Shown: positions 1-64,000 of the stretch, piece by piece
Position numbering within the stretch: position 1 is the first letter of the stretch
Layout of the letters: every line of letters starts with the position of its first letter
NCBI GenBank assembly: GCA_024402405.1
Contig: JAKSTW010000001.1
Span: forward strand, 3,734 to 67,733
Length of the DNA: 64,000 nucleotides
Direction of reading: 5' to 3'
Source: Spirochaetia bacterium
GTDB taxonomy: Bacteria > Spirochaetota > Spirochaetia > CADAEX01
Translations under genes and position numbers: made by a program
The notes under the pieces: model-generated
Seen by the model: only the letters and a program-made list of their open reading frames with translations
Database searches by the model: none
Told to the model about the DNA's origin: nothing

Positions 1-479
1 AAATACGATGTGAACTTCTGGAAAGTTATAACAGCTTCTTTATTCAGTTCTTGTATGTTATTTTTTCCGAACCACTCTGGAAGAATATCGTTGAACAGAT
101 CTTTTGGAGTCGCAGCGTTCAAAGCTGCAAATCTCTTATCAGAACTGAATAATTTCAATATTGCTGTCCGAAGTTTTGACTGTTCTTTCTCAAGAAGAGT
201 ATCATCTGCTTTATCTTTTGCATAATTTTCAATTTCTTTTGCAAGAACAGACCAATCAAATTCAGCATTTTGCAAGACATCATCAATAAAATACTGATGA
301 TAATTATCAATGATTCTTTTTACATCCTTATAGTCCTCAGACTTTTTTTTGTCTGATTCCAGAAACTTTCCCTTACGGATATTTTCTATTGTTTCAGCTT
401 TAGGTTTCAATTCAAATCTCAATGTCTTTGAGAGTGAATACCCATTTCCCTGACCACAAAACTGTTCAATACCACTCAT
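1..479 (-). CDS. cas12a: Type V-A CRISPR effector Cas12a (Cpf1), N-terminal 159 aa; truncated by window edge
   Basis: Manual translation from ATG 479 gives MSGIEQFCGQGNGYSLSKTLRFELKPKAETIENIRKGKFLESDKKKSEDYKDVKRIIDNYHQYFIDDVLQ...EAVITFQKFTSY, open to base 1. YSLSKTLRFEL-P, DYK-VK-IID-YH--FI and F--FTSY are hallmark Cas12a WED-I/REC1 motifs. Not in the ORF track because there is no stop in the window. Confidence 0.93.
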   Translation of the reverse strand, partial: MSGIEQFCGQGNGYSLSKTLRFELKPKAETIENIRKGKFLESDKKKSEDYKDVKRIIDNYHQYFIDDVLQNAEFDWSVLAKEIENYAKDKADDTLLEKEQSKLRTAILKLFSSDKRFAALNAATPKDLFNDILPEWFGKNNIQELNKEAVITFQKFTSY

Positions 480-1393
480 TTCTTCACCACTTCGGAAAGG
501 CTGCTTACCAGACCGGTCATGCTCTGGATCTCTGACGGAATGATTATCTTGGTGGACTGTCCCTCTCCTACTCGCTCAAAGGCTTCCAGACTACGCAGCT
601 TTATGACTGCATCATCCGGCTGGGCATTCCGCAGCAGCTTGATACCTTCTGCCTTGGCATTCTGCACTTCCACAATGGCCTCTGCCTCACCCTGAGCCCT
701 CTTGACAGCAGCTTCCTTGTCTGCCTCCGCACTCAGGATCCTGGCCTCTTTCTGTGCCTGTGCCTCCAGTATCATTGCCTGTTTCTTTCCTTCAGCCTCC
801 AGAATAGCACTCTGCTTGTGTCCCTCTGCAATAAGGATCTGCTCACGGCGCTCACGTTCGGCACGCATCTGCTTTTCCATGGCTTCTCTGATGGCATCCG
901 GCGGAATGATGTTCTTCACCTCAACACGGTTCACCTTGATTCCCCATGGGTCTGTGGCCTCATCCAGAATGCTTCTCATCTTTGTATTGATGACATCACG
1001 GCTGGTCAGTGTCTGATCCAGTTCCAGCTCTCCGATGATATTACGCAGTGTGGTTGCAGAAAGATTTTCCAGGGCATTTATAGGCTTCTCAACACCGTAT
1101 GTATACAGCTTCGGATCTGTGATCTGGAAATAGACCACAGTATCGATCATCATGGTCACATTATCCTTGGTGATCACAGGCTGCGGAGGGAAATCCAGGA
1201 CCTTCTCCTTCAGTGAGACACGGTTCACATAGCGGTCAATGAAAGGAACCTTCACATGCAGACCCACATTCCATGTCTTGTAATAAGCACCCAGCCTCTC
1301 AATGATCACAGCCTGAGACTGTGACACCAGCTTTATATTGAAAATTATTATCAGCAGAACCAGTCCGCAGAATCCCATAAAAACATTCATCAT
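476..1393 (-). CDS. SPFH/band-7 (stomatin, QmcA-like) membrane protein
   Basis: N-terminal TM helix, IIERLG, PPQPVITKDNV, WGIKVNRVEVKNI, coiled-coil AMEKQMRAERERR; SD AAGGAGG upstream. Confidence 0.95.
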   Translation of the reverse strand: MMNVFMGFCGLVLLIIIFNIKLVSQSQAVIIERLGAYYKTWNVGLHVKVPFIDRYVNRVSLKEKVLDFPPQPVITKDNVTMMIDTVVYFQITDPKLYTYGVEKPINALENLSATTLRNIIGELELDQTLTSRDVINTKMRSILDEATDPWGIKVNRVEVKNIIPPDAIREAMEKQMRAERERREQILIAEGHKQSAILEAEGKKQAMILEAQAQKEARILSAEADKEAAVKRAQGEAEAIVEVQNAKAEGIKLLRNAQPDDAVIKLRSLEAFERVGEGQSTKIIIPSEIQSMTGLVSSLSEVVKK

Positions 1394-1406
1394 CTTATTT
1401 TCCTCC

Positions 1407-1853
1407 TTAATATTCCTTTACGATCAGGGTATTTCCCTCTATATCCACGACCACGCACTTTGTCCCTATCTCCAGAACTTTGCCGTCCGCAGCCATGGCA
1501 TTCCATATCACTCCGTTTGAAGCCTTCACTGTCCCTTTGTCGAACTCAGTGATCCTTCCGGACACCAGTACATTTTTTCCCACCAGAGAGTCAGCATTAG
1601 TCCTGTACTTGCCAACCTTAAGCTTCCGCATGAAAAAAGATCTGGTGAACAGGATCAGCAGCACATTCAGAACTACAAAGATCACCACCTGAAGGCTGAA
1701 CACCAGTCCGGTCAGTGAAATAAAAATCAGTACAAAAGCACTGATGGCACTCCAGATAGTCACCAGCCCCACAGTCATGGCCTCTATTATCACCGCCAGT
1801 ACCAGAACGCCGAACCAGAACCAGAACAGATGGCACATAAGAAATTCAATCAT
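1407..1853 (-). CDS. NfeD family membrane protein (short, YbbJ-like)
   Basis: Hydrophobic N-half plus C-terminal OB-like GVIWNA...VVDIEGNTLIV; classic SPFH partner; start moved to ATG 1853, which follows AAAGGAGG. Confidence 0.9.
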   Translation of the reverse strand: MIEFLMCHLFWFWFGVLVLAVIIEAMTVGLVTIWSAISAFVLIFISLTGLVFSLQVVIFVVLNVLLILFTRSFFMRKLKVGKYRTNADSLVGKNVLVSGRITEFDKGTVKASNGVIWNAMAADGKVLEIGTKCVVVDIEGNTLIVKEY

Positions 1854-1872
1854 CCATTCCCTCCTTTTTGTT

Positions 1873-1881
1873 ATTATAGCA
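1873..1881 (-). promoter_or_regulatory. Extended -10 promoter (TGcTATAAT) for nfeD-SPFH-cas12a
   Basis: Minus strand reads atatgcTATAATaacaaaaaggagggaatggATG. Confidence 0.6.
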
Positions 1882-1959
1882 TATCTACCTGTATCAAATA
1901 ATGCTACATCCATTGAAAAATTCCATAATTTTTGTTATTTTTTTGTCGGAGTTTGAAAG

Positions 1960-2688
1960 ATGAAGATCACCCAGCAAGATGAAAGACTGGCAAAAGTCGA
2001 GAAAGAGCTTCTGCCGCAGATAAAAACAGCATTTGGAGAAAATCTCCATTCTGTAATCATTTATGGAAGTATCCTGACAAAGCAGTTCAATCCGCTCACC
2101 TCTGATGTCAATGTTCTGATCATTCCAAAAGAGGCTGATCCTGAACGTATTGTCGTGCTGGGAAAATACTGTGCCAAGACCTTCACTCAATACAAGATCA
2201 CACCTACAGTCATGAGCTGCAGGGAATTCATTGACTCCGCTGACGTATTTCCAATGGAATACCTGGATATAAAAGACAAGCACAAAACTATTTACGGGGA
2301 AGATATAACAGACCGGCTGGACATAACCACCAGAAATCTGCGTCATCAGGTGGAGGACAGGCTCCGCGGATGCATCAACTCGCTGCGTCAGGTTCTCATG
2401 CTCTCCGACAGCAGACCGCGGCTTCTGGCTCTGGGCGTTCGGAACACACATGGTCTCTACAATGCCATATTCCGGGCAATACTCAGACTGAAAAAACACC
2501 CGGAAGTATATTTCAGCTATAAGAACAACCTGACAGCATTATCAGAATATATCAACTTTGACATAGATCCATTCCTTCAGCTGCGCAGCATCAACAAGGA
2601 GACACCGCTGGAAAAAGTGATATGCGATGCCATTCTGCAGCTGCTCATAATAGTTGAGGATGTTGACAAAATGGAAGTGGACGGATGA
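1960..2688 (+). CDS. Nucleotidyltransferase-domain protein (Pol-beta-like fold)
   Basis: IYGS...SDVNVLII motif and DVFPMEYLDIK; first gene of the TPM-LemA operon. Confidence 0.75.
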   Translation: MKITQQDERLAKVEKELLPQIKTAFGENLHSVIIYGSILTKQFNPLTSDVNVLIIPKEADPERIVVLGKYCAKTFTQYKITPTVMSCREFIDSADVFPMEYLDIKDKHKTIYGEDITDRLDITTRNLRHQVEDRLRGCINSLRQVLMLSDSRPRLLALGVRNTHGLYNAIFRAILRLKKHPEVYFSYKNNLTALSEYINFDIDPFLQLRSINKETPLEKVICDAILQLLIIVEDVDKMEVDG

Positions 2689-3470
2689 AAAAAGTTCTCC
2701 TTCTTCTGTGCATCATCTGCCTCTGTCCGTTCATCACACTGGCTGACGATGTGCCCGACTATGTTGGTTTCGTCAACGATTTTGCCAATATCATCCCTGA
2801 AAAAGACAAGAGGATCATGAACACTGTGATCACGGAGCTCAGGGAAAAGACAAAGGCTGAGATCGCAGTGCTCACAGTAAAATCCATGGCGCCATATACG
2901 GTCATTGAGGATTTTTCCATGGCCGTGGCGGAGAAATGGAAAGTAGGCTCCAAGGATGATGAGGGAATAATACTGGTCCTGGCACTGGAAGAAAGGCAGA
3001 TCCGTCTGGAAGTGGGTTACGGACTTGAGGGCATAATAAATGACGCCATGGCTGGGCGGATCCTCAGGAACAATATAATTCCATTCTTCAATGGCGGAGA
3101 ATACGGTACAGGTCTGCGCCATGGTGTATGCAAGATAGCAGATATAATCAGCAAGGAAAAAGGCGTTGAGCTGGAAGAGAATCCGGTGATGGACAACAAG
3201 CAGAGTGAGAGCATATGCCTGCTGATTTTCATGGGTGTTGTAATCTATATACTGATCATGGCTAACAGGAGAAGGATCTCCTCCAGCCGTACAGGAAGGA
3301 AATATTACGGTGGAAGTTTCGGAGGAATGCATTCCGGACGCGGCAGCGGACGGGGCAGTTTCGGCGGATTCGATGGCGGCAGTTTCGGCGGCTACGGAGG
3401 CTTTGGCGGAGGTGGCGGCGGATTCGGCGGCGGTGGGTTCGGCGGTGGCGGAGCTTCCAGCGGATTCTGA
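2685..3470 (+). CDS. TPM-domain (YgcG-like) protein with Gly-rich tail
   Basis: Signal peptide, FVNDFANII, IRLEVGYGLEG, TM helix, GGFGGGGASSGF end. Confidence 0.92.
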   Translation: MKKVLLLLCIICLCPFITLADDVPDYVGFVNDFANIIPEKDKRIMNTVITELREKTKAEIAVLTVKSMAPYTVIEDFSMAVAEKWKVGSKDDEGIILVLALEERQIRLEVGYGLEGIINDAMAGRILRNNIIPFFNGGEYGTGLRHGVCKIADIISKEKGVELEENPVMDNKQSESICLLIFMGVVIYILIMANRRRISSSRTGRKYYGGSFGGMHSGRGSGRGSFGGFDGGSFGGYGGFGGGGGGFGGGGFGGGGASSGF

Positions 3471-3482
3471 AAGGAGAGAAAG

Positions 3483-4049
3483 ATGAAGAATAAAGGATTT
3501 ACAGCAGTACTGGTATTTATCGTTGCCATCGTGGCAGTCGTAGGCTGGTACTTCAGCACAAGAAACAAACTGGTGACACTGGAAGAGGATACATCCTCAG
3601 CATGGGCAGAGATCGACAATCAGCTCCAGCGCCGCTGCGACCTGATACCAAACCTGGTGAACACAGTGAAGGGTTATGCAAAGCATGAGAGCGAAGTTTT
3701 CGGCAACATTGCTGAAGCCAGATCTAAGCTGGCAGGTGCCCAGACAGTAGAAGAGAAATCTGAAGGCTACAACGAGCTCCAGGGTGCACTGAGCAGACTG
3801 CTCATGGTCGTGGAAAATTATCCTGAACTTAAGAGCAATGCAAACTTCCAGCAGCTTCAGGACGAGCTGGCAGGAACAGAAAACCGCATCGCAGTTGCCA
3901 GAAAACGCTATAACGACAAGGTGCGCAGTTTCAATACTCAGATAAAGGTCTTCCCATCATCTTTTGTAGCAGAGAGAATGGGACTGGAGAAAAAATCCTA
4001 CTTTGAGATCGCAGAATCAGCAAGAGCTGTTCCGAAGGTAGAGTTCTGA
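3483..4049 (+). CDS. lemA: LemA family protein
   Basis: QLQRRCDLIPNLVNTVKGYA, ENYPELKS, LAGTENRIAVARKRYN. Confidence 0.95.
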   Translation: MKNKGFTAVLVFIVAIVAVVGWYFSTRNKLVTLEEDTSSAWAEIDNQLQRRCDLIPNLVNTVKGYAKHESEVFGNIAEARSKLAGAQTVEEKSEGYNELQGALSRLLMVVENYPELKSNANFQQLQDELAGTENRIAVARKRYNDKVRSFNTQIKVFPSSFVAERMGLEKKSYFEIAESARAVPKVEF

Positions 4050-5075
4050 TTCCATTATTGTCTTGAGAATCCCCTTGTGGTAACTCCAGGAAACATTTTT
4101 TCCTGCCATGAGGGGAACCACTCCGTCTATTTCATCAGGGATCCTGAATCCGGCTTTAACCAGAGTGATCTTATCCTCAGACACAGGCAGCCCATAAAAT
4201 TCAGGACCGAACACGGACATAAAGTTTTCCAGTTTATCCAGACAGCCGTATTGCTCAAAAAGCTCAGCCATCAGCGGAACAGCACATGGGGCAGAATAAA
4301 TGCCGCCGCCGGCAGAACCTGATTCCTTTTTTATCCTCAGATGAGGCGCACTGTCAGATCCGAAAAAGAATTTCTTATTCCCGGAAAAGGCAGCTTCCCG
4401 TATGGCAGCTCTGTCCCTTTCAGTCTTAACTACAGGTTTGCAGAAATTATGGGGATTCATATTGCCGCCTATCACATCATCCAGAGTCAGCAGCAGATGA
4501 TGGGCAGTGATGGTTCCGGCTATATTTTCCCCCATGCCATCCACCAGATCAATAGAACGACGGTCAGAAATATGTTCAAACACGATCTTCAGATCAGGAA
4601 AAGCTTTGGCTATCGCACGGAATTCGCTGTGATATTTATATTCCCTGTCCAGACAATATGCATCAGGTCTTTCACAATGGATGGAAAGGATCATCCCCAG
4701 ATCACACATAGTGGCCAAGGCTATCTTGATATTATGCCAGGTCTTTACGCCATCCTCGGAATTTGTCGTAGCTCCTGCAGGATAAAGCTTACCCACGGCA
4801 GCACCGGCATCATGGAGCTTTCTGACAACAGAACTTTTCATCCCGGGCAGCAGCTTGAAGGACATGACTGTTCTGAAATCCGGATTCAGCTTTCTGATCT
4901 GCCCGGCATAATCTGTCAGCCTTTCAGGAGTGCTTACAGGCGGAATCGTATTGGGCATGACCAGCCCGCCGCAGAACCATTTTGACTGATCCCGCACTGT
5001 AGTGGCCAGCAGTTCTCCCTGCCGGAGATGCATATGCATATCATAAGGTTTCCGCATCGTAAAGCTATTTTCCAT
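4017..5075 (-). CDS. pyrC: Dihydroorotase (homodimeric, E. coli type)
   Basis: DMHMHLR, MPNT, KLYPAGATTNS, FEHIS, FCKPVVK, GSDSAPH. Confidence 0.93.
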   Translation of the reverse strand: MENSFTMRKPYDMHMHLRQGELLATTVRDQSKWFCGGLVMPNTIPPVSTPERLTDYAGQIRKLNPDFRTVMSFKLLPGMKSSVVRKLHDAGAAVGKLYPAGATTNSEDGVKTWHNIKIALATMCDLGMILSIHCERPDAYCLDREYKYHSEFRAIAKAFPDLKIVFEHISDRRSIDLVDGMGENIAGTITAHHLLLTLDDVIGGNMNPHNFCKPVVKTERDRAAIREAAFSGNKKFFFGSDSAPHLRIKKESGSAGGGIYSAPCAVPLMAELFEQYGCLDKLENFMSVFGPEFYGLPVSEDKITLVKAGFRIPDEIDGVVPLMAGKNVSWSYHKGILKTIMESELYLRNSSC

Positions 5076-5132
5076 ATAAACTCCCTTTCCTTTACTATAA
5101 GTTTAAAGTATAATCTTTGCAAGGAGATAGAA

Positions 5133-6104
5133 ATGGCAGGTAAAAAAGTACTGGTTGCCCTTGATGTGGAAGAAAGGCACAAAAAAACTCTGGAAAGTGC
5201 ATATCCGGAAGGAGAATTCATCTATTGCGGCAGCAAGGGTTATGAGCCATTTCTGTCACAGGCAAATATAATCATAGGCGATATCAAGCCTGCCATGCTC
5301 AGACAGGCCGTAAACCTGGAATGGCTCCAGACTCCTAATGCGGGAGTGGATCCATTTACCAGCAATATCGATATGATTCCTGAGAATCTGATCCTGACCT
5401 GTGCAACAGGTTCTTATGGTCTTGCCATATCAGAATACATGCTGGGCTGTGTCCTGTCCCTCATGAAACATCTGGACAGATACAGGATCAACCAGACGAA
5501 ACACCTGTGGAAAGATGAGGGACATGTGACCTCTATCCAGGGAAGCACCACACTGGTAGTCGGAATGGGAGACATCGGCAGTGATTTCGGCAGGAAAATG
5601 CACCTGCTGGGCAGCACTGTGTATGGCATCCGCAGGCATCAGGCACCAAAGCCTGACTGGGCTGAGGCAGTATATACCATGGATGCACTGGACGATCTCC
5701 TTGGCAGGGCTGATATTGTGGCACTGTGTCTTCCGAAGACTCCATCCACCATACATCTCATGGATATGGCTAAATTCAGGAAAATGAAAAAAACAGCCAT
5801 TCTTGTAAATATAGGCAGAGGAGCAGCCATAATGACTGACGACCTGTGCACAGCCCTGAATCAGCACATAATAGCAGGTGCTGCAGTTGATGTGACAGAC
5901 CCGGAACCACTCCCTCCTGATCACCCACTGTGGGATGCAGAGAACATAATCATCACCCCGCATACATCAGGACAGAACCACCTGCCGGAGACCTTCGAAC
6001 GGATCATCAGGCTGAGTGCAAGAAATCTGGCACTTTACAAAGAGGGAAAGCCGCTGGAAAGCCAAGTGGATCTCAAAGCTGGCTATAGAATATACAGAGG
6101 CTGA
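5133..6104 (+). CDS. D-2-hydroxyacid dehydrogenase family protein
   Basis: GMGDIG, VNIGRG, DVTDPEPLP, ITPHTSG; start ATG 5133 after AAGGAG. Confidence 0.9.
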   Translation: MAGKKVLVALDVEERHKKTLESAYPEGEFIYCGSKGYEPFLSQANIIIGDIKPAMLRQAVNLEWLQTPNAGVDPFTSNIDMIPENLILTCATGSYGLAISEYMLGCVLSLMKHLDRYRINQTKHLWKDEGHVTSIQGSTTLVVGMGDIGSDFGRKMHLLGSTVYGIRRHQAPKPDWAEAVYTMDALDDLLGRADIVALCLPKTPSTIHLMDMAKFRKMKKTAILVNIGRGAAIMTDDLCTALNQHIIAGAAVDVTDPEPLPPDHPLWDAENIIITPHTSGQNHLPETFERIIRLSARNLALYKEGKPLESQVDLKAGYRIYRG

Positions 6105-6113
6105 GGAGATAAT

Positions 6114-7262
6114 ATGACAGCAGAAAGAGTCGCTAATTCAGAAACCACAATATTCACAGTGGTGAACACACTGGCAGCAAAATATAATGCGGTGGGACTC
6201 AGCCAGGGAGCTCCTGACTTTGACACACCGGCATGGGTCCTCGACATAGTGCGTGAAGCCTTCACACTGGGACGGAATCAGTATGCACCGCTGTCAGGAG
6301 TACCTGAGTTCAGACAGGCTATCAGTGATGTATACAGCAGAAAATACGATCTGCATTTCAACCCGAACACACAGATCACAGTGACCAGCGGAGCCACTGA
6401 AGCGATCTTTGACAGCGTCATGGCTGTGTGCGACCCAGGCGATGAGCTTATAGTATTCGAGCCTTTCTTTGATTCATATGCAGGCAGCGCAAAAATGGCA
6501 GGCTGCCGCATGAAAGCCGTTACTCTCCATCTGCCGGACTTCACATTTGACAGAAAAGAGCTGGAAAATGCCATAACACCTAAGACAAAAGCCATTCTCA
6601 TAAACAATCCGAACAATCCGTCAGGCAAGGTCTATTCAAGAGAAGAACTGACTGTGATATCAGAAATAGCCAATAAATACGATCTGACAGTCATAAGTGA
6701 TGAGGTCTATGAGAATCTTGTGTTTGATGGTTTGAAACACATTCCTACAGCATCAATACCAGGACTTGAGAACAGGACCATAACAATAAATTCCACAGCC
6801 AAGACATTTTCTGCCACAGGCTGGAAAATAGGTTATATATGTGCCCCTGAATATCTGACCGCCGCAGTTCAGGCTGTCCACCAGTGGGTCACTTTCGCAG
6901 TGAATACCCCTATTCAGATAGCATTTTCCAAGATTCTTCCACAGGCAGACAGATACTCAGCTGATTTCTGCACAGAAATGGAAAAGCGGAGAAATTATCT
7001 TCTGGAAAGATCTGCGAACTGGGGATTTGATCCGATAAGACCTTCCGGCTCATATTTCTTCATGGCCACATTCGGCAAACTGTCAGCATCAAGTGACATG
7101 GATTTTATGGAGCAGCTTATCCGTGAAAGACACGTGGCACTGATTCCGGCATCACCGTTCTACCTGAATGCCAAAGATGAAGGACAGAAACTGCTGAGAT
7201 TCAACTTCGTCAAATCAATGGCAGCCCTTGAGCAGGCTGATAAAAATATGACAATGTTCTGA
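6114..7262 (+). CDS. PLP aminotransferase class I/II (YbdL/methionine aminotransferase-like)
   Basis: LSQGAPDF, NNPNNPSG, SDEVY, STAKTFSATGWKIG. Confidence 0.9.
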   Translation: MTAERVANSETTIFTVVNTLAAKYNAVGLSQGAPDFDTPAWVLDIVREAFTLGRNQYAPLSGVPEFRQAISDVYSRKYDLHFNPNTQITVTSGATEAIFDSVMAVCDPGDELIVFEPFFDSYAGSAKMAGCRMKAVTLHLPDFTFDRKELENAITPKTKAILINNPNNPSGKVYSREELTVISEIANKYDLTVISDEVYENLVFDGLKHIPTASIPGLENRTITINSTAKTFSATGWKIGYICAPEYLTAAVQAVHQWVTFAVNTPIQIAFSKILPQADRYSADFCTEMEKRRNYLLERSANWGFDPIRPSGSYFFMATFGKLSASSDMDFMEQLIRERHVALIPASPFYLNAKDEGQKLLRFNFVKSMAALEQADKNMTMF

Positions 7263-7269
7263 AATTTCC

Positions 7270-8019
7270 ATGGAATATTTTAAATTCGGATCAGGAAAGA
7301 AAACATTTGTCATCATACCAGGAATTTCATTGAAAAGTATCATGCCGCAGAAATCGGCTATAGCCAATATGTATTCTAAATTTGCAGAAAAATACACAAT
7401 ATATTTATTTGACAGAGAAAAAGAGCTGAAAACAGACTGTACTGTAATGGATATGGCGGAAGATACAGCACGTGCAATGAAAGAGCTTGGGCTCTCCAAT
7501 GCTTGCATAACGGGAGCATCCCAAGGAGGAATGATAGCCCTTTATCTGGCAGCATACCATCCGGAGCTGGTATATAAGGCTGTGATAGCAGGTTCTGCAT
7601 CCAGATGTACTGACCATTCCAAAGTGACCTTTCAGCGATGGATCAGATATGCAGAAAAAAAAGATATCAGAAGTCTGATAGCTGATTTCTGCAAGATACT
7701 TTATACTGACAATTTCTGCAGTCAATTCCAAGATTCCATAATTGCCGCCAATATGGATGCCACAGAGCATGATCTGAAGCATTTCATCATTCTATGTCAG
7801 GCATGTATAGATTTTGACTTCTACAATGAACTAGATGCTATAAAACGCCCTCTGCTGGTTCTTGGAGCTGACAAGGATACTGTTTTCGGACCTAATGCCT
7901 CTGTAGAAATAGCAGAAAAGACAGGATGTCAGTCTTACATATATAAAAATTATAAACATGCTGTTTATGATGAGGCCCCTGATTTCCTTCAGCGAATGCT
8001 GGACTTTTTTGCATCCTGA
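7270..8019 (+). CDS. Alpha/beta hydrolase
   Basis: GASQGG nucleophile elbow, ADKD, H near C-terminus. Confidence 0.85.
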   Translation: MEYFKFGSGKKTFVIIPGISLKSIMPQKSAIANMYSKFAEKYTIYLFDREKELKTDCTVMDMAEDTARAMKELGLSNACITGASQGGMIALYLAAYHPELVYKAVIAGSASRCTDHSKVTFQRWIRYAEKKDIRSLIADFCKILYTDNFCSQFQDSIIAANMDATEHDLKHFIILCQACIDFDFYNELDAIKRPLLVLGADKDTVFGPNASVEIAEKTGCQSYIYKNYKHAVYDEAPDFLQRMLDFFAS

Positions 8020-8025
8020 TTTTAT

Positions 8026-8050
8026 AAAAAGCCCCGGAATGATCCGGGGC
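8026..8050 (-). terminator. Intrinsic terminator (GCCCCGG-6-CCGGGGC + T tract)
   Basis: Hairpin between convergent genes, T5 on minus strand. Confidence 0.75.
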
Positions 8051-8068
8051 ATATATTAAGCCGATCTA

Positions 8069-9649
8069 TTACTTTTCAGAATATTCATCCATAAGCCGGT
8101 CAATAAAAGACTTATAGGCATCGAATATCTGATGATTTTTTTCATCTTCAATAAATGCCACAGAAGCATTTCCCTTGTCATGACAGCCATCCATTTTCAG
8201 ATTGCATGAACCGCATATCGTCACATATTTCTGTCTGCCGTTCAACTTGTATGACATAAGCATTTCCTTGCAATGAGTCCTCAGTTTGTGATCCACTTTA
8301 TAATACAGGGCATTTCCATCAGAGATCATTTTCAGACCGGACAGGAATCCTGCATCGCTTCCGAATCTGTGCTTTGCATTGGTGCTGGTCTCAACGATCC
8401 ACTTCATTGTCAGAGGACTTTCAGCATCAGGTCTCAGAGTGCCTGCTGTAATTGCAGCCTGATCAGCAGCCTGTGCCTCAAGATCGTAATGGTCATCAGT
8501 ATCAGGCAGACCGTTTCCATTAGGATATGCCGGTGTATATGATGGACCAAAATAAAGTTTCTTCAGAGTCTTGAAAACTTTCCAGCCCATAAGATCATTC
8601 CCGGCTGTCTTATAGTGATACATATTGGCATAAAACATCCTAGGCCCGACATCAGAAGCCGCCATCTCATCAAGATATTTTGCAAACATATTATTATCAG
8701 TATCCCATGCAGTCTCTTTATTTCCATCTGCATAAGTCTGGTTATAATAAAAAGAATCATATTCCTCGACCGACTGCACCGGGCTGAACTGAGTCCGTAT
8801 ATACTTACCGGAATAATCAAGCCCTTCCTTATGAGCCGCCCTTACATCTTCCTGGAATTTAGCCTGATTCTCATTGTTTGCAAAAATAATGGCATGATAT
8901 TTATTGAACGCCTCATAAAGTCCCGCGTTGCCAGTCAGCAGCATACCATCCTGATTTCTGTCCTGAGCCGGTTTGAACGCATCATTCTCCAGACCGTCAA
9001 TATTGCTGGAAGCCACATAAACCACATTGGAGACTGTCTTTCCGGCATCATTCTTAATTTTATTCACCGTCAGAAATTTACAGTGCATCTGCTGTTCGGA
9101 CTTACTTCCCCAGGTGATATAGCGATAATTCAGATAATCACTGACCTTACCGATTCCATCATTGCACAATTCATCTTTATGAGTATTGATCTCAGCGGAA
9201 ACATCGGAGTGAGCGACAAAATTCACAGTAATATTATTCTTTGCCAGCCGTACCAGGGATTCCACGATATTCTCTGTCCGTCCCTCCACCGGGGTTGAGG
9301 TAATCTCACCATATTTCTCATCGTTCTGATCAAAATAAAACAATGTGGTCAGCGAAAGATTATACATGGCAAAATTCAGCACCACATCTTTCTGCGGTGC
9401 AGACTGCTTATAATTTATAGCCTGGTTGATGACATCCACATATTTAAAAAGTGGCTGACATGGATATTCCTTCACTTCTCTCTGGTAAACTTTTACAGTT
9501 GTCCTATCAGGAAAAGTCTTGCATGTCACTGCCGGAATTCTATCCTGAACAGCACCATTGTCAGACTTTTCGCTTCCAGATGAAGCACAACCGCACAACA
9601 ATATACTGCCTATAAGCATAACAAGCAGTAACGATCCGAACTTTTTCAT
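8069..9649 (-). CDS. Lipoprotein with two phospholipase D-like (HKD-type) domains
   Basis: MKK signal with lipobox LLCG-C; MHCKFLTVN...ASSN and THCKEMLMS...GSCN; start ATG 9649 after GGAGG. Confidence 0.7.
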   Translation of the reverse strand: MKKFGSLLLVMLIGSILLCGCASSGSEKSDNGAVQDRIPAVTCKTFPDRTTVKVYQREVKEYPCQPLFKYVDVINQAINYKQSAPQKDVVLNFAMYNLSLTTLFYFDQNDEKYGEITSTPVEGRTENIVESLVRLAKNNITVNFVAHSDVSAEINTHKDELCNDGIGKVSDYLNYRYITWGSKSEQQMHCKFLTVNKIKNDAGKTVSNVVYVASSNIDGLENDAFKPAQDRNQDGMLLTGNAGLYEAFNKYHAIIFANNENQAKFQEDVRAAHKEGLDYSGKYIRTQFSPVQSVEEYDSFYYNQTYADGNKETAWDTDNNMFAKYLDEMAASDVGPRMFYANMYHYKTAGNDLMGWKVFKTLKKLYFGPSYTPAYPNGNGLPDTDDHYDLEAQAADQAAITAGTLRPDAESPLTMKWIVETSTNAKHRFGSDAGFLSGLKMISDGNALYYKVDHKLRTHCKEMLMSYKLNGRQKYVTICGSCNLKMDGCHDKGNASVAFIEDEKNHQIFDAYKSFIDRLMDEYSEK

Positions 9650-9740
9650 ATTTTCCTCCATAAATATCCAAATCTGATAAAATTGTGGATTGCATATTTT
9701 CAGCAAACAAGTCAGGAAAAATACTTAATTTAACGGTATT

Positions 9741-10949
9741 TTATGCGTTTTTCCTTTCCAGACGGGCCAGAATAAATATGGAGAACATGATCAGAGGGAC
9801 CATCACCAGTGCGATTCCTGTAAAATCATTGGTGACAGCATAAATGGCATACCCCAGGAACGGACCGGCAGCACTGCCGGCATCCTGAAATGTGGAGAAA
9901 CGGTTCATGAACAGTGCCTGCTCCCCAGGAAGTGAGCTTTTTCCGGCATAGGCTGTACGAAGCACCTGAGTGGCTGACTCAGTCACCAGGTCCAGCACCA
10001 GCAGACCAAGAACGATATACCAGAGTCTGAAAACAGCAAACAGAATGATGATCGCAGCCTGTCCGGTCATTGATATGATCAGAGGTCTGCGGCATCCGAA
10101 CTTATCTCCGAAATAACCGAATATAGGGGCAGCCATCATGATCACAGGTGTCAGCATGGCAAAAAAACCTGCGAAAGTGGCAGCTCCGATGTTCAGCCCG
10201 GAACCTGGCAGTATGACATCAACTATCAGACGCCCTCTGAGTGATGTGGTCATCGTCGATGCAGTGGCAGTGACAAAAGTGACCAGCCCGACGATCAGCA
10301 GCATTCCGATATTTGAAATATGCATTCTGGACTTGGATTTTTTCTTATCATCCACCACTGCCGGTTCAGCCACAGCAGTATCTCTCCACATCTGCTCCTG
10401 ATTTCTGATGAAGAAAAGGCTGCCGAAAATCAGTGCTGCGAAAATCACCGGGACTGCCAGCGGATTCAGCATATCAGCCAGGAATCCTGACAGAATCATC
10501 ATCACCCTGTAAATACCTGATTTTATTGTGGCAAACCAGCCCATCAGCCGTCCCACATTCTCATCAGAAGAAACCCTGAGAGTAGCGATATAAGCCTCGA
10601 TGCGCAGCAGTGAAAAACAGGCGCCCCAGAGGATGCGCAGTGCAAGCAGCCACCAGAATCCCAATGGAATGGCATATCCCAGAGTGACGAATGCGGCCAT
10701 CCAGACACCTGCAACCAGTGGTTTATATGACTCTGTTCCTGCCACAATAAAATTGGAAAGTTCGTTGGTAATAAGGCGGATAAAACGGTTTACTGACAGC
10801 AATATTCCGATCTGGAATACAGTTATCCTGAAATTTTCAGGAGTGACGGGAAGAATGCAGTACATCATCGCATCGCCGGACATTGCCAGTCCAACTATTA
10901 TAGAAATAAGTATGAATGTCTTGGTATCTCTGCTTACCTTCTTCATCAT
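9741..10949 (-). CDS. MFS transporter (paralog 1)
   Basis: About 12 TM segments, GILLSVNRFIR, GYFGDKFG, TFQDAGSAAGP. Confidence 0.9.
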   Translation of the reverse strand: MMKKVSRDTKTFILISIIVGLAMSGDAMMYCILPVTPENFRITVFQIGILLSVNRFIRLITNELSNFIVAGTESYKPLVAGVWMAAFVTLGYAIPLGFWWLLALRILWGACFSLLRIEAYIATLRVSSDENVGRLMGWFATIKSGIYRVMMILSGFLADMLNPLAVPVIFAALIFGSLFFIRNQEQMWRDTAVAEPAVVDDKKKSKSRMHISNIGMLLIVGLVTFVTATASTMTTSLRGRLIVDVILPGSGLNIGAATFAGFFAMLTPVIMMAAPIFGYFGDKFGCRRPLIISMTGQAAIIILFAVFRLWYIVLGLLVLDLVTESATQVLRTAYAGKSSLPGEQALFMNRFSTFQDAGSAAGPFLGYAIYAVTNDFTGIALVMVPLIMFSIFILARLERKNA

Positions 10950-10958
10950 CCGATTCCA

Positions 10959-10987
10959 ATTATACCTGAAAACCATCCACACATAAA
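10959..10987 (-). promoter_or_regulatory. Promoter TTTATG-17-TATAAT of MFS paralog 1
   Basis: Same layout conserved upstream of MFS paralog 2. Confidence 0.65.
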
Positions 10988-11031
10988 GTAAGTAAAATCA
11001 CTTATTATAAAAATAATAATGCGTTACAATG

Positions 11032-11055
11032 AAAAAGCCCCGGCAGAACCGGGGC
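11032..11055 (-). terminator. Intrinsic terminator (GCCCCGG-5-CCGGGGC + T tract)
   Basis: Hairpin just after the activase stop codon. Confidence 0.75.
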
Positions 11056-11061
11056 CTTGAT

Positions 11062-14000
11062 TTATTTACTTTCTTCTTCGTAATCTATCAGATCAGCAGC
11101 ACCAGGATTATCCTTATACCGCTTGACGTTCAGCATGAAAATATTCAGCTTGTTGATGATATTCGGAGGCAACTGGTTTCCGTCGATCTCAATTGAAATA
11201 GCCGGGAACTTGTTCTGTCTTGCATATGGGATATAGAGTCCCTCAATGACACGGCCGATAAGACATGCAAACGGAGAAATATTTATGACTCCGCAATATC
11301 CCTCTTCCATGGCTGTAGCAGCCGCACCGCTGGAAATAGTGATCTCAGAGTTAAGCTCGAAGCTTACAAACTTCTGTGCATTAGCCATTATCTTGTCCAT
11401 ATCGTGCGGTGAATGAGGAATAAGTCCGCATGGAGAGAGAGCCTCTTTGATCTTAGCCTCAGAAACTTCTTTCCACTTCTTGGCAGCTTTCAGTATCAGC
11501 AGTTTTTTTGTGTTCTCACTGAACAGCTTCTTGTACCATGGGAATACTGTCCTCTCACGTTTCAGATAATATTCCTGTACAAAGTCAGTATAGTGGATCC
11601 ACTCGCCGATACCGGAAACCTTGGCGATGATTCCATTGTTTGCACATTTGCCGATGATCTCATCATCAGCATAGTCATCACGGCGGACATAGATCTCGCC
11701 AACCACCAGAACTTTAGGAACCTTATTAGGATCTTTCTTCAGAGGAATCTTCTTCACTCTTTCTGCAAAAGTCCTGAGGGCCGGAAGAATATTCTTCTGA
11801 TCCTTCTGAGACTCAGCCAGAACATATTTGACTCCTTCCTGAACCTCATTGAGAGCATACTGCTGGTCTGCGGCACAGGTACGGAGCACAGTCTGTATAT
11901 CTTTCAGATAGTCAGCTGCACAAAGAGCCTGCCACATGATCTTGGAGAAATCACCGCCAAGCTCAGAATATGAGTGGTCTGCACTGAGTGTGAATACCAC
12001 AACATTCTCCAGATGCAGATCTCTGAACAGGTTCTGATAATAAACGAAATACTGTCCGGTCCTGCAAGGTCCTGTTGTGATAGGAACGAAGATCATATAG
12101 ATCTTGCTCTTGTCATATTTCTCTGATGCAAAATACTCCAGCATGGAACCCAGCAGCAGCAGTGAAGGAACACATTCCTTTCCTGATGCATGGTTTCTTG
12201 CGAATCTCAATGTCCTAGGAGTTGGGATCGGAACTGCCTCAGCCTGGAATCCCAGGGAATTGGCAGTGGAAGCCATGAACCGGGCAGAAATATCACCCAT
12301 GTTGCTCAGCAGGATCTTGACACGCTTGTTGTTGCGGATCGGAATATCTTCCCCTGTGTGCTCATTTCTCAGATGAGGCTCATTCTGACCGTCATTCACG
12401 AAACGGAGACCATTGTCATAGCGCTCCTCATCTTTGCCGCTGTATTTCAGTCTGTATCCCTCGATGATATCCAGGAATGCCTCAACTCTGGTATCCACAC
12501 CTGCATCAGCGGAGTGAGAGTCCAGCTCAAGGATCAGGAATGGTTTGGTTCCCATTATCCATTTCAGATAGTGGAGCATGAAAGAGTCAGGCGCACATGA
12601 GAAGTTGCTGACCCATGTAACAAACACATTAGGATTGTCCTTCAGGTTGAATGCCTGGTGCATATCCTTCTGGCCGTAATACCAGTACATATTAGGGAAT
12701 ATCTTTTTGTCACCGATAGGAAGAATATCAAAAGGAATAACAGTATTTCCTCTTGATGTGAATTTCCTAGGGATTCCGATATTGGCCTCTTTTGCCAGTG
12801 CGTTGTATGGACGTCCAAGAAGTGCGATGACCGGCTGTTTCTGAGTCTTGGCATATTCCAGGGCCTCAGCGCCAAGAGCAAAAGCTTTCTCCTGATATTC
12901 ATTCTGCTTTGCAAGCGCCTTGTCAAAAGCTTTTCCTGACTCATCATCGGTATAGCCCAGCTTTTTGCCCAGTTCCAGGAAGAATTCCTTAGCTTTTTCC
13001 AGTGTTGTTCTGAAGCTGACTACAGGAGAGAGGATCTTCTCTTCCGGAATCTCCGGGAAAGCCTTTCTGATGTAGTATGGAAGACTCTGTGTTATAGGAC
13101 AGAAGTTGGCATGTATATCTGTCTCATGGCTTGGCATATCCCTGAAATGAGGCAGGAATATGTAATCTGTCTTCTTGTCCAGAATATCCTGTACTGCTCC
13201 GTGAGCGATCTCTGATGGGAAACAGTATGTGGACTCTGTTCTGGCAATTCCTGCATGAGGCACTTTGTCAGAAAGAACAGTCCTGATACCCAGCTCATGG
13301 AAGAACCATGAATAGAACGGATAAAGTGTATATACGGAGAATGCCTTAGGAATACCAACCGTATAGTCACGGCGTTTTATGAAATCCTCTTCCTTCGGAG
13401 CACAGATGTTGAACATCAGGTCATTTCTCTCATCCACAAAGTTTCTGATGGCATTCTCATCAAAATTTTTCTTCTTTCTGGAATTGGTGTATTTTGAGCA
13501 CCGTCCTCCGAACATATACTTGTTGCCATTTACATTTAGAACACGGATAGGACACTGGTTCTCGCATGACTTACAGTTGAACTCGCGCTCGTAAACGATC
13601 TCAGAATTGATGATCTTGTCAATGTCGAAAGATCCCTTGGAGATGATTCCATCCTGGAATTTCTCCTTGGCAAGCAATCCGACGCCGAAACATCCCATCA
13701 GCTCAGGATCAGGCGGCACCATGATCTCTTTGCCCAGAAGCAGCGAGAAAGCCAATGGAATGGCTTTATTCTTGGCAACACCACCCTGCAGGAAGATCCT
13801 GTTTCCTACAGTTCTGTTGCCAACTACTCTGTTCAGGTAGTTCGATACAATGGAAGTGACGATACCGGCAGTGATATTGGCCTTTGAGGCACCCTGCTGG
13901 ATCGCCTTTCTGATATCAGAGTTGATGAATGCAGAACAGTGCTCACCGAATTTCAGCGGATTGTCTGCCTCCAGTGCTATGTCACCGATCTCCCAGGCAT

Positions 14001-15342
14001 GGCTGATATTCAGATCTCCGGATGCAGATTCCTCCAGGAAAGAACCGGTACCAGCAGAACATGCCTCATTCATGGCATAGTCAATAGGAACCCTGTTCTT
14101 CAGAAGTACATACTTGGCATCCTGACCGCCGATCTCAAAGATCGTATCCACATCATGGGCAAAATATGTTGTTCCTACAGTATGGGCAATGATCTCGTTA
14201 TATACAGCAGGTGTCTCCAGGAAAACTCCCAGGATCTCACGGGATGAACCGGTCGTGGAAGCCAGTGTGATATTGATCTTTCCATCGCCGATATCAGCCT
14301 TGACCTGTTTTCTGATCTCCTCCAGACAGAGCTTGAGAGCCTTCACCGGGTCTCCGTGAGTTCTGCCATAATAAGAGGCAGTGATAACATCAGTCTCCAT
14401 ATCGATAAGGCAGGCCTTTGTTGTTGTGGAACCTCCATCAACACCCAGGATATACTCTCTGCCTGCAACTGTCTTACCGTGTTTTGCAGGGAAGTATGTC
14501 ACCTTGTCCAACTGTGTCTTAAGACTATCCAGATTACCGAAGCTTATCTTGTTGTGTGTGATAAGTTTGTCAGGAGCAGGCAGCTTGCTTCCGTTCTCAG
14601 CAGCCAGATATGCAGCGCCCAATGCCTCAAAATATGAAGCCTCGGCCGGGATGATGAATTCGATATCCGGTGCTTTTTCCTTGATGAAGCGTACAATATG
14701 GCGGTTTCTTGTTATTCCGCCGACAAGAATTACTTTTCCTTTTGTAATTCTTGCCTTTTTCAGAAAGTCTATGACTTTGACAGCCATTACATTGCTGAGT
14801 GAAAGAACGATATCGTCTTTGGTTGCTTCACCCTTGTTAAGACGGTGAGTACAGTCGCTCTTCATGAATACTGAACATCTTGTGGAAAGCTCCAGTATTC
14901 TTGCTGTCTCAGGAACTGAGTTGACATCTTCCAGCTTCATGTTCATTCTTGCCAGCTGCTGTTTGAAAAACTCTCCTGTTCCAGATGCGCATTTGCTTCC
15001 CGAAAAATTATTAATTATTCTGCCTTCCCCATTGAGTGCATACACCACAAGGTCTTCGCCACCCATGGAAACAATGGCATCCGCCTTTAGAGACAGCCTT
15101 TTCAGTGCCTCTTCAATACAGATCGGCTCCACTGTCTTGTTCACAGCAAAGAGGAAGCGTCCCTCTGTTCCTGTGGCCAGGGCTTTGACCCCACTCTCAA
15201 TTTTGTGGGAGGATAATATCTTATCCGCAGCTTCATGGAAGTTACCTTCATGGGGTATACTTTCTGCCCATAAAAGCTTGCCATCTTCAACACAAGCCAC
15301 TTTCAGGCTTGAAGATCCGATATTAATTCCAACGCTTTGCAT
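11062..15342 (-). CDS. Multidomain 2-hydroxyacyl-CoA dehydratase activase-related protein (two ASKHA ATPase domains plus DUF2229-like modules)
   Basis: GINIGSSSLK, KCASGTG, GVDGGSTTTK, EIGGQDAK, MNEACSAGTGSF, CKSCENQC, CFPSEIAHG, NFSCAPDSF, GPCRTGQY. Confidence 0.88.
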   Translation of the reverse strand: MQSVGINIGSSSLKVACVEDGKLLWAESIPHEGNFHEAADKILSSHKIESGVKALATGTEGRFLFAVNKTVEPICIEEALKRLSLKADAIVSMGGEDLVVYALNGEGRIINNFSGSKCASGTGEFFKQQLARMNMKLEDVNSVPETARILELSTRCSVFMKSDCTHRLNKGEATKDDIVLSLSNVMAVKVIDFLKKARITKGKVILVGGITRNRHIVRFIKEKAPDIEFIIPAEASYFEALGAAYLAAENGSKLPAPDKLITHNKISFGNLDSLKTQLDKVTYFPAKHGKTVAGREYILGVDGGSTTTKACLIDMETDVITASYYGRTHGDPVKALKLCLEEIRKQVKADIGDGKINITLASTTGSSREILGVFLETPAVYNEIIAHTVGTTYFAHDVDTIFEIGGQDAKYVLLKNRVPIDYAMNEACSAGTGSFLEESASGDLNISHAWEIGDIALEADNPLKFGEHCSAFINSDIRKAIQQGASKANITAGIVTSIVSNYLNRVVGNRTVGNRIFLQGGVAKNKAIPLAFSLLLGKEIMVPPDPELMGCFGVGLLAKEKFQDGIISKGSFDIDKIINSEIVYEREFNCKSCENQCPIRVLNVNGNKYMFGGRCSKYTNSRKKKNFDENAIRNFVDERNDLMFNICAPKEEDFIKRRDYTVGIPKAFSVYTLYPFYSWFFHELGIRTVLSDKVPHAGIARTESTYCFPSEIAHGAVQDILDKKTDYIFLPHFRDMPSHETDIHANFCPITQSLPYYIRKAFPEIPEEKILSPVVSFRTTLEKAKEFFLELGKKLGYTDDESGKAFDKALAKQNEYQEKAFALGAEALEYAKTQKQPVIALLGRPYNALAKEANIGIPRKFTSRGNTVIPFDILPIGDKKIFPNMYWYYGQKDMHQAFNLKDNPNVFVTWVSNFSCAPDSFMLHYLKWIMGTKPFLILELDSHSADAGVDTRVEAFLDIIEGYRLKYSGKDEERYDNGLRFVNDGQNEPHLRNEHTGEDIPIRNNKRVKILLSNMGDISARFMASTANSLGFQAEAVPIPTPRTLRFARNHASGKECVPSLLLLGSMLEYFASEKYDKSKIYMIFVPITTGPCRTGQYFVYYQNLFRDLHLENVVVFTLSADHSYSELGGDFSKIMWQALCAADYLKDIQTVLRTCAADQQYALNEVQEGVKYVLAESQKDQKNILPALRTFAERVKKIPLKKDPNKVPKVLVVGEIYVRRDDYADDEIIGKCANNGIIAKVSGIGEWIHYTDFVQEYYLKRERTVFPWYKKLFSENTKKLLILKAAKKWKEVSEAKIKEALSPCGLIPHSPHDMDKIMANAQKFVSFELNSEITISSGAAATAMEEGYCGVINISPFACLIGRVIEGLYIPYARQNKFPAISIEIDGNQLPPNIINKLNIFMLNVKRYKDNPGAADLIDYEEESK

Positions 15343-15466
15343 AGAAATACTCCTTTTCCTCATGTAAATAGGGGATTTACATAATATATATGAAAATACT
15401 TATATTATTCTTTTTAATCAAGAGAAATTTTGTTTTCGTACTATTTAAAATAATTTAAAAATTTAA

Positions 15467-16981
15467 TTACCTCAGAAAAACATTGGAGGCAAACGCAGGA
15501 TCACTGGTAACATGGAATCCCAGCTTGCGGAGCCCTGCCTCATCACCAGGCGACGGAATATGGGTCAGATGTATCTCACATCCCTCCAGCTCACGCAATT
15601 TCTTCAGCGCCACACCTGCACGCTGGTCAGTGGCAGCTGCCAATGCAAAGGCAATAAGTGTCTCCTCCAGATTCAGGCTGACAGAATTACTCTTGAAGAT
15701 CTTCTCCTTGAAATCAGCCAGAGAAGTCAGAATACTTGCCGGCAGCAGATCCACCTCGCTGGGAATACCAGCCAGACGCTTGGCGGCAGACAGCACCACA
15801 CTTGAAGCCGCATGGAGAAGAGGAGAATTATGACCTGTGACGATCGTTCCGTCAGGAAGCTCAATGGCAGCACCGCTGTAAATTCCCTTATTTCCCTTGT
15901 TAAGCAGTCTGGCTCTCTGTGCCGCATCCCGGGCTGGCCGAACAGTGCTCCTGTCCTCCTGGGTAAGCCCCATCTCCTTCATTATAAGCTCAACTCTCTG
16001 CAGTGTCTCTTTGCTGCACAGTCCCATAACATGCTCACCGGAATACCTGAAATAACGTCTTATCACTTCCTGCCCTGCCGCTTTTCTGACAACATCATCA
16101 TCAACAATGGCAAAACCGGCTCTGTTCACGCCCATATCTGTAGGAGATTTATAACAGCACGGAGAATCCGTTATCTTCTCTATTATCCTCTGAAGAAGCG
16201 GGAATGCCTCTATATCTCTGTTATAATTGACAGTCTTGATATCATAAGCCTCCAGATGGAAGTGATCTATCATATTAACATCATTAAGCTCTGCGGTGGC
16301 AGCCTCATAAGCTATATTCACAGGATGTTTCAGCGGAAGATTCCAGATAGGGAAAGTCTCGAACTTGGCATAAGCGGCTCTTATCCCTCTCTTATGGTCA
16401 TGATACATCTGAGAAAGGCAGGTGGCCAGCTTGCCGCTTCCCGGACCAGGTCCGGTCACCACCACAATAGGCTTTTCGGTCTCAATATATGAATTGGCAC
16501 CATAACCGGCCTCACTGACAATAAGATCCACATCTGTAGGATATCCTTTGGTGAAACCATGAGTATAGACTTTCATGCCCATACATTCCAGTGCATTCTT
16601 AAAGACAACAGCTGACGGCTGCTCTGTATATCTTGTGATGACAACAGCCTTGACCTGGATTCCCCAGCGGGCAAAGTCGTCAATGCTCTTCAGAGTATCA
16701 GCATCATAGGTAATTCCGAAATCAGCTCTGACTTTCTTTTTTTCTATATCTATGGCACAGATACACATGATGACATCAACAGTATCCTTCATGTGGGAAA
16801 GAAGACGCATCTTCACATTAGGATCAAAACCAGGCAGCACTCTGGCCGCATGATAGTCATAAAGAATCTTTCCGCCGAATTCCAGATAAAGTTTATCACA
16901 ATCAGAATTTTTTATTCTTTCAAGAATAGTCTCGCTCTGCTGTTTCAGATATAGATCATTGTCAAAGCCTATTTTGTTCAT
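15467..16981 (-). CDS. DUF1846 domain protein
   Basis: KLYLEFGGK, GPGSGKLATCLSQ, AKFETFPIWN, YKSPTDMGVN. Confidence 0.9.
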   Translation of the reverse strand: MNKIGFDNDLYLKQQSETILERIKNSDCDKLYLEFGGKILYDYHAARVLPGFDPNVKMRLLSHMKDTVDVIMCICAIDIEKKKVRADFGITYDADTLKSIDDFARWGIQVKAVVITRYTEQPSAVVFKNALECMGMKVYTHGFTKGYPTDVDLIVSEAGYGANSYIETEKPIVVVTGPGPGSGKLATCLSQMYHDHKRGIRAAYAKFETFPIWNLPLKHPVNIAYEAATAELNDVNMIDHFHLEAYDIKTVNYNRDIEAFPLLQRIIEKITDSPCCYKSPTDMGVNRAGFAIVDDDVVRKAAGQEVIRRYFRYSGEHVMGLCSKETLQRVELIMKEMGLTQEDRSTVRPARDAAQRARLLNKGNKGIYSGAAIELPDGTIVTGHNSPLLHAASSVVLSAAKRLAGIPSEVDLLPASILTSLADFKEKIFKSNSVSLNLEETLIAFALAAATDQRAGVALKKLRELEGCEIHLTHIPSPGDEAGLRKLGFHVTSDPAFASNVFLR

Positions 16982-17005
16982 ACTCCCCTCTAAGCACATT
17001 GGTGA

Positions 17006-17692
17006 TTATATGAAGAACTGAAAAAAAGTTTCAAGATTGTTTTTGATAATTGTTTCAAGGACACCCGCAGAAGTGCCCTTTTCACCAGCTGCCATCGTAT
17101 ATAAATTTTTCAGCCTGTCACTGACAGACACCATGGAATCTGTCTCAAGAAAGAGCCTGTCTACCGGAATCTTTCTGAAGATCTCCGCACTTTTGCTCCC
17201 GGCATCAAGTGCTTCCAGCTGAAAAGAGAACCATGTGTTGCGTCTCAGCAGAGATCTGGCAGTCTCCCAGGAGCCAGAATAATAATGCATCAGAATCGGT
17301 ATATCGGGATTCACATCCTGCAATATCTCATTCAATATCCCCCAGGCTCTGACACAGTGAACCGATACAGGCAGTCCGAATCTTTCAGCCAGTTCCAGAT
17401 GTTTTCTGAAAAACTCCACCTGGGAATCCTCCGGCGGATTACGCCCGGCACGGTCAATTCCAGTTTCGCCCAGGCCAAACCTTCCATTCTTTTTATCCAT
17501 GGATGATATAAATCTCTCAAGTTCGGAAACATCATATTTTTTATTATCTGCATACCATGGATGAATGCCATAAAATGGGATGATATTGTTCTGCAGGGGA
17601 ATCTTAGCCCAGTCATCAGGTGTCACAGAGTTATACAGCACCAGAATATCATCGTCAGAAGCAGGAAAATAATGACAGTGGGCATCCAGCAT
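17006..17692 (-). CDS. TatD family hydrolase
   Basis: DAHCH, GIHPW, GETGID, VHCVRA, LETD. Confidence 0.9.
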   Translation of the reverse strand: MLDAHCHYFPASDDDILVLYNSVTPDDWAKIPLQNNIIPFYGIHPWYADNKKYDVSELERFISSMDKKNGRFGLGETGIDRAGRNPPEDSQVEFFRKHLELAERFGLPVSVHCVRAWGILNEILQDVNPDIPILMHYYSGSWETARSLLRRNTWFSFQLEALDAGSKSAEIFRKIPVDRLFLETDSMVSVSDRLKNLYTMAAGEKGTSAGVLETIIKNNLETFFQFFI

Positions 17693-17782
17693 GAATAAAT
17701 TTTAAACCCACAGAAACCACCAGTCAATCCTTCTTTTATACAAATTGAAATTATGTTATATTGCCAGAAGAGGATCAACTTT

Positions 17783-19144
17783 ATGGAAAATTTTAATGGT
17801 AAGAAAATCACGATCATGGGACTGGGACTTAACGGAGGCGGAATGGCTGCCGCAAAATTTTTTGCCAGCCGGGGGGCCACAGTTACAGTAACCGATCTAA
17901 GGGATGCCGCTACACTGAAGCCGTCCATGGATATGCTGTCTGATCTTAATATCAGATATGTGCTGGAAAAACATGACTTCGCTGATTTTGAGGATGCGGA
18001 TATTGTCATCAAGAATCCGGCAGTTCCCCTCTCATCCCCTTACCTTGCGAAAGCAAAAAGAATAGAGACCGATATTTCCATATTCCTCTCACAGTTCACA
18101 GGAGATGTCATAGCTGTGACAGGCAGCAAAGGTAAATCGACCACAGTATCAGCCATCTATCATGGAATAAAAAAGCTGAAGGATGATACATTCCTGGGCG
18201 GTAATATCACAATATCGCCACTGACATTCATAGACCAGCTGACACCTTCATCACTGGTCATCCTTGAGCTGTCATCCTGGCAGCTGGCAGATATCAGAGG
18301 AAAAAATCTCCTGAAACCAGCAGTATCAGTCATAACCAATATCATGCATGAGCATCAGAACCGCTACAGCAGTGTTCAGGAATATGCTGACGACAAGAAA
18401 GTCATATATCAGAGCCAGAATAAAGATCAGTACACACTCTGCAACTTTGACGACAGCTACGGACAGCAGTTCTTCAGCGAGACACCGGGACATCCTATAT
18501 GGTTCTCAAGCCATGATATCCCATATGATGAAAAAATATGGATCGAAAACAAGAAGGGATATATCTGCCTGAACAATAAAAAATATCAGATATTACCGGA
18601 AGATATTATGATACCTGGAGAACACAACCGGAAAAATCTGCTGATCGCCGCTGCTGTTATGTATCTTTATGGCTTCAAGCCACAGGAAATTCAGAATACA
18701 CTGCAGGATTTCAGGGGAATACCTCACCGGCTGGAATTTGTCAGGGAGATCAATGGCAGGAAATTCTATAACGACACCACCGCCACAGTGCCGCAGGCAT
18801 GTCTGGCAGCAGTGAAAAGCTTTGAATCTCCAGTCGTTCTCATTGCAGGAGGAACGGATAAAAATCTTGAATTTGACCTGGTTCCTGAAATAGCCAGAAA
18901 AGTGAAGAAACTGATCCTTCTGGACGGCAGTGCCACAAAAAAGTTCATGAAGCTTCTGGATGATGAAAATCTTCCGTTTTTCGGACCATTCGATTCTCTT
19001 GAGAAAGGGCTCCAGAAAGCAGTTTCTGAATCTTCCGCAGGAGATGTCATACTGTTTTCACCCGGCAGCACTTCCTTCGAGATGTTTAAAAATGAGTTTG
19101 ACAGAGGAAATTCATTCATAAAACTGGTCAGCCAGCTCTGCTGA
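17783..19144 (+). CDS. murD: UDP-MurNAc-L-Ala--D-Glu ligase
   Basis: GLGLNGGG, VTGSKGKSTT, LELSSWQL, HRLEFV, FKNEFDRG. Confidence 0.95.
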   Translation: MENFNGKKITIMGLGLNGGGMAAAKFFASRGATVTVTDLRDAATLKPSMDMLSDLNIRYVLEKHDFADFEDADIVIKNPAVPLSSPYLAKAKRIETDISIFLSQFTGDVIAVTGSKGKSTTVSAIYHGIKKLKDDTFLGGNITISPLTFIDQLTPSSLVILELSSWQLADIRGKNLLKPAVSVITNIMHEHQNRYSSVQEYADDKKVIYQSQNKDQYTLCNFDDSYGQQFFSETPGHPIWFSSHDIPYDEKIWIENKKGYICLNNKKYQILPEDIMIPGEHNRKNLLIAAAVMYLYGFKPQEIQNTLQDFRGIPHRLEFVREINGRKFYNDTTATVPQACLAAVKSFESPVVLIAGGTDKNLEFDLVPEIARKVKKLILLDGSATKKFMKLLDDENLPFFGPFDSLEKGLQKAVSESSAGDVILFSPGSTSFEMFKNEFDRGNSFIKLVSQLC

Positions 19145-19200
19145 TAAATTTTATATCGCCTGAATAAAATCAGATTCTCATTTTTTCGTATTAATCAGAT

Positions 19201-19860
19201 ATGGAAATAAATCAGTTGGCGGAAGAAGAACGCCCAAGAGAAAAATTATTGCAATACGGAAGCAGCTATCTTAATGATACGGAACTTATTGCCATAATAT
19301 TAGGATCCGGCATCAAAGGTAAAGGGATAATGCAGCTGGCCAGGGAAATTGTCAGGATCATCGACAGAAGCGGTGACAGTCTGGATATCAGAACACTTAT
19401 GGATGTGAACGGTCTTGGAATAGCAAAGGCATCACTTATCATGGCAGCCCTTGAATTTTCCAGAAGAAGATTCCAGCCAAGTCTGAAACGGATACATCTT
19501 CCTTCGGATGTGCTTCCGGCACTGGCACACTATGCGGATCGCACCCAGGAGCATTTTATCTGCATATCACTGAACGGAGCTTATGAGATACTGCAAGAAC
19601 GTGTTGTCTCCATAGGACTGGTAAACCGGACAATGGTACACCCACGGGAAGTTTTCTCAGATCCCATCAAAGACAGAGCCACTGCCATAATCTGCGCCCA
19701 TAACCATCCCAGCGGCAACACAGAGCCAAGCCAGGAAGACAGAGATGTGACAAAAATGTTGCGGCAGGCAGGAAAAGTACTGGGGATCGAACTCCTTGAC
19801 CACATAATTTTTTCGCAGAAAGGCTATTATAGCTTTGCCGAAAACAATGAATTAGTGTAA
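19201..19860 (+). CDS. radC: RadC (JAB domain) protein
   Basis: ERPREKL, VHPREVF, AHNHPSG, LLDHII. Confidence 0.95.
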   Translation: MEINQLAEEERPREKLLQYGSSYLNDTELIAIILGSGIKGKGIMQLAREIVRIIDRSGDSLDIRTLMDVNGLGIAKASLIMAALEFSRRRFQPSLKRIHLPSDVLPALAHYADRTQEHFICISLNGAYEILQERVVSIGLVNRTMVHPREVFSDPIKDRATAIICAHNHPSGNTEPSQEDRDVTKMLRQAGKVLGIELLDHIIFSQKGYYSFAENNELV

Positions 19861-19869
19861 TATGAATTT

Positions 19870-20070
19870 ATGGACGACAAAGTAATATTCATAAATGGAT
19901 TTCAGCGAGAAGAGGTATTCGACATAATGAGGGCTGTCAAAAAGGCAGTGAAAGATCCAGAGAAAATAGCATTCTGCATGGGAACAGAGGACAATATGTC
20001 TTTTACAGTAAAGGAGCTTATCAGCCAGGTCTCTGCAGAGCATCATATTATGACAGGGAGAAAAAAATGA
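19870..20070 (+). CDS. Small conserved protein (DUF3783-like)
   Basis: In operon; IMRAVKK...IAF...VKELI..V..EH pattern recalled for spirochaete proteins. Confidence 0.6.
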   Translation: MDDKVIFINGFQREEVFDIMRAVKKAVKDPEKIAFCMGTEDNMSFTVKELISQVSAEHHIMTGRKK

Positions 20071-21242
20071 CAGAATGGATCGTAAAAACATTCATAAAAA
20101 ATCACGATAAAGTCACAGAACCGACAGTTCGGACAGCCTACGGGAAACTGGCAAGTACAGTCGGTATTTTCTGTAACGTGCTCCTGTTCGCCGGAAAACT
20201 CCTGGCCGGTCTTATCACCGGAAGTATCGCAATCATGGCAGATGCAGTCAACAACCTTTCTGATGCTTCAGGCAACATAGTCAGTCTGGCAGGATTCAAA
20301 CTGGCTGCAAAAGCACCGGATCAGAAACACCCTTATGGATATGCACGCTATGAATATCTGGCAGGACTCACAGTGTCAGCCATGATTCTGGCCATCGGAT
20401 TCTCACTGTGCAAAGAATCAGTAATCAAAATATATGCTCCGGCTGAGATACTGTTCAGCTGGCTTTCCATGGGAATTCTGGCATCTTCCATTGCCGTGAA
20501 GCTGTGGATGAGTCATTTCAACAAAGTGCTGGGAGACAAAATCAATTCAGATACACTGAAAGCTACCGCCGCAGACAGCAGGAATGATGTCATCAGTACA
20601 GGTGCAGTACTGGTCAGTTCTCTTATAGGACATTATACAGGAATTGCCAGGATAGATGGAATAATGGGTCTTCTGGTGGCAATATTCATCATCTACAGCG
20701 GCTTCAATCTGGTGAGGGAAACCATGTCTCCGCTGCTGGGAGAAAGCCCTGATCCCGAACTGGTGACAATGATAGAAAAAAAAGTCATGAGCTATCCGGG
20801 AGTTCTGGGAATCCACGATCTGATGGTACATGACTATGGTCCGGGACATAAGTTCGCCAGTCTTCACCTGGAAATGCCGGCAGAGAATGATGCCATGGCG
20901 AGTCATGACCTGATAGACAACATCGAAAACGATTTCCTGAAAAATGATAAGCTTTTGGTCTCCATCCACTTTGATCCTATCATCACAGCAGACAGCAGAG
21001 TGTCAGAAACACGGATGAAGATAGCGGCAGGAGTTCATGATCTGGACAGTCGGCTTTCCATCCACGATCTGCGAATGGTAGTGGGACCGACCCATACAAA
21101 TGTGCTCTTCGATCTTGCTTTTCCGGCAGATTTCCGCAGTGATATACCGACATTGGTCCGCGCTGTGGAAAAAATAGTCACAGACATAGACAGCAAATAT
21201 ATTCCCAAAGTGAAGGCAGAGCAGAGTTTCGTAACCAAGTGA
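20067..21242 (+). CDS. Cation diffusion facilitator transporter
   Basis: ADAVNNLSD, HPYGYARYE, DSRNDV, IHDLMVHDYGPG. Confidence 0.92.
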   Translation: MTEWIVKTFIKNHDKVTEPTVRTAYGKLASTVGIFCNVLLFAGKLLAGLITGSIAIMADAVNNLSDASGNIVSLAGFKLAAKAPDQKHPYGYARYEYLAGLTVSAMILAIGFSLCKESVIKIYAPAEILFSWLSMGILASSIAVKLWMSHFNKVLGDKINSDTLKATAADSRNDVISTGAVLVSSLIGHYTGIARIDGIMGLLVAIFIIYSGFNLVRETMSPLLGESPDPELVTMIEKKVMSYPGVLGIHDLMVHDYGPGHKFASLHLEMPAENDAMASHDLIDNIENDFLKNDKLLVSIHFDPIITADSRVSETRMKIAAGVHDLDSRLSIHDLRMVVGPTHTNVLFDLAFPADFRSDIPTLVRAVEKIVTDIDSKYIPKVKAEQSFVTK

Positions 21243-21243
21243 G

Positions 21244-22368
21244 TCAGCGCAGCATTCTTAAGACATTATAAGCCGTATATTTCAGATTGGCAGCACTTTT
21301 ATGTCTGCTGATGGAAAAATCTTCCGGCAGTCTGTTTATGCTGAAAACAGCAGTCATTCCATTGCCATAAGCAGACGAAATCTCATCATCAACAACCCCT
21401 CCTACGAGTGCTATGAGAGGTTTATTATATAATTTTGCACGGTCAGCAACACCAGAAAGTACTTTTCCGCAAAGGCTCTGTCCATCCATACGGCCTTCTC
21501 CGGTAATAATAAAATCAGCATCAGCTATCACTGAATCAAAATTTACAGTATCAAGCATTGTCTGTATTCCGCTTTTCAGTTCAGCCCCCAGGAAAAACCG
21601 CATACCTGCCCCCATAGCTCCAGCAGAACCACTGCCAGGAATAGAAGCAATATCGACCCCGCTCATCTGTTCAAATATATCTCCCAAATGCACAAGTCCT
21701 GAATCCAGATGCTGAATCATCGCCAGATCAGCCCCTTTCTGAGGACCATATACATAGGCAGCTCCATTCTTACCATACATAGGATTGGAAATATCACACA
21801 TGGTTATTACGGAAACATCATTCAGCAACATATCTTTATCTTTCAGATCAATCCGTTCTATCAGTTCCAGTGTGCCGCCAGTCGGAATGAATGACTCTCC
21901 GCATTTATTATAAAATTTAATGCCTAAAGCTGAAGCCATTCCACAACCAGCATCATTAGTTGAGGATCCGCCCAAACCCAGAATCACTTTTTTCGCCCCT
22001 TTTTTTACAGCATCCAACAGCAATTCACCAACCCCACAAGTAGTAGTCAACTCAGGATTTCTATCATCACCAACCAGCGGCAACCCAGAACACGCAGCCA
22101 TTTCTATAACAGCAGTCTTTCCATCAGGCAACATTCCATATTCAGCATCCACATTACGGAAATATGGGCCGCTGACTGTCAGATGTTCCTTTTTACCGCC
22201 TAAAGCCATCAAATAGGCATTGACTGTCCCTTCTCCACCATCAGCAATAGGAATCGACACAATTTCAGAATCAGGGAAAACTGTCTTTATTTCATTGCTG
22301 ATGATCTGACATATTTCCATAGAACTCAGAGTACCTTTAAAGGAATCTGGTATCAGTACAAATTTCAA
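21244..22368 (-). CDS. Glycerate kinase (GarK/GlxK family)
   Basis: PDSFKGTL, ADGGEGT, GLGGSSTND, GPQKGA, TGEGRMD; TTG start overlaps the larA stop. Confidence 0.93.
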   Translation of the reverse strand: MKFVLIPDSFKGTLSSMEICQIISNEIKTVFPDSEIVSIPIADGGEGTVNAYLMALGGKKEHLTVSGPYFRNVDAEYGMLPDGKTAVIEMAACSGLPLVGDDRNPELTTTCGVGELLLDAVKKGAKKVILGLGGSSTNDAGCGMASALGIKFYNKCGESFIPTGGTLELIERIDLKDKDMLLNDVSVITMCDISNPMYGKNGAAYVYGPQKGADLAMIQHLDSGLVHLGDIFEQMSGVDIASIPGSGSAGAMGAGMRFFLGAELKSGIQTMLDTVNFDSVIADADFIITGEGRMDGQSLCGKVLSGVADRAKLYNKPLIALVGGVVDDEISSAYGNGMTAVFSINRLPEDFSISRHKSAANLKYTAYNVLRMLR

Positions 22369-23654
22369 ACACGCCTCCCTGGATTTACTATCACAGAAAC
22401 TCCATCCGGAATAATATTCAGACTGAAATTTTCATGTCCATGCATTTTTATGGCGATATCAAAAGCTTCCTCAAAAGATCTGGCCGGGATCATATGCATC
22501 TCCCTGACCAGCTCGTCAGGATATGATGAGATAAAAATGATCCTGGCTTTCATAAGGACTCTGGCAAAAATCTGAGACTGCCACTGGTCTGGAATTGTAT
22601 CCGCAGGACTGCGTGACAGGATCTTTTCCATTATGATCCCATTATCATCCTCAGCCTTAAATGTCTCATAAAAAGATTTTCCGCCATGTCCGTCAGAACA
22701 TTCAGATGCCATAATTATAATACCGCCATCTTTAATTGCAGCCTCTGCCGCTGTCATTCCCTTAACAGACTGATAAATATTCTGATCCATAGGATAACCG
22801 CCGTTTGTTGTAATCACAACATCAGCCGGTTCAGCATAAACACAGCAGTGATTCAATAAAAATTCCCGGCCCGCTTTATGAGCCAGTTCACAGTCTCCTG
22901 CAACAGCAAAAATTGGATCATGATGAGCGTCTATCACAACATTCACTATAAAGGCTAACCTGGCTGCCCTTGCAGCAAAAAGCATATCAGCATGAATCGG
23001 ATTATTTTCCAGAACTCCTGTACGTGCATCTTTTGAGGCTATGAATGAAGAATTATGGTTATACATAACTGTTTCCCTGGATGCAATGCCGGGCAGCACA
23101 CTTTTCCGACCGCCTGAGAAACCAGCGAAGAAATGCGGCTCAATAAATCCCTCAGAAACAAGAAGATCGGCCTCTGCAGCAAGACGATTGATCACAAGTC
23201 TGCCGCCTGAAGGCAATGTTCCCAGGAAAGTCATATTTTCTGAATCATCACAATCATGTATGACAATTCTCTCATTATCCACAATTTCCTTACCGAACTT
23301 ATTCACAAGCTCTTTTCTGGAAGTAGACCGGTGAAGACCTGTGGCAATCAAGATCGTTATATCAGCATCAGGATTACCAGCCCTTATTTCCTGCAGCATC
23401 AGAGGCATGATCATACGGCTTGGAACAGGTCTTGTGTGATCAGAAGCAATAATCACAACTTTATTTTTACCGGCAGCCAGTTCATGCAGAGGTCTGGTTC
23501 CAATCGGATGTTCCATAGCCAATCTGACAGTTTCAGCACCATTTTCAGGCTGTCTGTATTCAGAAAGTCCGGAATTATAAACAGAATAATTCATATCATC
23601 CGGAATATTCAGCGGCATATTATTCCTGCCGTAAGGAAGATACAAAGTTTTCAT
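22365..23654 (-). CDS. larA: Nickel-pincer-dependent LarA family racemase/epimerase
   Basis: SDHTRPVP, ATGLHR, EPHFFAGFSGGRKS, GGYPMDQNIYQSVKG, DQWQSQ. Confidence 0.9.
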   Translation of the reverse strand: MKTLYLPYGRNNMPLNIPDDMNYSVYNSGLSEYRQPENGAETVRLAMEHPIGTRPLHELAAGKNKVVIIASDHTRPVPSRMIMPLMLQEIRAGNPDADITILIATGLHRSTSRKELVNKFGKEIVDNERIVIHDCDDSENMTFLGTLPSGGRLVINRLAAEADLLVSEGFIEPHFFAGFSGGRKSVLPGIASRETVMYNHNSSFIASKDARTGVLENNPIHADMLFAARAARLAFIVNVVIDAHHDPIFAVAGDCELAHKAGREFLLNHCCVYAEPADVVITTNGGYPMDQNIYQSVKGMTAAEAAIKDGGIIIMASECSDGHGGKSFYETFKAEDDNGIIMEKILSRSPADTIPDQWQSQIFARVLMKARIIFISSYPDELVREMHMIPARSFEEAFDIAIKMHGHENFSLNIIPDGVSVIVNPGRRV

Positions 23655-23953
23655 ATATCTACCAGACCTATGTGAATGGCATATTTAATAAGTTCAACCA
23701 TATTGCTGCAATTCAATTTCTGCATGATATTGGTTCTGTGGTTAATGGCAGTCTTGACACTGATACACAGATCTTTGGCTATATCCTTAATGTCCTTACC
23801 CTCAGCAAGAAGTCTGAGTATCTCCTGCTCTCTGGATGTCAGGCTGTCATAAGAATTATTCTCTGCAACTTCTATATTTTCTTCCGGGGCAAGCAGACTG
23901 GAAATCACCTTGCCGCTGATACGGCTGTCCACATAAGTCTCTCCTGCTATCAC
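23651..23953 (-). pseudogene. NarL/LuxR response regulator, C-terminal part only (receiver domain missing)
   Basis: LTSREQEILRLLAEG...ISVKTAINHRTNIMQKL; begins at what is normally the last helix of the receiver domain; GTG start without SD. Confidence 0.7.
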
Positions 23954-23980
23954 TTTAATAAAGGAGGTTCTTTTTTGCGG

Positions 23981-24003
23981 TAAATGGGAAATTTTCCTAT
24001 TTA
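23981..24003. promoter_or_regulatory. 23-bp imperfect palindrome, candidate operator
   Basis: TAAATGGGAAA-T-TTTCCTATTTA (11-bp arms, 1 mismatch). Confidence 0.45.
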
Positions 24004-24090
24004 GAAATAGATGCGGCTGTTTTTTCCTGAGAAATAAATCTTTATTTTATTGCTCTTGTCTTTCGGGCTTTTAACAAGTATAATCTTATT

Positions 24091-24312
24091 ATGAATAAAT
24101 CAAACAATCTGAGCAAACTGGGAGTGGTATTCATAGCATCAGGCTTCTTGCTTCTGGTGGTGGCTTTCATTGTGCAGTCCCGTGGTTCTGAGCCGGTTTT
24201 CCTCCTTTCTTTAGGATGGTTCATCATAACCACAGGAATGATCATTCTGGCTCTTATGGGTGTTCTTTATGCCATAAAGAGAGTCATAGGCAAGTTCAGG
24301 AAACAGCTCTGA
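24091..24312 (+). CDS. Small two-TM membrane protein
   Basis: Two hydrophobic segments and a basic tail; TTGTCT-17-TATAAT-6-ATG promoter. Confidence 0.7.
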   Translation: MNKSNNLSKLGVVFIASGFLLLVVAFIVQSRGSEPVFLLSLGWFIITTGMIILALMGVLYAIKRVIGKFRKQL

Positions 24313-24335
24313 GGTTTATTCAGATCAGTTCTTCT

Positions 24336-24407
24336 GCGGGCGTCGTATAATGGTTAATACGTAAGCTTCCCAAGCTTGAGTCGGGGGTTCGATTCCCCTC
24401 GCCCGCT
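24336..24407 (+). tRNA. tRNA-Gly(CCC)
   Basis: GCGGGCG/CGCCCGC acceptor stem, anticodon loop TT-CCC-AA, GGTTCGATTCC T arm; CCA not encoded. Confidence 0.95.
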
Positions 24408-24414
24408 TATCATC

Positions 24415-25074
24415 TTAATCAACCAAACCAATATTTATAGCGTAACGTACAAGTTCCACTAAATTTTTACAGTTTAGTTTACTCATAATGTTTGTTTTAT
24501 GGGTCTCCACAGTCTTTCCACTTATAAACAAGCGCCTGGCAATATCCCGCGTGGACAATCCCTCAACTAAAAGATTAAGTATTTCCTGTTCGCGGGTTGA
24601 AAGTTTTTTATAATCATTTAATCCCGTATTTTCACAATCCAGAACATCTTTATTCATCAATTTACCAATAACCTTATTAGATATATGACTGTCTATGAAT
24701 AATTCGCCCAGCAGCACAGCTTTAATGCCATTAATCAATATCTCATTATCAGAATCTTTCAAAATATATCCGCGTGCCCCCAAATCAATTGCCCTGATGA
24801 TATATTCAGTCTTAGCATACATGCTGACCATGATAATCTTGATCTCTGGCTTTTCCGTCAGAATCTTTGCAGCCAAATCAATGCCAGATAATCCATGGAT
24901 AGAAACATCCATTAAAATAATATCAACAGAACAAGAAACAGCACTTTTAAAACCATCCTCCAAATTCCCAGCCTCATTGATATTCTCAAAACACCCCATT
25001 GATTTCAATATTGTTTTTAATCCAGTACGAACAGCTGGATGATCGTCAACTATCAAAATGTTATACTTTTTCAT
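24415..25074 (-). CDS. NarL/FixJ family response regulator
   Basis: ILIVDDH, IILMD, GYILK, LSTREQEIL HTH. Confidence 0.93.
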   Translation of the reverse strand: MKKYNILIVDDHPAVRTGLKTILKSMGCFENINEAGNLEDGFKSAVSCSVDIILMDVSIHGLSGIDLAAKILTEKPEIKIIMVSMYAKTEYIIRAIDLGARGYILKDSDNEILINGIKAVLLGELFIDSHISNKVIGKLMNKDVLDCENTGLNDYKKLSTREQEILNLLVEGLSTRDIARRLFISGKTVETHKTNIMSKLNCKNLVELVRYAINIGLVD

Positions 25075-26335
25075 CAGAATACTTACTCCTGCTAGGAACA
25101 GTAAAAATCAGAATAGTTCCATGCCCAACTTCAGAAATTATTTTCATGGATCCATTTATAAATTTAACACGTCCTTCCATGCCCTTTAATCCCATATGCT
25201 CTACAGCATTGACCGTATCATTGATAAATCCAACTCCATTATCTTCAACTCTAATAAGAATATTTGGATAAACAGGGATTATCTTGACAATAATTTTAGA
25301 TGCCTTTGAATGCTTGACACTGTTATTGACAGCTTCATATACAAGCCGATATACCATAATTTCTATATCCTGTTCGATAACAAAATCATCATTACATAAG
25401 AATAAAAATTCAGTGCTGATTTTTGTTCTCATTTCTATATCGGAAAGGAAATATTCAATAGATTTTTTCAATCCATCAATAAGTTCTGGAGGCCGCAGAT
25501 TAAAAGCTATATTTCTGACAAGCATTATATTTTTATGTATTTCTGCTTTTAATTTATCTATTCTTTCAGATATTTTATATGGCAATTGATACTGGTTCTC
25601 TTGTAATATTCCATCTGCAAGTAAACAAGAATATAATAGATTTTGCACAATCTCATCATGCAAATCAGCAGCAATTCTTGTCCGTTCTTGATCACGTATA
25701 TTTATTAGAGATTTTGATAATTCTTTTATCTTCTGTTTTTCTTCAGACACTTTAAAATATCTTATAGCCAAATTTCCCAACAGGATCAGCAATAATATGA
25801 CCAAAGAGGTCCCCAGAATAAATAAAATCAAATTAAGTTTAACTCGTTTATTAATGTATTGATTTATTACATCTTGGAATAATTTTAGCTGTACTTCAAA
25901 ATCATCTGTACCATTAATCATAAAACCAATTATCTCATTCGCAAAAAAGCCGATATCCTGATTAAAAAAAAGCGCCTTTATGAGCTTGAATTGAATGTCT
26001 TGCCACATCAGGATCAATTTTTCAAACTCCCCATTCAGGAAGTCCCGACTATAATAATGATTGCGGGAAATATTGATTATATTTTCTATAGAAATCTCGT
26101 AGGCAGATACACTGTCAATAAGAGAATATGGTGTTTTTGGGTAAGTCAATGTATATTTAACAGTCTCAGTTTTAATGGCAAGCCAATTCTCGTAAATCTT
26201 ATTCAAACCATCTGACTGCTGAATAATCATTTCTATATTTTTATATGATGATCTTGTAAAAAATAAAACACTGGCTCCAATAACAATAATAACTGTTAAA
26301 TTATAGAATTTTCTACTATTTAGAATATTTACCAT
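25061..26335 (-). CDS. Membrane sensor histidine kinase (HisKA_3 type)
   Basis: Two TMs, ERTRIAADLHDE, EAVNNSVKHS, DNGVG, GLKGM. Confidence 0.92.
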   Translation of the reverse strand: MVNILNSRKFYNLTVIIVIGASVLFFTRSSYKNIEMIIQQSDGLNKIYENWLAIKTETVKYTLTYPKTPYSLIDSVSAYEISIENIINISRNHYYSRDFLNGEFEKLILMWQDIQFKLIKALFFNQDIGFFANEIIGFMINGTDDFEVQLKLFQDVINQYINKRVKLNLILFILGTSLVILLLILLGNLAIRYFKVSEEKQKIKELSKSLINIRDQERTRIAADLHDEIVQNLLYSCLLADGILQENQYQLPYKISERIDKLKAEIHKNIMLVRNIAFNLRPPELIDGLKKSIEYFLSDIEMRTKISTEFLFLCNDDFVIEQDIEIMVYRLVYEAVNNSVKHSKASKIIVKIIPVYPNILIRVEDNGVGFINDTVNAVEHMGLKGMEGRVKFINGSMKIISEVGHGTILIFTVPSRSKYSDEKV

Positions 26336-26506
26336 ACATTTATATTTTAAATGTAATTTCCGCTGTTGTCAAAATCATAATATTCTCTAAAGTCCAATAG
26401 AAACAAAAATAAGCAAATTATCATTTTTTAATAAAAATATAAGGTTTATGCTGATATTTTTTATAAATATCGTAAGTCATAATTAAAGAAAAAAACAGGA
26501 GAAAAT

Positions 26507-27517
26507 ATGAAAAAATTTTTTAGAACATGTGTGATCTTAATTGCGATTTTAATGTTGACAACAGCTTGTTCAAAAAAAGCTGAAACCACTGAAGTTTCAT
26601 CATCCGATTCTTCAGCACCTGTGGCGGCCCCAGCACCACAGAAAAAATTCCTTCAGATTAAAACATCTGCTATTGGTGGTACTTGGCATGCTTGTGGAGC
26701 CGTATGGGCAAAACTCATAAGTGAGAATACCCCTTACATTGGTGTAAACAGTGCATCACCAGGACTTGAATTTGAAACAATGCAGAAACTTAAAGAAGGT
26801 ACTGTAGATTTAGGTTTCGCAGGAACAAGTACTGCATACTATGGGTGGAAAGGTGGAGTAATCTGGGAAGAACCAATTGATCTGGTCGCTCTGTTCGCAA
26901 CACAGCCAGGAATACTTAATTTCGTAGGCATTGACAAACCAGGCATCAATACCCTTAAAGACTTAAAGGGCAAAACTATTGCAACTTACCCGGTTGGTAA
27001 CTACTGGGGTGATATGGTCCTTGAAATTCTTGCTCTTCATGGCGTAACTGAAGAGAACTCCAGAATCATGAGAATCATGAAAAACGACTCCGCAAGAATG
27101 TTGGCAGATGGTCAGGTAGATTGTATCGTTCACAAATTCGGTTATGGGCATGGAACATTGAAACAGTTAGCTGCATCCAGAAAGATCAAATTCATCGAAG
27201 GTGATCCTGATATTATGAAAGCTTATCTTGAGAAAAACAAATTTTTCAAAACTGTACCATTTGGAGAGGAATTTGGAGTAGCGAATGCAGAGCAGCTTGT
27301 AAGTAACTATGTTGCAATCACAATGGCTAGCCTTCCAGATGAGATTGCTTATGAGGTAACAAAAATTTGGTTTGAAAACAAAGATTACCTTAACAAGACA
27401 TTGCCAAGTATCGCGCCATATATAAACTGGGATGATCCAACTGATGGAGTTACAATTCCATTCCATCCAGGTGCAATTAAATATTTTAAAGAAGTTGGTC
27501 TCTGGCACGAAAAATAA
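26507..27517 (+). CDS. TAXI family TRAP solute-binding lipoprotein
   Basis: Lipobox LTTA-C, SAIGGTW, IPFHPGAIKYFKE. Confidence 0.9.
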   Translation: MKKFFRTCVILIAILMLTTACSKKAETTEVSSSDSSAPVAAPAPQKKFLQIKTSAIGGTWHACGAVWAKLISENTPYIGVNSASPGLEFETMQKLKEGTVDLGFAGTSTAYYGWKGGVIWEEPIDLVALFATQPGILNFVGIDKPGINTLKDLKGKTIATYPVGNYWGDMVLEILALHGVTEENSRIMRIMKNDSARMLADGQVDCIVHKFGYGHGTLKQLAASRKIKFIEGDPDIMKAYLEKNKFFKTVPFGEEFGVANAEQLVSNYVAITMASLPDEIAYEVTKIWFENKDYLNKTLPSIAPYINWDDPTDGVTIPFHPGAIKYFKEVGLWHEK

Positions 27518-27529
27518 GAGGATTTTTAC

Positions 27530-29452
27530 ATGAGAAAAAAATTACCAGAAGATAAAATTGATATTTTTGATGAAAATAGTTTTAAGGGAATAACTATTGG
27601 AAATAAGAATATCATCAAATCAATCATCTTTGTAATAGGTCTTTTGGCAGCAATAATTCCAATACTTGAAATCATATTTGGTCCATTAACTCCAATGTTT
27701 CAGCGTCCTATACATTTGTTTTTGATGATCGGATTGACATTTTTTCTTTACCCATCTGGTTTCTTTAAGAATGAAAAGGCAGAGAGTATATTAAATATTA
27801 TTTTGGTAGCATTGCTGGCTTTTGTCTGCTGTTGGGCTAGTTACAGATGGACATATTTCTACATGACACCATCACCACTGCCAATAGAAGCATTGTTTGG
27901 ACTTATATTTGTAATTCTTGTTTTTGAGGCAACAAGAAGAGCAATTGGTATTGCAATGGCTATAATTGGTTCTATATTCCTTATATACTGCTTTGTTGGA
28001 CCATATATGCCAAGATTCTTTGCGCACCAAGGTTACAAACCAACGGAACTCGTAACACACTTGATTGTCGGAGTCGAGGGCATGATGGGTGAATTGGCAG
28101 CAATAAGTGCAAACCAAATTGTATTTTTCATGATGTTTGCAGCATTTTTGAGGTACACCCATTCAACTGAAATCTTTATGGACTTTTCCAAAGCTATTGC
28201 GGGAGATAAAATAGGAGGACCTGCAAAGGTTGCTGTTGTTTCCAGTGGATTTATGGCTATGGTATCTGGAAGTGCAAGTGGTAATACAGCTACAACCGGA
28301 GCTGTCACTATACCGCTGATGATTTCACTTGGATTCAAACGGCATGTTGCTGGTGCTATTGAGGCAGTTTCTTCAACAGCAGGCCAGTTCATGCCACCGA
28401 TCATGGGAGCAGCAGCCTTTGTCATTGCAGAATATACTGGACTTAGTTACTGGGATGTAGCTATTGCGGCTTTCTTACCATCCTTGATTTACTTCATCAT
28501 TATGTTCTTTGTGGTTGATATGATGGCAAAGAAAGATAATATTTCCGGACTGCCAAAAGATCAGCTTCCGCCTATTGGCCCAAGTTTCAGAAAAACAATT
28601 CCAATTTTAGTTCCAATAATCATTTTGGTTATTATGCTTGCCTTAAGAATGAGTGTTCAGCTTTCTATTGTAGTCAGCTTGATTGCTTTAATTCTTATCT
28701 GTATTCCTATTAAGAGTCAAAGAATTGGTGTTGTACAAATTTTTAAAGCTCTAGCACTTACTGCAAAAATTCTTATTCCAATAACTACATCATGTGCAGT
28801 TGCCGGACTTATCGTCGGTGTAATGTCATTAACAGGATTCGGTGAAAGACTTTCTTATGGTATATTAGCATTTGCAGATGGCAATCTTTTCAGAGGACTT
28901 CTTCTTACTGCCATTGTATGCCTTATTTTAGGCATGGGGTTGCCTACACTTGGAGCATATGTAGTACTTGCAACATTAGGCGCACCTGCATTGCAGACAC
29001 TGGGAGCTCCGATCCTTGCCTCTCATTTGTTTATTTTCTACTTTGCAATTATTTCTGCTATCACACCACCTGTATGTCTTTCATCATATGTAGGCGCAAG
29101 TATAGCAGGTGCCAATCCTATGAGAGTCGGCGTTACATCTTTAACTTTAGCACCATTTATTTATGTTCTTCCATTTTTGTTTGTTTTTAATCCTGCAATT
29201 TTGTTCCAGGGGAATATTGGTCTTGTAGCACTCGCAACAGTAAAAACGCTGATAATATTGTTCAATGTTACATTGCTTTTCCAAGGATACCTTTTCGCAA
29301 GAACAAAGATATATGAGTATATAATTATATTAGTAAATCTTATTTTCTTTGTTTATAGCGGAAATTTCCTAATCTTCCTGGTTGTCTTTGCAGGTTTCGT
29401 ATTATTACATGGAATTAGAACTGGAAAATTTATAAAAAGGAAAAATGTATGA
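27530..29452 (+). CDS. TRAP fused permease (4TM/12TM)
   Basis: GGPAKVAV, SGSASGN, GQFMPPIMGAAAF, LGMGLPT, ITPPV. Confidence 0.93.
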   Translation: MRKKLPEDKIDIFDENSFKGITIGNKNIIKSIIFVIGLLAAIIPILEIIFGPLTPMFQRPIHLFLMIGLTFFLYPSGFFKNEKAESILNIILVALLAFVCCWASYRWTYFYMTPSPLPIEALFGLIFVILVFEATRRAIGIAMAIIGSIFLIYCFVGPYMPRFFAHQGYKPTELVTHLIVGVEGMMGELAAISANQIVFFMMFAAFLRYTHSTEIFMDFSKAIAGDKIGGPAKVAVVSSGFMAMVSGSASGNTATTGAVTIPLMISLGFKRHVAGAIEAVSSTAGQFMPPIMGAAAFVIAEYTGLSYWDVAIAAFLPSLIYFIIMFFVVDMMAKKDNISGLPKDQLPPIGPSFRKTIPILVPIIILVIMLALRMSVQLSIVVSLIALILICIPIKSQRIGVVQIFKALALTAKILIPITTSCAVAGLIVGVMSLTGFGERLSYGILAFADGNLFRGLLLTAIVCLILGMGLPTLGAYVVLATLGAPALQTLGAPILASHLFIFYFAIISAITPPVCLSSYVGASIAGANPMRVGVTSLTLAPFIYVLPFLFVFNPAILFQGNIGLVALATVKTLIILFNVTLLFQGYLFARTKIYEYIIILVNLIFFVYSGNFLIFLVVFAGFVLLHGIRTGKFIKRKNV

Positions 29453-29817
29453 AAAAATTATTATTAATCACTTGTTTAATTAGTTTGGTTTGTGTTGGTT
29501 CATTGTTTGCAGAAGAACATATGATTACGGACAAAGCAGAATTACAGAAAATATCTTTTGAATTGAAACCAGTAGTTAAGGGTTCAACAGAAAATATGGT
29601 TCTTTTTTCTGTACAGTTGAAAAACATCAGTGGAAAACCAATGATGTATAAAATGACAGCTATTCTTGATGAAAAATACGCTGGAGAGGGAATTGTCCCT
29701 GTAGATGAACAGAGACAACAGAGAGTTCAGCCAGATGAAGTGGTTACTGGCAAAATTGCCGTTACCTATGACAAAATCCCTACAAACTTTATTCTGTTCA
29801 TTGATGAAGAAAATTAA
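29449..29817 (+). CDS. Small exported hypothetical protein
   Basis: Signal peptide ending LFA; ATGA overlap with permease; followed by terminator. Confidence 0.75.
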   Translation: MKKLLLITCLISLVCVGSLFAEEHMITDKAELQKISFELKPVVKGSTENMVLFSVQLKNISGKPMMYKMTAILDEKYAGEGIVPVDEQRQQRVQPDEVVTGKIAVTYDKIPTNFILFIDEEN

Positions 29818-29841
29818 TTAAAAGAACAAGTACACATCTTT

Positions 29842-29874
29842 GCCGCAGGTTAGTCTGCTAACCTGCGGTTTTTT
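29842..29874 (+). terminator. Intrinsic terminator of the TRAP operon
   Basis: GCCGCAGGTTAG-TCTG-CTAACCTGCGGT followed by a T run. Confidence 0.85.
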
Positions 29875-29919
29875 ATTATTTAAATCAATTCGTTACATCC
29901 TTATAAATTCAATCCACAT

Positions 29920-30555
29920 TTATCTTCTTCCGAAAAGTCTGTCCACGGGATTGACTCTGAAGCGCACTACAAAATACAGAAATGCAAAGGCAAATCCACC
30001 CAGATGTGTCAGATGGGCAACTCCGGACTGATATCCTGTTATCTGGGAAAAAATCTCAATGGCTGTATATCCCAGCACCAGCACAGGAGCTTTCAGCGGA
30101 ACTATTCCCATCAGATAGACAGTGGAATCAGGATAAATTATGGCATAGGCCAGCATGACAGCAAACAGTGCACCGGAAGCTCCCAGCAGAAAAACCCGGT
30201 AATATCCGGTAGATTCATACACAACAAATGAAAAAATTCCGGCAAGAATTCCACAGGTCATGTAGAACAGCAGAAATTCCTTGCTTCCCATGCTCCGTTC
30301 CACCATGGTCCCGAAAAAGAAAAGTCCCAGCATGTTGAAGAAAAGATGATTCACATTGGCATGGGCAAACATATATGTGACAAACTGCCAGTACATATGG
30401 CGGTGTATCACATTAAGCGGATTCATTGACAGATATGTCAGATAATCCCTGTGCAGATAGGTAGCCAGAAAGACAGCCACATTGATTATGATTATATAAA
30501 GACACCAGTTGGAATACTGATATCTGAAAGGCCGCTGAATGATTGAATTGTTCAT
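29920..30555 (-). CDS. Rhomboid intramembrane serine protease
   Basis: HLFFNM, GASG, AHLTHLGG. Confidence 0.93.
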   Translation of the reverse strand: MNNSIIQRPFRYQYSNWCLYIIIINVAVFLATYLHRDYLTYLSMNPLNVIHRHMYWQFVTYMFAHANVNHLFFNMLGLFFFGTMVERSMGSKEFLLFYMTCGILAGIFSFVVYESTGYYRVFLLGASGALFAVMLAYAIIYPDSTVYLMGIVPLKAPVLVLGYTAIEIFSQITGYQSGVAHLTHLGGFAFAFLYFVVRFRVNPVDRLFGRR

Positions 30556-31622
30556 TTTTCCTCCAGTTTTACAGATTTTGCAAATGAGTCAAAGATATAT
30601 GCGATGATATCTAGAGCCTCACACGGCTTATATGCGGAAAGTATTCTGTCACGGCTGGAATCCAGAATACAATGTGCCTCAGCCAATGCCAGTTCAAGGG
30701 CTCCTGACTTCTGTATCAGAGCTATGGCCTCTTCAACCGCGTCATTTCCGGCATCGATCCCAAGTTTTCCGGCAATGCTGAAAAACTCAGACAGCCTTTT
30801 CATGTCGCCGCCATTCTCCCGGAAAAGAATCACAGGCAGGCTCTTCTTACCCTCCACAATATCGTCACCCCGCTTCTTGCCAGGATTGCCTGTAACCAGG
30901 TTGGTCACATCATCCACGATCTGGAATCCGATTCCCATAGCCTCGCAGGCAGTACCCATCCGCAGGGCATCCATTTCAGAGCCACCGCCGGCACGGACAC
31001 CCATACGGCCGGAGAACAGCGCCAGTCCACCAGTCTTGAAACTGCACATGGCCATATATTCATCCACAGTCGGGATATAGTCACAGTTATGCCACTGGAT
31101 ATCCAGCCCCTGCCCTATATGCAGCCTGGTCATAGTCTCGCTGTAATACCGGTATGCAGAAAGTTTTATCTCATCAGAAAAATCGCAGGAATCGATCAGC
31201 ACATGCGGCAAGAAATAGAGCAGATTTCCGGTATTGATGGAAACATCCGTACCATACAGCAGATGCACTGCGGGCTTGCCCCGACGGAAATCAGAGGAAT
31301 CCTCGATATCATCCACAATAAGTGTGCCATTGTGAGGCAGTTCCACCAGCGGAGTCAGCGGCAGGATACGGTCATCACCTCTGTAAAGCTCATAGAACAG
31401 AGTCATCAGCACAGGACGCCAGCGTTTACCTCCGCGCCCCAGCAGATCTCTGGCAGGTGCATTTATCATGTCCAGAAACTCATTTTTCAGCTTCTCAGGA
31501 GCAGTGACCTGGGAAAAATTGCCGACAACAGCATCTTTCCAATTTTTATTCACTTTTTCAGGAAGAATGGTCTGTAAATACTCTTCAATTTTTGTTAATC
31601 TTTCAGCATACTTTTCTTTCAT
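30552..31622 (-). CDS. Polyprenyl diphosphate synthase
   Basis: GGKRWRP, DDIED..RRG, KT, FQIVDD, DIVEGK. Confidence 0.92.
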   Translation of the reverse strand: MKEKYAERLTKIEEYLQTILPEKVNKNWKDAVVGNFSQVTAPEKLKNEFLDMINAPARDLLGRGGKRWRPVLMTLFYELYRGDDRILPLTPLVELPHNGTLIVDDIEDSSDFRRGKPAVHLLYGTDVSINTGNLLYFLPHVLIDSCDFSDEIKLSAYRYYSETMTRLHIGQGLDIQWHNCDYIPTVDEYMAMCSFKTGGLALFSGRMGVRAGGGSEMDALRMGTACEAMGIGFQIVDDVTNLVTGNPGKKRGDDIVEGKKSLPVILFRENGGDMKRLSEFFSIAGKLGIDAGNDAVEEAIALIQKSGALELALAEAHCILDSSRDRILSAYKPCEALDIIAYIFDSFAKSVKLEEK

Positions 31623-31659
31623 CACTTATAATTTATGAAGAATGGAGATTTAGTTCAAG

Positions 31660-32256
31660 ATGGCAAAAAAAGGTAGCTGGGATGACGACTTCTATACAAA
31701 AAAAGCTCAGAAAGAGGGATATCCTGCCCGTTCTGTGTACAAGCTGCAGGAAATACAGCAGAAATTCAATGTGATAAAAAAAGATTTCAGAGTGCTGGAT
31801 GTTGGCGCCGCACCAGGCAGCTGGTCCATGTACATAATGAAATTTCTGGGAAACACCGGGTTTCTGTCAGCTATCGATCTGAAGCCGCTGGGCATACAGG
31901 TACAGAATAAGAATTTTTTCTTCATACAGGGTGATGCATTCTCGCAGGAGAATATACAGGCACTGGCAGAAAAAGGACCCTACAATGCGGTTCTCAGCGA
32001 TGCCGCACCGTCTACCACTGGAAACAAAATAGTGGACACTGAGCGTTCTATCCAGCTGATAGAGTCAATCTACAATACAGCTCTGCAGGTACTGCTTCCG
32101 GGAGGAAACTTCGTGTTCAAAATGTTCCAGGGAGGCAAGGAAAAAGAGATTCTGGAAAGCATGAGGAAAAATTTCAATTCTGTTAAGATACTGAAGCCAC
32201 AGGCATCCAGAACTAATTCTTTCGAGACTTTCGTCATCGGTCTGGGAAAAAAATAA
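31660..32256 (+). CDS. rlmE: 23S rRNA Um2552 methyltransferase
   Basis: ARSVYKL, DVGAAPGSW, SDAAP, KPQASR..SFE. Confidence 0.92.
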   Translation: MAKKGSWDDDFYTKKAQKEGYPARSVYKLQEIQQKFNVIKKDFRVLDVGAAPGSWSMYIMKFLGNTGFLSAIDLKPLGIQVQNKNFFFIQGDAFSQENIQALAEKGPYNAVLSDAAPSTTGNKIVDTERSIQLIESIYNTALQVLLPGGNFVFKMFQGGKEKEILESMRKNFNSVKILKPQASRTNSFETFVIGLGKK

Positions 32257-32724
32257 TCAGATAAGTCCGCCGCCTTTTTTGCCGCCACCCAGCAATTTAC
32301 CGCCCAGAACCACTCCCAGGGCAACAGCAGCAACACCAGCCACAGCCTTCAGAACTCCATCCACCTGATTAGATTTCTTGGTTCCATATTTGCACCAGTA
32401 GGCAAAATGCTCACAGTTGTTGAAAACCAGATCATACTCTCCTTCCTGCTTTCCCACCATAGTTCTGGCACGGAAAATCACCTGATCGGGAGGAAATGCC
32501 CCTGGTTCATCAGAATCCTCCACCAGCAGCGGAGAACCATTGAGAAATTCTGTCAGGGAAGTCTCTATTATTTTTGCTTTATCGGCATCCAGCTCGCATC
32601 CATTCTCAGCACCGAAATGGATCACCCGTGTGTTGCCTGCATAAATTCCGTAGTGTTTGTAAAGTCCCCGGTCTGCCACCACAATATCACCAGGCAGTGG
32701 AACTTTTTCTGTCATACTGGTCAT
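32257..32724 (-). CDS. LRAT-like (permuted NlpC/P60) protein
   Basis: HYGIY..VIH, YDLVFNNCEHFAYWCKYG, hydrophobic C-terminal helix. Confidence 0.88.
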   Translation of the reverse strand: MTSMTEKVPLPGDIVVADRGLYKHYGIYAGNTRVIHFGAENGCELDADKAKIIETSLTEFLNGSPLLVEDSDEPGAFPPDQVIFRARTMVGKQEGEYDLVFNNCEHFAYWCKYGTKKSNQVDGVLKAVAGVAAVALGVVLGGKLLGGGKKGGGLI

Positions 32725-32771
32725 ATATTAAATATAAGGATTTTCCAGAAGTTCTTCAATGGAAGCGCTAT

Positions 32772-32803
32772 AAAAAAAGGGAATCCGTATTTGGATCCCC
32801 TTT
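32772..32803 (-). terminator. Intrinsic terminator after dapA
   Basis: AAAGGGGATCC/GGATTCCCTTT stem plus T7 on minus strand. Confidence 0.7.
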
Positions 32804-32827
32804 CAACTGCTCAACCTAAACTATGTC

Positions 32828-33703
32828 TCAGAGACCAAGCTTAGCCATTGCAGCGTCCATCTGTGCCTTGCATGCATCGTTCATAGGACAGAGTGGCAGT
32901 CTGTAAACTTCCTTGATCATTTTCTTCTTTGCCATCGCATACTTGATCGGCACTGGGTTTGTGTCGCAGAACTCAGCTCTGAAGAATGGCAGCAGCTGAT
33001 ACTGAAGCTTTTTTGTCTCTTCCATATTTCCTGCCAGAGCTGCATTGCAGAGTGCATTCATTTCCTTAGGAATGATGTTGGATGCTACAGATACAATTCC
33101 CTTTCCGCCCATGGCGATAAGGAGGAATCCCAGGTTGTCATCACCGGAAAGCACTGTGAATGTGTCAGGCTTTGCTGCGATCAGGTTCATCATCTGGTTA
33201 ACATCACCGCTGGCTTCCTTCACAGCCTGGATATTAGGATGCTTTGCCATTCTCAGCATTGTGGCATTGTCAATATTTTTTCCTGTTCTTCCAGGAATGT
33301 TGTAAACTACAATTGGCAGATCAACGATATCTGCGATCGTCATATAGTGGCGGTAGAAACCCTCCATACTTGGCTTATTGTAATAAGGTGCAACCTGGAG
33401 TGTGGCATCCACGCCCATATCCTTGGCAATCTTTGTCATCTTGATAGCCTCATCTGTGCAGTTGGAACCTGTTCCAGCAATGATCTGGCATCTTCCTGCA
33501 GCCTGCTTTGTGACAAACTCGATGATCTTCAGATGATCCTCATGAATAATTGTAGGGCTCTCACCTGTTGTTCCCATAGGTGCGATTCCGGCAACACCAG
33601 ATGCCACCTGGAAATCCACCAGATCTCTAAGTGCACCCCAGTCGATTGAACCGTCCTCATTGAACGGTGTTATAAGTGCGGTATATATTCCTTCAAATTT
33701 CAT
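32828..33703 (-). CDS. dapA: 4-hydroxy-tetrahydrodipicolinate synthase
   Basis: GTTGES, PYYNKP, YNIPGRT, KEASG, NPVPIK. Confidence 0.95.
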   Translation of the reverse strand: MKFEGIYTALITPFNEDGSIDWGALRDLVDFQVASGVAGIAPMGTTGESPTIIHEDHLKIIEFVTKQAAGRCQIIAGTGSNCTDEAIKMTKIAKDMGVDATLQVAPYYNKPSMEGFYRHYMTIADIVDLPIVVYNIPGRTGKNIDNATMLRMAKHPNIQAVKEASGDVNQMMNLIAAKPDTFTVLSGDDNLGFLLIAMGGKGIVSVASNIIPKEMNALCNAALAGNMEETKKLQYQLLPFFRAEFCDTNPVPIKYAMAKKKMIKEVYRLPLCPMNDACKAQMDAAMAKLGL

Positions 33704-33717
33704 TTTTTTCTCCTAAA

Positions 33718-34461
33718 TCATGCTAAAATTTCTTTTATAAAATCATCAACAGCATAGAATCCCTTCTTGTTCTGGATCCATTCAGCCGCCATGACAGCCC
33801 CCAGCGCAAATCCGCTGCGGTTTCTTGCAGAATGCGAGATCTGGATCGTATCAGCAGGTGAGTCGATATAAACAGTATGAATACCAGGAATATCGCCTCC
33901 TCTTGTTGATGAGACATGCAGTTCGCAGTCTTCGATCTTTCTGTCCAGACATTCTGTGACGATCTTGGTCTTTCTTGTATTGACCTCAAGAATTCTCTCA
34001 GCCAATGTTATTGCAGTCCCGGAAGGAGAATCTTTCTTCCTTTTATGATGCATCTCATGAACCATGATGTCATATTCAGGAATTCCATTAATCATTGCTG
34101 ATGCATAAGCTGCGATCTTGAACAGCATATGAGCGCCAATGGAAAAGTTGGAACCCCATACAAAACCGATTCCCGATTTCTCAATGATACCTTTAATGAG
34201 GTCATATTTATCACCCCATCCTGTAGTTCCAAGTACAACTGGTGTAGAGCCCAGAGCATAAGCTTCACAGTTCTTCTGAACCGCAGAAGGTGTTGAAAAA
34301 TCAATTACCACATCAGCAGAATCCAAAGCCTCTTTGGTGACTTCCTTATAAGCACCATCCAGCATCGGATCTACGATTCCAGCTACTTTATGACCACGGG
34401 AAACAAGAATTTTTTCAATCTCCTTTCCCATGGTTCCGTATCCTGCTAACAAAATTTTCAT
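33718..34461 (-). CDS. dapB: 4-hydroxy-tetrahydrodipicolinate reductase
   Basis: GYGTMG, GTTGW, NFSIG, EMHHKRKKDSPSGTA. Confidence 0.95.
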   Translation of the reverse strand: MKILLAGYGTMGKEIEKILVSRGHKVAGIVDPMLDGAYKEVTKEALDSADVVIDFSTPSAVQKNCEAYALGSTPVVLGTTGWGDKYDLIKGIIEKSGIGFVWGSNFSIGAHMLFKIAAYASAMINGIPEYDIMVHEMHHKRKKDSPSGTAITLAERILEVNTRKTKIVTECLDRKIEDCELHVSSTRGGDIPGIHTVYIDSPADTIQISHSARNRSGFALGAVMAAEWIQNKKGFYAVDDFIKEILA

Positions 34462-34576
34462 TTTTTCCCCTTAACGGTTAATTTTGATTTCCTATCTTAA
34501 TGTTGTCAATAGAATATACAATATATTTTTCTTTTTTTCCATTGAATAAGAGTATAAGATAGGCTAAATTCTGATT

Positions 34577-35329
34577 ATGGAAAGATTTTCTAGAATCATA
34601 CAGCTGCTGGGACAGGAACAATGGGACAGAATATCCAGAAGCAAAGTCGCTGTTTTCGGTCTTGGCGCCGTCGGGGGATGGGCTTCTGAGATCCTGGCCA
34701 GAAGCGGTGTCAGCCATTTCATACTAACAGATTTCGACAGGATAGCAAAAACCAATATCAACCGGCATGTCTGTGCCTTGGAATCCACAGTGGGAATTCC
34801 CAAGGTGGAGGCCCTTAAAGCCAGAATTCTGGATATCAATCCAAAGGCAGAGGTCATCACTTTCCAGACTTTTGCTGACAGAACAAATTTTGCAGATATC
34901 ATAACGGAGGGCACAGATGTGATAATTGACGCCATCGATTCCCTTGGCCCAAAGATCGAACTGCTGGAATATACCAGCAGGAACAACCTTCCGGTGATCT
35001 CATCCATGGGCGCCGCGCTGAAGACAGATCCTTCAGCCATACGCACCGGCTATCTGTTCGAGACCGAGATATGTCCTCTGGCAAGAGCATTGCGGAAACA
35101 TCTGAGGAGACGTGGCATCGAAAGCGGTATTCCATGTGTCTATTCTGTGGAATCACCTGACAACAATGCACTTATTGCTCCGGATGAAGACAATGATGAC
35201 AGTTCACTTAAACGTGGTCGTCCAAGGAATATCCTGGGAAGCTATCCTGCGGTCACAGCTATTTTCGGAATCACACTGGCAGACATGGCGATAAAGATGA
35301 TACTTGGTGGTACAGATAATCAGAAATAA
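34577..35329 (+). CDS. tcdA: tRNA threonylcarbamoyladenosine dehydratase (ThiF family)
   Basis: GLGAVGG, TNINR, DAID, SSMGAA, CPLARALRK, VYSVE. Confidence 0.88.
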   Translation: MERFSRIIQLLGQEQWDRISRSKVAVFGLGAVGGWASEILARSGVSHFILTDFDRIAKTNINRHVCALESTVGIPKVEALKARILDINPKAEVITFQTFADRTNFADIITEGTDVIIDAIDSLGPKIELLEYTSRNNLPVISSMGAALKTDPSAIRTGYLFETEICPLARALRKHLRRRGIESGIPCVYSVESPDNNALIAPDEDNDDSSLKRGRPRNILGSYPAVTAIFGITLADMAIKMILGGTDNQK

Positions 35330-35357
35330 AAAAGCCTCTCCGAAAGGAGAGGCTTCT
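35328..35357. terminator. Bidirectional terminator between tcdA and tRNA-Arg
   Basis: AGCCTCTCC-GAAA-GGAGAGGCT with A run on the left and T-rich sequence on the right. Confidence 0.8.
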
Positions 35358-35431
35358 TACGCCCTAGAAGATTCGAACTTCTGACCTACGGCTTAGAAGG
35401 CAGTTGCTCTATCCAGCTGAGCTAAGGGCGC
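35358..35431 (-). tRNA. tRNA-Arg(TCT)
   Basis: GCGCCCTTAGCTCAGCTGGATAGAGCA...CT-TCT-AA...AGAAGTTCGAATCTTCT AGGGCGTA. Confidence 0.93.
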
Positions 35432-35505
35432 ATATAAACAGACAGGCTGTTTACTCTAAGCAGTATATAGATGACAAAATTTGTTGTCAAGTGATGCAGA
35501 GAGTT

Positions 35506-36435
35506 TTAACCAAAAATTCCGGTAGAAAGATATCTTTCCCCTGTATCAGGAATTATCACCACAATATTTTTTCTGGCATTTTCTTTCTCAGCAGCCAGCT
35601 GGATTCCGGCCCATAGTGCAGCTCCGGCAGAGATACCAGCCAGGATTCCCTCCTTTTTTACAAGTTCTCTGGCACAGTCAAAGGCATCCTCCGCCTCTGC
35701 TGTAATCACCCGGTCGCAGATGCTGGCGTCAAACAGCGCAGGAATGAAATTGGCACCGATTCCCTGAAGCTTATGTGGTGCTGCCTTTCCACCTGAGATC
35801 ACAGGAGAATCAGCAGGTTCCACAGCCACAACTTTCACAGAAGGATCCTGGGATTTCAGATAACGGCCACTTCCTATGAGAGTACCGCCGGTACCGACTC
35901 CGGCCACCAGATAATCCACCTTTCCATCCGCAGCTTTCCAGATCTCAGGTCCGGTAGTCTCAAAATGAGCTCTGGAATTGGCAGGATTGTCAAACTGCCC
36001 CGGAATAAAAGCTCCAGGAATAGAAGCCGCCAGTTCCTGTGCCCTCTCTATGGCACCTTTCATACCGGCAGCACCGTCTGTCAGTATGATCTCAGCGCCA
36101 TAAGCCTTCAGCAGCATACGCCGCTCAGCACTCATGGTGTCAGGCATTGTCAGAATGACTCTATATCCTTTGACTCCGCCTATCCAGGCCAGCCCGATAC
36201 CGGTATTTCCGCTGGTAGGCTCAATTATTACGGAACCCTCCTTCAGCAGCCCTTTCTTCTCCGCATCCTCAATCATATACAGTGCCGCACGATCCTTGGC
36301 ACTTCCTGCGGGGTTGAAAGATTCCACCTTTGCCAGCAATTTTCCATACAATTTTCTGTCTTTTTCTATATTGCACAATTCTATAAGCGGTGTGTTTCCA
36401 ACAGCTTCAACAAAGTTTTTCAATATTTTTTCCAT
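35506..36435 (-). CDS. cysK: Cysteine synthase A
   Basis: GNTPL, NPAGSAKDR, PTSGNTG, GVGTGGT, HKLQGIG, DTGERYLST. Confidence 0.95.
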   Translation of the reverse strand: MEKILKNFVEAVGNTPLIELCNIEKDRKLYGKLLAKVESFNPAGSAKDRAALYMIEDAEKKGLLKEGSVIIEPTSGNTGIGLAWIGGVKGYRVILTMPDTMSAERRMLLKAYGAEIILTDGAAGMKGAIERAQELAASIPGAFIPGQFDNPANSRAHFETTGPEIWKAADGKVDYLVAGVGTGGTLIGSGRYLKSQDPSVKVVAVEPADSPVISGGKAAPHKLQGIGANFIPALFDASICDRVITAEAEDAFDCARELVKKEGILAGISAGAALWAGIQLAAEKENARKNIVVIIPDTGERYLSTGIFG

Positions 36436-37630
36436 TTTTTACTCCGATCCTATCAAAAATATACAAAATATAAACTGATATCAGCAGCAGAGGAATCATA
36501 ATTACTGCCAGTCCTACGAAATTCCCGGTAAGAGAATATATGGCAAATCCCAGGAAAGGCCCCAGGGCACTGCCCAGATCCTGAAAAGTAGAATACCTGT
36601 TCAGGAATACAGTCTGCTCACCCGGACATGCATTCTCAGCAGCAAAAGAAGACCGCAGCACCTCTGAACTGACATTTATGAAAATCTGCAGTATAAAAAT
36701 ACCCAGGACAATGAACCAGACATGGCATACAGCCAGAACTGCCATAACTACGGTCATACTGAGCCCTACTCCGATCAGAGCCTTCCTTTTGCCATACCGG
36801 TCTCCTATAGTTCCCATAACAGGTCCGAAGAACACTCCCATCTGGTACAGTACGGAAAACAGCCCTGCAAATGTGGCAGCACCAATACCGAATCCAGATC
36901 CCGGCAGAATAGTATCAACTATAGCTCTTCCCCTGAGGGATGAAAGCATCTGGCTGGAAGATACGACCACCAGTACCACCACACCTATCGCCATAAGGAC
37001 CAATGGATTGCTGACCTTTATCTTATCCCTTTTCCGGCTGATCTCAGGCATACCCACAGAGACAGTTCCCCACATCTGCACAGGCTTTCTTATAAGCAGC
37101 AATGTGGAAGCCACAACAATGCCCAATATAACAGCTGTAACAAGCGGATTCAGGACATCAGCAAGAATTCCTGAAATAACTGTAATGGTATAATAGGCTA
37201 TGGCCTTGATGATCTCATACCAGCCTATGATCTTACCTATGCTTTCTCCTTTGGAGCATTTCAGGGCAGCAATATATCCCTCAATCCTCAGCACAGAAAA
37301 GCACCCGCCCCAGATGATCCTGAGAAAAAGAAGCCACCAGAACCCCAGAGGAACAGCATATCCGAAAGTAATGAGTGCCGCCACTATGACAGCATATACC
37401 AGTGGTTTATAAGAACAGGCTCTGGCCACAAAATATGTGGAGACCTCATTGGTGATAAGTCTGACAAATCTGTTTACAGAAAGAAGTATTCCGACCTGAA
37501 ATACATTGACTCTGAAAGTCTCGGGAGTCACAGGCAGAACACAATACAGCATAGCATCTCCAGCCATTCCCAGTCCTACAACAGCAGCAACAAGAATGAA
37601 TGTTCTGGTATCTTTGCTCACATTCTTCAT
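36407..37630 (-). CDS. MFS transporter (paralog 2)
   Basis: Clearly homologous to 9741..10949 (GILLSVNRF.RLITNE, PLGFWWLL.LRI.WG, STFQD.GSA.GPFLG); start moved to 37630 because ATG 37648 overlaps the -10 box. Confidence 0.9.
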   Translation of the reverse strand: MKNVSKDTRTFILVAAVVGLGMAGDAMLYCVLPVTPETFRVNVFQVGILLSVNRFVRLITNEVSTYFVARACSYKPLVYAVIVAALITFGYAVPLGFWWLLFLRIIWGGCFSVLRIEGYIAALKCSKGESIGKIIGWYEIIKAIAYYTITVISGILADVLNPLVTAVILGIVVASTLLLIRKPVQMWGTVSVGMPEISRKRDKIKVSNPLVLMAIGVVVLVVVSSSQMLSSLRGRAIVDTILPGSGFGIGAATFAGLFSVLYQMGVFFGPVMGTIGDRYGKRKALIGVGLSMTVVMAVLAVCHVWFIVLGIFILQIFINVSSEVLRSSFAAENACPGEQTVFLNRYSTFQDLGSALGPFLGFAIYSLTGNFVGLAVIMIPLLLISVYILYIFDRIGVKNGKNIEKLC

Positions 37631-37646
37631 CGTCTCATCCGATTTC

Positions 37647-37675
37647 ATTATATAATCAAATCATATACACATAAA
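37647..37675 (-). promoter_or_regulatory. Promoter TTTATG-17-TATAAT of MFS paralog 2
   Basis: Same layout as 10959..10987. Confidence 0.65.
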
Positions 37676-37775
37676 GTAAGATAAAATACCTATTTCTATG
37701 CTGTCGTCTGCATTATTTCGAAAAAATCCGATTTGAAACAAAACATGAATTTTTTTATCGCTTCCGTCTATCAGC

Positions 37776-38381
37776 TCAGACAGAGGTTCTGCCCAGAAGT
37801 GATCTGGTCAGCGTCATCCTGTCCACATATTCCAGATCGCCGCCTACCGGAAGTCCTGATGCAAGCCTGGTAACCTTCACTTTCATACCGCGGTTCTCAA
37901 TCATCTTCTGGATATACAATGCAGTGGTCTCACCCTCCACGGAGGGATTCAGAGCAAAGATAACTTCTTTGAAATTCCCTTCCTCCAGCCGCTTCAGCAT
38001 AGGAAACACATTCAGCTGTTCCGGCCCTATACCATCTATAGGAGAAAGAAGTCCTTTCAGAACATGGTAATATCCCTCATAAGCTCCTGTACTCTCGATG
38101 ATATCAATATCCTGAGGATTTTCCACAACACACAGCAGATTTCCGTCTCTGGCAGGATTGCCGCAGGTTCCGCACACCTCACTGTCAGTATAAGTGCCAC
38201 AGACAGCACATGAATGAATGGAATCTTTCAGAAGCTTTATATTTCCAGCCAATGTATCGGAAAAATTCTTATCAGCATTCAGAAGATAATATACAATCCG
38301 AGATGCGCTTTTTCTTCCGATGCCAGGCAGGGACGAAAAATTCTTTATCAGCACATCTATCACTGTCTCAGAGGTTTTCAT
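37776..38381 (-). CDS. recR: Recombination protein RecR
   Basis: LPGIGRKSA, C4 zinc finger, VEGETTA, GGDLEYVD. Confidence 0.95.
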   Translation of the reverse strand: MKTSETVIDVLIKNFSSLPGIGRKSASRIVYYLLNADKNFSDTLAGNIKLLKDSIHSCAVCGTYTDSEVCGTCGNPARDGNLLCVVENPQDIDIIESTGAYEGYYHVLKGLLSPIDGIGPEQLNVFPMLKRLEEGNFKEVIFALNPSVEGETTALYIQKMIENRGMKVKVTRLASGLPVGGDLEYVDRMTLTRSLLGRTSV

Positions 38382-38699
38382 TCAGGCTCCGAAAAATCCA
38401 GGAGGAAGTCCGCCCATTTTGGATGATAACTCTTCATTCATCCTGGCCTTGATCTTTTCATAGGCATCAGCACAGGCAGCCTTCACCAGCTCCTCAACCA
38501 TGGACGGATCAGCCGGATCCACCGCATCAGGAGAAATTTTCACCCCTATGATCTGCATCTTGCCGTTCATATCAACCCGAACCATGTCTCCTCCTGCAAA
38601 TCCACTTGCAGAAAGATTCTCCACAGCTCTCTTCATCTCCTCCATCCTGGCCTGAATACCAGAAGCATTGCGCAATATTTCCATAGGATCAAAATTCAT
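38382..38699 (-). CDS. YbaB/EbfC nucleoid-associated protein
   Basis: AGGDMVRV, position between dnaX and recR. Confidence 0.92.
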   Translation of the reverse strand: MNFDPMEILRNASGIQARMEEMKRAVENLSASGFAGGDMVRVDMNGKMQIIGVKISPDAVDPADPSMVEELVKAACADAYEKIKARMNEELSSKMGGLPPGFFGA

Positions 38700-40291
38700 T
38701 ATCTCACCCTTTTCTTTTCTACTATCTCACCTTTAAAAATTTTCTGCACCATCTCAACACGGGAATCCATCTCAGCAGATACATTATCCTCGATCTGACT
38801 TTTTTTCTGCAGTGGCTTTATCTCCACTCTGTAATCCTTGCCTGAGATATTATGCACCTCAGAAGTCAGCCACTGGATGTTTTCCCTGAGCTTTGAGATA
38901 AACAGACTGTCCTCACACGGAATATAGATCATACCGCCGTCTTCCTGCCAGTCAAAAGTCTTGCCCAGCGCAGAAAGCAGCATAATGTTATTTCCATTCT
39001 TTTTCACAGATTCTATAACTGCATCCCGCAGAGATGCCATATCCATAGCTGCAGCAGATGATTTTTCCATGGAAGATCTGTCTGGCTGAACCTCTTCAAC
39101 CTCCGGTACCGCAGCATCAGAATTGTCCGCTCCATTATCCTGCACCGGAATAAAACCAGCCTTCAGTTTCTGTATTTTATCCAGCAGCTCCTGCCGAGAG
39201 ATAAAATTCTTCATGCCGGCAAGGCGTGTCACCAGCAGTTCCAGTTCAAACCGCTGGGAAATGGAATAACGCATATCACGGTACAGCTGCAAAGTCAGTG
39301 CCAGTGCCTGCTCCAGCTGGAAGACAGAAAAAGCATCAACCACTTTATTGGAAAAACTGCCGGCAGAATACCCCAGGACAGTCTCTTTTGTCACACTGTT
39401 CTTTATCAGCAGAACATTTCTGAGATACTCAGTCAGCTCAGTGACAAACTGTTCGGCAGCCACTCCGCTGCCAATAATGCCATCAAGTATTTCCAGAGCC
39501 TTGTTTCCGTCCATATCGGCAAAACATTCAGCCAGCTCATTGATCTTGTCAAAACCAGCCAGTCCCATCTTTTCTTTTATCAGATCAAGGGTCATAGGGT
39601 CATCGCCTGCGAATGCAGCAACTTTGTCAAAAAGTGTGTATGCATCCCGCAGAGAACCGGTGGCTTCCTTTGCAACCCAGAAAAGCACATCGTCATCAGC
39701 CTTTATGCCATTCTTATCACAGACATTTCTAAGAAGATCCCTTATCACATCTGTATGGATAAGTCTGAAATTAAAATGCTGGCATCTGGATCTGATAGTG
39801 GCAGGAACCTTGTGCACCTCGGTAGTGGCAAAAATAAAGACGATATACGGAGGCGGCTCCTCGATAGTCTTCAGCAGAGCATTGAATGCACTGTTGGAGA
39901 GCATATGAACTTCATCTATGATATATACTTTGTATTTAGAATTGACCGGAGCAAAGAGAACCTCATCCTTTATCTGCCTGACATCGTTGACAGATGTATT
40001 GGAAGCACCGTCGATCTCGATGACATCCATGGAAGATCCCTGGGCGATCTCACGGCAGCTGGAACACTGGCAGCATGGATTCCCATCTTTCCGATCCTGG
40101 CAGTTTATGGCTCTGGCCAGAATTCTGGCGGCAGAAGTCTTTCCCACTCCTCTTGGTCCTGAGAACAGATAAGCATGGGCGATCTTGCCAGACTCCACTG
40201 ATTTCTTAAGGCTTGTGGCGACAAAATCCTGTCCTGCAAGCTGGTCAAAGACAGCGGGTCTCATTTTTGTAGCTGTAACAGTATACGACAT
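38699..40291 (-). CDS. dnaX: DNA polymerase III subunit gamma/tau
   Basis: GPRGVGKT, EIDGAS, IIDEVHML, TIRSRC. Confidence 0.95.
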   Translation of the reverse strand: MSYTVTATKMRPAVFDQLAGQDFVATSLKKSVESGKIAHAYLFSGPRGVGKTSAARILARAINCQDRKDGNPCCQCSSCREIAQGSSMDVIEIDGASNTSVNDVRQIKDEVLFAPVNSKYKVYIIDEVHMLSNSAFNALLKTIEEPPPYIVFIFATTEVHKVPATIRSRCQHFNFRLIHTDVIRDLLRNVCDKNGIKADDDVLFWVAKEATGSLRDAYTLFDKVAAFAGDDPMTLDLIKEKMGLAGFDKINELAECFADMDGNKALEILDGIIGSGVAAEQFVTELTEYLRNVLLIKNSVTKETVLGYSAGSFSNKVVDAFSVFQLEQALALTLQLYRDMRYSISQRFELELLVTRLAGMKNFISRQELLDKIQKLKAGFIPVQDNGADNSDAAVPEVEEVQPDRSSMEKSSAAAMDMASLRDAVIESVKKNGNNIMLLSALGKTFDWQEDGGMIYIPCEDSLFISKLRENIQWLTSEVHNISGKDYRVEIKPLQKKSQIEDNVSAEMDSRVEMVQKIFKGEIVEKKRVR

Positions 40292-40330
40292 CAAATCCAG
40301 TTTATTTCAATTAAGGGTATAAGTCAATTG

Positions 40331-40780
40331 TCAGCCAAAGAATCGGTCAGGCGCGGCTTCATTCAGCTTCTTTGAGTCATTTGAAACATACATGGTTGAC
40401 ATACCGCGGCACAGAAGACGTCCGTTTTCATCAGAGATCTCAACTTCCATTACAGCCATGCGCCGACTGTGCGATACCGCGTGGGCTACGGCAGTGATTT
40501 TGCCTTCTGTTGCCGCCGCAAGGAATGACACATTGGAGGACAGAGTGACGCAATGGCTTCCATATGCGAAAAAGGCGCAGGCAGCTGAAATATCCACAAG
40601 TCCGAAAAATACGGCTCCATGCACAGTTCCCATAAAATTAAGATGTTCTTTTGTGACATCAACTTCCGCCACAGCATAGCCTGGTTTCATCTCAACAATG
40701 CGAAGCCCGTTAATTTTTGTAAATCCGTCAGTTTTATTGAAATATTCGATGAATTTTGAATAGTTCCGATCCTGTTCCAT
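40331..40780 (-). CDS. PaaI family thioesterase
   Basis: HLNFMGTVHGAVFFGLVD hot-dog fold motif. Confidence 0.9.
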   Translation of the reverse strand: MEQDRNYSKFIEYFNKTDGFTKINGLRIVEMKPGYAVAEVDVTKEHLNFMGTVHGAVFFGLVDISAACAFFAYGSHCVTLSSNVSFLAAATEGKITAVAHAVSHSRRMAVMEVEISDENGRLLCRGMSTMYVSNDSKKLNEAAPDRFFG

Positions 40781-40811
40781 TAAATATCCCTTTCATTCAT
40801 GGATAAAAAAA

Positions 40812-40908
40812 CAGCCAAGCGAACTGAGTCACATTACCTATCGCTTACCGCTGCTACCTTCCGATCCTGACGGGGTTGGGCGAAGATGAATTGCTCAGAG
40901 CCTGGCTG
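40812..40908 (-). ncRNA. ffs: Small SRP RNA (4.5S)
   Basis: CCCGTCAGGATCGGAAGGTAGCAGCGG domain IV core; CAGCCA/TGGCTG closing stem followed by a T tract; typical position upstream of dnaX. Confidence 0.9.
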
Positions 40909-40911
40909 AAA

Positions 40912-40996
40912 CGGAGAGAAAGGGATTCGAACCCTTGGTACCTTTCGATACGCAACCTTTCCAAGATTGTACCTTAAACCGCTCGGACATCTCTCC
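40912..40996 (-). tRNA. tRNA-Ser(GGA)
   Basis: GGAGAGA/TCTCTCC acceptor, anticodon loop TT-GGA-AA, long variable arm. Confidence 0.95.
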
Positions 40997-41067
40997 AAGG
41001 TTCTACTAGAATATCCTTAAAATAAGCAAATTGTCAAGACTTACAATTTATGTTATCCTAGACCATT

Positions 41068-42225
41068 ATGAAATACAGCTGGTCAAAACTTATTATTTAT
41101 TTTCTGCTTATATTATGTGCCATACCTGCATTTTCAATGGAAAAAGTAATTGAGATAACAAAGGGTTCAACCGCAGTGGATCTCCTCAAAGAAATCGGAG
41201 TTCCAGGTGGCGAGGCCTATGATGCGATAGAGGCACTTTCAACATATTATGACTCACGGCGATTCAGAGCCGGACAGGAACTGACGATCACCATGGAAGA
41301 AAATCAGATTCCGGTACTGAAAAAAATTGAATTTCAGCATTCATTTGATGAAAAGCTGACAGTTATCTACAACGGATATAATTTCGAGGCCAATATAGAG
41401 AAACTGGAATTCAAGCTCGCCTACAGGGCAGCATCCGGCATCATAGACAGCAATCCTTATCTGGCAATGAAAAAGGCGGACATGCCTGACTCAGTGATAA
41501 TGGAAATTTTCAGATGCTTTGCCTCTGCCGTGGATTTTTCCAGAGATATAAGGGAAGGCGATTCTTTCAAAGTGCTTTATGAGATGTATACCGATGATGA
41601 CGGCGAGGATGTGAAAGGTGGTCCTGTGGTCTTTGTGGAGCTGATGCTTTCCGGGAAACCGATGCAGCTATATGGCTTTGTCAACAATGCAGGTTTCTAT
41701 GATTATTATGACAATGATGGAAAAAGTGTCAGAAAAGCATTGATAAAAACACCGATCGACAACTACATCATAACTTCCAGATTCGGTATGAGGGAAGATC
41801 CTATACTGGGATATAATAAAAGCCATACAGGCATTGATTTCGCCGCACCTAAAAATACACCGATAGTTGCAGCAGGCAATGGTGTGGTGGAGAAAGCTTC
41901 CTGGAATGGCGGTTACGGCAACTGCATAATAATACGGCATACCAATGGATATAAGACACTTTACGGCCATCTGAATGATTATGCCAGAGGGATCACACCA
42001 GGAGCCAGAGTGACCCAGGGGCAGGTCATAGGATATGTAGGAACAACAGGACATTCTACCGGCTACCATCTGCATTATGAGGTCATCATAAACGGTAAGA
42101 AAGTCAATCCGGCAACAGTAAAATCACCTCCTGAAAAAAATCTCACAGAAAAAGAGCTTCTGCGATTCTTCACCAGAAGGGATGAGATAATCAAGGAATT
42201 CCAGCACTTGCAAACCACGGATTAA
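41068..42225 (+). CDS. M23 family murein DD-endopeptidase (MepM-like)
   Basis: Signal peptide, HTGIDF, YGHL, HSTGYHLHYEV. Confidence 0.93.
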   Translation: MKYSWSKLIIYFLLILCAIPAFSMEKVIEITKGSTAVDLLKEIGVPGGEAYDAIEALSTYYDSRRFRAGQELTITMEENQIPVLKKIEFQHSFDEKLTVIYNGYNFEANIEKLEFKLAYRAASGIIDSNPYLAMKKADMPDSVIMEIFRCFASAVDFSRDIREGDSFKVLYEMYTDDDGEDVKGGPVVFVELMLSGKPMQLYGFVNNAGFYDYYDNDGKSVRKALIKTPIDNYIITSRFGMREDPILGYNKSHTGIDFAAPKNTPIVAAGNGVVEKASWNGGYGNCIIIRHTNGYKTLYGHLNDYARGITPGARVTQGQVIGYVGTTGHSTGYHLHYEVIINGKKVNPATVKSPPEKNLTEKELLRFFTRRDEIIKEFQHLQTTD

Positions 42226-42247
42226 CCCGTTATATTCAGAGAAGAGG

Positions 42248-42466
42248 ATGAATATGTCAATTGCATTTTTGAAATTTGGAGCAGGATGTGTATTGCTTTG
42301 CCTGGCCTTCCTGCTTTTTCTCATGGAATTCAAGGCTTTTCCGCATAACCCAAGAAACCCGCAGTTCTGGGATGATTTTCATGCAAAGCACATAAGGCAG
42401 ATCAGACTTGGAGGGCGAATGTGCCTGCTGCTGGGACTGACCTTTATGCTTTATGCATTCAGATGA
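42248..42466 (+). CDS. Small two-TM hypothetical protein
   Basis: Exactly fills the gap; GAGG upstream; two hydrophobic segments. Confidence 0.55.
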   Translation: MNMSIAFLKFGAGCVLLCLAFLLFLMEFKAFPHNPRNPQFWDDFHAKHIRQIRLGGRMCLLLGLTFMLYAFR

Positions 42467-44554
42467 TCACCACTGGCTGATCCTGTCAAAACCTGTATAA
42501 TTGGTGAGGAATTTAAGGATCCTGCCTGTCTCAAAACGGATCATGACCATAGGCTCATTTTCCTGCATCCAGCTCTTTATCACGATCCCTGCGCCATAGT
42601 CATCATGATAGAGACATTCTCCCACATGGTACGGCAGCTGACAGCTTACAGTTTTATTCATCGAAGCCCCATCTGCCTTCACCAGATCCTCCGGTATCTC
42701 CTTCAGAAATCGTGATGGTGTGCAGAACTGGCTTCGACCCCATATCATCCGCCGGCTACAGCATGTAAGGTACAGTTCATCCCTGGCCCTGGTGATGCTG
42801 ACATAAAAGATGCGTCGCTCTTCCTCGACCTCTTCCTTATCCTCTCCTCCCCGCCCGGGAAAAAGTTCGTCCTCCAGTCCGGTAACTATGACACGGTCAA
42901 ATTCCAGTCCCTTAGTGTTGTGCATTGTTATAAAAACAACACGGCTGTCATTCTCATCAGTCTCTTTGGCGGCAGAGCTATCCAGTTCTATGTTCTCCAG
43001 AAATGCAGCGATTCCACCTCTGGTGCATGGCATATCCTTACCGCCATTGGACAGTTCTTTTATATTATCCACTTTATATGTATCTGCGGTCAGATCTTCC
43101 TGATGGAAGAAATCCCCCAGGCCGGATCTTGAAGATATGGCCTCAATAAAATCAGCAAGAGTTTTCTCCTCATTGTCCAACTCAGATACGATCTCACGAT
43201 AAATCGTACGGAACTCTTCCATACCTGCATGACTTTTTCCTTTCGCTGTACTCATCACAGCATCCAGCCGCTCAAGGAAATCAGCACCATCAGCCGCTGA
43301 TATCTTCTCCAAAGCAGCTTTTCCTATTCCTCTTGCAGGCTTGTTGATGATCCGCATGAATGCTATCTCATCCTTAGGATTCATTATGAAACACAGCCAG
43401 GCCAGAATATCCTTCACTTCTTCACGCTCATAAAATCTCAGGGAACCGACAATGCGGTACGGAATGTTATGTCTGGTGAAAACGGTCTCAAAAGTATGGG
43501 ACTGCGCATTTGTCCTATAAAGAATAGCAGTTTCCATATCGTCTTTCTGTACAAGTCTGGCACAGAACTCAGCCTCATCCTCTGCAGTATTAAAAACATG
43601 CAGCTCCGGTTTCTTTCCACCTTTTCTGGAAGTCCACAGCTTTTTTCCCAGCCGTCCTTCATTGTTATCCACCACAGCACCGGCAATATCCAGAATAGGA
43701 GATGTGGAACGGTAATTCTCCTCCAGCCGGATGACTCTGGTGTTGGCGAAATATTCAGGAAATCCGATTATATTTTTGACCTCAGCTCCACGGAACTTAT
43801 AAATAGACTGGTCATCATCACCTACCACCGTAAGCCCTCTGCCGTCTCCTGCCAGCAGTTTCAACAGCTCAAACTGGGCAATATTGGAATCCTGATACTC
43901 ATCCACAAGAATAATACTGAACCGTCTGGCCAGCCTTTCACGGATATCGGAATTCTCACGCAGCAGCACCACAGGCCGAAGGATCAGATCTCCGAAATCC
44001 ACATTGCCTATCTCAGACAGTCTGTTCTGATAATCCTTATATACAGAACTCAGCTCAGGATCATATGAAACAATGTCCAGATCATCCTCGGGAAGAAGAC
44101 AGTAATCCTTTGCCCGGCTGATAAGATTGGCATACATTCTTATATTATCTTTCAATGTCCCACGGCAGACAGACTTCAGCAGTGACTGCATATCTGAATC
44201 ATCATAAATGGTAAAATCAGGAGAAAGACCGGCAAATTCGGCATTTCTCCTCAGCAGCCAGGCTCCAAAAGAATGAAATGTCCTTATCATAGGCATATCA
44301 TGTGAATTCATATCACCAGAATACCCCAGAAAATCTGCCACTCTCTGACGCATTTCCCCGGCAGCTTTATTGGTGAATGTCACAGCCAGGATAGAATATG
44401 GTGATATGCCGCATTCCTGAATAAGATATGCTATTTTAGATGTGATGACCCTGGTTTTTCCTGAGCCTGCACCGGCCAGAATAAGAAGAGGCTGTCCCTG
44501 GCTTATGACAGCCTCATACTGAACAGAATTAAGCTTCTGAAGATAATCCTGCAT
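42467..44554 (-). CDS. UvrD/PcrA family DNA helicase
   Basis: AGAGSGKT, VDEYQD, GDDDQSIYKFRGA, NYRST, HNTKGLEF, EERRIFYVSITRA. Confidence 0.95.
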   Translation of the reverse strand: MQDYLQKLNSVQYEAVISQGQPLLILAGAGSGKTRVITSKIAYLIQECGISPYSILAVTFTNKAAGEMRQRVADFLGYSGDMNSHDMPMIRTFHSFGAWLLRRNAEFAGLSPDFTIYDDSDMQSLLKSVCRGTLKDNIRMYANLISRAKDYCLLPEDDLDIVSYDPELSSVYKDYQNRLSEIGNVDFGDLILRPVVLLRENSDIRERLARRFSIILVDEYQDSNIAQFELLKLLAGDGRGLTVVGDDDQSIYKFRGAEVKNIIGFPEYFANTRVIRLEENYRSTSPILDIAGAVVDNNEGRLGKKLWTSRKGGKKPELHVFNTAEDEAEFCARLVQKDDMETAILYRTNAQSHTFETVFTRHNIPYRIVGSLRFYEREEVKDILAWLCFIMNPKDEIAFMRIINKPARGIGKAALEKISAADGADFLERLDAVMSTAKGKSHAGMEEFRTIYREIVSELDNEEKTLADFIEAISSRSGLGDFFHQEDLTADTYKVDNIKELSNGGKDMPCTRGGIAAFLENIELDSSAAKETDENDSRVVFITMHNTKGLEFDRVIVTGLEDELFPGRGGEDKEEVEEERRIFYVSITRARDELYLTCCSRRMIWGRSQFCTPSRFLKEIPEDLVKADGASMNKTVSCQLPYHVGECLYHDDYGAGIVIKSWMQENEPMVMIRFETGRILKFLTNYTGFDRISQW

Positions 44555-45875
44555 AAGCAGCTTCCAGGTCCATATTATTGCGCCTGATCACTCTGGCAGC
44601 AACCACAGCACCAGGCTTGATCTTTTCTCTGTTCACCCCGTCAAAATGGAGTATCACTGCACCATCCACCTCCGGAGCATTCATATAACTGCGCCCCAGA
44701 GCAATATCTTCCTCCGGAATCAGCTCTTCTATAAGGACTTCGATCTTTTTGCCCACAAAGCGTTCCAGCTGTTTTTCTGTGACTGATGTCTGAAGAGTCT
44801 CAGCCATTTCCTTCCGTTTTCCGGCAACAGCAATAGTAACACGCCCTTTCAGACTGGCAGCCTTTGTTCCCTCTTCTTTTGAATATGTGAAGAATCCGCA
44901 CCAATCCAATGCTGCCTCTTTCAGAAATTCCATAAGGCAGTCAAAATCATCTTCCTTCTCACCTGTGAATCCAAGCATTATTGTCGAACGGATAACACTG
45001 TCAGGCAGAGCATCCCGGATAGTTCTTACAATCTCAAGATACTTTTCCTTATTTCCCCGGCGTCCCATAGCTGCCAGAATTTTTTCAGAAGCATGTTGGA
45101 ATGGAATGTCAAAATACGGAATCAACCGCTTATCATTCCTGAATATCTCAAGCAGCGAAGGATCAAATTTATCAGGGTGCATATACAGCAGTCTGATACG
45201 GAAATTGCCTTCGATCTTCAGGATCTCCTGCAGCAATGACTTCAGATCTGTTCCAATGTCTGAGCCATAGGAAGCCTGATCCTGAGATACCAGATTTATC
45301 TCGAAGAAACCCCGGTCAACCAGTGATCTAACTTCCTGCAGGATAACTTTAGGAGGAACACTTCTCAGCGGACCGCGGATGATCGGGATAGCACAATATG
45401 TACAGTTGTTGCAGCATCCTTCAGCTATTTTCACATAGGCACTTCCAGGAAAATTATAGAAATGTGTCCTCTCTACAAAACGGTCAGGAGAAGACTTTTT
45501 AGGAGAGACCAGCCTTGTTGTTTTTGCAACTATTTTTTCAACAGCATCAGGAACCGCATAAATATCTCTGTTTCCTATAAAGCCGTCAGCCTCAGAAAGC
45601 TCCTCAGCCAATTCATTTCCATAGCGCTGGGCCAGACATCCTGCTGCAATTATGATTTTATCAGGATAACTGTTCCGACAGGATAAGATCGTCTGGATCG
45701 ATTCTTCTTTAGCATCATTAATAAAACCACAGGTATTTATGATAAGAACTTCAGCGGAATCAGCATCAGAATACCGCCATCCTTTTTTTTCCATAAGTGC
45801 TATTATAGTCTCTGCATCAACCTGATTTTTAGAGCACCCCAGGTTCTCAATATAAAAAGTTTTTTTCAATTGCAA
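44529..45875 (-). CDS. rimO: Ribosomal protein S12 methylthiotransferase
   Basis: LGCSKNQVDAE, INTCGFI, GCCNNCTYC, APEVDG. Confidence 0.93.
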   Translation of the reverse strand: MQLKKTFYIENLGCSKNQVDAETIIALMEKKGWRYSDADSAEVLIINTCGFINDAKEESIQTILSCRNSYPDKIIIAAGCLAQRYGNELAEELSEADGFIGNRDIYAVPDAVEKIVAKTTRLVSPKKSSPDRFVERTHFYNFPGSAYVKIAEGCCNNCTYCAIPIIRGPLRSVPPKVILQEVRSLVDRGFFEINLVSQDQASYGSDIGTDLKSLLQEILKIEGNFRIRLLYMHPDKFDPSLLEIFRNDKRLIPYFDIPFQHASEKILAAMGRRGNKEKYLEIVRTIRDALPDSVIRSTIMLGFTGEKEDDFDCLMEFLKEAALDWCGFFTYSKEEGTKAASLKGRVTIAVAGKRKEMAETLQTSVTEKQLERFVGKKIEVLIEELIPEEDIALGRSYMNAPEVDGAVILHFDGVNREKIKPGAVVAARVIRRNNMDLEAAYAGLSSEA

Positions 45876-45881
45876 TCTTCC

Positions 45882-46709
45882 TTAATCCATGGCAACAACA
45901 ACCATGTTGAATTTTCCGTCAGCAGATTTTTCCCACTGGATCCTATCAGATGAGACAACACCTCTGTCCCCGAAAAATATCTCATGCCCGGAGACCACAC
46001 CTTTCAGAGCCCCGGCATTGGACATCCACACCCTTACTTCATTGTAAGCTTCCAGTCTCAGATGATCTCCCTTCTGAAAATACTTCTCGACCCGTTCTGC
46101 ATTATCGATCTTATAGCGGAAAAAACAGTATCCGCTGAACTCGATATTCACAGCAAAGTGCTTTTTCACAGGAGAAGAAAACAGAACCATCCTGTCAATG
46201 GCTTCTGATACGCTTTCCGGACTCGGAATATTCTCATAACTCTGTTCAGGCTCAGCAATCTGAACCGTCTCTTCTGTAACTAATGGTTTATTTTCTGCTT
46301 TTGATTCAACATTTTCAGATCTTGATGAAGAAAACAATGGGATCAAAGTCCAGATCAGCACAGCAACAAAAACGATCAGCAGAACAGGAATCGTCAGTTT
46401 TCTGTATTTTCCAGTTTTTTTTACAGCTACAGGATTTCCTGTATCGGCTTTCTGCTGCTTATACTGTTCCAGATCCCGGAATCTTATGCTTTTATAAATT
46501 TTTATTATCTCGCTGTTATCCAGTCCGTAATATCGGGACAGATTATTAAGGAATCCCACACAATAGGCATCCCCAGGAAACTCATCAAAATGTTCCAGCT
46601 CAACAGCCTGAATATATTCCTTTGAAATATGAGTTTCCGCAGATACCTGTTCCAGGGTATACCCTTTTTTATCCCTGGCCTGACTGAAAATAACACCTAA
46701 AGAATCCAT
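45882..46709 (-). CDS. RodZ-like HTH-TM-DUF4115 protein
   Basis: N-terminal XRE-like HTH (ETHISKEYIQAVE..F..FPG), single TM, SNAGAL. Confidence 0.8.
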   Translation of the reverse strand: MDSLGVIFSQARDKKGYTLEQVSAETHISKEYIQAVELEHFDEFPGDAYCVGFLNNLSRYYGLDNSEIIKIYKSIRFRDLEQYKQQKADTGNPVAVKKTGKYRKLTIPVLLIVFVAVLIWTLIPLFSSSRSENVESKAENKPLVTEETVQIAEPEQSYENIPSPESVSEAIDRMVLFSSPVKKHFAVNIEFSGYCFFRYKIDNAERVEKYFQKGDHLRLEAYNEVRVWMSNAGALKGVVSGHEIFFGDRGVVSSDRIQWEKSADGKFNMVVVAMD

Positions 46710-46718
46710 ATGAAGATC

Positions 46719-47378
46719 CTATTCCGCATCAAAAAGGAAATTCTCAAATATATTTGCAGTGGCAGGTGCATCATAATCGAATCTTGTGTCAGGAATATTC
46801 TGGTTCAATTTTATATTCTTAAAATCAAACTTTATCTCCTGATATCCGGAAGTAATTCCCACCATTCTGCGAATAAGATTATTTTCTCCGATCGACATCT
46901 CGATCTGTCTGAATCCCTCGTCAGAAGAGCGCCATACGAACTTAAGTTTTTTCACCATTTCTGAACTGCCCTCATCAAGAGGAACAAAATCAGGAGTTTT
47001 CAGATAAGCGACCGTATAATTTCTTTTAAGAAGCTGCAGTCCATCTTTAGTTGCCAGAGAAACGCCTCTTTTCTTCAGCTTCTGTGACATGGTGACCCGG
47101 TATTTAGGGATATATATCGTAAGTTTCTCCTTGTCGACCACAAGCACCTGTTCAGCAGGTCTGGAAAAATTTATCCGGAGCAGATTCGGATTCTTATAAT
47201 ACATAACACCAGTCATAACTTCACTGTCTCTGGTTATTGTGACATTTGCCTCATAATCAGTTATGCTTCCATAATACGATGAAATCTTATTCAAATAATC
47301 CTGGGCGGTGACAATCTGAGCAAAAGATGCAACAGCCGGAAAAACGATCAACAGAATAATAAATTTAAAAATTCTCAT
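46719..47378 (-). CDS. LolA-like lipoprotein carrier protein
   Basis: Signal peptide, YKNPNLLRINFSRPAEQVLV, F.NIKLNQNIP..RF. Confidence 0.8.
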   Translation of the reverse strand: MRIFKFIILLIVFPAVASFAQIVTAQDYLNKISSYYGSITDYEANVTITRDSEVMTGVMYYKNPNLLRINFSRPAEQVLVVDKEKLTIYIPKYRVTMSQKLKKRGVSLATKDGLQLLKRNYTVAYLKTPDFVPLDEGSSEMVKKLKFVWRSSDEGFRQIEMSIGENNLIRRMVGITSGYQEIKFDFKNIKLNQNIPDTRFDYDAPATANIFENFLFDAE

Positions 47379-47392
47379 TTCTTTCAGTTTAT

Positions 47393-48172
47393 TCAAAGAT
47401 ACCTGTTTGTCAAGGTATGGCAAAGTTTTATCAGTTCATCTTCAGAAAGTTCCCTGTACTCACCAGGCTTCAGATCAGTGTCCAGCTCAAGCCCATTGAC
47501 TCTGACCCGTTTCAGATAAACCACTTTATTCCCAAGAGCAGAAAAAATACGCTTCACCTCATGGTACAGTCCTTCATAAATCGTAAGCAGACAGGTCGAA
47601 CCGTCGATCCATGTCAGCTCACCGCCCTTGCACAGTGCACTATCCTCATGATCTTCCGGAGGAATCCGGACTCCTTCTGCAATTTTATCAGTATATTCAG
47701 CCTGCTGCAAACAGTCCGTCATCTGTTCCAGCCGCACAAAATAAGTCTTCGGAATATCATATTTAGGAGAAGTCAGCTGATGATTCAGCTCTCCGTCCGT
47801 AGTCAAGATCAGAAGTCCTTCCGTATCTATATCCAGCCGGCCTACAATTCCAAGATCGCCGCCGAGCCTCCGGCCTCTGTCTTTCTCATCCAGCAGTTCA
47901 AACACAGTAGGATTTGCACCTGTCTTTGCAGTACATACATAACCGGCTTTTTTATTCATCATAAAATAAACATGAGGTTTGATCTCCAGAATCTCACCAT
48001 CAACAGCAATTCTGTCCTTACTGAGCTCTATATGGATATCGCTGTTCTTAACAACCGTGTCATTCACGGTCACGCATCCATTCTTCACTATCCTTTTGAC
48101 TTCACTTCTGGTGCCAAAACCATGATTAGCCAGAATCTTATCCAGCCGTTCCTGCAACTTTATCTGTCTCAT
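47393..48172 (-). CDS. RsuA family pseudouridine synthase
   Basis: S4 domain RLDKIL, GRLDIDTEGLL, EGLYHEVKR. Confidence 0.92.
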   Translation of the reverse strand: MRQIKLQERLDKILANHGFGTRSEVKRIVKNGCVTVNDTVVKNSDIHIELSKDRIAVDGEILEIKPHVYFMMNKKAGYVCTAKTGANPTVFELLDEKDRGRRLGGDLGIVGRLDIDTEGLLILTTDGELNHQLTSPKYDIPKTYFVRLEQMTDCLQQAEYTDKIAEGVRIPPEDHEDSALCKGGELTWIDGSTCLLTIYEGLYHEVKRIFSALGNKVVYLKRVRVNGLELDTDLKPGEYRELSEDELIKLCHTLTNRYL

Positions 48173-48245
48173 ACCTCATTATAACATATTCGCACAAAAT
48201 CCCCCAGTAGTTGACATATCACTTTTTAAACCTTAAAATTTTCAA

Positions 48246-49913
48246 ATGCTTAATTCAGATGACAGACCGATCATAGTACAAAGTGACGGAACAATTCTGC
48301 TGGATGTCCACTCCGCAAATTTTCAGGATGCCAGAGATGATATATCCGGCTTTGCAGAGCTTATAAAATCGCCTGAACATATCCATACTTATGAGATATC
48401 GTCCCTTTCACTATGGAATGCGGCATCTGCAGGAATCTCACCTGAACAGGCTATTGCATCACTGGATAAATGGTCCAGATTCAAGATCCCGGAAAATATC
48501 ATTTTCAAAATAAAAGAAAGCGGCAGCCTTTTCGGGAAAATAATACTGCTTCCGTCTGAGTTTCCTGAAAAATATATTCTGAAAGTCACAGATGACAAGA
48601 TCTTCCTTGAGCTGCTGGCCATAAAAAAACTGCAGAAATATTTACTGCCATTATACGATCAGAGCGGTTTTTATATTTCGGCGCTTAACAGAGGCATCAT
48701 CAAACAGGAACTTATCACCCAGGGATATCCTGTAAGAGATAATATTCCGCTGGCTTCAGGTGATTCCATGGAGATCAGCTTCAGAAAAACAACATCATCC
48801 GGCAAACCGTTCAGCATCAGAAATTATCAGGAAGAGGCGGCTCAGGCATTCTACGGCAACAATCTGCCAGGCAATGGATACGGAACCATAGTGCTGGCCT
48901 GCGGTTCAGGCAAGACTGTGGTAGGCATGAGAATAATGGAACTCTGCCAGACAAAAACTCTGATACTGACCACCAATATTGCGGCTGTGCATCAGTGGAT
49001 AAATGAGCTTCTGGACAAAACCACACTGACCAGAGATGACATCGGAGAATACAGCGGCGACAAAAAGGAAATAAAACCGGTGACAATAGCCACCTATCAG
49101 ATACTTACCTGGCGTCCCGGCAAAGAAGAGAATTTCCCGCACTTTGAACTTTTTAAGAAAGACAACTGGGGTCTGGTCATATACGATGAGGTGCATCTGC
49201 TTCCTGCACCGGTATTCAGGATAACAGCAGAGATCCAGGCTATAAGCCGTGTCGGTCTGACAGCAACACTTATAAGAGAGGATGGCCTTGAAAAAAATCT
49301 GTTCTCTCTTGTTGGACCAAAAAGATTTGACTGTCCATGGAAAATACTGCAGGAAAAAGGATGGATCGCCCAGGCTTCCTGCCATGAAATCCGGATCGAA
49401 CTGCCTGAAGAACTTAAAATTCCCTATGCCACAGCCACCAGAAGAGAGAAATTCCGCATTGCCTCAGAAAATCCGAGAAAAATGGAAATCATCAAAGAAA
49501 TAATAGAAAACAGAAAGGATGATTTCATTCTTATCATAGGTCAATACCTGAGTCAGCTGAAGGAGGTCAAAAAACTTATCAACGTGCCTCTCATCACCGG
49601 GCAGACTCCGAATAAACTCAGAGAAGAGATCTATGCAAAATTCCGTGAAGGCAAGGAAAGGATAATAATTGTATCAAAAGTCGCAAATTTCGCCATAGAC
49701 CTGCCTGATGCTTCTGTCGCAATACAGATATCCGGAAGTTTCGGCTCAAGGCAGGAAGAAGCACAGAGACTGGGACGCATTCTCAGACCCAAAGAGAGAA
49801 ACTCATATTTTTATTCACTGACTTCAAGATTCACAGTAGAAGAGGAGTTCTCAGCAAACCGGCAGAAATTCCTTACAGAACAGGGATACGAATATCAGAT
49901 AGAAACCAGATGA
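48246..49913 (+). CDS. XPB/Rad25-like SF2 DNA helicase
   Basis: IIVQSDGTILL, CGSGKT, DEVH, TATLIREDG, GSRQEEAQRLGRILR. Confidence 0.93.
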   Translation: MLNSDDRPIIVQSDGTILLDVHSANFQDARDDISGFAELIKSPEHIHTYEISSLSLWNAASAGISPEQAIASLDKWSRFKIPENIIFKIKESGSLFGKIILLPSEFPEKYILKVTDDKIFLELLAIKKLQKYLLPLYDQSGFYISALNRGIIKQELITQGYPVRDNIPLASGDSMEISFRKTTSSGKPFSIRNYQEEAAQAFYGNNLPGNGYGTIVLACGSGKTVVGMRIMELCQTKTLILTTNIAAVHQWINELLDKTTLTRDDIGEYSGDKKEIKPVTIATYQILTWRPGKEENFPHFELFKKDNWGLVIYDEVHLLPAPVFRITAEIQAISRVGLTATLIREDGLEKNLFSLVGPKRFDCPWKILQEKGWIAQASCHEIRIELPEELKIPYATATRREKFRIASENPRKMEIIKEIIENRKDDFILIIGQYLSQLKEVKKLINVPLITGQTPNKLREEIYAKFREGKERIIIVSKVANFAIDLPDASVAIQISGSFGSRQEEAQRLGRILRPKERNSYFYSLTSRFTVEEEFSANRQKFLTEQGYEYQIETR

Positions 49914-49914
49914 C

Positions 49915-51195
49915 TTATTCGGAGACCCGTTCAATCCTTGCACCAAGATTTCGAAGTCTGTTCACAAGATTCTCGTATCCGCGCTCGATCTGATAAACAT
50001 TTCTTATCACACTTTTTCCATCAGCGCACAGAGCAGCAATGACCATAGCCATACCTGCACGCACATCGGGAGAAACCAAGTCACAGCCCTTAAGTCTGGA
50101 AGGCCCGCTGACGACCGCACGATGAGGGTCGCACAGCACTATCTTGGCACCCATCTCTATAAGCTTGTCAACGAAAAACATTCTGGATTCAAACATTTTC
50201 TCATGAATCAGCACCGTCCCCTTGACCTGTGTGGCAACTACTGTGACAATACTTGTCAGATCAGGAGGGAATCCAGGCCACGGTGCATCATCAATAGTCG
50301 GTATCTGTCCTCCAAGATCAGAGACCACAGCAAGCTTCTGACCAGGACGGACAAGAATTGAATTGCCGGAAGTCTCCCAGGAGATGCCAAGTTTACCAAA
50401 AGCGATCTTTGCCATGCGCAGATTCTTAGGCTCTGCATCCTCTATCTCCAGCTCACTGCGTGTCACAGCAGCCAATCCGATATATGATCCCACTTCCATG
50501 AAATCAGAACCTATGCGATATTCAGCACCATGAAGCTTCTTCACACCGCTGATATACAGAATATTTGAGCCAACACCTGTGATCTCAGCACCCATGGCTA
50601 TCAGCATACGGCACAGATCCTGAACATGAGGCTCTGAAGCTGCATTCTGGATCACAGTCTCACCATCCGCCAGGACTGCTGTCATAATGGCATTCTCTGT
50701 AGCTGTAACTGATGCCTCATCCAGAAAGAGATCCACCCCAACCAGCTTATTGGCAGAAATATGGAAAACTCCGTCAGCAGAAACCCGGGCCCCCAGCTCT
50801 GTGAATGCAAGGAAATGGGTATCCAGCCTTCTGCGTCCTATGACATCGCCACCAGGAGGTGGAAAAGTCACCTTGCCTGTTCTGGCCAGAAGCGGTCCTG
50901 CAAACAATACAGAAGCCCGGATAGCCTTTGCATATTCCATAGGAATTTCAGGATTTTTGATATCACCTGTCTTTATCTCATACCGGTTGGCATTTATTTT
51001 CTTTACATCTGAGCCCAGAAATCTGAGTATATTCAGCATCACATTCACATCTTCAATTTCAGGAATGTTGTCAAGAATAACTGTCTCATCTGTCAGAAGT
51101 GTGGCCGCAATACATGGAAGCGCCGCATTTTTATTTCCACTGGCTCTCAGTTTTCCCTTCAGAGGATAAGAGCCGTCAATAACATATTTAAACAT
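49915..51195 (-). CDS. murA: UDP-GlcNAc 1-carboxyvinyltransferase
   Basis: [37 protein letters not shown]. Confidence 0.95.
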
Positions 51196-51231
51196 GAATT
51201 AATAGTACAATGGAGAAAAACAGGTGTCAAG

Positions 51232-52431
51232 TCAAAGGAGGATCTGACCATACTGTCCGTCAAATCCATACTTGATCCTGAACCTGTTTTCTTTTACGGC
51301 GATGATTCCCTCCAGCACCTCATCCGGAACATCCCGGATACCAAGAAGGCCATCATCAAACCAGATATTGCTTTCTCTTCCGATCTGACCGGTAATTTTC
51401 TCATAAAGTCTGACAGCCTTGCCGCTGCCACATCCGCAGCCAAGACTTTCTGCTATTATCTCAATGAGAGGGATCTGGTAGACAAAATCCTGTCTCTTGA
51501 AATTCCCCGCAGGAGAAATACGCCGTATCCGCTGTCTGACTCCCTCCACAAAATGTTTTCCGCACACAGGGCATATCTCCGGAGGATCATCAATGAAAAA
51601 CACATCCTCGCCATCATGACCAGGACGGTCTCCCCGATGACCTGTCAGATAGTAGCGTCCCTCAAACGGAGGAAACTCAGCTGTCTTAAGAACTTTTCTA
51701 TCTCTTATCCCGGCAAGCACACCAGATGCAGAACATTCCTCAATATCCAGAAGTGTAAATTCTCTGCCCAGCCTGTTAAAAGCAGCTGAATGGGCATCAC
51801 TGGAAGAAATCACAGGTATGCCAAGACTGCCGGCAATACCAGACAGCATATCAGGATCAGCACTGAGACCTGACTCCAAGGCATCCACCAGTTCTGTCTG
51901 CTGTCCCCAGATCTCAGAGATCGAATCCACCGGATTCTTGCCCCCCAGTATTCCGTCGGGAGTGACAACATGCGCAGGAACAATGACCACATCAGCCAGC
52001 TTTTTCATCTCAGCAAAAAACTCCTGCATTTCCAGGCAGCTGTCAAATTTGACAAACGGACGCCCTATTCCCAGCTTCGATCCTCTGGCAAGCATCATTT
52101 TTCTTACAGTCCGCACACTTTCAAGCTCAGCAAAGATGATAACCACATGAAAAAGCTTCCGTTTGGAAATATCGTATTCATAAGGAAGTGTAACGATGAT
52201 CTCTGTCTGCGGTATAAGATACTGTCCGTCACGGATCACCCAGAATGATCTGGAAGGATCAAATCTGAAAGCTCCATTAAGTTCATCTTCCCATTTTTCC
52301 AGCAGAATATCACCGCTGCCATAAACATCAATTCCCTTGACCTGCATAACATATGAGAGCCTCTGAAAATCAGATTTACCGGAAGCCCCCGCATATGGAG
52401 AATGAGAATGAAGATCTACAATAATTTTCAT
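51232..52431 (-). CDS. PHP-domain endonuclease Q-like protein
   Basis: DLHSHS, PAHVVTP, ESGLSADP, SSDAHS..RLGRE, CPVCG, GFDGQYG. Confidence 0.8.
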   Translation of the reverse strand: MKIIVDLHSHSPYAGASGKSDFQRLSYVMQVKGIDVYGSGDILLEKWEDELNGAFRFDPSRSFWVIRDGQYLIPQTEIIVTLPYEYDISKRKLFHVVIIFAELESVRTVRKMMLARGSKLGIGRPFVKFDSCLEMQEFFAEMKKLADVVIVPAHVVTPDGILGGKNPVDSISEIWGQQTELVDALESGLSADPDMLSGIAGSLGIPVISSSDAHSAAFNRLGREFTLLDIEECSASGVLAGIRDRKVLKTAEFPPFEGRYYLTGHRGDRPGHDGEDVFFIDDPPEICPVCGKHFVEGVRQRIRRISPAGNFKRQDFVYQIPLIEIIAESLGCGCGSGKAVRLYEKITGQIGRESNIWFDDGLLGIRDVPDEVLEGIIAVKENRFRIKYGFDGQYGQILL

Positions 52432-52445
52432 ATAATTTATCCCAA

Positions 52446-53168
52446 TCAGTTTTTCAGCAGATAACCTTTGCCTATATCCCGGCAAAGCTGTCCCGACAGA
52501 TATTTATATCCATTCACCTTAGGAAGCCCTCTGGCCCGCATGACTGAATTGCACCTGGAATCATTAGGTCTAATGAGATTCATTTTTTCCATGGTTATCT
52601 TATTATAATAAGAATTGTAATGGACATAGACTATATTTCCGGTTCTGTCATCGCAGGAGACGACCATTCCGATATGCGTCAGCTCATCGTCATCTTTTCT
52701 GTTCTTGTTGGCATCCCAGGTATCATCCCAGAAAATAAGATCTCCGGGAACAGGTTTCTCAGTCTGATAAATAAGCCCTTTTGATGAAAGATATTTATGA
52801 ATACGCTGCACACCGCCGCCAGTATATCTGCTGTATTCTTTTGTAAGATCTATTCCTGCCCTGGCATAAATGGCACATATGACACCTGAACAGTCCATAT
52901 TGTATCGTCTGCCGTTTACAGAAAGTGTCTTGCAGTTCTGCACCCAACGAGCATTTTCCAACAGTCTGTCTATAAGTTTACTATCAACACTATCAGCAGC
53001 AGTACTTTTATTTTCTGGTTTTTTAACTGTATGACCAGGCTGCGTTTCAGGTATTTTCCGCACCGTCCCAGGTCTGGGCTTGGTTGTTTTTACAACAGGA
53101 GCTGTAGTGCAGCCAGCCAGCATAAAAGCCGATATGAAAATAACCAGAAAGGCCTTCGGGGTTTTCAT
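52446..53168 (-). CDS. NlpC/P60 family lipoprotein
   Basis: Lipobox LAG-C, DCSG, PGDLIFW, THIGMV. Confidence 0.85.
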   Translation of the reverse strand: MKTPKAFLVIFISAFMLAGCTTAPVVKTTKPRPGTVRKIPETQPGHTVKKPENKSTAADSVDSKLIDRLLENARWVQNCKTLSVNGRRYNMDCSGVICAIYARAGIDLTKEYSRYTGGGVQRIHKYLSSKGLIYQTEKPVPGDLIFWDDTWDANKNRKDDDELTHIGMVVSCDDRTGNIVYVHYNSYYNKITMEKMNLIRPNDSRCNSVMRARGLPKVNGYKYLSGQLCRDIGKGYLLKN

Positions 53169-55102
53169 CAGAACTCAGTACCGATAGAAAACTTGGCAAA
53201 AAATTCTCTCTCTTTAAAATCCCAGCCGCCGTAGCACAGGAATTTAATAGGTCTGATACCGATGAACATAACATTGAACTTCATAGCCATACCTGCGGTG
53301 AAGAAACAATCATCAAAATAATAGAAATCAGCGAATGGTCCGATTCCAAAATCATTTATTATGAAAGCCTCAGCCAGACTCGGTCTGAAATCAGGCTGTA
53401 TATAGAATGTGGAGGCAGCCATAAGCACACGGTCGAAATAACCGGTCTTAGTATCACCACGAACACCGTCATTCTTATAAAGCCTTACTGTCTTGCTCTG
53501 ATAGATAGGCATTCTGTAAGTCACCTTCTCATCAAGATTGACAAGCCAGAACAGATGCTGCTGCATATATGCAGTGGCACCGATACCATCAACATGCTGG
53601 TTCTCCCGGAATCCGAACAGAGAATATCTCAGAAATTTATTATCTCCCACATATCCGTTCAGTCCAACACGGTTAAATGAATATTCATCCTTGAATTCAT
53701 CTGAAAGCTTGCCCTCTATTGTCAGGAAAGGAACCACACCAAAATTATCATAAGAAAAATAAACGATCTCATTATTGGTATAATAATATCCGGAATGAAG
53801 CTTATTGTCCTCGAAATCTATAAGGCCACGGCTTTTTGACCGGAACATATCAGACAGGGCAAATGAGAATGTGGAATCAAGACCATAGTTGTCAGGGAAC
53901 CAGTATTCACGCAGATTAAACCGCACAGTCTTATATCCAAAACACTCACCCAGATAAACATAGTTATAATCATTCAGAAAATAATCATTCGGAAGTTCGC
54001 CAAGCAACGAAAGTCCCACTGTCAGCATGGTGTTGAACTCATTCAGCGATATGACCTCCCGCTTTTTATACTCCCGGCAATAATCATCAAATTTTTTCTG
54101 AAATTCTTCCCGTCCTGCCAGGAACTCTTCCTTGATCGTCTCAGGCGATACAGAAGACTCAGCCACAGCCTTGAGCGCATCAATATTCTCAGAGGCACAC
54201 TGATAGCCAAGATCAATTATCTCATCGATCTTATCAAATCCCATGAATGAATATTTTTCCACCGGATTTCTGAGCCATACCAGATCATCGTGCTGCTTAA
54301 GCTCATGCACCGCAGCCCTGGTCTTGCTCACATCCTGCATTCTGTTCACAATGGTCACAAAATTCTTGAGATTCTGTTTGAAAGTATACAATGTGGAAGA
54401 AGCAACTACTCTGTCTGTATATCTGTAAGCCACATTGACCGGAAGCAGATTGGTACATCCGCCGTCCATCAGCCGGTATCCCCTGTAATCCTGAGGAGCA
54501 AAATCCACAGGAATGGCTATACTTCCAAGAAGCAGCTTATACATATCTCCCTCTTCAAAAATGATCATGCGTCTGGAGATAAGATCCTCAGTAACAACTG
54601 CCACAGGAATCTTAAGATTTTCAATATTGACATCCCCCAGCAGACCATTAAGAACAGCTATGAATTGGGATGTATCCAGCACGCCGCCCTGAGTAGGAAG
54701 TTTAGGCTGGAAAAGAGTGCCCAGAGGGAAAGTATGCATGATATCATATATCTGATGTGTTGACATTCCGGCAGAATAGAGAAGTCCCACAATAGAACCC
54801 ATGGAATCAGTGACAATAAAGTCAGGAATGATTCCCTCCTCCTCCATCTTCTGCAGCACACCCAGATGCGCCATAGCCCTGGCAGCACCACCCGAAAGGA
54901 CCAGTCCAAGCGGCTGATCCCTGCCGGCCGAAGCAGCCCTGGCATGAATCTTCTCAATAAAATTATCTTCTCCAATGTAAACAGGAACATCCACCAGGAG
55001 AATCTCATCTTCAGGAACTGAATTCTCAGCAATATCATTCTCTGCCATGCAAAAAGCAGTCAGAACTACAAAAAGCAACAGTATGGAAAATATTTTTTTC
55101 AT
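53168..55102 (-). CDS. Patatin-like phospholipase with C-terminal beta-rich domain
   Basis: Signal peptide, LSGGAARAMAHLG, TDSMG, DGG, C-terminal FAKFSIGTEF. Confidence 0.85.
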   Translation of the reverse strand: MKKIFSILLLFVVLTAFCMAENDIAENSVPEDEILLVDVPVYIGEDNFIEKIHARAASAGRDQPLGLVLSGGAARAMAHLGVLQKMEEEGIIPDFIVTDSMGSIVGLLYSAGMSTHQIYDIMHTFPLGTLFQPKLPTQGGVLDTSQFIAVLNGLLGDVNIENLKIPVAVVTEDLISRRMIIFEEGDMYKLLLGSIAIPVDFAPQDYRGYRLMDGGCTNLLPVNVAYRYTDRVVASSTLYTFKQNLKNFVTIVNRMQDVSKTRAAVHELKQHDDLVWLRNPVEKYSFMGFDKIDEIIDLGYQCASENIDALKAVAESSVSPETIKEEFLAGREEFQKKFDDYCREYKKREVISLNEFNTMLTVGLSLLGELPNDYFLNDYNYVYLGECFGYKTVRFNLREYWFPDNYGLDSTFSFALSDMFRSKSRGLIDFEDNKLHSGYYYTNNEIVYFSYDNFGVVPFLTIEGKLSDEFKDEYSFNRVGLNGYVGDNKFLRYSLFGFRENQHVDGIGATAYMQQHLFWLVNLDEKVTYRMPIYQSKTVRLYKNDGVRGDTKTGYFDRVLMAASTFYIQPDFRPSLAEAFIINDFGIGPFADFYYFDDCFFTAGMAMKFNVMFIGIRPIKFLCYGGWDFKEREFFAKFSIGTEF

Positions 55103-55103
55103 A

Positions 55104-56411
55104 TCATTCATCAATTATTGTATAAATAAGAGGAAGTTCATCCGGCTGCTGTTCTGAAACAGAATATGCGGCTTTGAATCTCTTTTCAGCATCTTCCAGA
55201 TTCTTCTTATCATTCACATGGAATTCAGCCAGGACCTCACCCTTCTTCACAAAATCACCCAATCTTTTTTTCAGCACAATTCCAACTGAAGGATCTATCG
55301 TATCCTCTTTCTTCATTCTCCCGGCACCAAGCATGCAGGCAGCCATTCCGACCTCGCTGGTTCTGATCTCAGAAATATATCCCTCATCATCAGCTCTGAC
55401 ATCGATCACTTCTGCGGCCTGTGGAAGCAACGACAGATCATCGACAATATCAGCATTTCCACCCTGAGCCTCAATCATCTGGGCCAGTTTCACCAATGCT
55501 TTTCCGGAATAGAATTTATCTTCCAGCATTTCCATAGCCTCACTGTTATTGTCGCAGATACCTGAAAGCAGCAGTATTTTGGCAGCAAGTGTCATGGAAA
55601 CTGTTTTTATATCACATTCAATATTATCTCTGAGAATCTCGATGCTCTCTTTCACTGCCAATGAATTTCCTATGCAGTTTCCCAGAGGCTGATTCATATC
55701 AGTGACAACAGCAGAAGTCTTCACTCCGGCCATTCTGCCGATACCAACCATAATATCCGCCAGCTTTATGGAATCCTTAAGATTCTTCATCAGAGCGCCA
55801 TTTCCGGTCTTCACATCCAGAACTATGGCATCACATCCCATTGCCAGTTTCTTGCTCATTATGCTGGATGCGATCAGAGGAAGGCTTTCTACAGTGGCAG
55901 TCACATCACGAAGAGCATATAATTTCTTATCTGCAGGTACTATATCTTTTGACTGACCTATTATTGAAAGTCCGAATTTTGAGACAGTATCAACAAAAGC
56001 ATTCTGATCCAGATTGACAGAAAAGCCAGGTATGGACTCAAGTTTATCCAATGTACCGCCTGTAAATCCCAGACCCCGTCCGGACATCTTGGCCACCTTA
56101 CAGCCACAGGCAGCAACCAGAGGAGCCACCAGAAAAGAGGTATCATCCCCGACACCACCGGTAGAATGCTTATCCACCCTGATCCCATCAATGGCAGAAA
56201 GATCAACTTTATCACCCGAATCTCTCATTGCCAGAGTAAGATCCACAGTCTCATCCCTGTCCATTCCGCGGATACATATTGCCATAAGGAGGGCTGAAGC
56301 CTGATAATCAGCGACAGAACCATCCACATATCCATTAATAAAAAATTCGATCTCTTCTTTGGTAAGTTTCAGACCATTTTTCTTCTTTTCAATAATATCT
56401 GTAATGACCAT
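55104..56411 (-). CDS. pdp: Pyrimidine-nucleoside/thymidine phosphorylase
   Basis: DKHSTGGVGD, KMSGRGLG.TGGTLDKLE, LYALRDVTAT, SIMSKK. Confidence 0.95.
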   Translation of the reverse strand: MVITDIIEKKKNGLKLTKEEIEFFINGYVDGSVADYQASALLMAICIRGMDRDETVDLTLAMRDSGDKVDLSAIDGIRVDKHSTGGVGDDTSFLVAPLVAACGCKVAKMSGRGLGFTGGTLDKLESIPGFSVNLDQNAFVDTVSKFGLSIIGQSKDIVPADKKLYALRDVTATVESLPLIASSIMSKKLAMGCDAIVLDVKTGNGALMKNLKDSIKLADIMVGIGRMAGVKTSAVVTDMNQPLGNCIGNSLAVKESIEILRDNIECDIKTVSMTLAAKILLLSGICDNNSEAMEMLEDKFYSGKALVKLAQMIEAQGGNADIVDDLSLLPQAAEVIDVRADDEGYISEIRTSEVGMAACMLGAGRMKKEDTIDPSVGIVLKKRLGDFVKKGEVLAEFHVNDKKNLEDAEKRFKAAYSVSEQQPDELPLIYTIIDE

Positions 56412-56452
56412 AAAATAAGTTTACCCCAAAAAACTATTTCAACACAAGTATA

Positions 56453-57052
56453 TCAGAGACTCCTGCCGATATAATACCGGATAAAGTTGATCAGCTTCTC
56501 ACTGTCCAGCGGTTTCTGCAGAACCAGATCCGCTTTTCTGACATCCTTAACAGTTGAATTCATCTCAGTTATAAAAACAATGGCAGGTTTCTCATAATCC
56601 CGGCGTGTGCTTATAGTGTTATAAAGATTTTCCACAGTGATTTCGGAGAATGTCTCACTGAGGATGATCACCTCCGGCTTTTCAGACATGAGAAGACGTC
56701 CGGCATCAAAACTTGTGACAGCAGAAATATATGAGCAGTTTGAAAGATGTGCCTCAAGTGTATCCTTTATATTTTTTATAGCATATCTGTCATTATCAAT
56801 AATGAGGATCTTATTGCCGGTGATAAATCCATCGTTCAGACTTTCCATAACAGCAGGGGGAATCTTCATGCCCCGGTCCTTCAGAAAATCAACCAGATGT
56901 TCGGCATATACACGGTACTGTCCCCCAGGGGTCGTAAATGCTTTCAATGATCCGTTTTTTATCCAGTTAATAGCAGTCTGATTTACAACACCACATATAT
57001 TAGCTATTTCCAGAGCTGAATAAATTCTGATCTTATTATTCTTCTTTTTCAT
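56453..57052 (-). CDS. Excisionase-like HTH fused to atypical receiver domain
   Basis: SALEIANICGVVNQTAINWI...TPGGQYRV; KILIIDND...KP. Confidence 0.8.
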   Translation of the reverse strand: MKKKNNKIRIYSALEIANICGVVNQTAINWIKNGSLKAFTTPGGQYRVYAEHLVDFLKDRGMKIPPAVMESLNDGFITGNKILIIDNDRYAIKNIKDTLEAHLSNCSYISAVTSFDAGRLLMSEKPEVIILSETFSEITVENLYNTISTRRDYEKPAIVFITEMNSTVKDVRKADLVLQKPLDSEKLINFIRYYIGRSL

Positions 57053-57644
57053 AAATTCCCCGTGCCATAATTTCTCTAATCATATTCATGGAGTACCCCC
57101 GGCGAAGAAGCTGACCTATTATCTTATCATTGGTCATGCCCTTTCTGGATGCTATTTTCTTATATGCCCTGCAAGCTCCATCCATCATGACATCATCATC
57201 CAATTCATCAATCACCTGTTCTGCCAACGGGGCAGACAATCCTTTAGCCCGCAGACCAGAGACAAGAGCAGATCTGCCACATGGATTTTTCTTCAGTCTG
57301 GACCGTACCCACAATTCTCCAAACCGGCAGTCGTCAATGTATTTTTTCTCTTCCAGCATGGCAATGACATCGCTGACAACCGCAGGCTCAAAACCACGCT
57401 GCCGCAGCTTAACAGACAGAGTAAAAGAGGAGTGCTCGGAAAACGACAGCAGATCCAGCGCCTTCTGTCTGCATAGGATGAACCTGTGACCTCGCTCCAA
57501 AGCCTCATATATCTCAGAAGAGACCGGATCTCCCTTGGAGAAGGCATATCTGGCATAATCGGCATCAGAAATAAAAAAAGAGGCACCGTCTGAGATCAAA
57601 ACCTCTATGGATGCCTCTTTTATATTGATTCCGGTAATAAACAA
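57036..57644 (-). CDS. recX: Regulatory protein RecX
   Basis: ALDLLS..EHS...L..KL..RGF, YIDD.RF, LLRRGY; probable TTG start 1 nt after the rpsI stop. Confidence 0.85.
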   Translation of the reverse strand: MFITGINIKEASIEVLISDGASFFISDADYARYAFSKGDPVSSEIYEALERGHRFILCRQKALDLLSFSEHSSFTLSVKLRQRGFEPAVVSDVIAMLEEKKYIDDCRFGELWVRSRLKKNPCGRSALVSGLRAKGLSAPLAEQVIDELDDDVMMDGACRAYKKIASRKGMTNDKIIGQLLRRGYSMNMIREIMARGIYEKEE

Positions 57645-57645
57645 A

Positions 57646-58038
57646 TTAACGTTTAGAGAACTGGAATCTTCTTCTTGCACCGCGTCTACCGTATTTCTTT
57701 CTCTCAACCATTCTGGAGTCTCTTGTGAGGAATCCGTTGGCATGGAGAACCTTGATATTGGACTCATCAAATCCTGCAAGTGCTCTTGCAATACCATGTC
57801 TGCAAGCACCAGCCTGACCTGTAATTCCGCCACCCTTAACATTGATGGTGATATCAAATTTATTTTCTGTAGCAGTTGCAACAAGTGGCTGCTTTACAGT
57901 GAATACATGCTCAGGGTTTGCAAAGTATGAATTTACTTCCTTTCCGTTGACAAGAATCTTTCCGTCGCCGTTTCTAAGATAAACTCTGGCTACAGATGTT
58001 TTTCTTCTTCCGGTTCCTAATGACAAATTTTTAATCAT
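57646..58038 (-). CDS. rpsI: 30S ribosomal protein S9
   Basis: [33 protein letters not shown]. Confidence 0.98.
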
Positions 58039-58055
58039 CTGTTATCTCCTTGTCC

Positions 58056-58484
58056 TTAAATTTCCAACTTCTCTGGATTCTGTGCAGCATGTGGATGCTC
58101 AGCACCTGCATAAATCTTCACATTTGCAAAAAGCTTGTTTCCGAGAGCTCCGTGTGGAAGCATTCCTCTGACAGCCTTTTCCATTGGATAAGTAGGTTTC
58201 TTTGCAAGGATTCCCTTGTAAGTCTCAACTTTCATTCCGCCTGGGAAGCCGGAATAATTATAATAAAGTTTACCTGTCTCTTTATTGCCTGTCATAATAG
58301 CTTTTTCAGCATTTATAATGATAACGAAGTCACCGATCTCCTGGTGTGGGACATAACAAGCCTTATGCTTTCCTCTTGCAAGGTTAGCGGCCTTAACTGC
58401 AACACGTCCCATAGGAACACCTTCGGCATCCAGTACGTACCATTTTCTGACAACATCTTTTGGTTTTACAAAGATAGTTTTCAT
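58056..58484 (-). CDS. rplM: 50S ribosomal protein L13
   Basis: WYVLDA, RGKHK, AVRGMLP, HPHAAQNP. Confidence 0.98.
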   Translation of the reverse strand: MKTIFVKPKDVVRKWYVLDAEGVPMGRVAVKAANLARGKHKACYVPHQEIGDFVIIINAEKAIMTGNKETGKLYYNYSGFPGGMKVETYKGILAKKPTYPMEKAVRGMLPHGALGNKLFANVKIYAGAEHPHAAQNPEKLEI

Positions 58485-58628
58485 AGTTATATTCCTTTCT
58501 AAAATTTAACTCCGGTCTCTATTAGAAGCTGGCGATCATAAGTGTAACGGCCTCATAACCGCATAGAAACAGAAATTAATATACAGCATAATAGAATAAT
58601 GATTTGGCAGAATTTGTCAATAGCCTGA

Positions 58629-59159
58629 TCAGCCAACGATTCCGTCTGTATAAACATGAGCCATGAGGAATTCTCCGCCTGCACCGATTTTCTTTCCATC
58701 CAGTTCCACATATCCGCCCTTTGTAGTCAGCGGCATATCAAAGAACTTGTCAGGCTTCACATAGCAGAGCTCTTCCTGCGGAGGTTCGAATCCCTCAGGT
58801 TCCAGCACTGTTCCAACCTGGAAATTATCTGCAAAAAGTACCTCACAGGTCTCATGATTCTCGTCTCCTGCTCTCATAGCAGCCAGCAGCATACCATTGG
58901 AACGGACACCGCGGAAATTGGCAGGCTTCAGATTGTATACCAGGACAATATTGTGTCCCAGCAGTTCCTCCGGCTTATAGTATGGGACGATGGAACTGAC
59001 GATCTGACGTGGCTCTTCCTCGCCGGTATTCAGCGAGATAATATATAGCATGGTTCCACCCGGATGCTGCTCCACCTTCTCTATTTTTGATACCTTAAGA
59101 ATGACTCTTTTGCTGAAACGCTCTGCCAGCGGCAGTTTATCTATTGCTGCAATATCCAT
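58629..59159 (-). CDS. Stand-alone tRNA-binding OB-fold protein (MetRS C-terminal/Trbp111-like)
   Basis: RQIVSSI..YY, NLKPANFRGVRSNGMLLAA; own SD AAGGAG. Confidence 0.85.
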   Translation of the reverse strand: MDIAAIDKLPLAERFSKRVILKVSKIEKVEQHPGGTMLYIISLNTGEEEPRQIVSSIVPYYKPEELLGHNIVLVYNLKPANFRGVRSNGMLLAAMRAGDENHETCEVLFADNFQVGTVLEPEGFEPPQEELCYVKPDKFFDMPLTTKGGYVELDGKKIGAGGEFLMAHVYTDGIVG

Positions 59160-59198
59160 AATTTTCTCCTTATCTATAAAAATTTATACGCGATTTCA

Positions 59199-59666
59199 TC
59201 AGCACTGCTTTCTGCTGTTTGTCAGACGGTGATACACCTTGGCGTACATATCTTCCAGGTCTGTCATATTTTCCAGTTCGGCTTCTGTGGCGCACCGAAA
59301 TCTTTCCACCAGAGAAGAATAAGAGAATGTGACTCTTTTCTCCTGAGTCTGCTGACGGTTGTACCACTCCACATAATCCGCTGCCAGTCTGCTGGCCAGA
59401 TCTGCATGGATATACCGGAACCCGCACCTGAGCATCAGCACCACCGCAGCCTTTCCCACTGCAGAATCATGGGCAGCCAGCACCTCCTGTTTTTTTTCGA
59501 TATCAGGATCATCAGAAAGAAAATTCTGAAAATCGAACAGAGGGTGCAGCCATTTGCCGCCGCTCTTAAAAATAAGAGCATTCTGACAATAAACACATAA
59601 TGTGCACCCGTCAGGAAGCGGTTCTTTATATTTTTCTGTCATAACTTCAGCAGCCGCAGGCTTCAT
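59199..59666 (-). CDS. DUF1893 (TM1506-like) protein
   Basis: KWLHPL, D..VGKAA, S..A, RCATE. Confidence 0.7.
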   Translation of the reverse strand: MKPAAAEVMTEKYKEPLPDGCTLCVYCQNALIFKSGGKWLHPLFDFQNFLSDDPDIEKKQEVLAAHDSAVGKAAVVLMLRCGFRYIHADLASRLAADYVEWYNRQQTQEKRVTFSYSSLVERFRCATEAELENMTDLEDMYAKVYHRLTNSRKQC

Positions 59667-60216
59667 GCTGGGTTCTCATAGCCATGATACAATGCTGGAT
59701 AACATCATTCAGTTCCATACCCATCATTTCAGCTCCCTTTCTGATCACATCCCTGCTGCATCCTGCCGCAAAACCAGCAGACTTGAATTTTTTCACCACT
59801 GATTTCACCTCCATGTCGCACACACTTTTGGACGGACGTGCCATGGCACAGGCAAAAATCAGTCCGGTCAGCTCATCCACAGTAAAAAGCACTTTTTCCA
59901 TCTGAGCAACAGGCTCCACATCACAGCAAAGTCCCCATCCATGACTCTGCACCGCATGAACCAGCTCATCTGTGATTCCAGGGAAATTGCCTTTCTCTTC
60001 TTCAAATATATCCCGGCACTTAATGCAGTGTGCATCAGGATATTTCTCAAAATCTATATCATGCAACATTCCCACACATTCCCAGAACTCAGGATCAGAT
60101 TCCTTATAAAATTCCGCAAAATATCTCATGGCAACAGAGACCGTCTTGCAATGGCGCAGCAAAGTATCTCCGCCGACATATTTTTTCAGCAGATCCTCTG
60201 CCTCTGTAATTTTCAT
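59647..60216 (-). CDS. HD-domain hydrolase
   Basis: RHCKTV, LHDIDFE, DELTGLI.A.A..RPSK, FAAGCSR. Confidence 0.9.
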   Translation of the reverse strand: MKITEAEDLLKKYVGGDTLLRHCKTVSVAMRYFAEFYKESDPEFWECVGMLHDIDFEKYPDAHCIKCRDIFEEEKGNFPGITDELVHAVQSHGWGLCCDVEPVAQMEKVLFTVDELTGLIFACAMARPSKSVCDMEVKSVVKKFKSAGFAAGCSRDVIRKGAEMMGMELNDVIQHCIMAMRTQHEACGC

Positions 60217-60228
60217 ATTCTTCTCTCC

Positions 60229-60978
60229 TTATAAATTTGAAAACTCAGAAATAATTCTGATTATTTTTCTAAACTCGCCCTCTGATATCTCAGCAGGCAG
60301 CACAGATGGTCTGTCATAAAAAGGCGAGATGATAATATTGTTTTCCAGGAAATATCTGAAAAGCATATTATATTTTTCCTCAGAAATGCATGGATAAAGA
60401 TACGGTCCCTGCACTTTCCAGACAGCAGAAGTTCTGTTCATGAATTCTTTATCCTGCCATATAGAATAATCAGCGGCGACCAGAAATTCTTTCAGATTCC
60501 ACACAGCTCTGACCGTTCCGGAAAGACATACGGGGGAAACTGTTTCCTCAGACAGCGGCAACTCATGACCGGCTATGACGATCCCGGGAGCAAAACCTCC
60601 GGGAACTGGAAGCACAGGAATAAAAACACAGGATTCTGCTCCACTCTCACCGAATGGTCTCCAGAACTCAAAACTGATATTTTTATTCTTCAATGCCAGC
60701 TCCGCTGCCTCAGGATCATGGAAAATATAAATTTTCTTATCTTCGCCAAAAATTTCTTTCAGTCCCTGTTTCAGTCTGTAAGCATATTTGGAAGGAACAG
60801 GTGAAAAGATTCCACGGTCTATGGTATCTTTCAGTGCCAGTGCAAATTTCTTCTGCCTGTGCCCAAGGATAGCAGCACCATTCTCCAGCCACATATCCAG
60901 ATAACGCCGTCCGCTGGAAGTATAAAAATGATATCCGCGCGCTCTGTTCATATCTGGAATAAGTTCTAAAAGATTCAT
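60229..60978 (-). CDS. Shortened class-III aminotransferase-like protein
   Basis: RARGYHFYTSSGRRYLDMW...AILGH N-terminal motif; only 249 aa; no recognisable PLP-Lys motif. Confidence 0.55.
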   Translation of the reverse strand: MNLLELIPDMNRARGYHFYTSSGRRYLDMWLENGAAILGHRQKKFALALKDTIDRGIFSPVPSKYAYRLKQGLKEIFGEDKKIYIFHDPEAAELALKNKNISFEFWRPFGESGAESCVFIPVLPVPGGFAPGIVIAGHELPLSEETVSPVCLSGTVRAVWNLKEFLVAADYSIWQDKEFMNRTSAVWKVQGPYLYPCISEEKYNMLFRYFLENNIIISPFYDRPSVLPAEISEGEFRKIIRIISEFSNL

Positions 60979-62051
60979 ATTTTATTCTCCCAACTGTAAA
61001 GATCTCCGGAAACTCCATAATGGATAAGATCAATGAATTCGCCATTCCATGTCCGGAGTGCCTTCTTAAAGAATGGATCACCTATGATGATATCATAGTT
61101 ATCTATGATATCAATAAAATTATCTTCATCATCAAAATGAATATCCTGTGGCTGTGCCAGTTCACTGTCAAGAGTAAACCAGGTTCCAACTGTCATTTCC
61201 GCATCATACTCTGCCAATTCAGCCATCAGTTTTTTTCTCAGTGCATTTCCGGCGATCTGCTGATGAATGATGAGGATCCTGCATTTTTTATGTATATTAT
61301 CTCTCAGTTTATCTGCTATGCCATCAAAAACTGCATTATCAGGGAAAAACACAGAATATGGGATATCGTATTCCCTCTGCAGGTATCTTGCAGCCTTTAG
61401 TCCGGCAGGAGCAACAACTGCACAGGATGTTATATTGCGCAGCTTTTTAAATATTTCCAACGAATCCGGCTGTCCTGCAAAAATCAGCTTCTCCGAATTC
61501 AGACATGATATATTTTTTTCTATTTCTTTCAGGCCCACTCCGGAAAGCATATTCATTGGCAGAGCTCCCAGCACCAAAATGAACTTTTCATCTGGATCCA
61601 CCTGCCGCTGTGCAAAAGCAGAGATAAGTCCCATATACCCTTTTTCTTCACCTTTGTCATAAAGATCCATTCCGTTAGTCTCAGCTACAGCAATATCTAT
61701 TCCTGTTCTTTTCTTAAGAATACGCCCCAAAGCCTTCATATCTGTTCCAATGACAGAAACCACCGGAGTCCCTACCAAAGCCCCGAAATTCACACCAGTC
61801 GCAGACAAGGCACTGATTATTTTCTTCTCCAGCACATCATCACGGCCGAAAATAGTATCCAGATCCCTGATGGCCGCACTGAAAAGCAGTCCTTTCCCGC
61901 CATAAAAGCGTGGCTCATCATAACCGCACACATTGCCGCTGCATCCACCAGGATCGCATATCACAGTAAGACCACCCATACCAAAAAACACTGATGCGGC
62001 ACCGGAATAGTCAGGAGCAAATGGGGCAAGATACCTATATAAACCTTTCAC
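60975..62051 (-). CDS. Nitrogenase component-1-like subunit (K/N-like)
   Basis: PFAPDYSGA, ICDPGGCSGNVCGYDEPR, GTPVVSVIGTD, IIIGDP. Confidence 0.8.
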   Translation of the reverse strand: MKGLYRYLAPFAPDYSGAASVFFGMGGLTVICDPGGCSGNVCGYDEPRFYGGKGLLFSAAIRDLDTIFGRDDVLEKKIISALSATGVNFGALVGTPVVSVIGTDMKALGRILKKRTGIDIAVAETNGMDLYDKGEEKGYMGLISAFAQRQVDPDEKFILVLGALPMNMLSGVGLKEIEKNISCLNSEKLIFAGQPDSLEIFKKLRNITSCAVVAPAGLKAARYLQREYDIPYSVFFPDNAVFDGIADKLRDNIHKKCRILIIHQQIAGNALRKKLMAELAEYDAEMTVGTWFTLDSELAQPQDIHFDDEDNFIDIIDNYDIIIGDPFFKKALRTWNGEFIDLIHYGVSGDLYSWENKI

Positions 62052-62059
62052 TTTTCCTC

Positions 62060-63370
62060 CTAAACAACCAGATATGATCCATAGATCTGTTCCCTGTGCG
62101 GAATTGGATCCATCAGATTTTTTTCCAGAGCATCGAACAGCCTCACAGTTCCGTCAAAGCCGAAAGGGTGCTTCTCCATATTCCAGCAGACACTGACTGC
62201 ATCACGGCAGAAATATCCGGCATCCAGGCCCAGCACAATATCAGCCACTCCATCAAAATATCCGGACAAAGTCTGCGTCATGGTAGGATGCACTCCGGAA
62301 TATACCTTCAGATCAGGCTTCAGTTCAGCAATATTTTTCAGAAAACTTCGGTCTTCAACAGTGATGATATTTCTGAAGACAAACGGTACTTCCAGCCCTG
62401 CTTCAAGAAAAGTCAGTGCGATCTCAAAGGGATTGCCGTTCACAGCCTCACCGACCCCGATACGCAGACCGCCATGTTTTCTGACAAAATCAGAAATCAC
62501 ATCCGCAGCCTTGTCAGCATAAGAAGACACATCAAGTTCAGTTCCCAGCGCTGTTCCAAGCAGACTGTACTGTTCCAATGTGCGGGATATACCATAAGTA
62601 TGCCTGAACTGAGTATTTGGAATACCGCATCTTTTTTCCAGATCATCAGCGGCGGCCTGGGTCTGTGGATTTATGACAATGTTCAATGAAGCTTCTCCCA
62701 TCCTGCAATATTCTTCAAAAGTATGACACTCCGAGATCTGATGTATCTCTGTAAATCCAGCCTGTTCAAGCACTTTCTTAAACTCACATCCGCTGTCCAG
62801 GGGAACAAAATTTCCCAATATATTGGCACATCCGGATTTTTTCGGAAATGCAGGAAGACAGCTGAATATGGCCTGTTGTACTGAAACCATGGGAGGACGT
62901 TTGCTTTCTCTGGTGATAGGATCCATAAAACATGTGGCTACAGGACAGCTGCATTTCTCAGCGATACGGCGCCCAACTCTGGCCAAATCTGTTCCAAGTA
63001 TGGCATCCACGCAGGTCATGCACAGAAGCAACGCCTTGGGGCGGGCCAGACGGCATACTTCTTCCGCCGCCTCCGGTATTTTTTTCTGATAGTTGCCAGT
63101 CACCACATCACGCTCTTCCAGCCGCAGATAAAAAATCCGGTCCTCAAATCCGGTCCTGCTTCCGGTTATTGTACCATGCCGTCCGCAGCATCCGGGAGCC
63201 ACCAGCAGCATCACGGCCTCAGGCAGCAGCATGGCAGTACGCTTGACGCCGAAACCGGCAGCTCCGGGACCGTTATAATGGAGATAGCACCTGTTGTCCA
63301 GCGGCCGACTGGCTGCTGAATCCTCAGCAATGATCTCCTCAGCAGTTTTACAGAATGGAATAAAGCTCAT
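62060..63370 (-). CDS. Nitrogenase component-1-like subunit (D/E-like)
   Basis: [34 protein letters not shown]. Confidence 0.8.
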
Positions 63371-64000
63371 CTGTTTTCCATTAAAAATTTTGCAATATCC
63401 AGAAATTTCTGGCTTATAGGAAGATTGATATCTCCCTCGATAACTGTCTTGTTCATATCCTCATAATCCTGGATCGCCTGAGATCTGGGAATATCGCCTA
63501 TAACAGGAATACCCTTTCCGGCAGCAAATTCACGCACTTTTTTCTCCTCGTTATCTATATTCCTGCGATTCATGATCATACCCTTAACTCTGGCATATCC
63601 GCGGTCAGCAAAATTATTCACAGCCTCACAGATATTGTTGGCAGCAAAAAGTGACATTTTCTCACCGGAAGTGACAATATAGACCTCTTCGGCATAGCCC
63701 TCACGGATAGGAGCTGCAAAACCTCCGCATACCACATCGCCCAGAACATCGTACAGAACTATATCAGGCTTATATATTCCAAAAATATCCAGTTCTTCTA
63801 TAAGATCGAAAGTGGCAATGATTCCCCGTCCGGCACACCCTATTCCAGGAGTTGGTCCGCCTGTCTCTATGCAGAGAATTCCATTGAACCCCTTCTTCAC
63901 AATATCAGCCACCCCAGGGGTAATATCATTGCGCAATGAATTCATCACTGGCTCAGGGGGCATACCGCCAAGCAGATTTATGGTAGAATCAGCCTTTGGA
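63367..64000 (-). CDS. NifH-like iron protein; N-terminus beyond window edge
   Basis: Frame open to the edge: [13 protein letters not shown]..., [44 protein letters not shown]. Confidence 0.92.

Follow-up and report, generated by a model that had tools for sequence, protein, structure and literature searches.

How does a cas12a gene come to start on the stop codon of an nfeD-SPFH membrane operon, and what, if anything, does that operon contribute to CRISPR immunity? The window analyzed here, a stretch of 64,000 nucleotides from a Spirochaetia bacterium (C1:3734-67733, genome G000), carries this arrangement at its left edge (Table 1). The original prediction, made from the letters of the window, offered two readings: a horizontally acquired cas12a with a captured promoter, or a type V-A variant with membrane partners. 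The reading that we favor, with a probability of about 0.65, is that a type V-A locus lies in a variable slot behind nfeD-SPFH, that its cas genes would be expressed by read-through from the nfeD promoter with reinitiation at ATGA, and that SPFH and NfeD are neighbors only.

Table 1. Coordinates (window numbering) of the features at the nfeD-SPFH-cas12a junction.
Feature	Position	Strand	Basis
cas12a, 5' part (first 159 codons)	1..479, leftward beyond edge	-	TIGR04330, Pfam REC1, PDB Cas12a chains
ATGA: cas12a start (479-477) over SPFH stop TGA (478-476)	476..479	-	sequence (tcat on + strand)
Last SPFH codons, with the sole SD-like stretch before cas12a: GGTGA in GAAGTGGTGAAGAA	480..495	-	direct reading
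SPFH/Band-7 (stomatin/HflK-like) membrane protein, 305 aa	476..1393	-	Pfam Band_7 E 2e-37, residues 23-192
Short NfeD membrane protein, 148 aa from ATG 1853	1407..1853	-	Pfam PF01957 E 3.8e-11
Shine-Dalgarno AGGAGGG of nfeD	1859..1865	-	direct reading
Extended -10 motif TGCTATAAT, putative promoter of nfeD-SPFH and of the downstream cas genes	1873..1881	-	direct reading

The predicted Cas12a frame proved to be real and intact. The open reading frame listing gives it as a minus-strand frame at 3..479 that runs off the edge of the window; in the contig the full gene, which had been expected left of the window, occupies C1:238-4212 and encodes 1324 aa without an internal stop. In profile searches the protein matches TIGR04330 (Cas12a/Cpf1) with 1263.8 bits, against a cutoff of 300 bits, over residues 12-1321 of 1324, so that the family model covers it end to end, and no extra domain was detected. 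The part encoded in the window (159 aa) has a Pfam REC1 match, and the protein matches PDB Cas12a chains with E-values down to 0. Three residues that we take to be the RuvC catalytic acidic residues, D916 (IGLDRGER), E1009 (MEDLNFGFK), and D1275 (DADANGA), are invariant in a 3-sequence alignment (A1). The protein thus resembles canonical Cas12a (FnCas12a, AsCas12a, and LbCas12a; PDB 5ng6, 5b43, 5xus, and others) in its full-length family-model and chain match, its conserved RuvC positions, and its N-terminal SKTLRFEL motif. Position 479 is the first possible start in the frame, and it aligns with the N-termini of homologs (M, about 5 residues, then FCGQxNGYSxSKTLRFEL). The closest relative found, from a Treponemataceae MAG (L017), is 81% identical, with nucleotide similarity limited to the open reading frame.

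It had also been proposed that this cas12a departs from the usual position at the head of its own locus. That part did not survive, as the gene does head a locus of the order cas12a, cas12a2, cas4, cas1, cas2, and a 26-repeat array, spread over contigs C1 and C12. The adaptation genes and array that were to be looked for are all on C12: profile searches identify cas4 (TIGR04328), cas1 (TIGR04329), and cas2 (TIGR01573), followed at about C12:4107-5704 by the array, whose repeats end in TCTACTGTTGTAGAT. The second gene begins 19 nt past the cas12a stop, and cas12a2, cas4, cas1, and cas2 are separated by a few nucleotides or overlap. Linkage of the two contigs is indicated by the split cas12a2 gene together with synteny with a sister species (G006): a 72-aa N-terminus lies on C1 and a 730-aa C-terminal fragment on C12, and both match one Cas12a2 of locus L058 (residues 1-78 and 516-1274). 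The middle of the gene, about 1.3 kb or some 437 aa relative to the L058 protein, is on no contig of the assembly. The best PDB match of the C12 fragment is 8d49 (SuCas12a2; E 9e-199, chain residues 528-1228), the next is a Cas12a3 (E 4.5e-9), and there is no Cas12a chain among the matches listed.

In type V-A systems the repeat is 36 nt long and its 3' part forms a stem-loop (UCUACU-loop-GUAGAU); there is no tracrRNA. The repeat found here, GTTTAATACTTATAAGAAATTTCTACTGTTGTAGAT, fits the V-A consensus, but that consensus was itself the search pattern. According to the accessible part of one report, tandem cas12a and cas12a2 genes sharing one array are known, and Cas12a2 is an RNA-triggered collateral nuclease acting in abortive infection (Dmytrenko et al., 2023; PMC9811890); the Cas12a2 of the present locus is identified by its sequence match. 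The locus shares with the tandem loci described there the order of cas12a, cas12a2, and cas4-cas1-cas2, the single array, and repeats of apparent V-A type, and L058, from a Bacteroidales genome, has the same tandem order. It differs from those loci, as far as that part of the article describes them, in its Treponema-like gut spirochaete host and in its lack of a 5' intergenic region where it abuts nfeD-SPFH, and also in the cas12a2 codons (about 437) absent from the assembly. This is an ordinary, complete type V-A locus with tandem effectors whose position is slightly unusual. With it the tandem cas12a-cas12a2 loci gain an example from the Treponema lineage, and a new kind of CRISPR system is not indicated.

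The unusual position is the junction itself. The predicted ATGA overlap is present, giving an SPFH-to-cas12a spacing of -4 nt, and the predicted lack of room for a cas12a promoter or terminator holds as well: a simple consensus scan found no terminator-like site between nfeD and cas12a, and a consensus scan found no coding-strand promoter-like site within about 585 nt 5' of the cas12a ATG. Both scans are simple and return no more sites than they do in shuffled sequence. Overlaps of 4 nt are not rare in this genome, being present in 109 of 912 co-directional neighbor pairs by crude ORF calls. The GC step that had been noted at the junction is likewise real, with 0.30-0.36 over positions 1-500 and 0.545-0.555 over 501-900 (200-nt windows). 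Whole-gene values are 0.361 for cas12a and 0.496 for SPFH, in contigs of 0.41-0.47, and the whole cas locus has 0.32-0.40 vs. 0.44-0.50 in its flanks, which fits a horizontal origin of the cas locus.

Upstream of the junction lies the nfeD-SPFH operon. The SPFH protein has a hydrophobic N-terminus (MMNVFMGFCGLVLLIIIF, by direct reading) and an Ala/Glu-rich C-terminal half; its matches to HflK and HflC models fall below cutoff. The nfeD gene ends 13 nt before it. In 71 of 80 related metagenome loci an nfeD homolog likewise lies 5' of SPFH, as in NfeD-SPFH operons of the stomatin-like, YbbJ/QmcA type, in which a short NfeD gene directly precedes a Band_7 gene; SPFH1 proteins associate with NfeD, according to the accessible part of PMC2644673. 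The difference is that the present operon runs on into cas genes, as none of 57 related SPFH loci does. The true nfeD start is most likely ATG 1853 rather than 1913, since AGGAGGG stands just before it and the N-termini of homologs begin there. This start puts the extended -10 motif upstream of nfeD, and the TGcTATAAT motif claimed for that place is indeed present on the minus strand. The motif escaped the consensus promoter scan because it has no -35 element at 16-18 nt. In the sister species G006, TTGAGT-16-TATAAT occupies the equivalent place, and in G006 and its near-identical strain L047 the best promoter-like site is the one upstream of nfeD. One observation here counts against the favored reading, namely that the motif leaves nfeD a leader of only about 13 nt.

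Because cas12a has no 5' intergenic region of its own, the cas genes are most likely transcribed as part of a polycistron from the nfeD side. Turnover of the locus, or of the effector gene, in the slot would have left cas12a without this region, and the cas genes would then form the distal part of an nfeD-SPFH-cas transcript begun at the extended -10 promoter. At the ATGA overlap, synthesis of Cas12a would begin through termination-reinitiation; the weak SD-like GGTGA before cas12a fits translation coupled to that of SPFH. The SPFH and NfeD proteins would be neighbors rather than CRISPR components, and read-through would be incidental to the turnover of the locus in a hotspot. If nfeD read-through does drive the cas genes, the locus offers a simple natural model of how horizontally acquired CRISPR loci gain expression.

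Alternatively, the cas genes could be driven by a promoter of their own that lies in the 3' half of the SPFH gene, in which case the ATGA would be mere compaction and expression independent of the nfeD promoter. Candidate sites exist: in this genome a 9/12 coding-strand match, TTGAGA-17-GAAAAT (window about 1092-1064), lies inside SPFH 585 nt 5' of cas12a, G006 has a 9/12 match, TGAACA-16-TATCAT, about 410 nt 5' of cas12a, and in another system an intragenic cas promoter, within cas1, is reported in the accessible part of PMC12205988. Against these stand the non-equivalent positions of the two matches and the number of promoter-like matches, which is no greater than in shuffles (15 vs. 14.8 expected, 4 vs. 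4.2 expected). Moreover, read-through from nfeD would persist even with an intragenic promoter, because no terminator-like site was found. We regard a separate intragenic promoter as unlikely.

Could the junction be an artifact, a chimera of metagenome assembly? The whole stretch occurs only in the possible source run (0.99 of words), and contigs of runs X2 and X4 that are similar to the 3' end of SPFH lose their match at L001 4209-4211, exactly the junction. Contigs of two DNA and two RNA runs were also compared with C1:1-6000. None of these bridges SPFH and cas12a, which is not evidence against the junction and is silent on co-transcription; the RNA-library contigs cover just fragments, from SPFH in X12 and from a cas12a relative in X18. 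On the other hand, G006 and L047, which represent the sister lineage (98.6% identical to each other) and were assembled independently, have the same gene order, with an 11-nt gap that holds a strong SD (AAGGGGGAGAG), and the order on C1 and C12 together matches that of G006 from nfeD to the pyruvate carboxylase gene (pyc). The frames meet in a precise ATGA, no shared repeat is present to mislead an assembler, and the breaks in other strains fit a variable slot. A chimera is hardly credible.

The same linkage bears on the first of the two predicted readings. Horizontal acquisition of cas12a fits the low GC of the locus; as the linkage is kept in G006 and L047, a captured upstream promoter is the best reading, and transcription from it is what we infer. 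The locus is a clear example of a cas operon that lacks a 5' regulatory region and is joined to a housekeeping membrane operon, an arrangement that a sister species retains.

The survey of genes upstream of homologs, proposed with the prediction, bore out the linkage in that one sister lineage and nowhere else. SPFH is upstream in 1 of 80 Cas12a loci, that one being L047, and cas genes are downstream of SPFH in none of the 57 SPFH loci that offer 1.5 kb or more of downstream sequence. Tight coupling of cas12a to an upstream gene is not itself unusual, as a same-strand ORF lies within 32 nt 5' of cas12a in 10 of 64 loci. Six of these ten were scanned and have WYL regulators (L022, L026), XRE-M78 pairs (L080, L088, L094), or RhuM (L087) upstream. 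Regulator-headed loci (WYL-WCX, or XRE with an M78 peptidase) resemble the present one in having a tightly coupled same-strand gene upstream; there it ends 0-32 nt before cas12a, which makes cas12a the second gene of its operon. In those loci, however, the upstream gene is a DNA-binding regulator and recurs across several genomes, whereas the present locus has a gene for a membrane scaffold protein in that place, and only one lineage shows the link.

These counts argue against the second predicted reading, that SPFH and NfeD are physical partners or accessories of a new membrane-associated type V-A variant. It draws on the adjacency of the genes and their start/stop overlap, and these are the only points for it. 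The association does not recur outside one lineage, neither SPFH nor NfeD matches any family among the PADLOC defense models at E up to 0.01, and Cas12a fits the standard family model without an added domain. In G006, SPFH has an in-frame TAG while cas12a is intact; L047 has CAG at that codon, so the TAG may have arisen recently by mutation or be erroneous. Two further genomes of the genus point the same way: behind SPFH, G004 has terminator-like hairpins and a cas9 locus with a promoter of its own, and G008 has a convergent gene. Among the papers listed by literature searches, none links SPFH or NfeD with prokaryotic CRISPR. Physical partnership is very improbable, and a functional membrane link to CRISPR immunity is not supported. 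By our own rule, 15 of 76 related loci have a terminator-like hairpin within 150 nt past the SPFH stop vs. 43 of 500 random windows, an excess too weak for the claim that SPFH is the usual end of its operon.

The linkage might instead be regulatory. An adaptive fusion would tie the V-A effectors to an envelope-stress or membrane-quality-control operon and raise immunity upon membrane perturbation, for instance at phage entry. The strongest form of this idea would have Cas12a and the abortive-infection nuclease Cas12a2 hard-wired into nfeD-SPFH in one gut Treponema-like clade, with dosage tracking membrane status and selection preserving the arrangement through effector turnover; if true, immunity would be coupled to the envelope at the operon level, free of any regulator. 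Envelope-stress control of CRISPR-Cas is known in principle, and the Rcs phosphorelay of Serratia, cited in the accessible part of PMC8450108, is a conceptual precedent for membrane status acting on CRISPR expression; Rcs, as cited there, is a transcription-factor cascade, whereas here the connection is an operon fusion whose stress response is hypothetical. Two species whose Cas12a proteins are only 42-46% identical both retain the tight junction (-4 and 11 nt), which could reflect selection for linkage and to that extent counts against the read-through view. Yet the two species are kin and possibly represent one event. Of 80 Cas12a loci 79 lack the link, as do all 57 SPFH loci, and at the same site in G004 the CRISPR locus is insulated by terminator-like hairpins and has its own promoter. 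An adaptive fusion, its hard-wired form included, is improbable.

The read-through reading places the locus in a site of turnover, and comparison within the genus is consistent with this. The slot, defined as the region bounded by a conserved 242-aa gene and pyc, contains nfeD-SPFH with a V-A locus in this genome and in G006, nfeD-SPFH with a type II locus that has its own promoter and terminators in G004, McrBC with HicB in G005, McrBC in G002, HicB only in G003, and neither McrBC nor HicB in G001. Thus V-A, type II, or McrBC systems occupy one slot in different species of one genus, and within the slot the REC half of Cas12a has diverged strongly in place. Within the genus nfeD-SPFH is found only in G000, G004, G006, and G008, with SPFH orthologs of 74-84% identity, and CRISPR adjoins it in three of these; the four genomes are kin, and the cases are therefore not independent. 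Vertical descent of the adaptation module with a swapped effector was considered but not accepted as proven: Cas4, Cas1, and Cas2 of this genome and G006 are 71-78% identical, a value that does not discriminate because those of many other Treponema V-A loci are 67-78% identical to them.

The unannotated minus-strand frame that starts at window position 479 leaves the window, which covers C1:3734–67733 (C1 being the first contig of this 1.52 Mb, 53-contig genome, here G000), and stops only at C1:238, encoding a protein of 1324 amino acids. This protein matches NCBIfam TIGR04330 (Cas12a/Cpf1) over residues 12–1321 with 1263.8 bits, as well as solved Cas12a chains in the PDB with E-values as low as 0. 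The original prediction of a Cas12a gene is therefore borne out: the sequence left of the window completes the protein, the genome also holds cas4, cas1, cas2, and an array, and Asp916, Glu1009, and Asp1275, which we take to be the RuvC catalytic residues, do not vary when the protein is aligned with two other Cas12a sequences. The assigned start codon can be trusted, as it is the earliest in the frame and aligns with the N-termini of 70-odd homologues.

A second gene begins 19 nt past the cas12a stop, and the end of C1 cuts it after a 72-aa N-terminus (MENKYQISKTIRFGL...). The 5' end of contig C12 carries a 5'-cut open frame of 730 aa, which matches SuCas12a2 (PDB 8d49; E 9e-199, chain residues 528–1228). 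Since the full Cas12a2 of another locus (L058) aligns to both ends (residues 1–78 to C1, 516–1274 to C12), the two contigs are read from sequence as carrying one cas12a2 gene, of which approximately 437 middle codons are on no contig of the assembly. The cas4, cas1, and cas2 genes that follow are tightly packed or overlapping. Tandem systems with cas12a and cas12a2 beside a shared array are known (PMC9811890, in the portion available), and the G000 locus shares their layout. With this layout already described, and with cas12a2, cas4, cas1, cas2, and the array behind it, cas12a heads a normal V-A locus in which only the 5' boundary is unusual; the system is a tandem Cas12a/Cas12a2 locus of a known kind in an unusual genomic position.

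At this boundary, the plus strand reads tcat at 476–479; on the minus strand, the cas12a ATG (479–477) overlaps the TGA stop of an SPFH gene (478–476), as had been proposed. The proposed step in composition (GC 0.30–0.36 in cas12a, approximately 0.55 in the 3' half of SPFH) and promoter motif upstream of nfeD are also present. The nfeD start is most likely 1853 rather than 1913, because homologues begin there and AGGAGGG lies at 1865–1859. The overlap as such is commonplace in G000, being shared by 109 of 912 co-directional neighbor pairs (crude ORF calls). The cas12a start is usable, and preceded by 400 nt or more of sequence, in 64 loci; in 10 of these, an ORF on the same strand stops no more than 32 nt before cas12a (two of these ORFs are short and doubtful), so a second position in an operon is fairly common for cas12a, and the unusual element in G000 is the kind of upstream gene. 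A Pfam scan of six of these ten loci identified HTH-WYL-WCX regulators (L022 and L026, Treponema), an XRE + M78 peptidase gene (L080, L088, and L094, Bacteroidales), and a RhuM-family protein (L087). Upstream of cas12a, two further Treponema loci outside the scan (L024 and L029) appear almost the same as L022. These data suggest recurrent regulator-cas12a operons in Treponema (WYL-WCX) and Bacteroidales (XRE + M78), with spacings of 0–32 nt. In contrast, the upstream gene in G000 encodes an SPFH protein.

The original prediction left open a type V-A variant with membrane partners. Among 80 Cas12a loci from species-representative genomes, an SPFH homologue flanks only one, L047. The closest Cas12a found (L017, Treponemataceae; 81% identity) has a different upstream context, and its nucleotide similarity to the G000 locus is limited to the cas12a ORF. 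In 80 metagenome contigs with SPFH homologues of 65–85% identity, nfeD lies upstream of SPFH in 71; the 57 contigs whose downstream sequence reaches 1.5 kb or more have no Cas12a, Cas9, Cas1, Cas4, or Cas2 match in it; one contig (L149) has Cas9-like and Cas1-like matches upstream, on the opposite strand. No PADLOC model matched SPFH or NfeD, and a search of literature listings turned up no link of either to prokaryotic CRISPR. The SPFH-cas12a link is thus a lineage-specific arrangement and no recurring association, and a membrane-partner variant is highly improbable.

Nine genomes of the genus, including G000, were compared. Cas12a is found in one of the other eight (G006, 46% identity), and SPFH orthologues (cut-off E up to 1e-40) in G004, G006, and G008. 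The order in G006 is nfeD, SPFH, 11 nt with AAGGGGGAGAG, cas12a, a Bro-N/PDC-S13 gene, cas4, cas1, cas2, array, and pyc (pyruvate carboxylase); L047, a separate MAG contig with 98.6% identity to G006, has the same junction. In G004, the SPFH stop is followed by two terminator-like hairpins, a TTGTCA...TATAAT promoter-like stretch, and cas9-cas1-cas2, and in G008 by a convergent gene. Four genomes have an AMP-binding gene, without nfeD-SPFH or CRISPR: with McrBC and a HicB-like antitoxin gene in G005, with McrBC in G002, with HicB in G003, and alone in G001. As contents differ in this way, the stretch between a conserved 242-aa gene and pyc is, on these comparisons, a variable defense slot. The 242-aa protein is encoded in 9/9 genomes; it matched no family in the Pfam search and gave weak PADLOC matches (E 4e-6 to 1e-3) to two candidate systems, PDC-S09 and PDC-M05A. 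The Bro-N gene of G006 occupies the position of cas12a2 in G000 and matches PADLOC candidate PDC-S13 with E 3e-121. The G006 SPFH gene has an in-frame TAG where L047 has CAG; either the mutation to a stop codon is recent or the base was misread in sequencing, and both strains have an intact cas12a.

Features of the cas12a locus and of related loci (window positions unless a contig or locus is named)
Feature	Position	Strand	Evidence or context
Band_7/SPFH protein gene	476–1393	-	Pfam
Short NfeD gene	5' of SPFH, spacing 13 nt	-	Pfam
TGCTATAAT (extended -10)	1881–1873		just upstream of nfeD
242-aa, TPM-domain, and LemA protein genes	1960–4049	+	conserved cluster flanking slot
cas12a2, 5' part	C1:1–218		
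cas12a2, 3' part	C12:3–2192		
cas4	C12, after cas12a2		TIGR04328
cas1	C12		TIGR04329
cas2	C12		TIGR01573
CRISPR array	C12, after cas2		26 copies, 36-nt repeat with end TCTACTGTTGTAGAT
YhbY gene, then pyruvate carboxylase	C12, beyond array		
Bro-N domain gene	L013 (G006:C5) 8864–9775	-	between cas12a and cas4
Type II locus after SPFH	L015 (G004:C11) 2901–7487		Cas9 of ~1100 aa, cas1, cas2; own hairpins and promoter-like stretch
McrBC-like genes (AAA_5 + McrBC)	L106 (G005) 6232–10564		in slot
McrBC-like genes (AAA_5 + McrBC)	L107 (G002) 2276–5999		in slot

A transcript beginning at the extended -10 motif before nfeD would cover nfeD, SPFH, cas12a, cas12a2, cas4, cas1, and cas2, since scans found no terminator-like site between nfeD and cas12a and no coding-strand promoter-like site within approximately 585 nt of the cas12a ATG, and the best promoter-like site in G006 likewise lies upstream of nfeD. 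Capture of the nfeD promoter by the cas genes, as originally suggested, is judged the likeliest reading (probability about 0.65). The main rival, a cas promoter hidden inside SPFH, is considerably less probable. Fusion of the operons as an adaptive link between envelope and immunity has a precedent in the Rcs control of CRISPR in Serratia (PMC8450108, in the portion available), where envelope stress acts on immunity; for G000 it is unsupported and rather unlikely. In G000, where only a weak SD (GGTGA) precedes the ATG, translation of Cas12a would probably need ribosomes that have just finished SPFH at the overlapping TGA; the SD of G006 cas12a is strong. The array is presumably transcribed from a separate leader promoter.

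Throughout the cas locus of G000 and of G006, GC is low, at 0.29–0.40 vs. 0.44–0.50 in the flanks. Nucleotide similarity between the two is 73% in SPFH, to the last base before the ATG; the first ~2.2 kb of cas12a (the REC half) is unalignable, and similarity is 66% in the 3' part of cas12a and 70% from cas4 to the array. The nearest relatives of both Cas12a proteins lie elsewhere (81% for G000, 70% for G006). A parallel pair of Treponemataceae loci (L019 and L036) has a common upstream SIMPL/DUF541 gene and flanks at 85–87% nucleotide identity, while most of cas12a is unalignable or 69–77% identical, with a strongly diverged REC half and a similar first ~200 nt, as expected of an effector that is mosaic or has been replaced. 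Together, the two pairs suggest that the effector or its REC lobe has turned over while the locus around it stayed in place. It is also possible that G000 and G006 acquired their loci independently at the same site, as the similarity of Cas4, Cas1, and Cas2 (67–78%) is much the same among many Treponema loci. Compared with G006 and G004, G000 lacks one codon in the SPFH frame, whose stop comes from the ATGA; this would fit a junction remade by turnover of the effector or REC lobe.

No assembled contig from four sequencing runs bridges the SPFH-cas12a junction. In two DNA runs from other samples (X2 and X4), contigs at least 90% identical to the SPFH 3' end turn unrelated exactly at the SPFH stop (4209–4211 of L001, a stretch of C1; window 476–478), a break that suggests strain-level variation of the element after SPFH; that the junction is an assembly chimera is barely credible. 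Elsewhere, a Paludibacteraceae MAG (L028, ~6001–6051) has a cas12a N-terminal frame with a stop (...NIMF*IKTIGKTLEN...), and this gene may be disrupted or mis-assembled.
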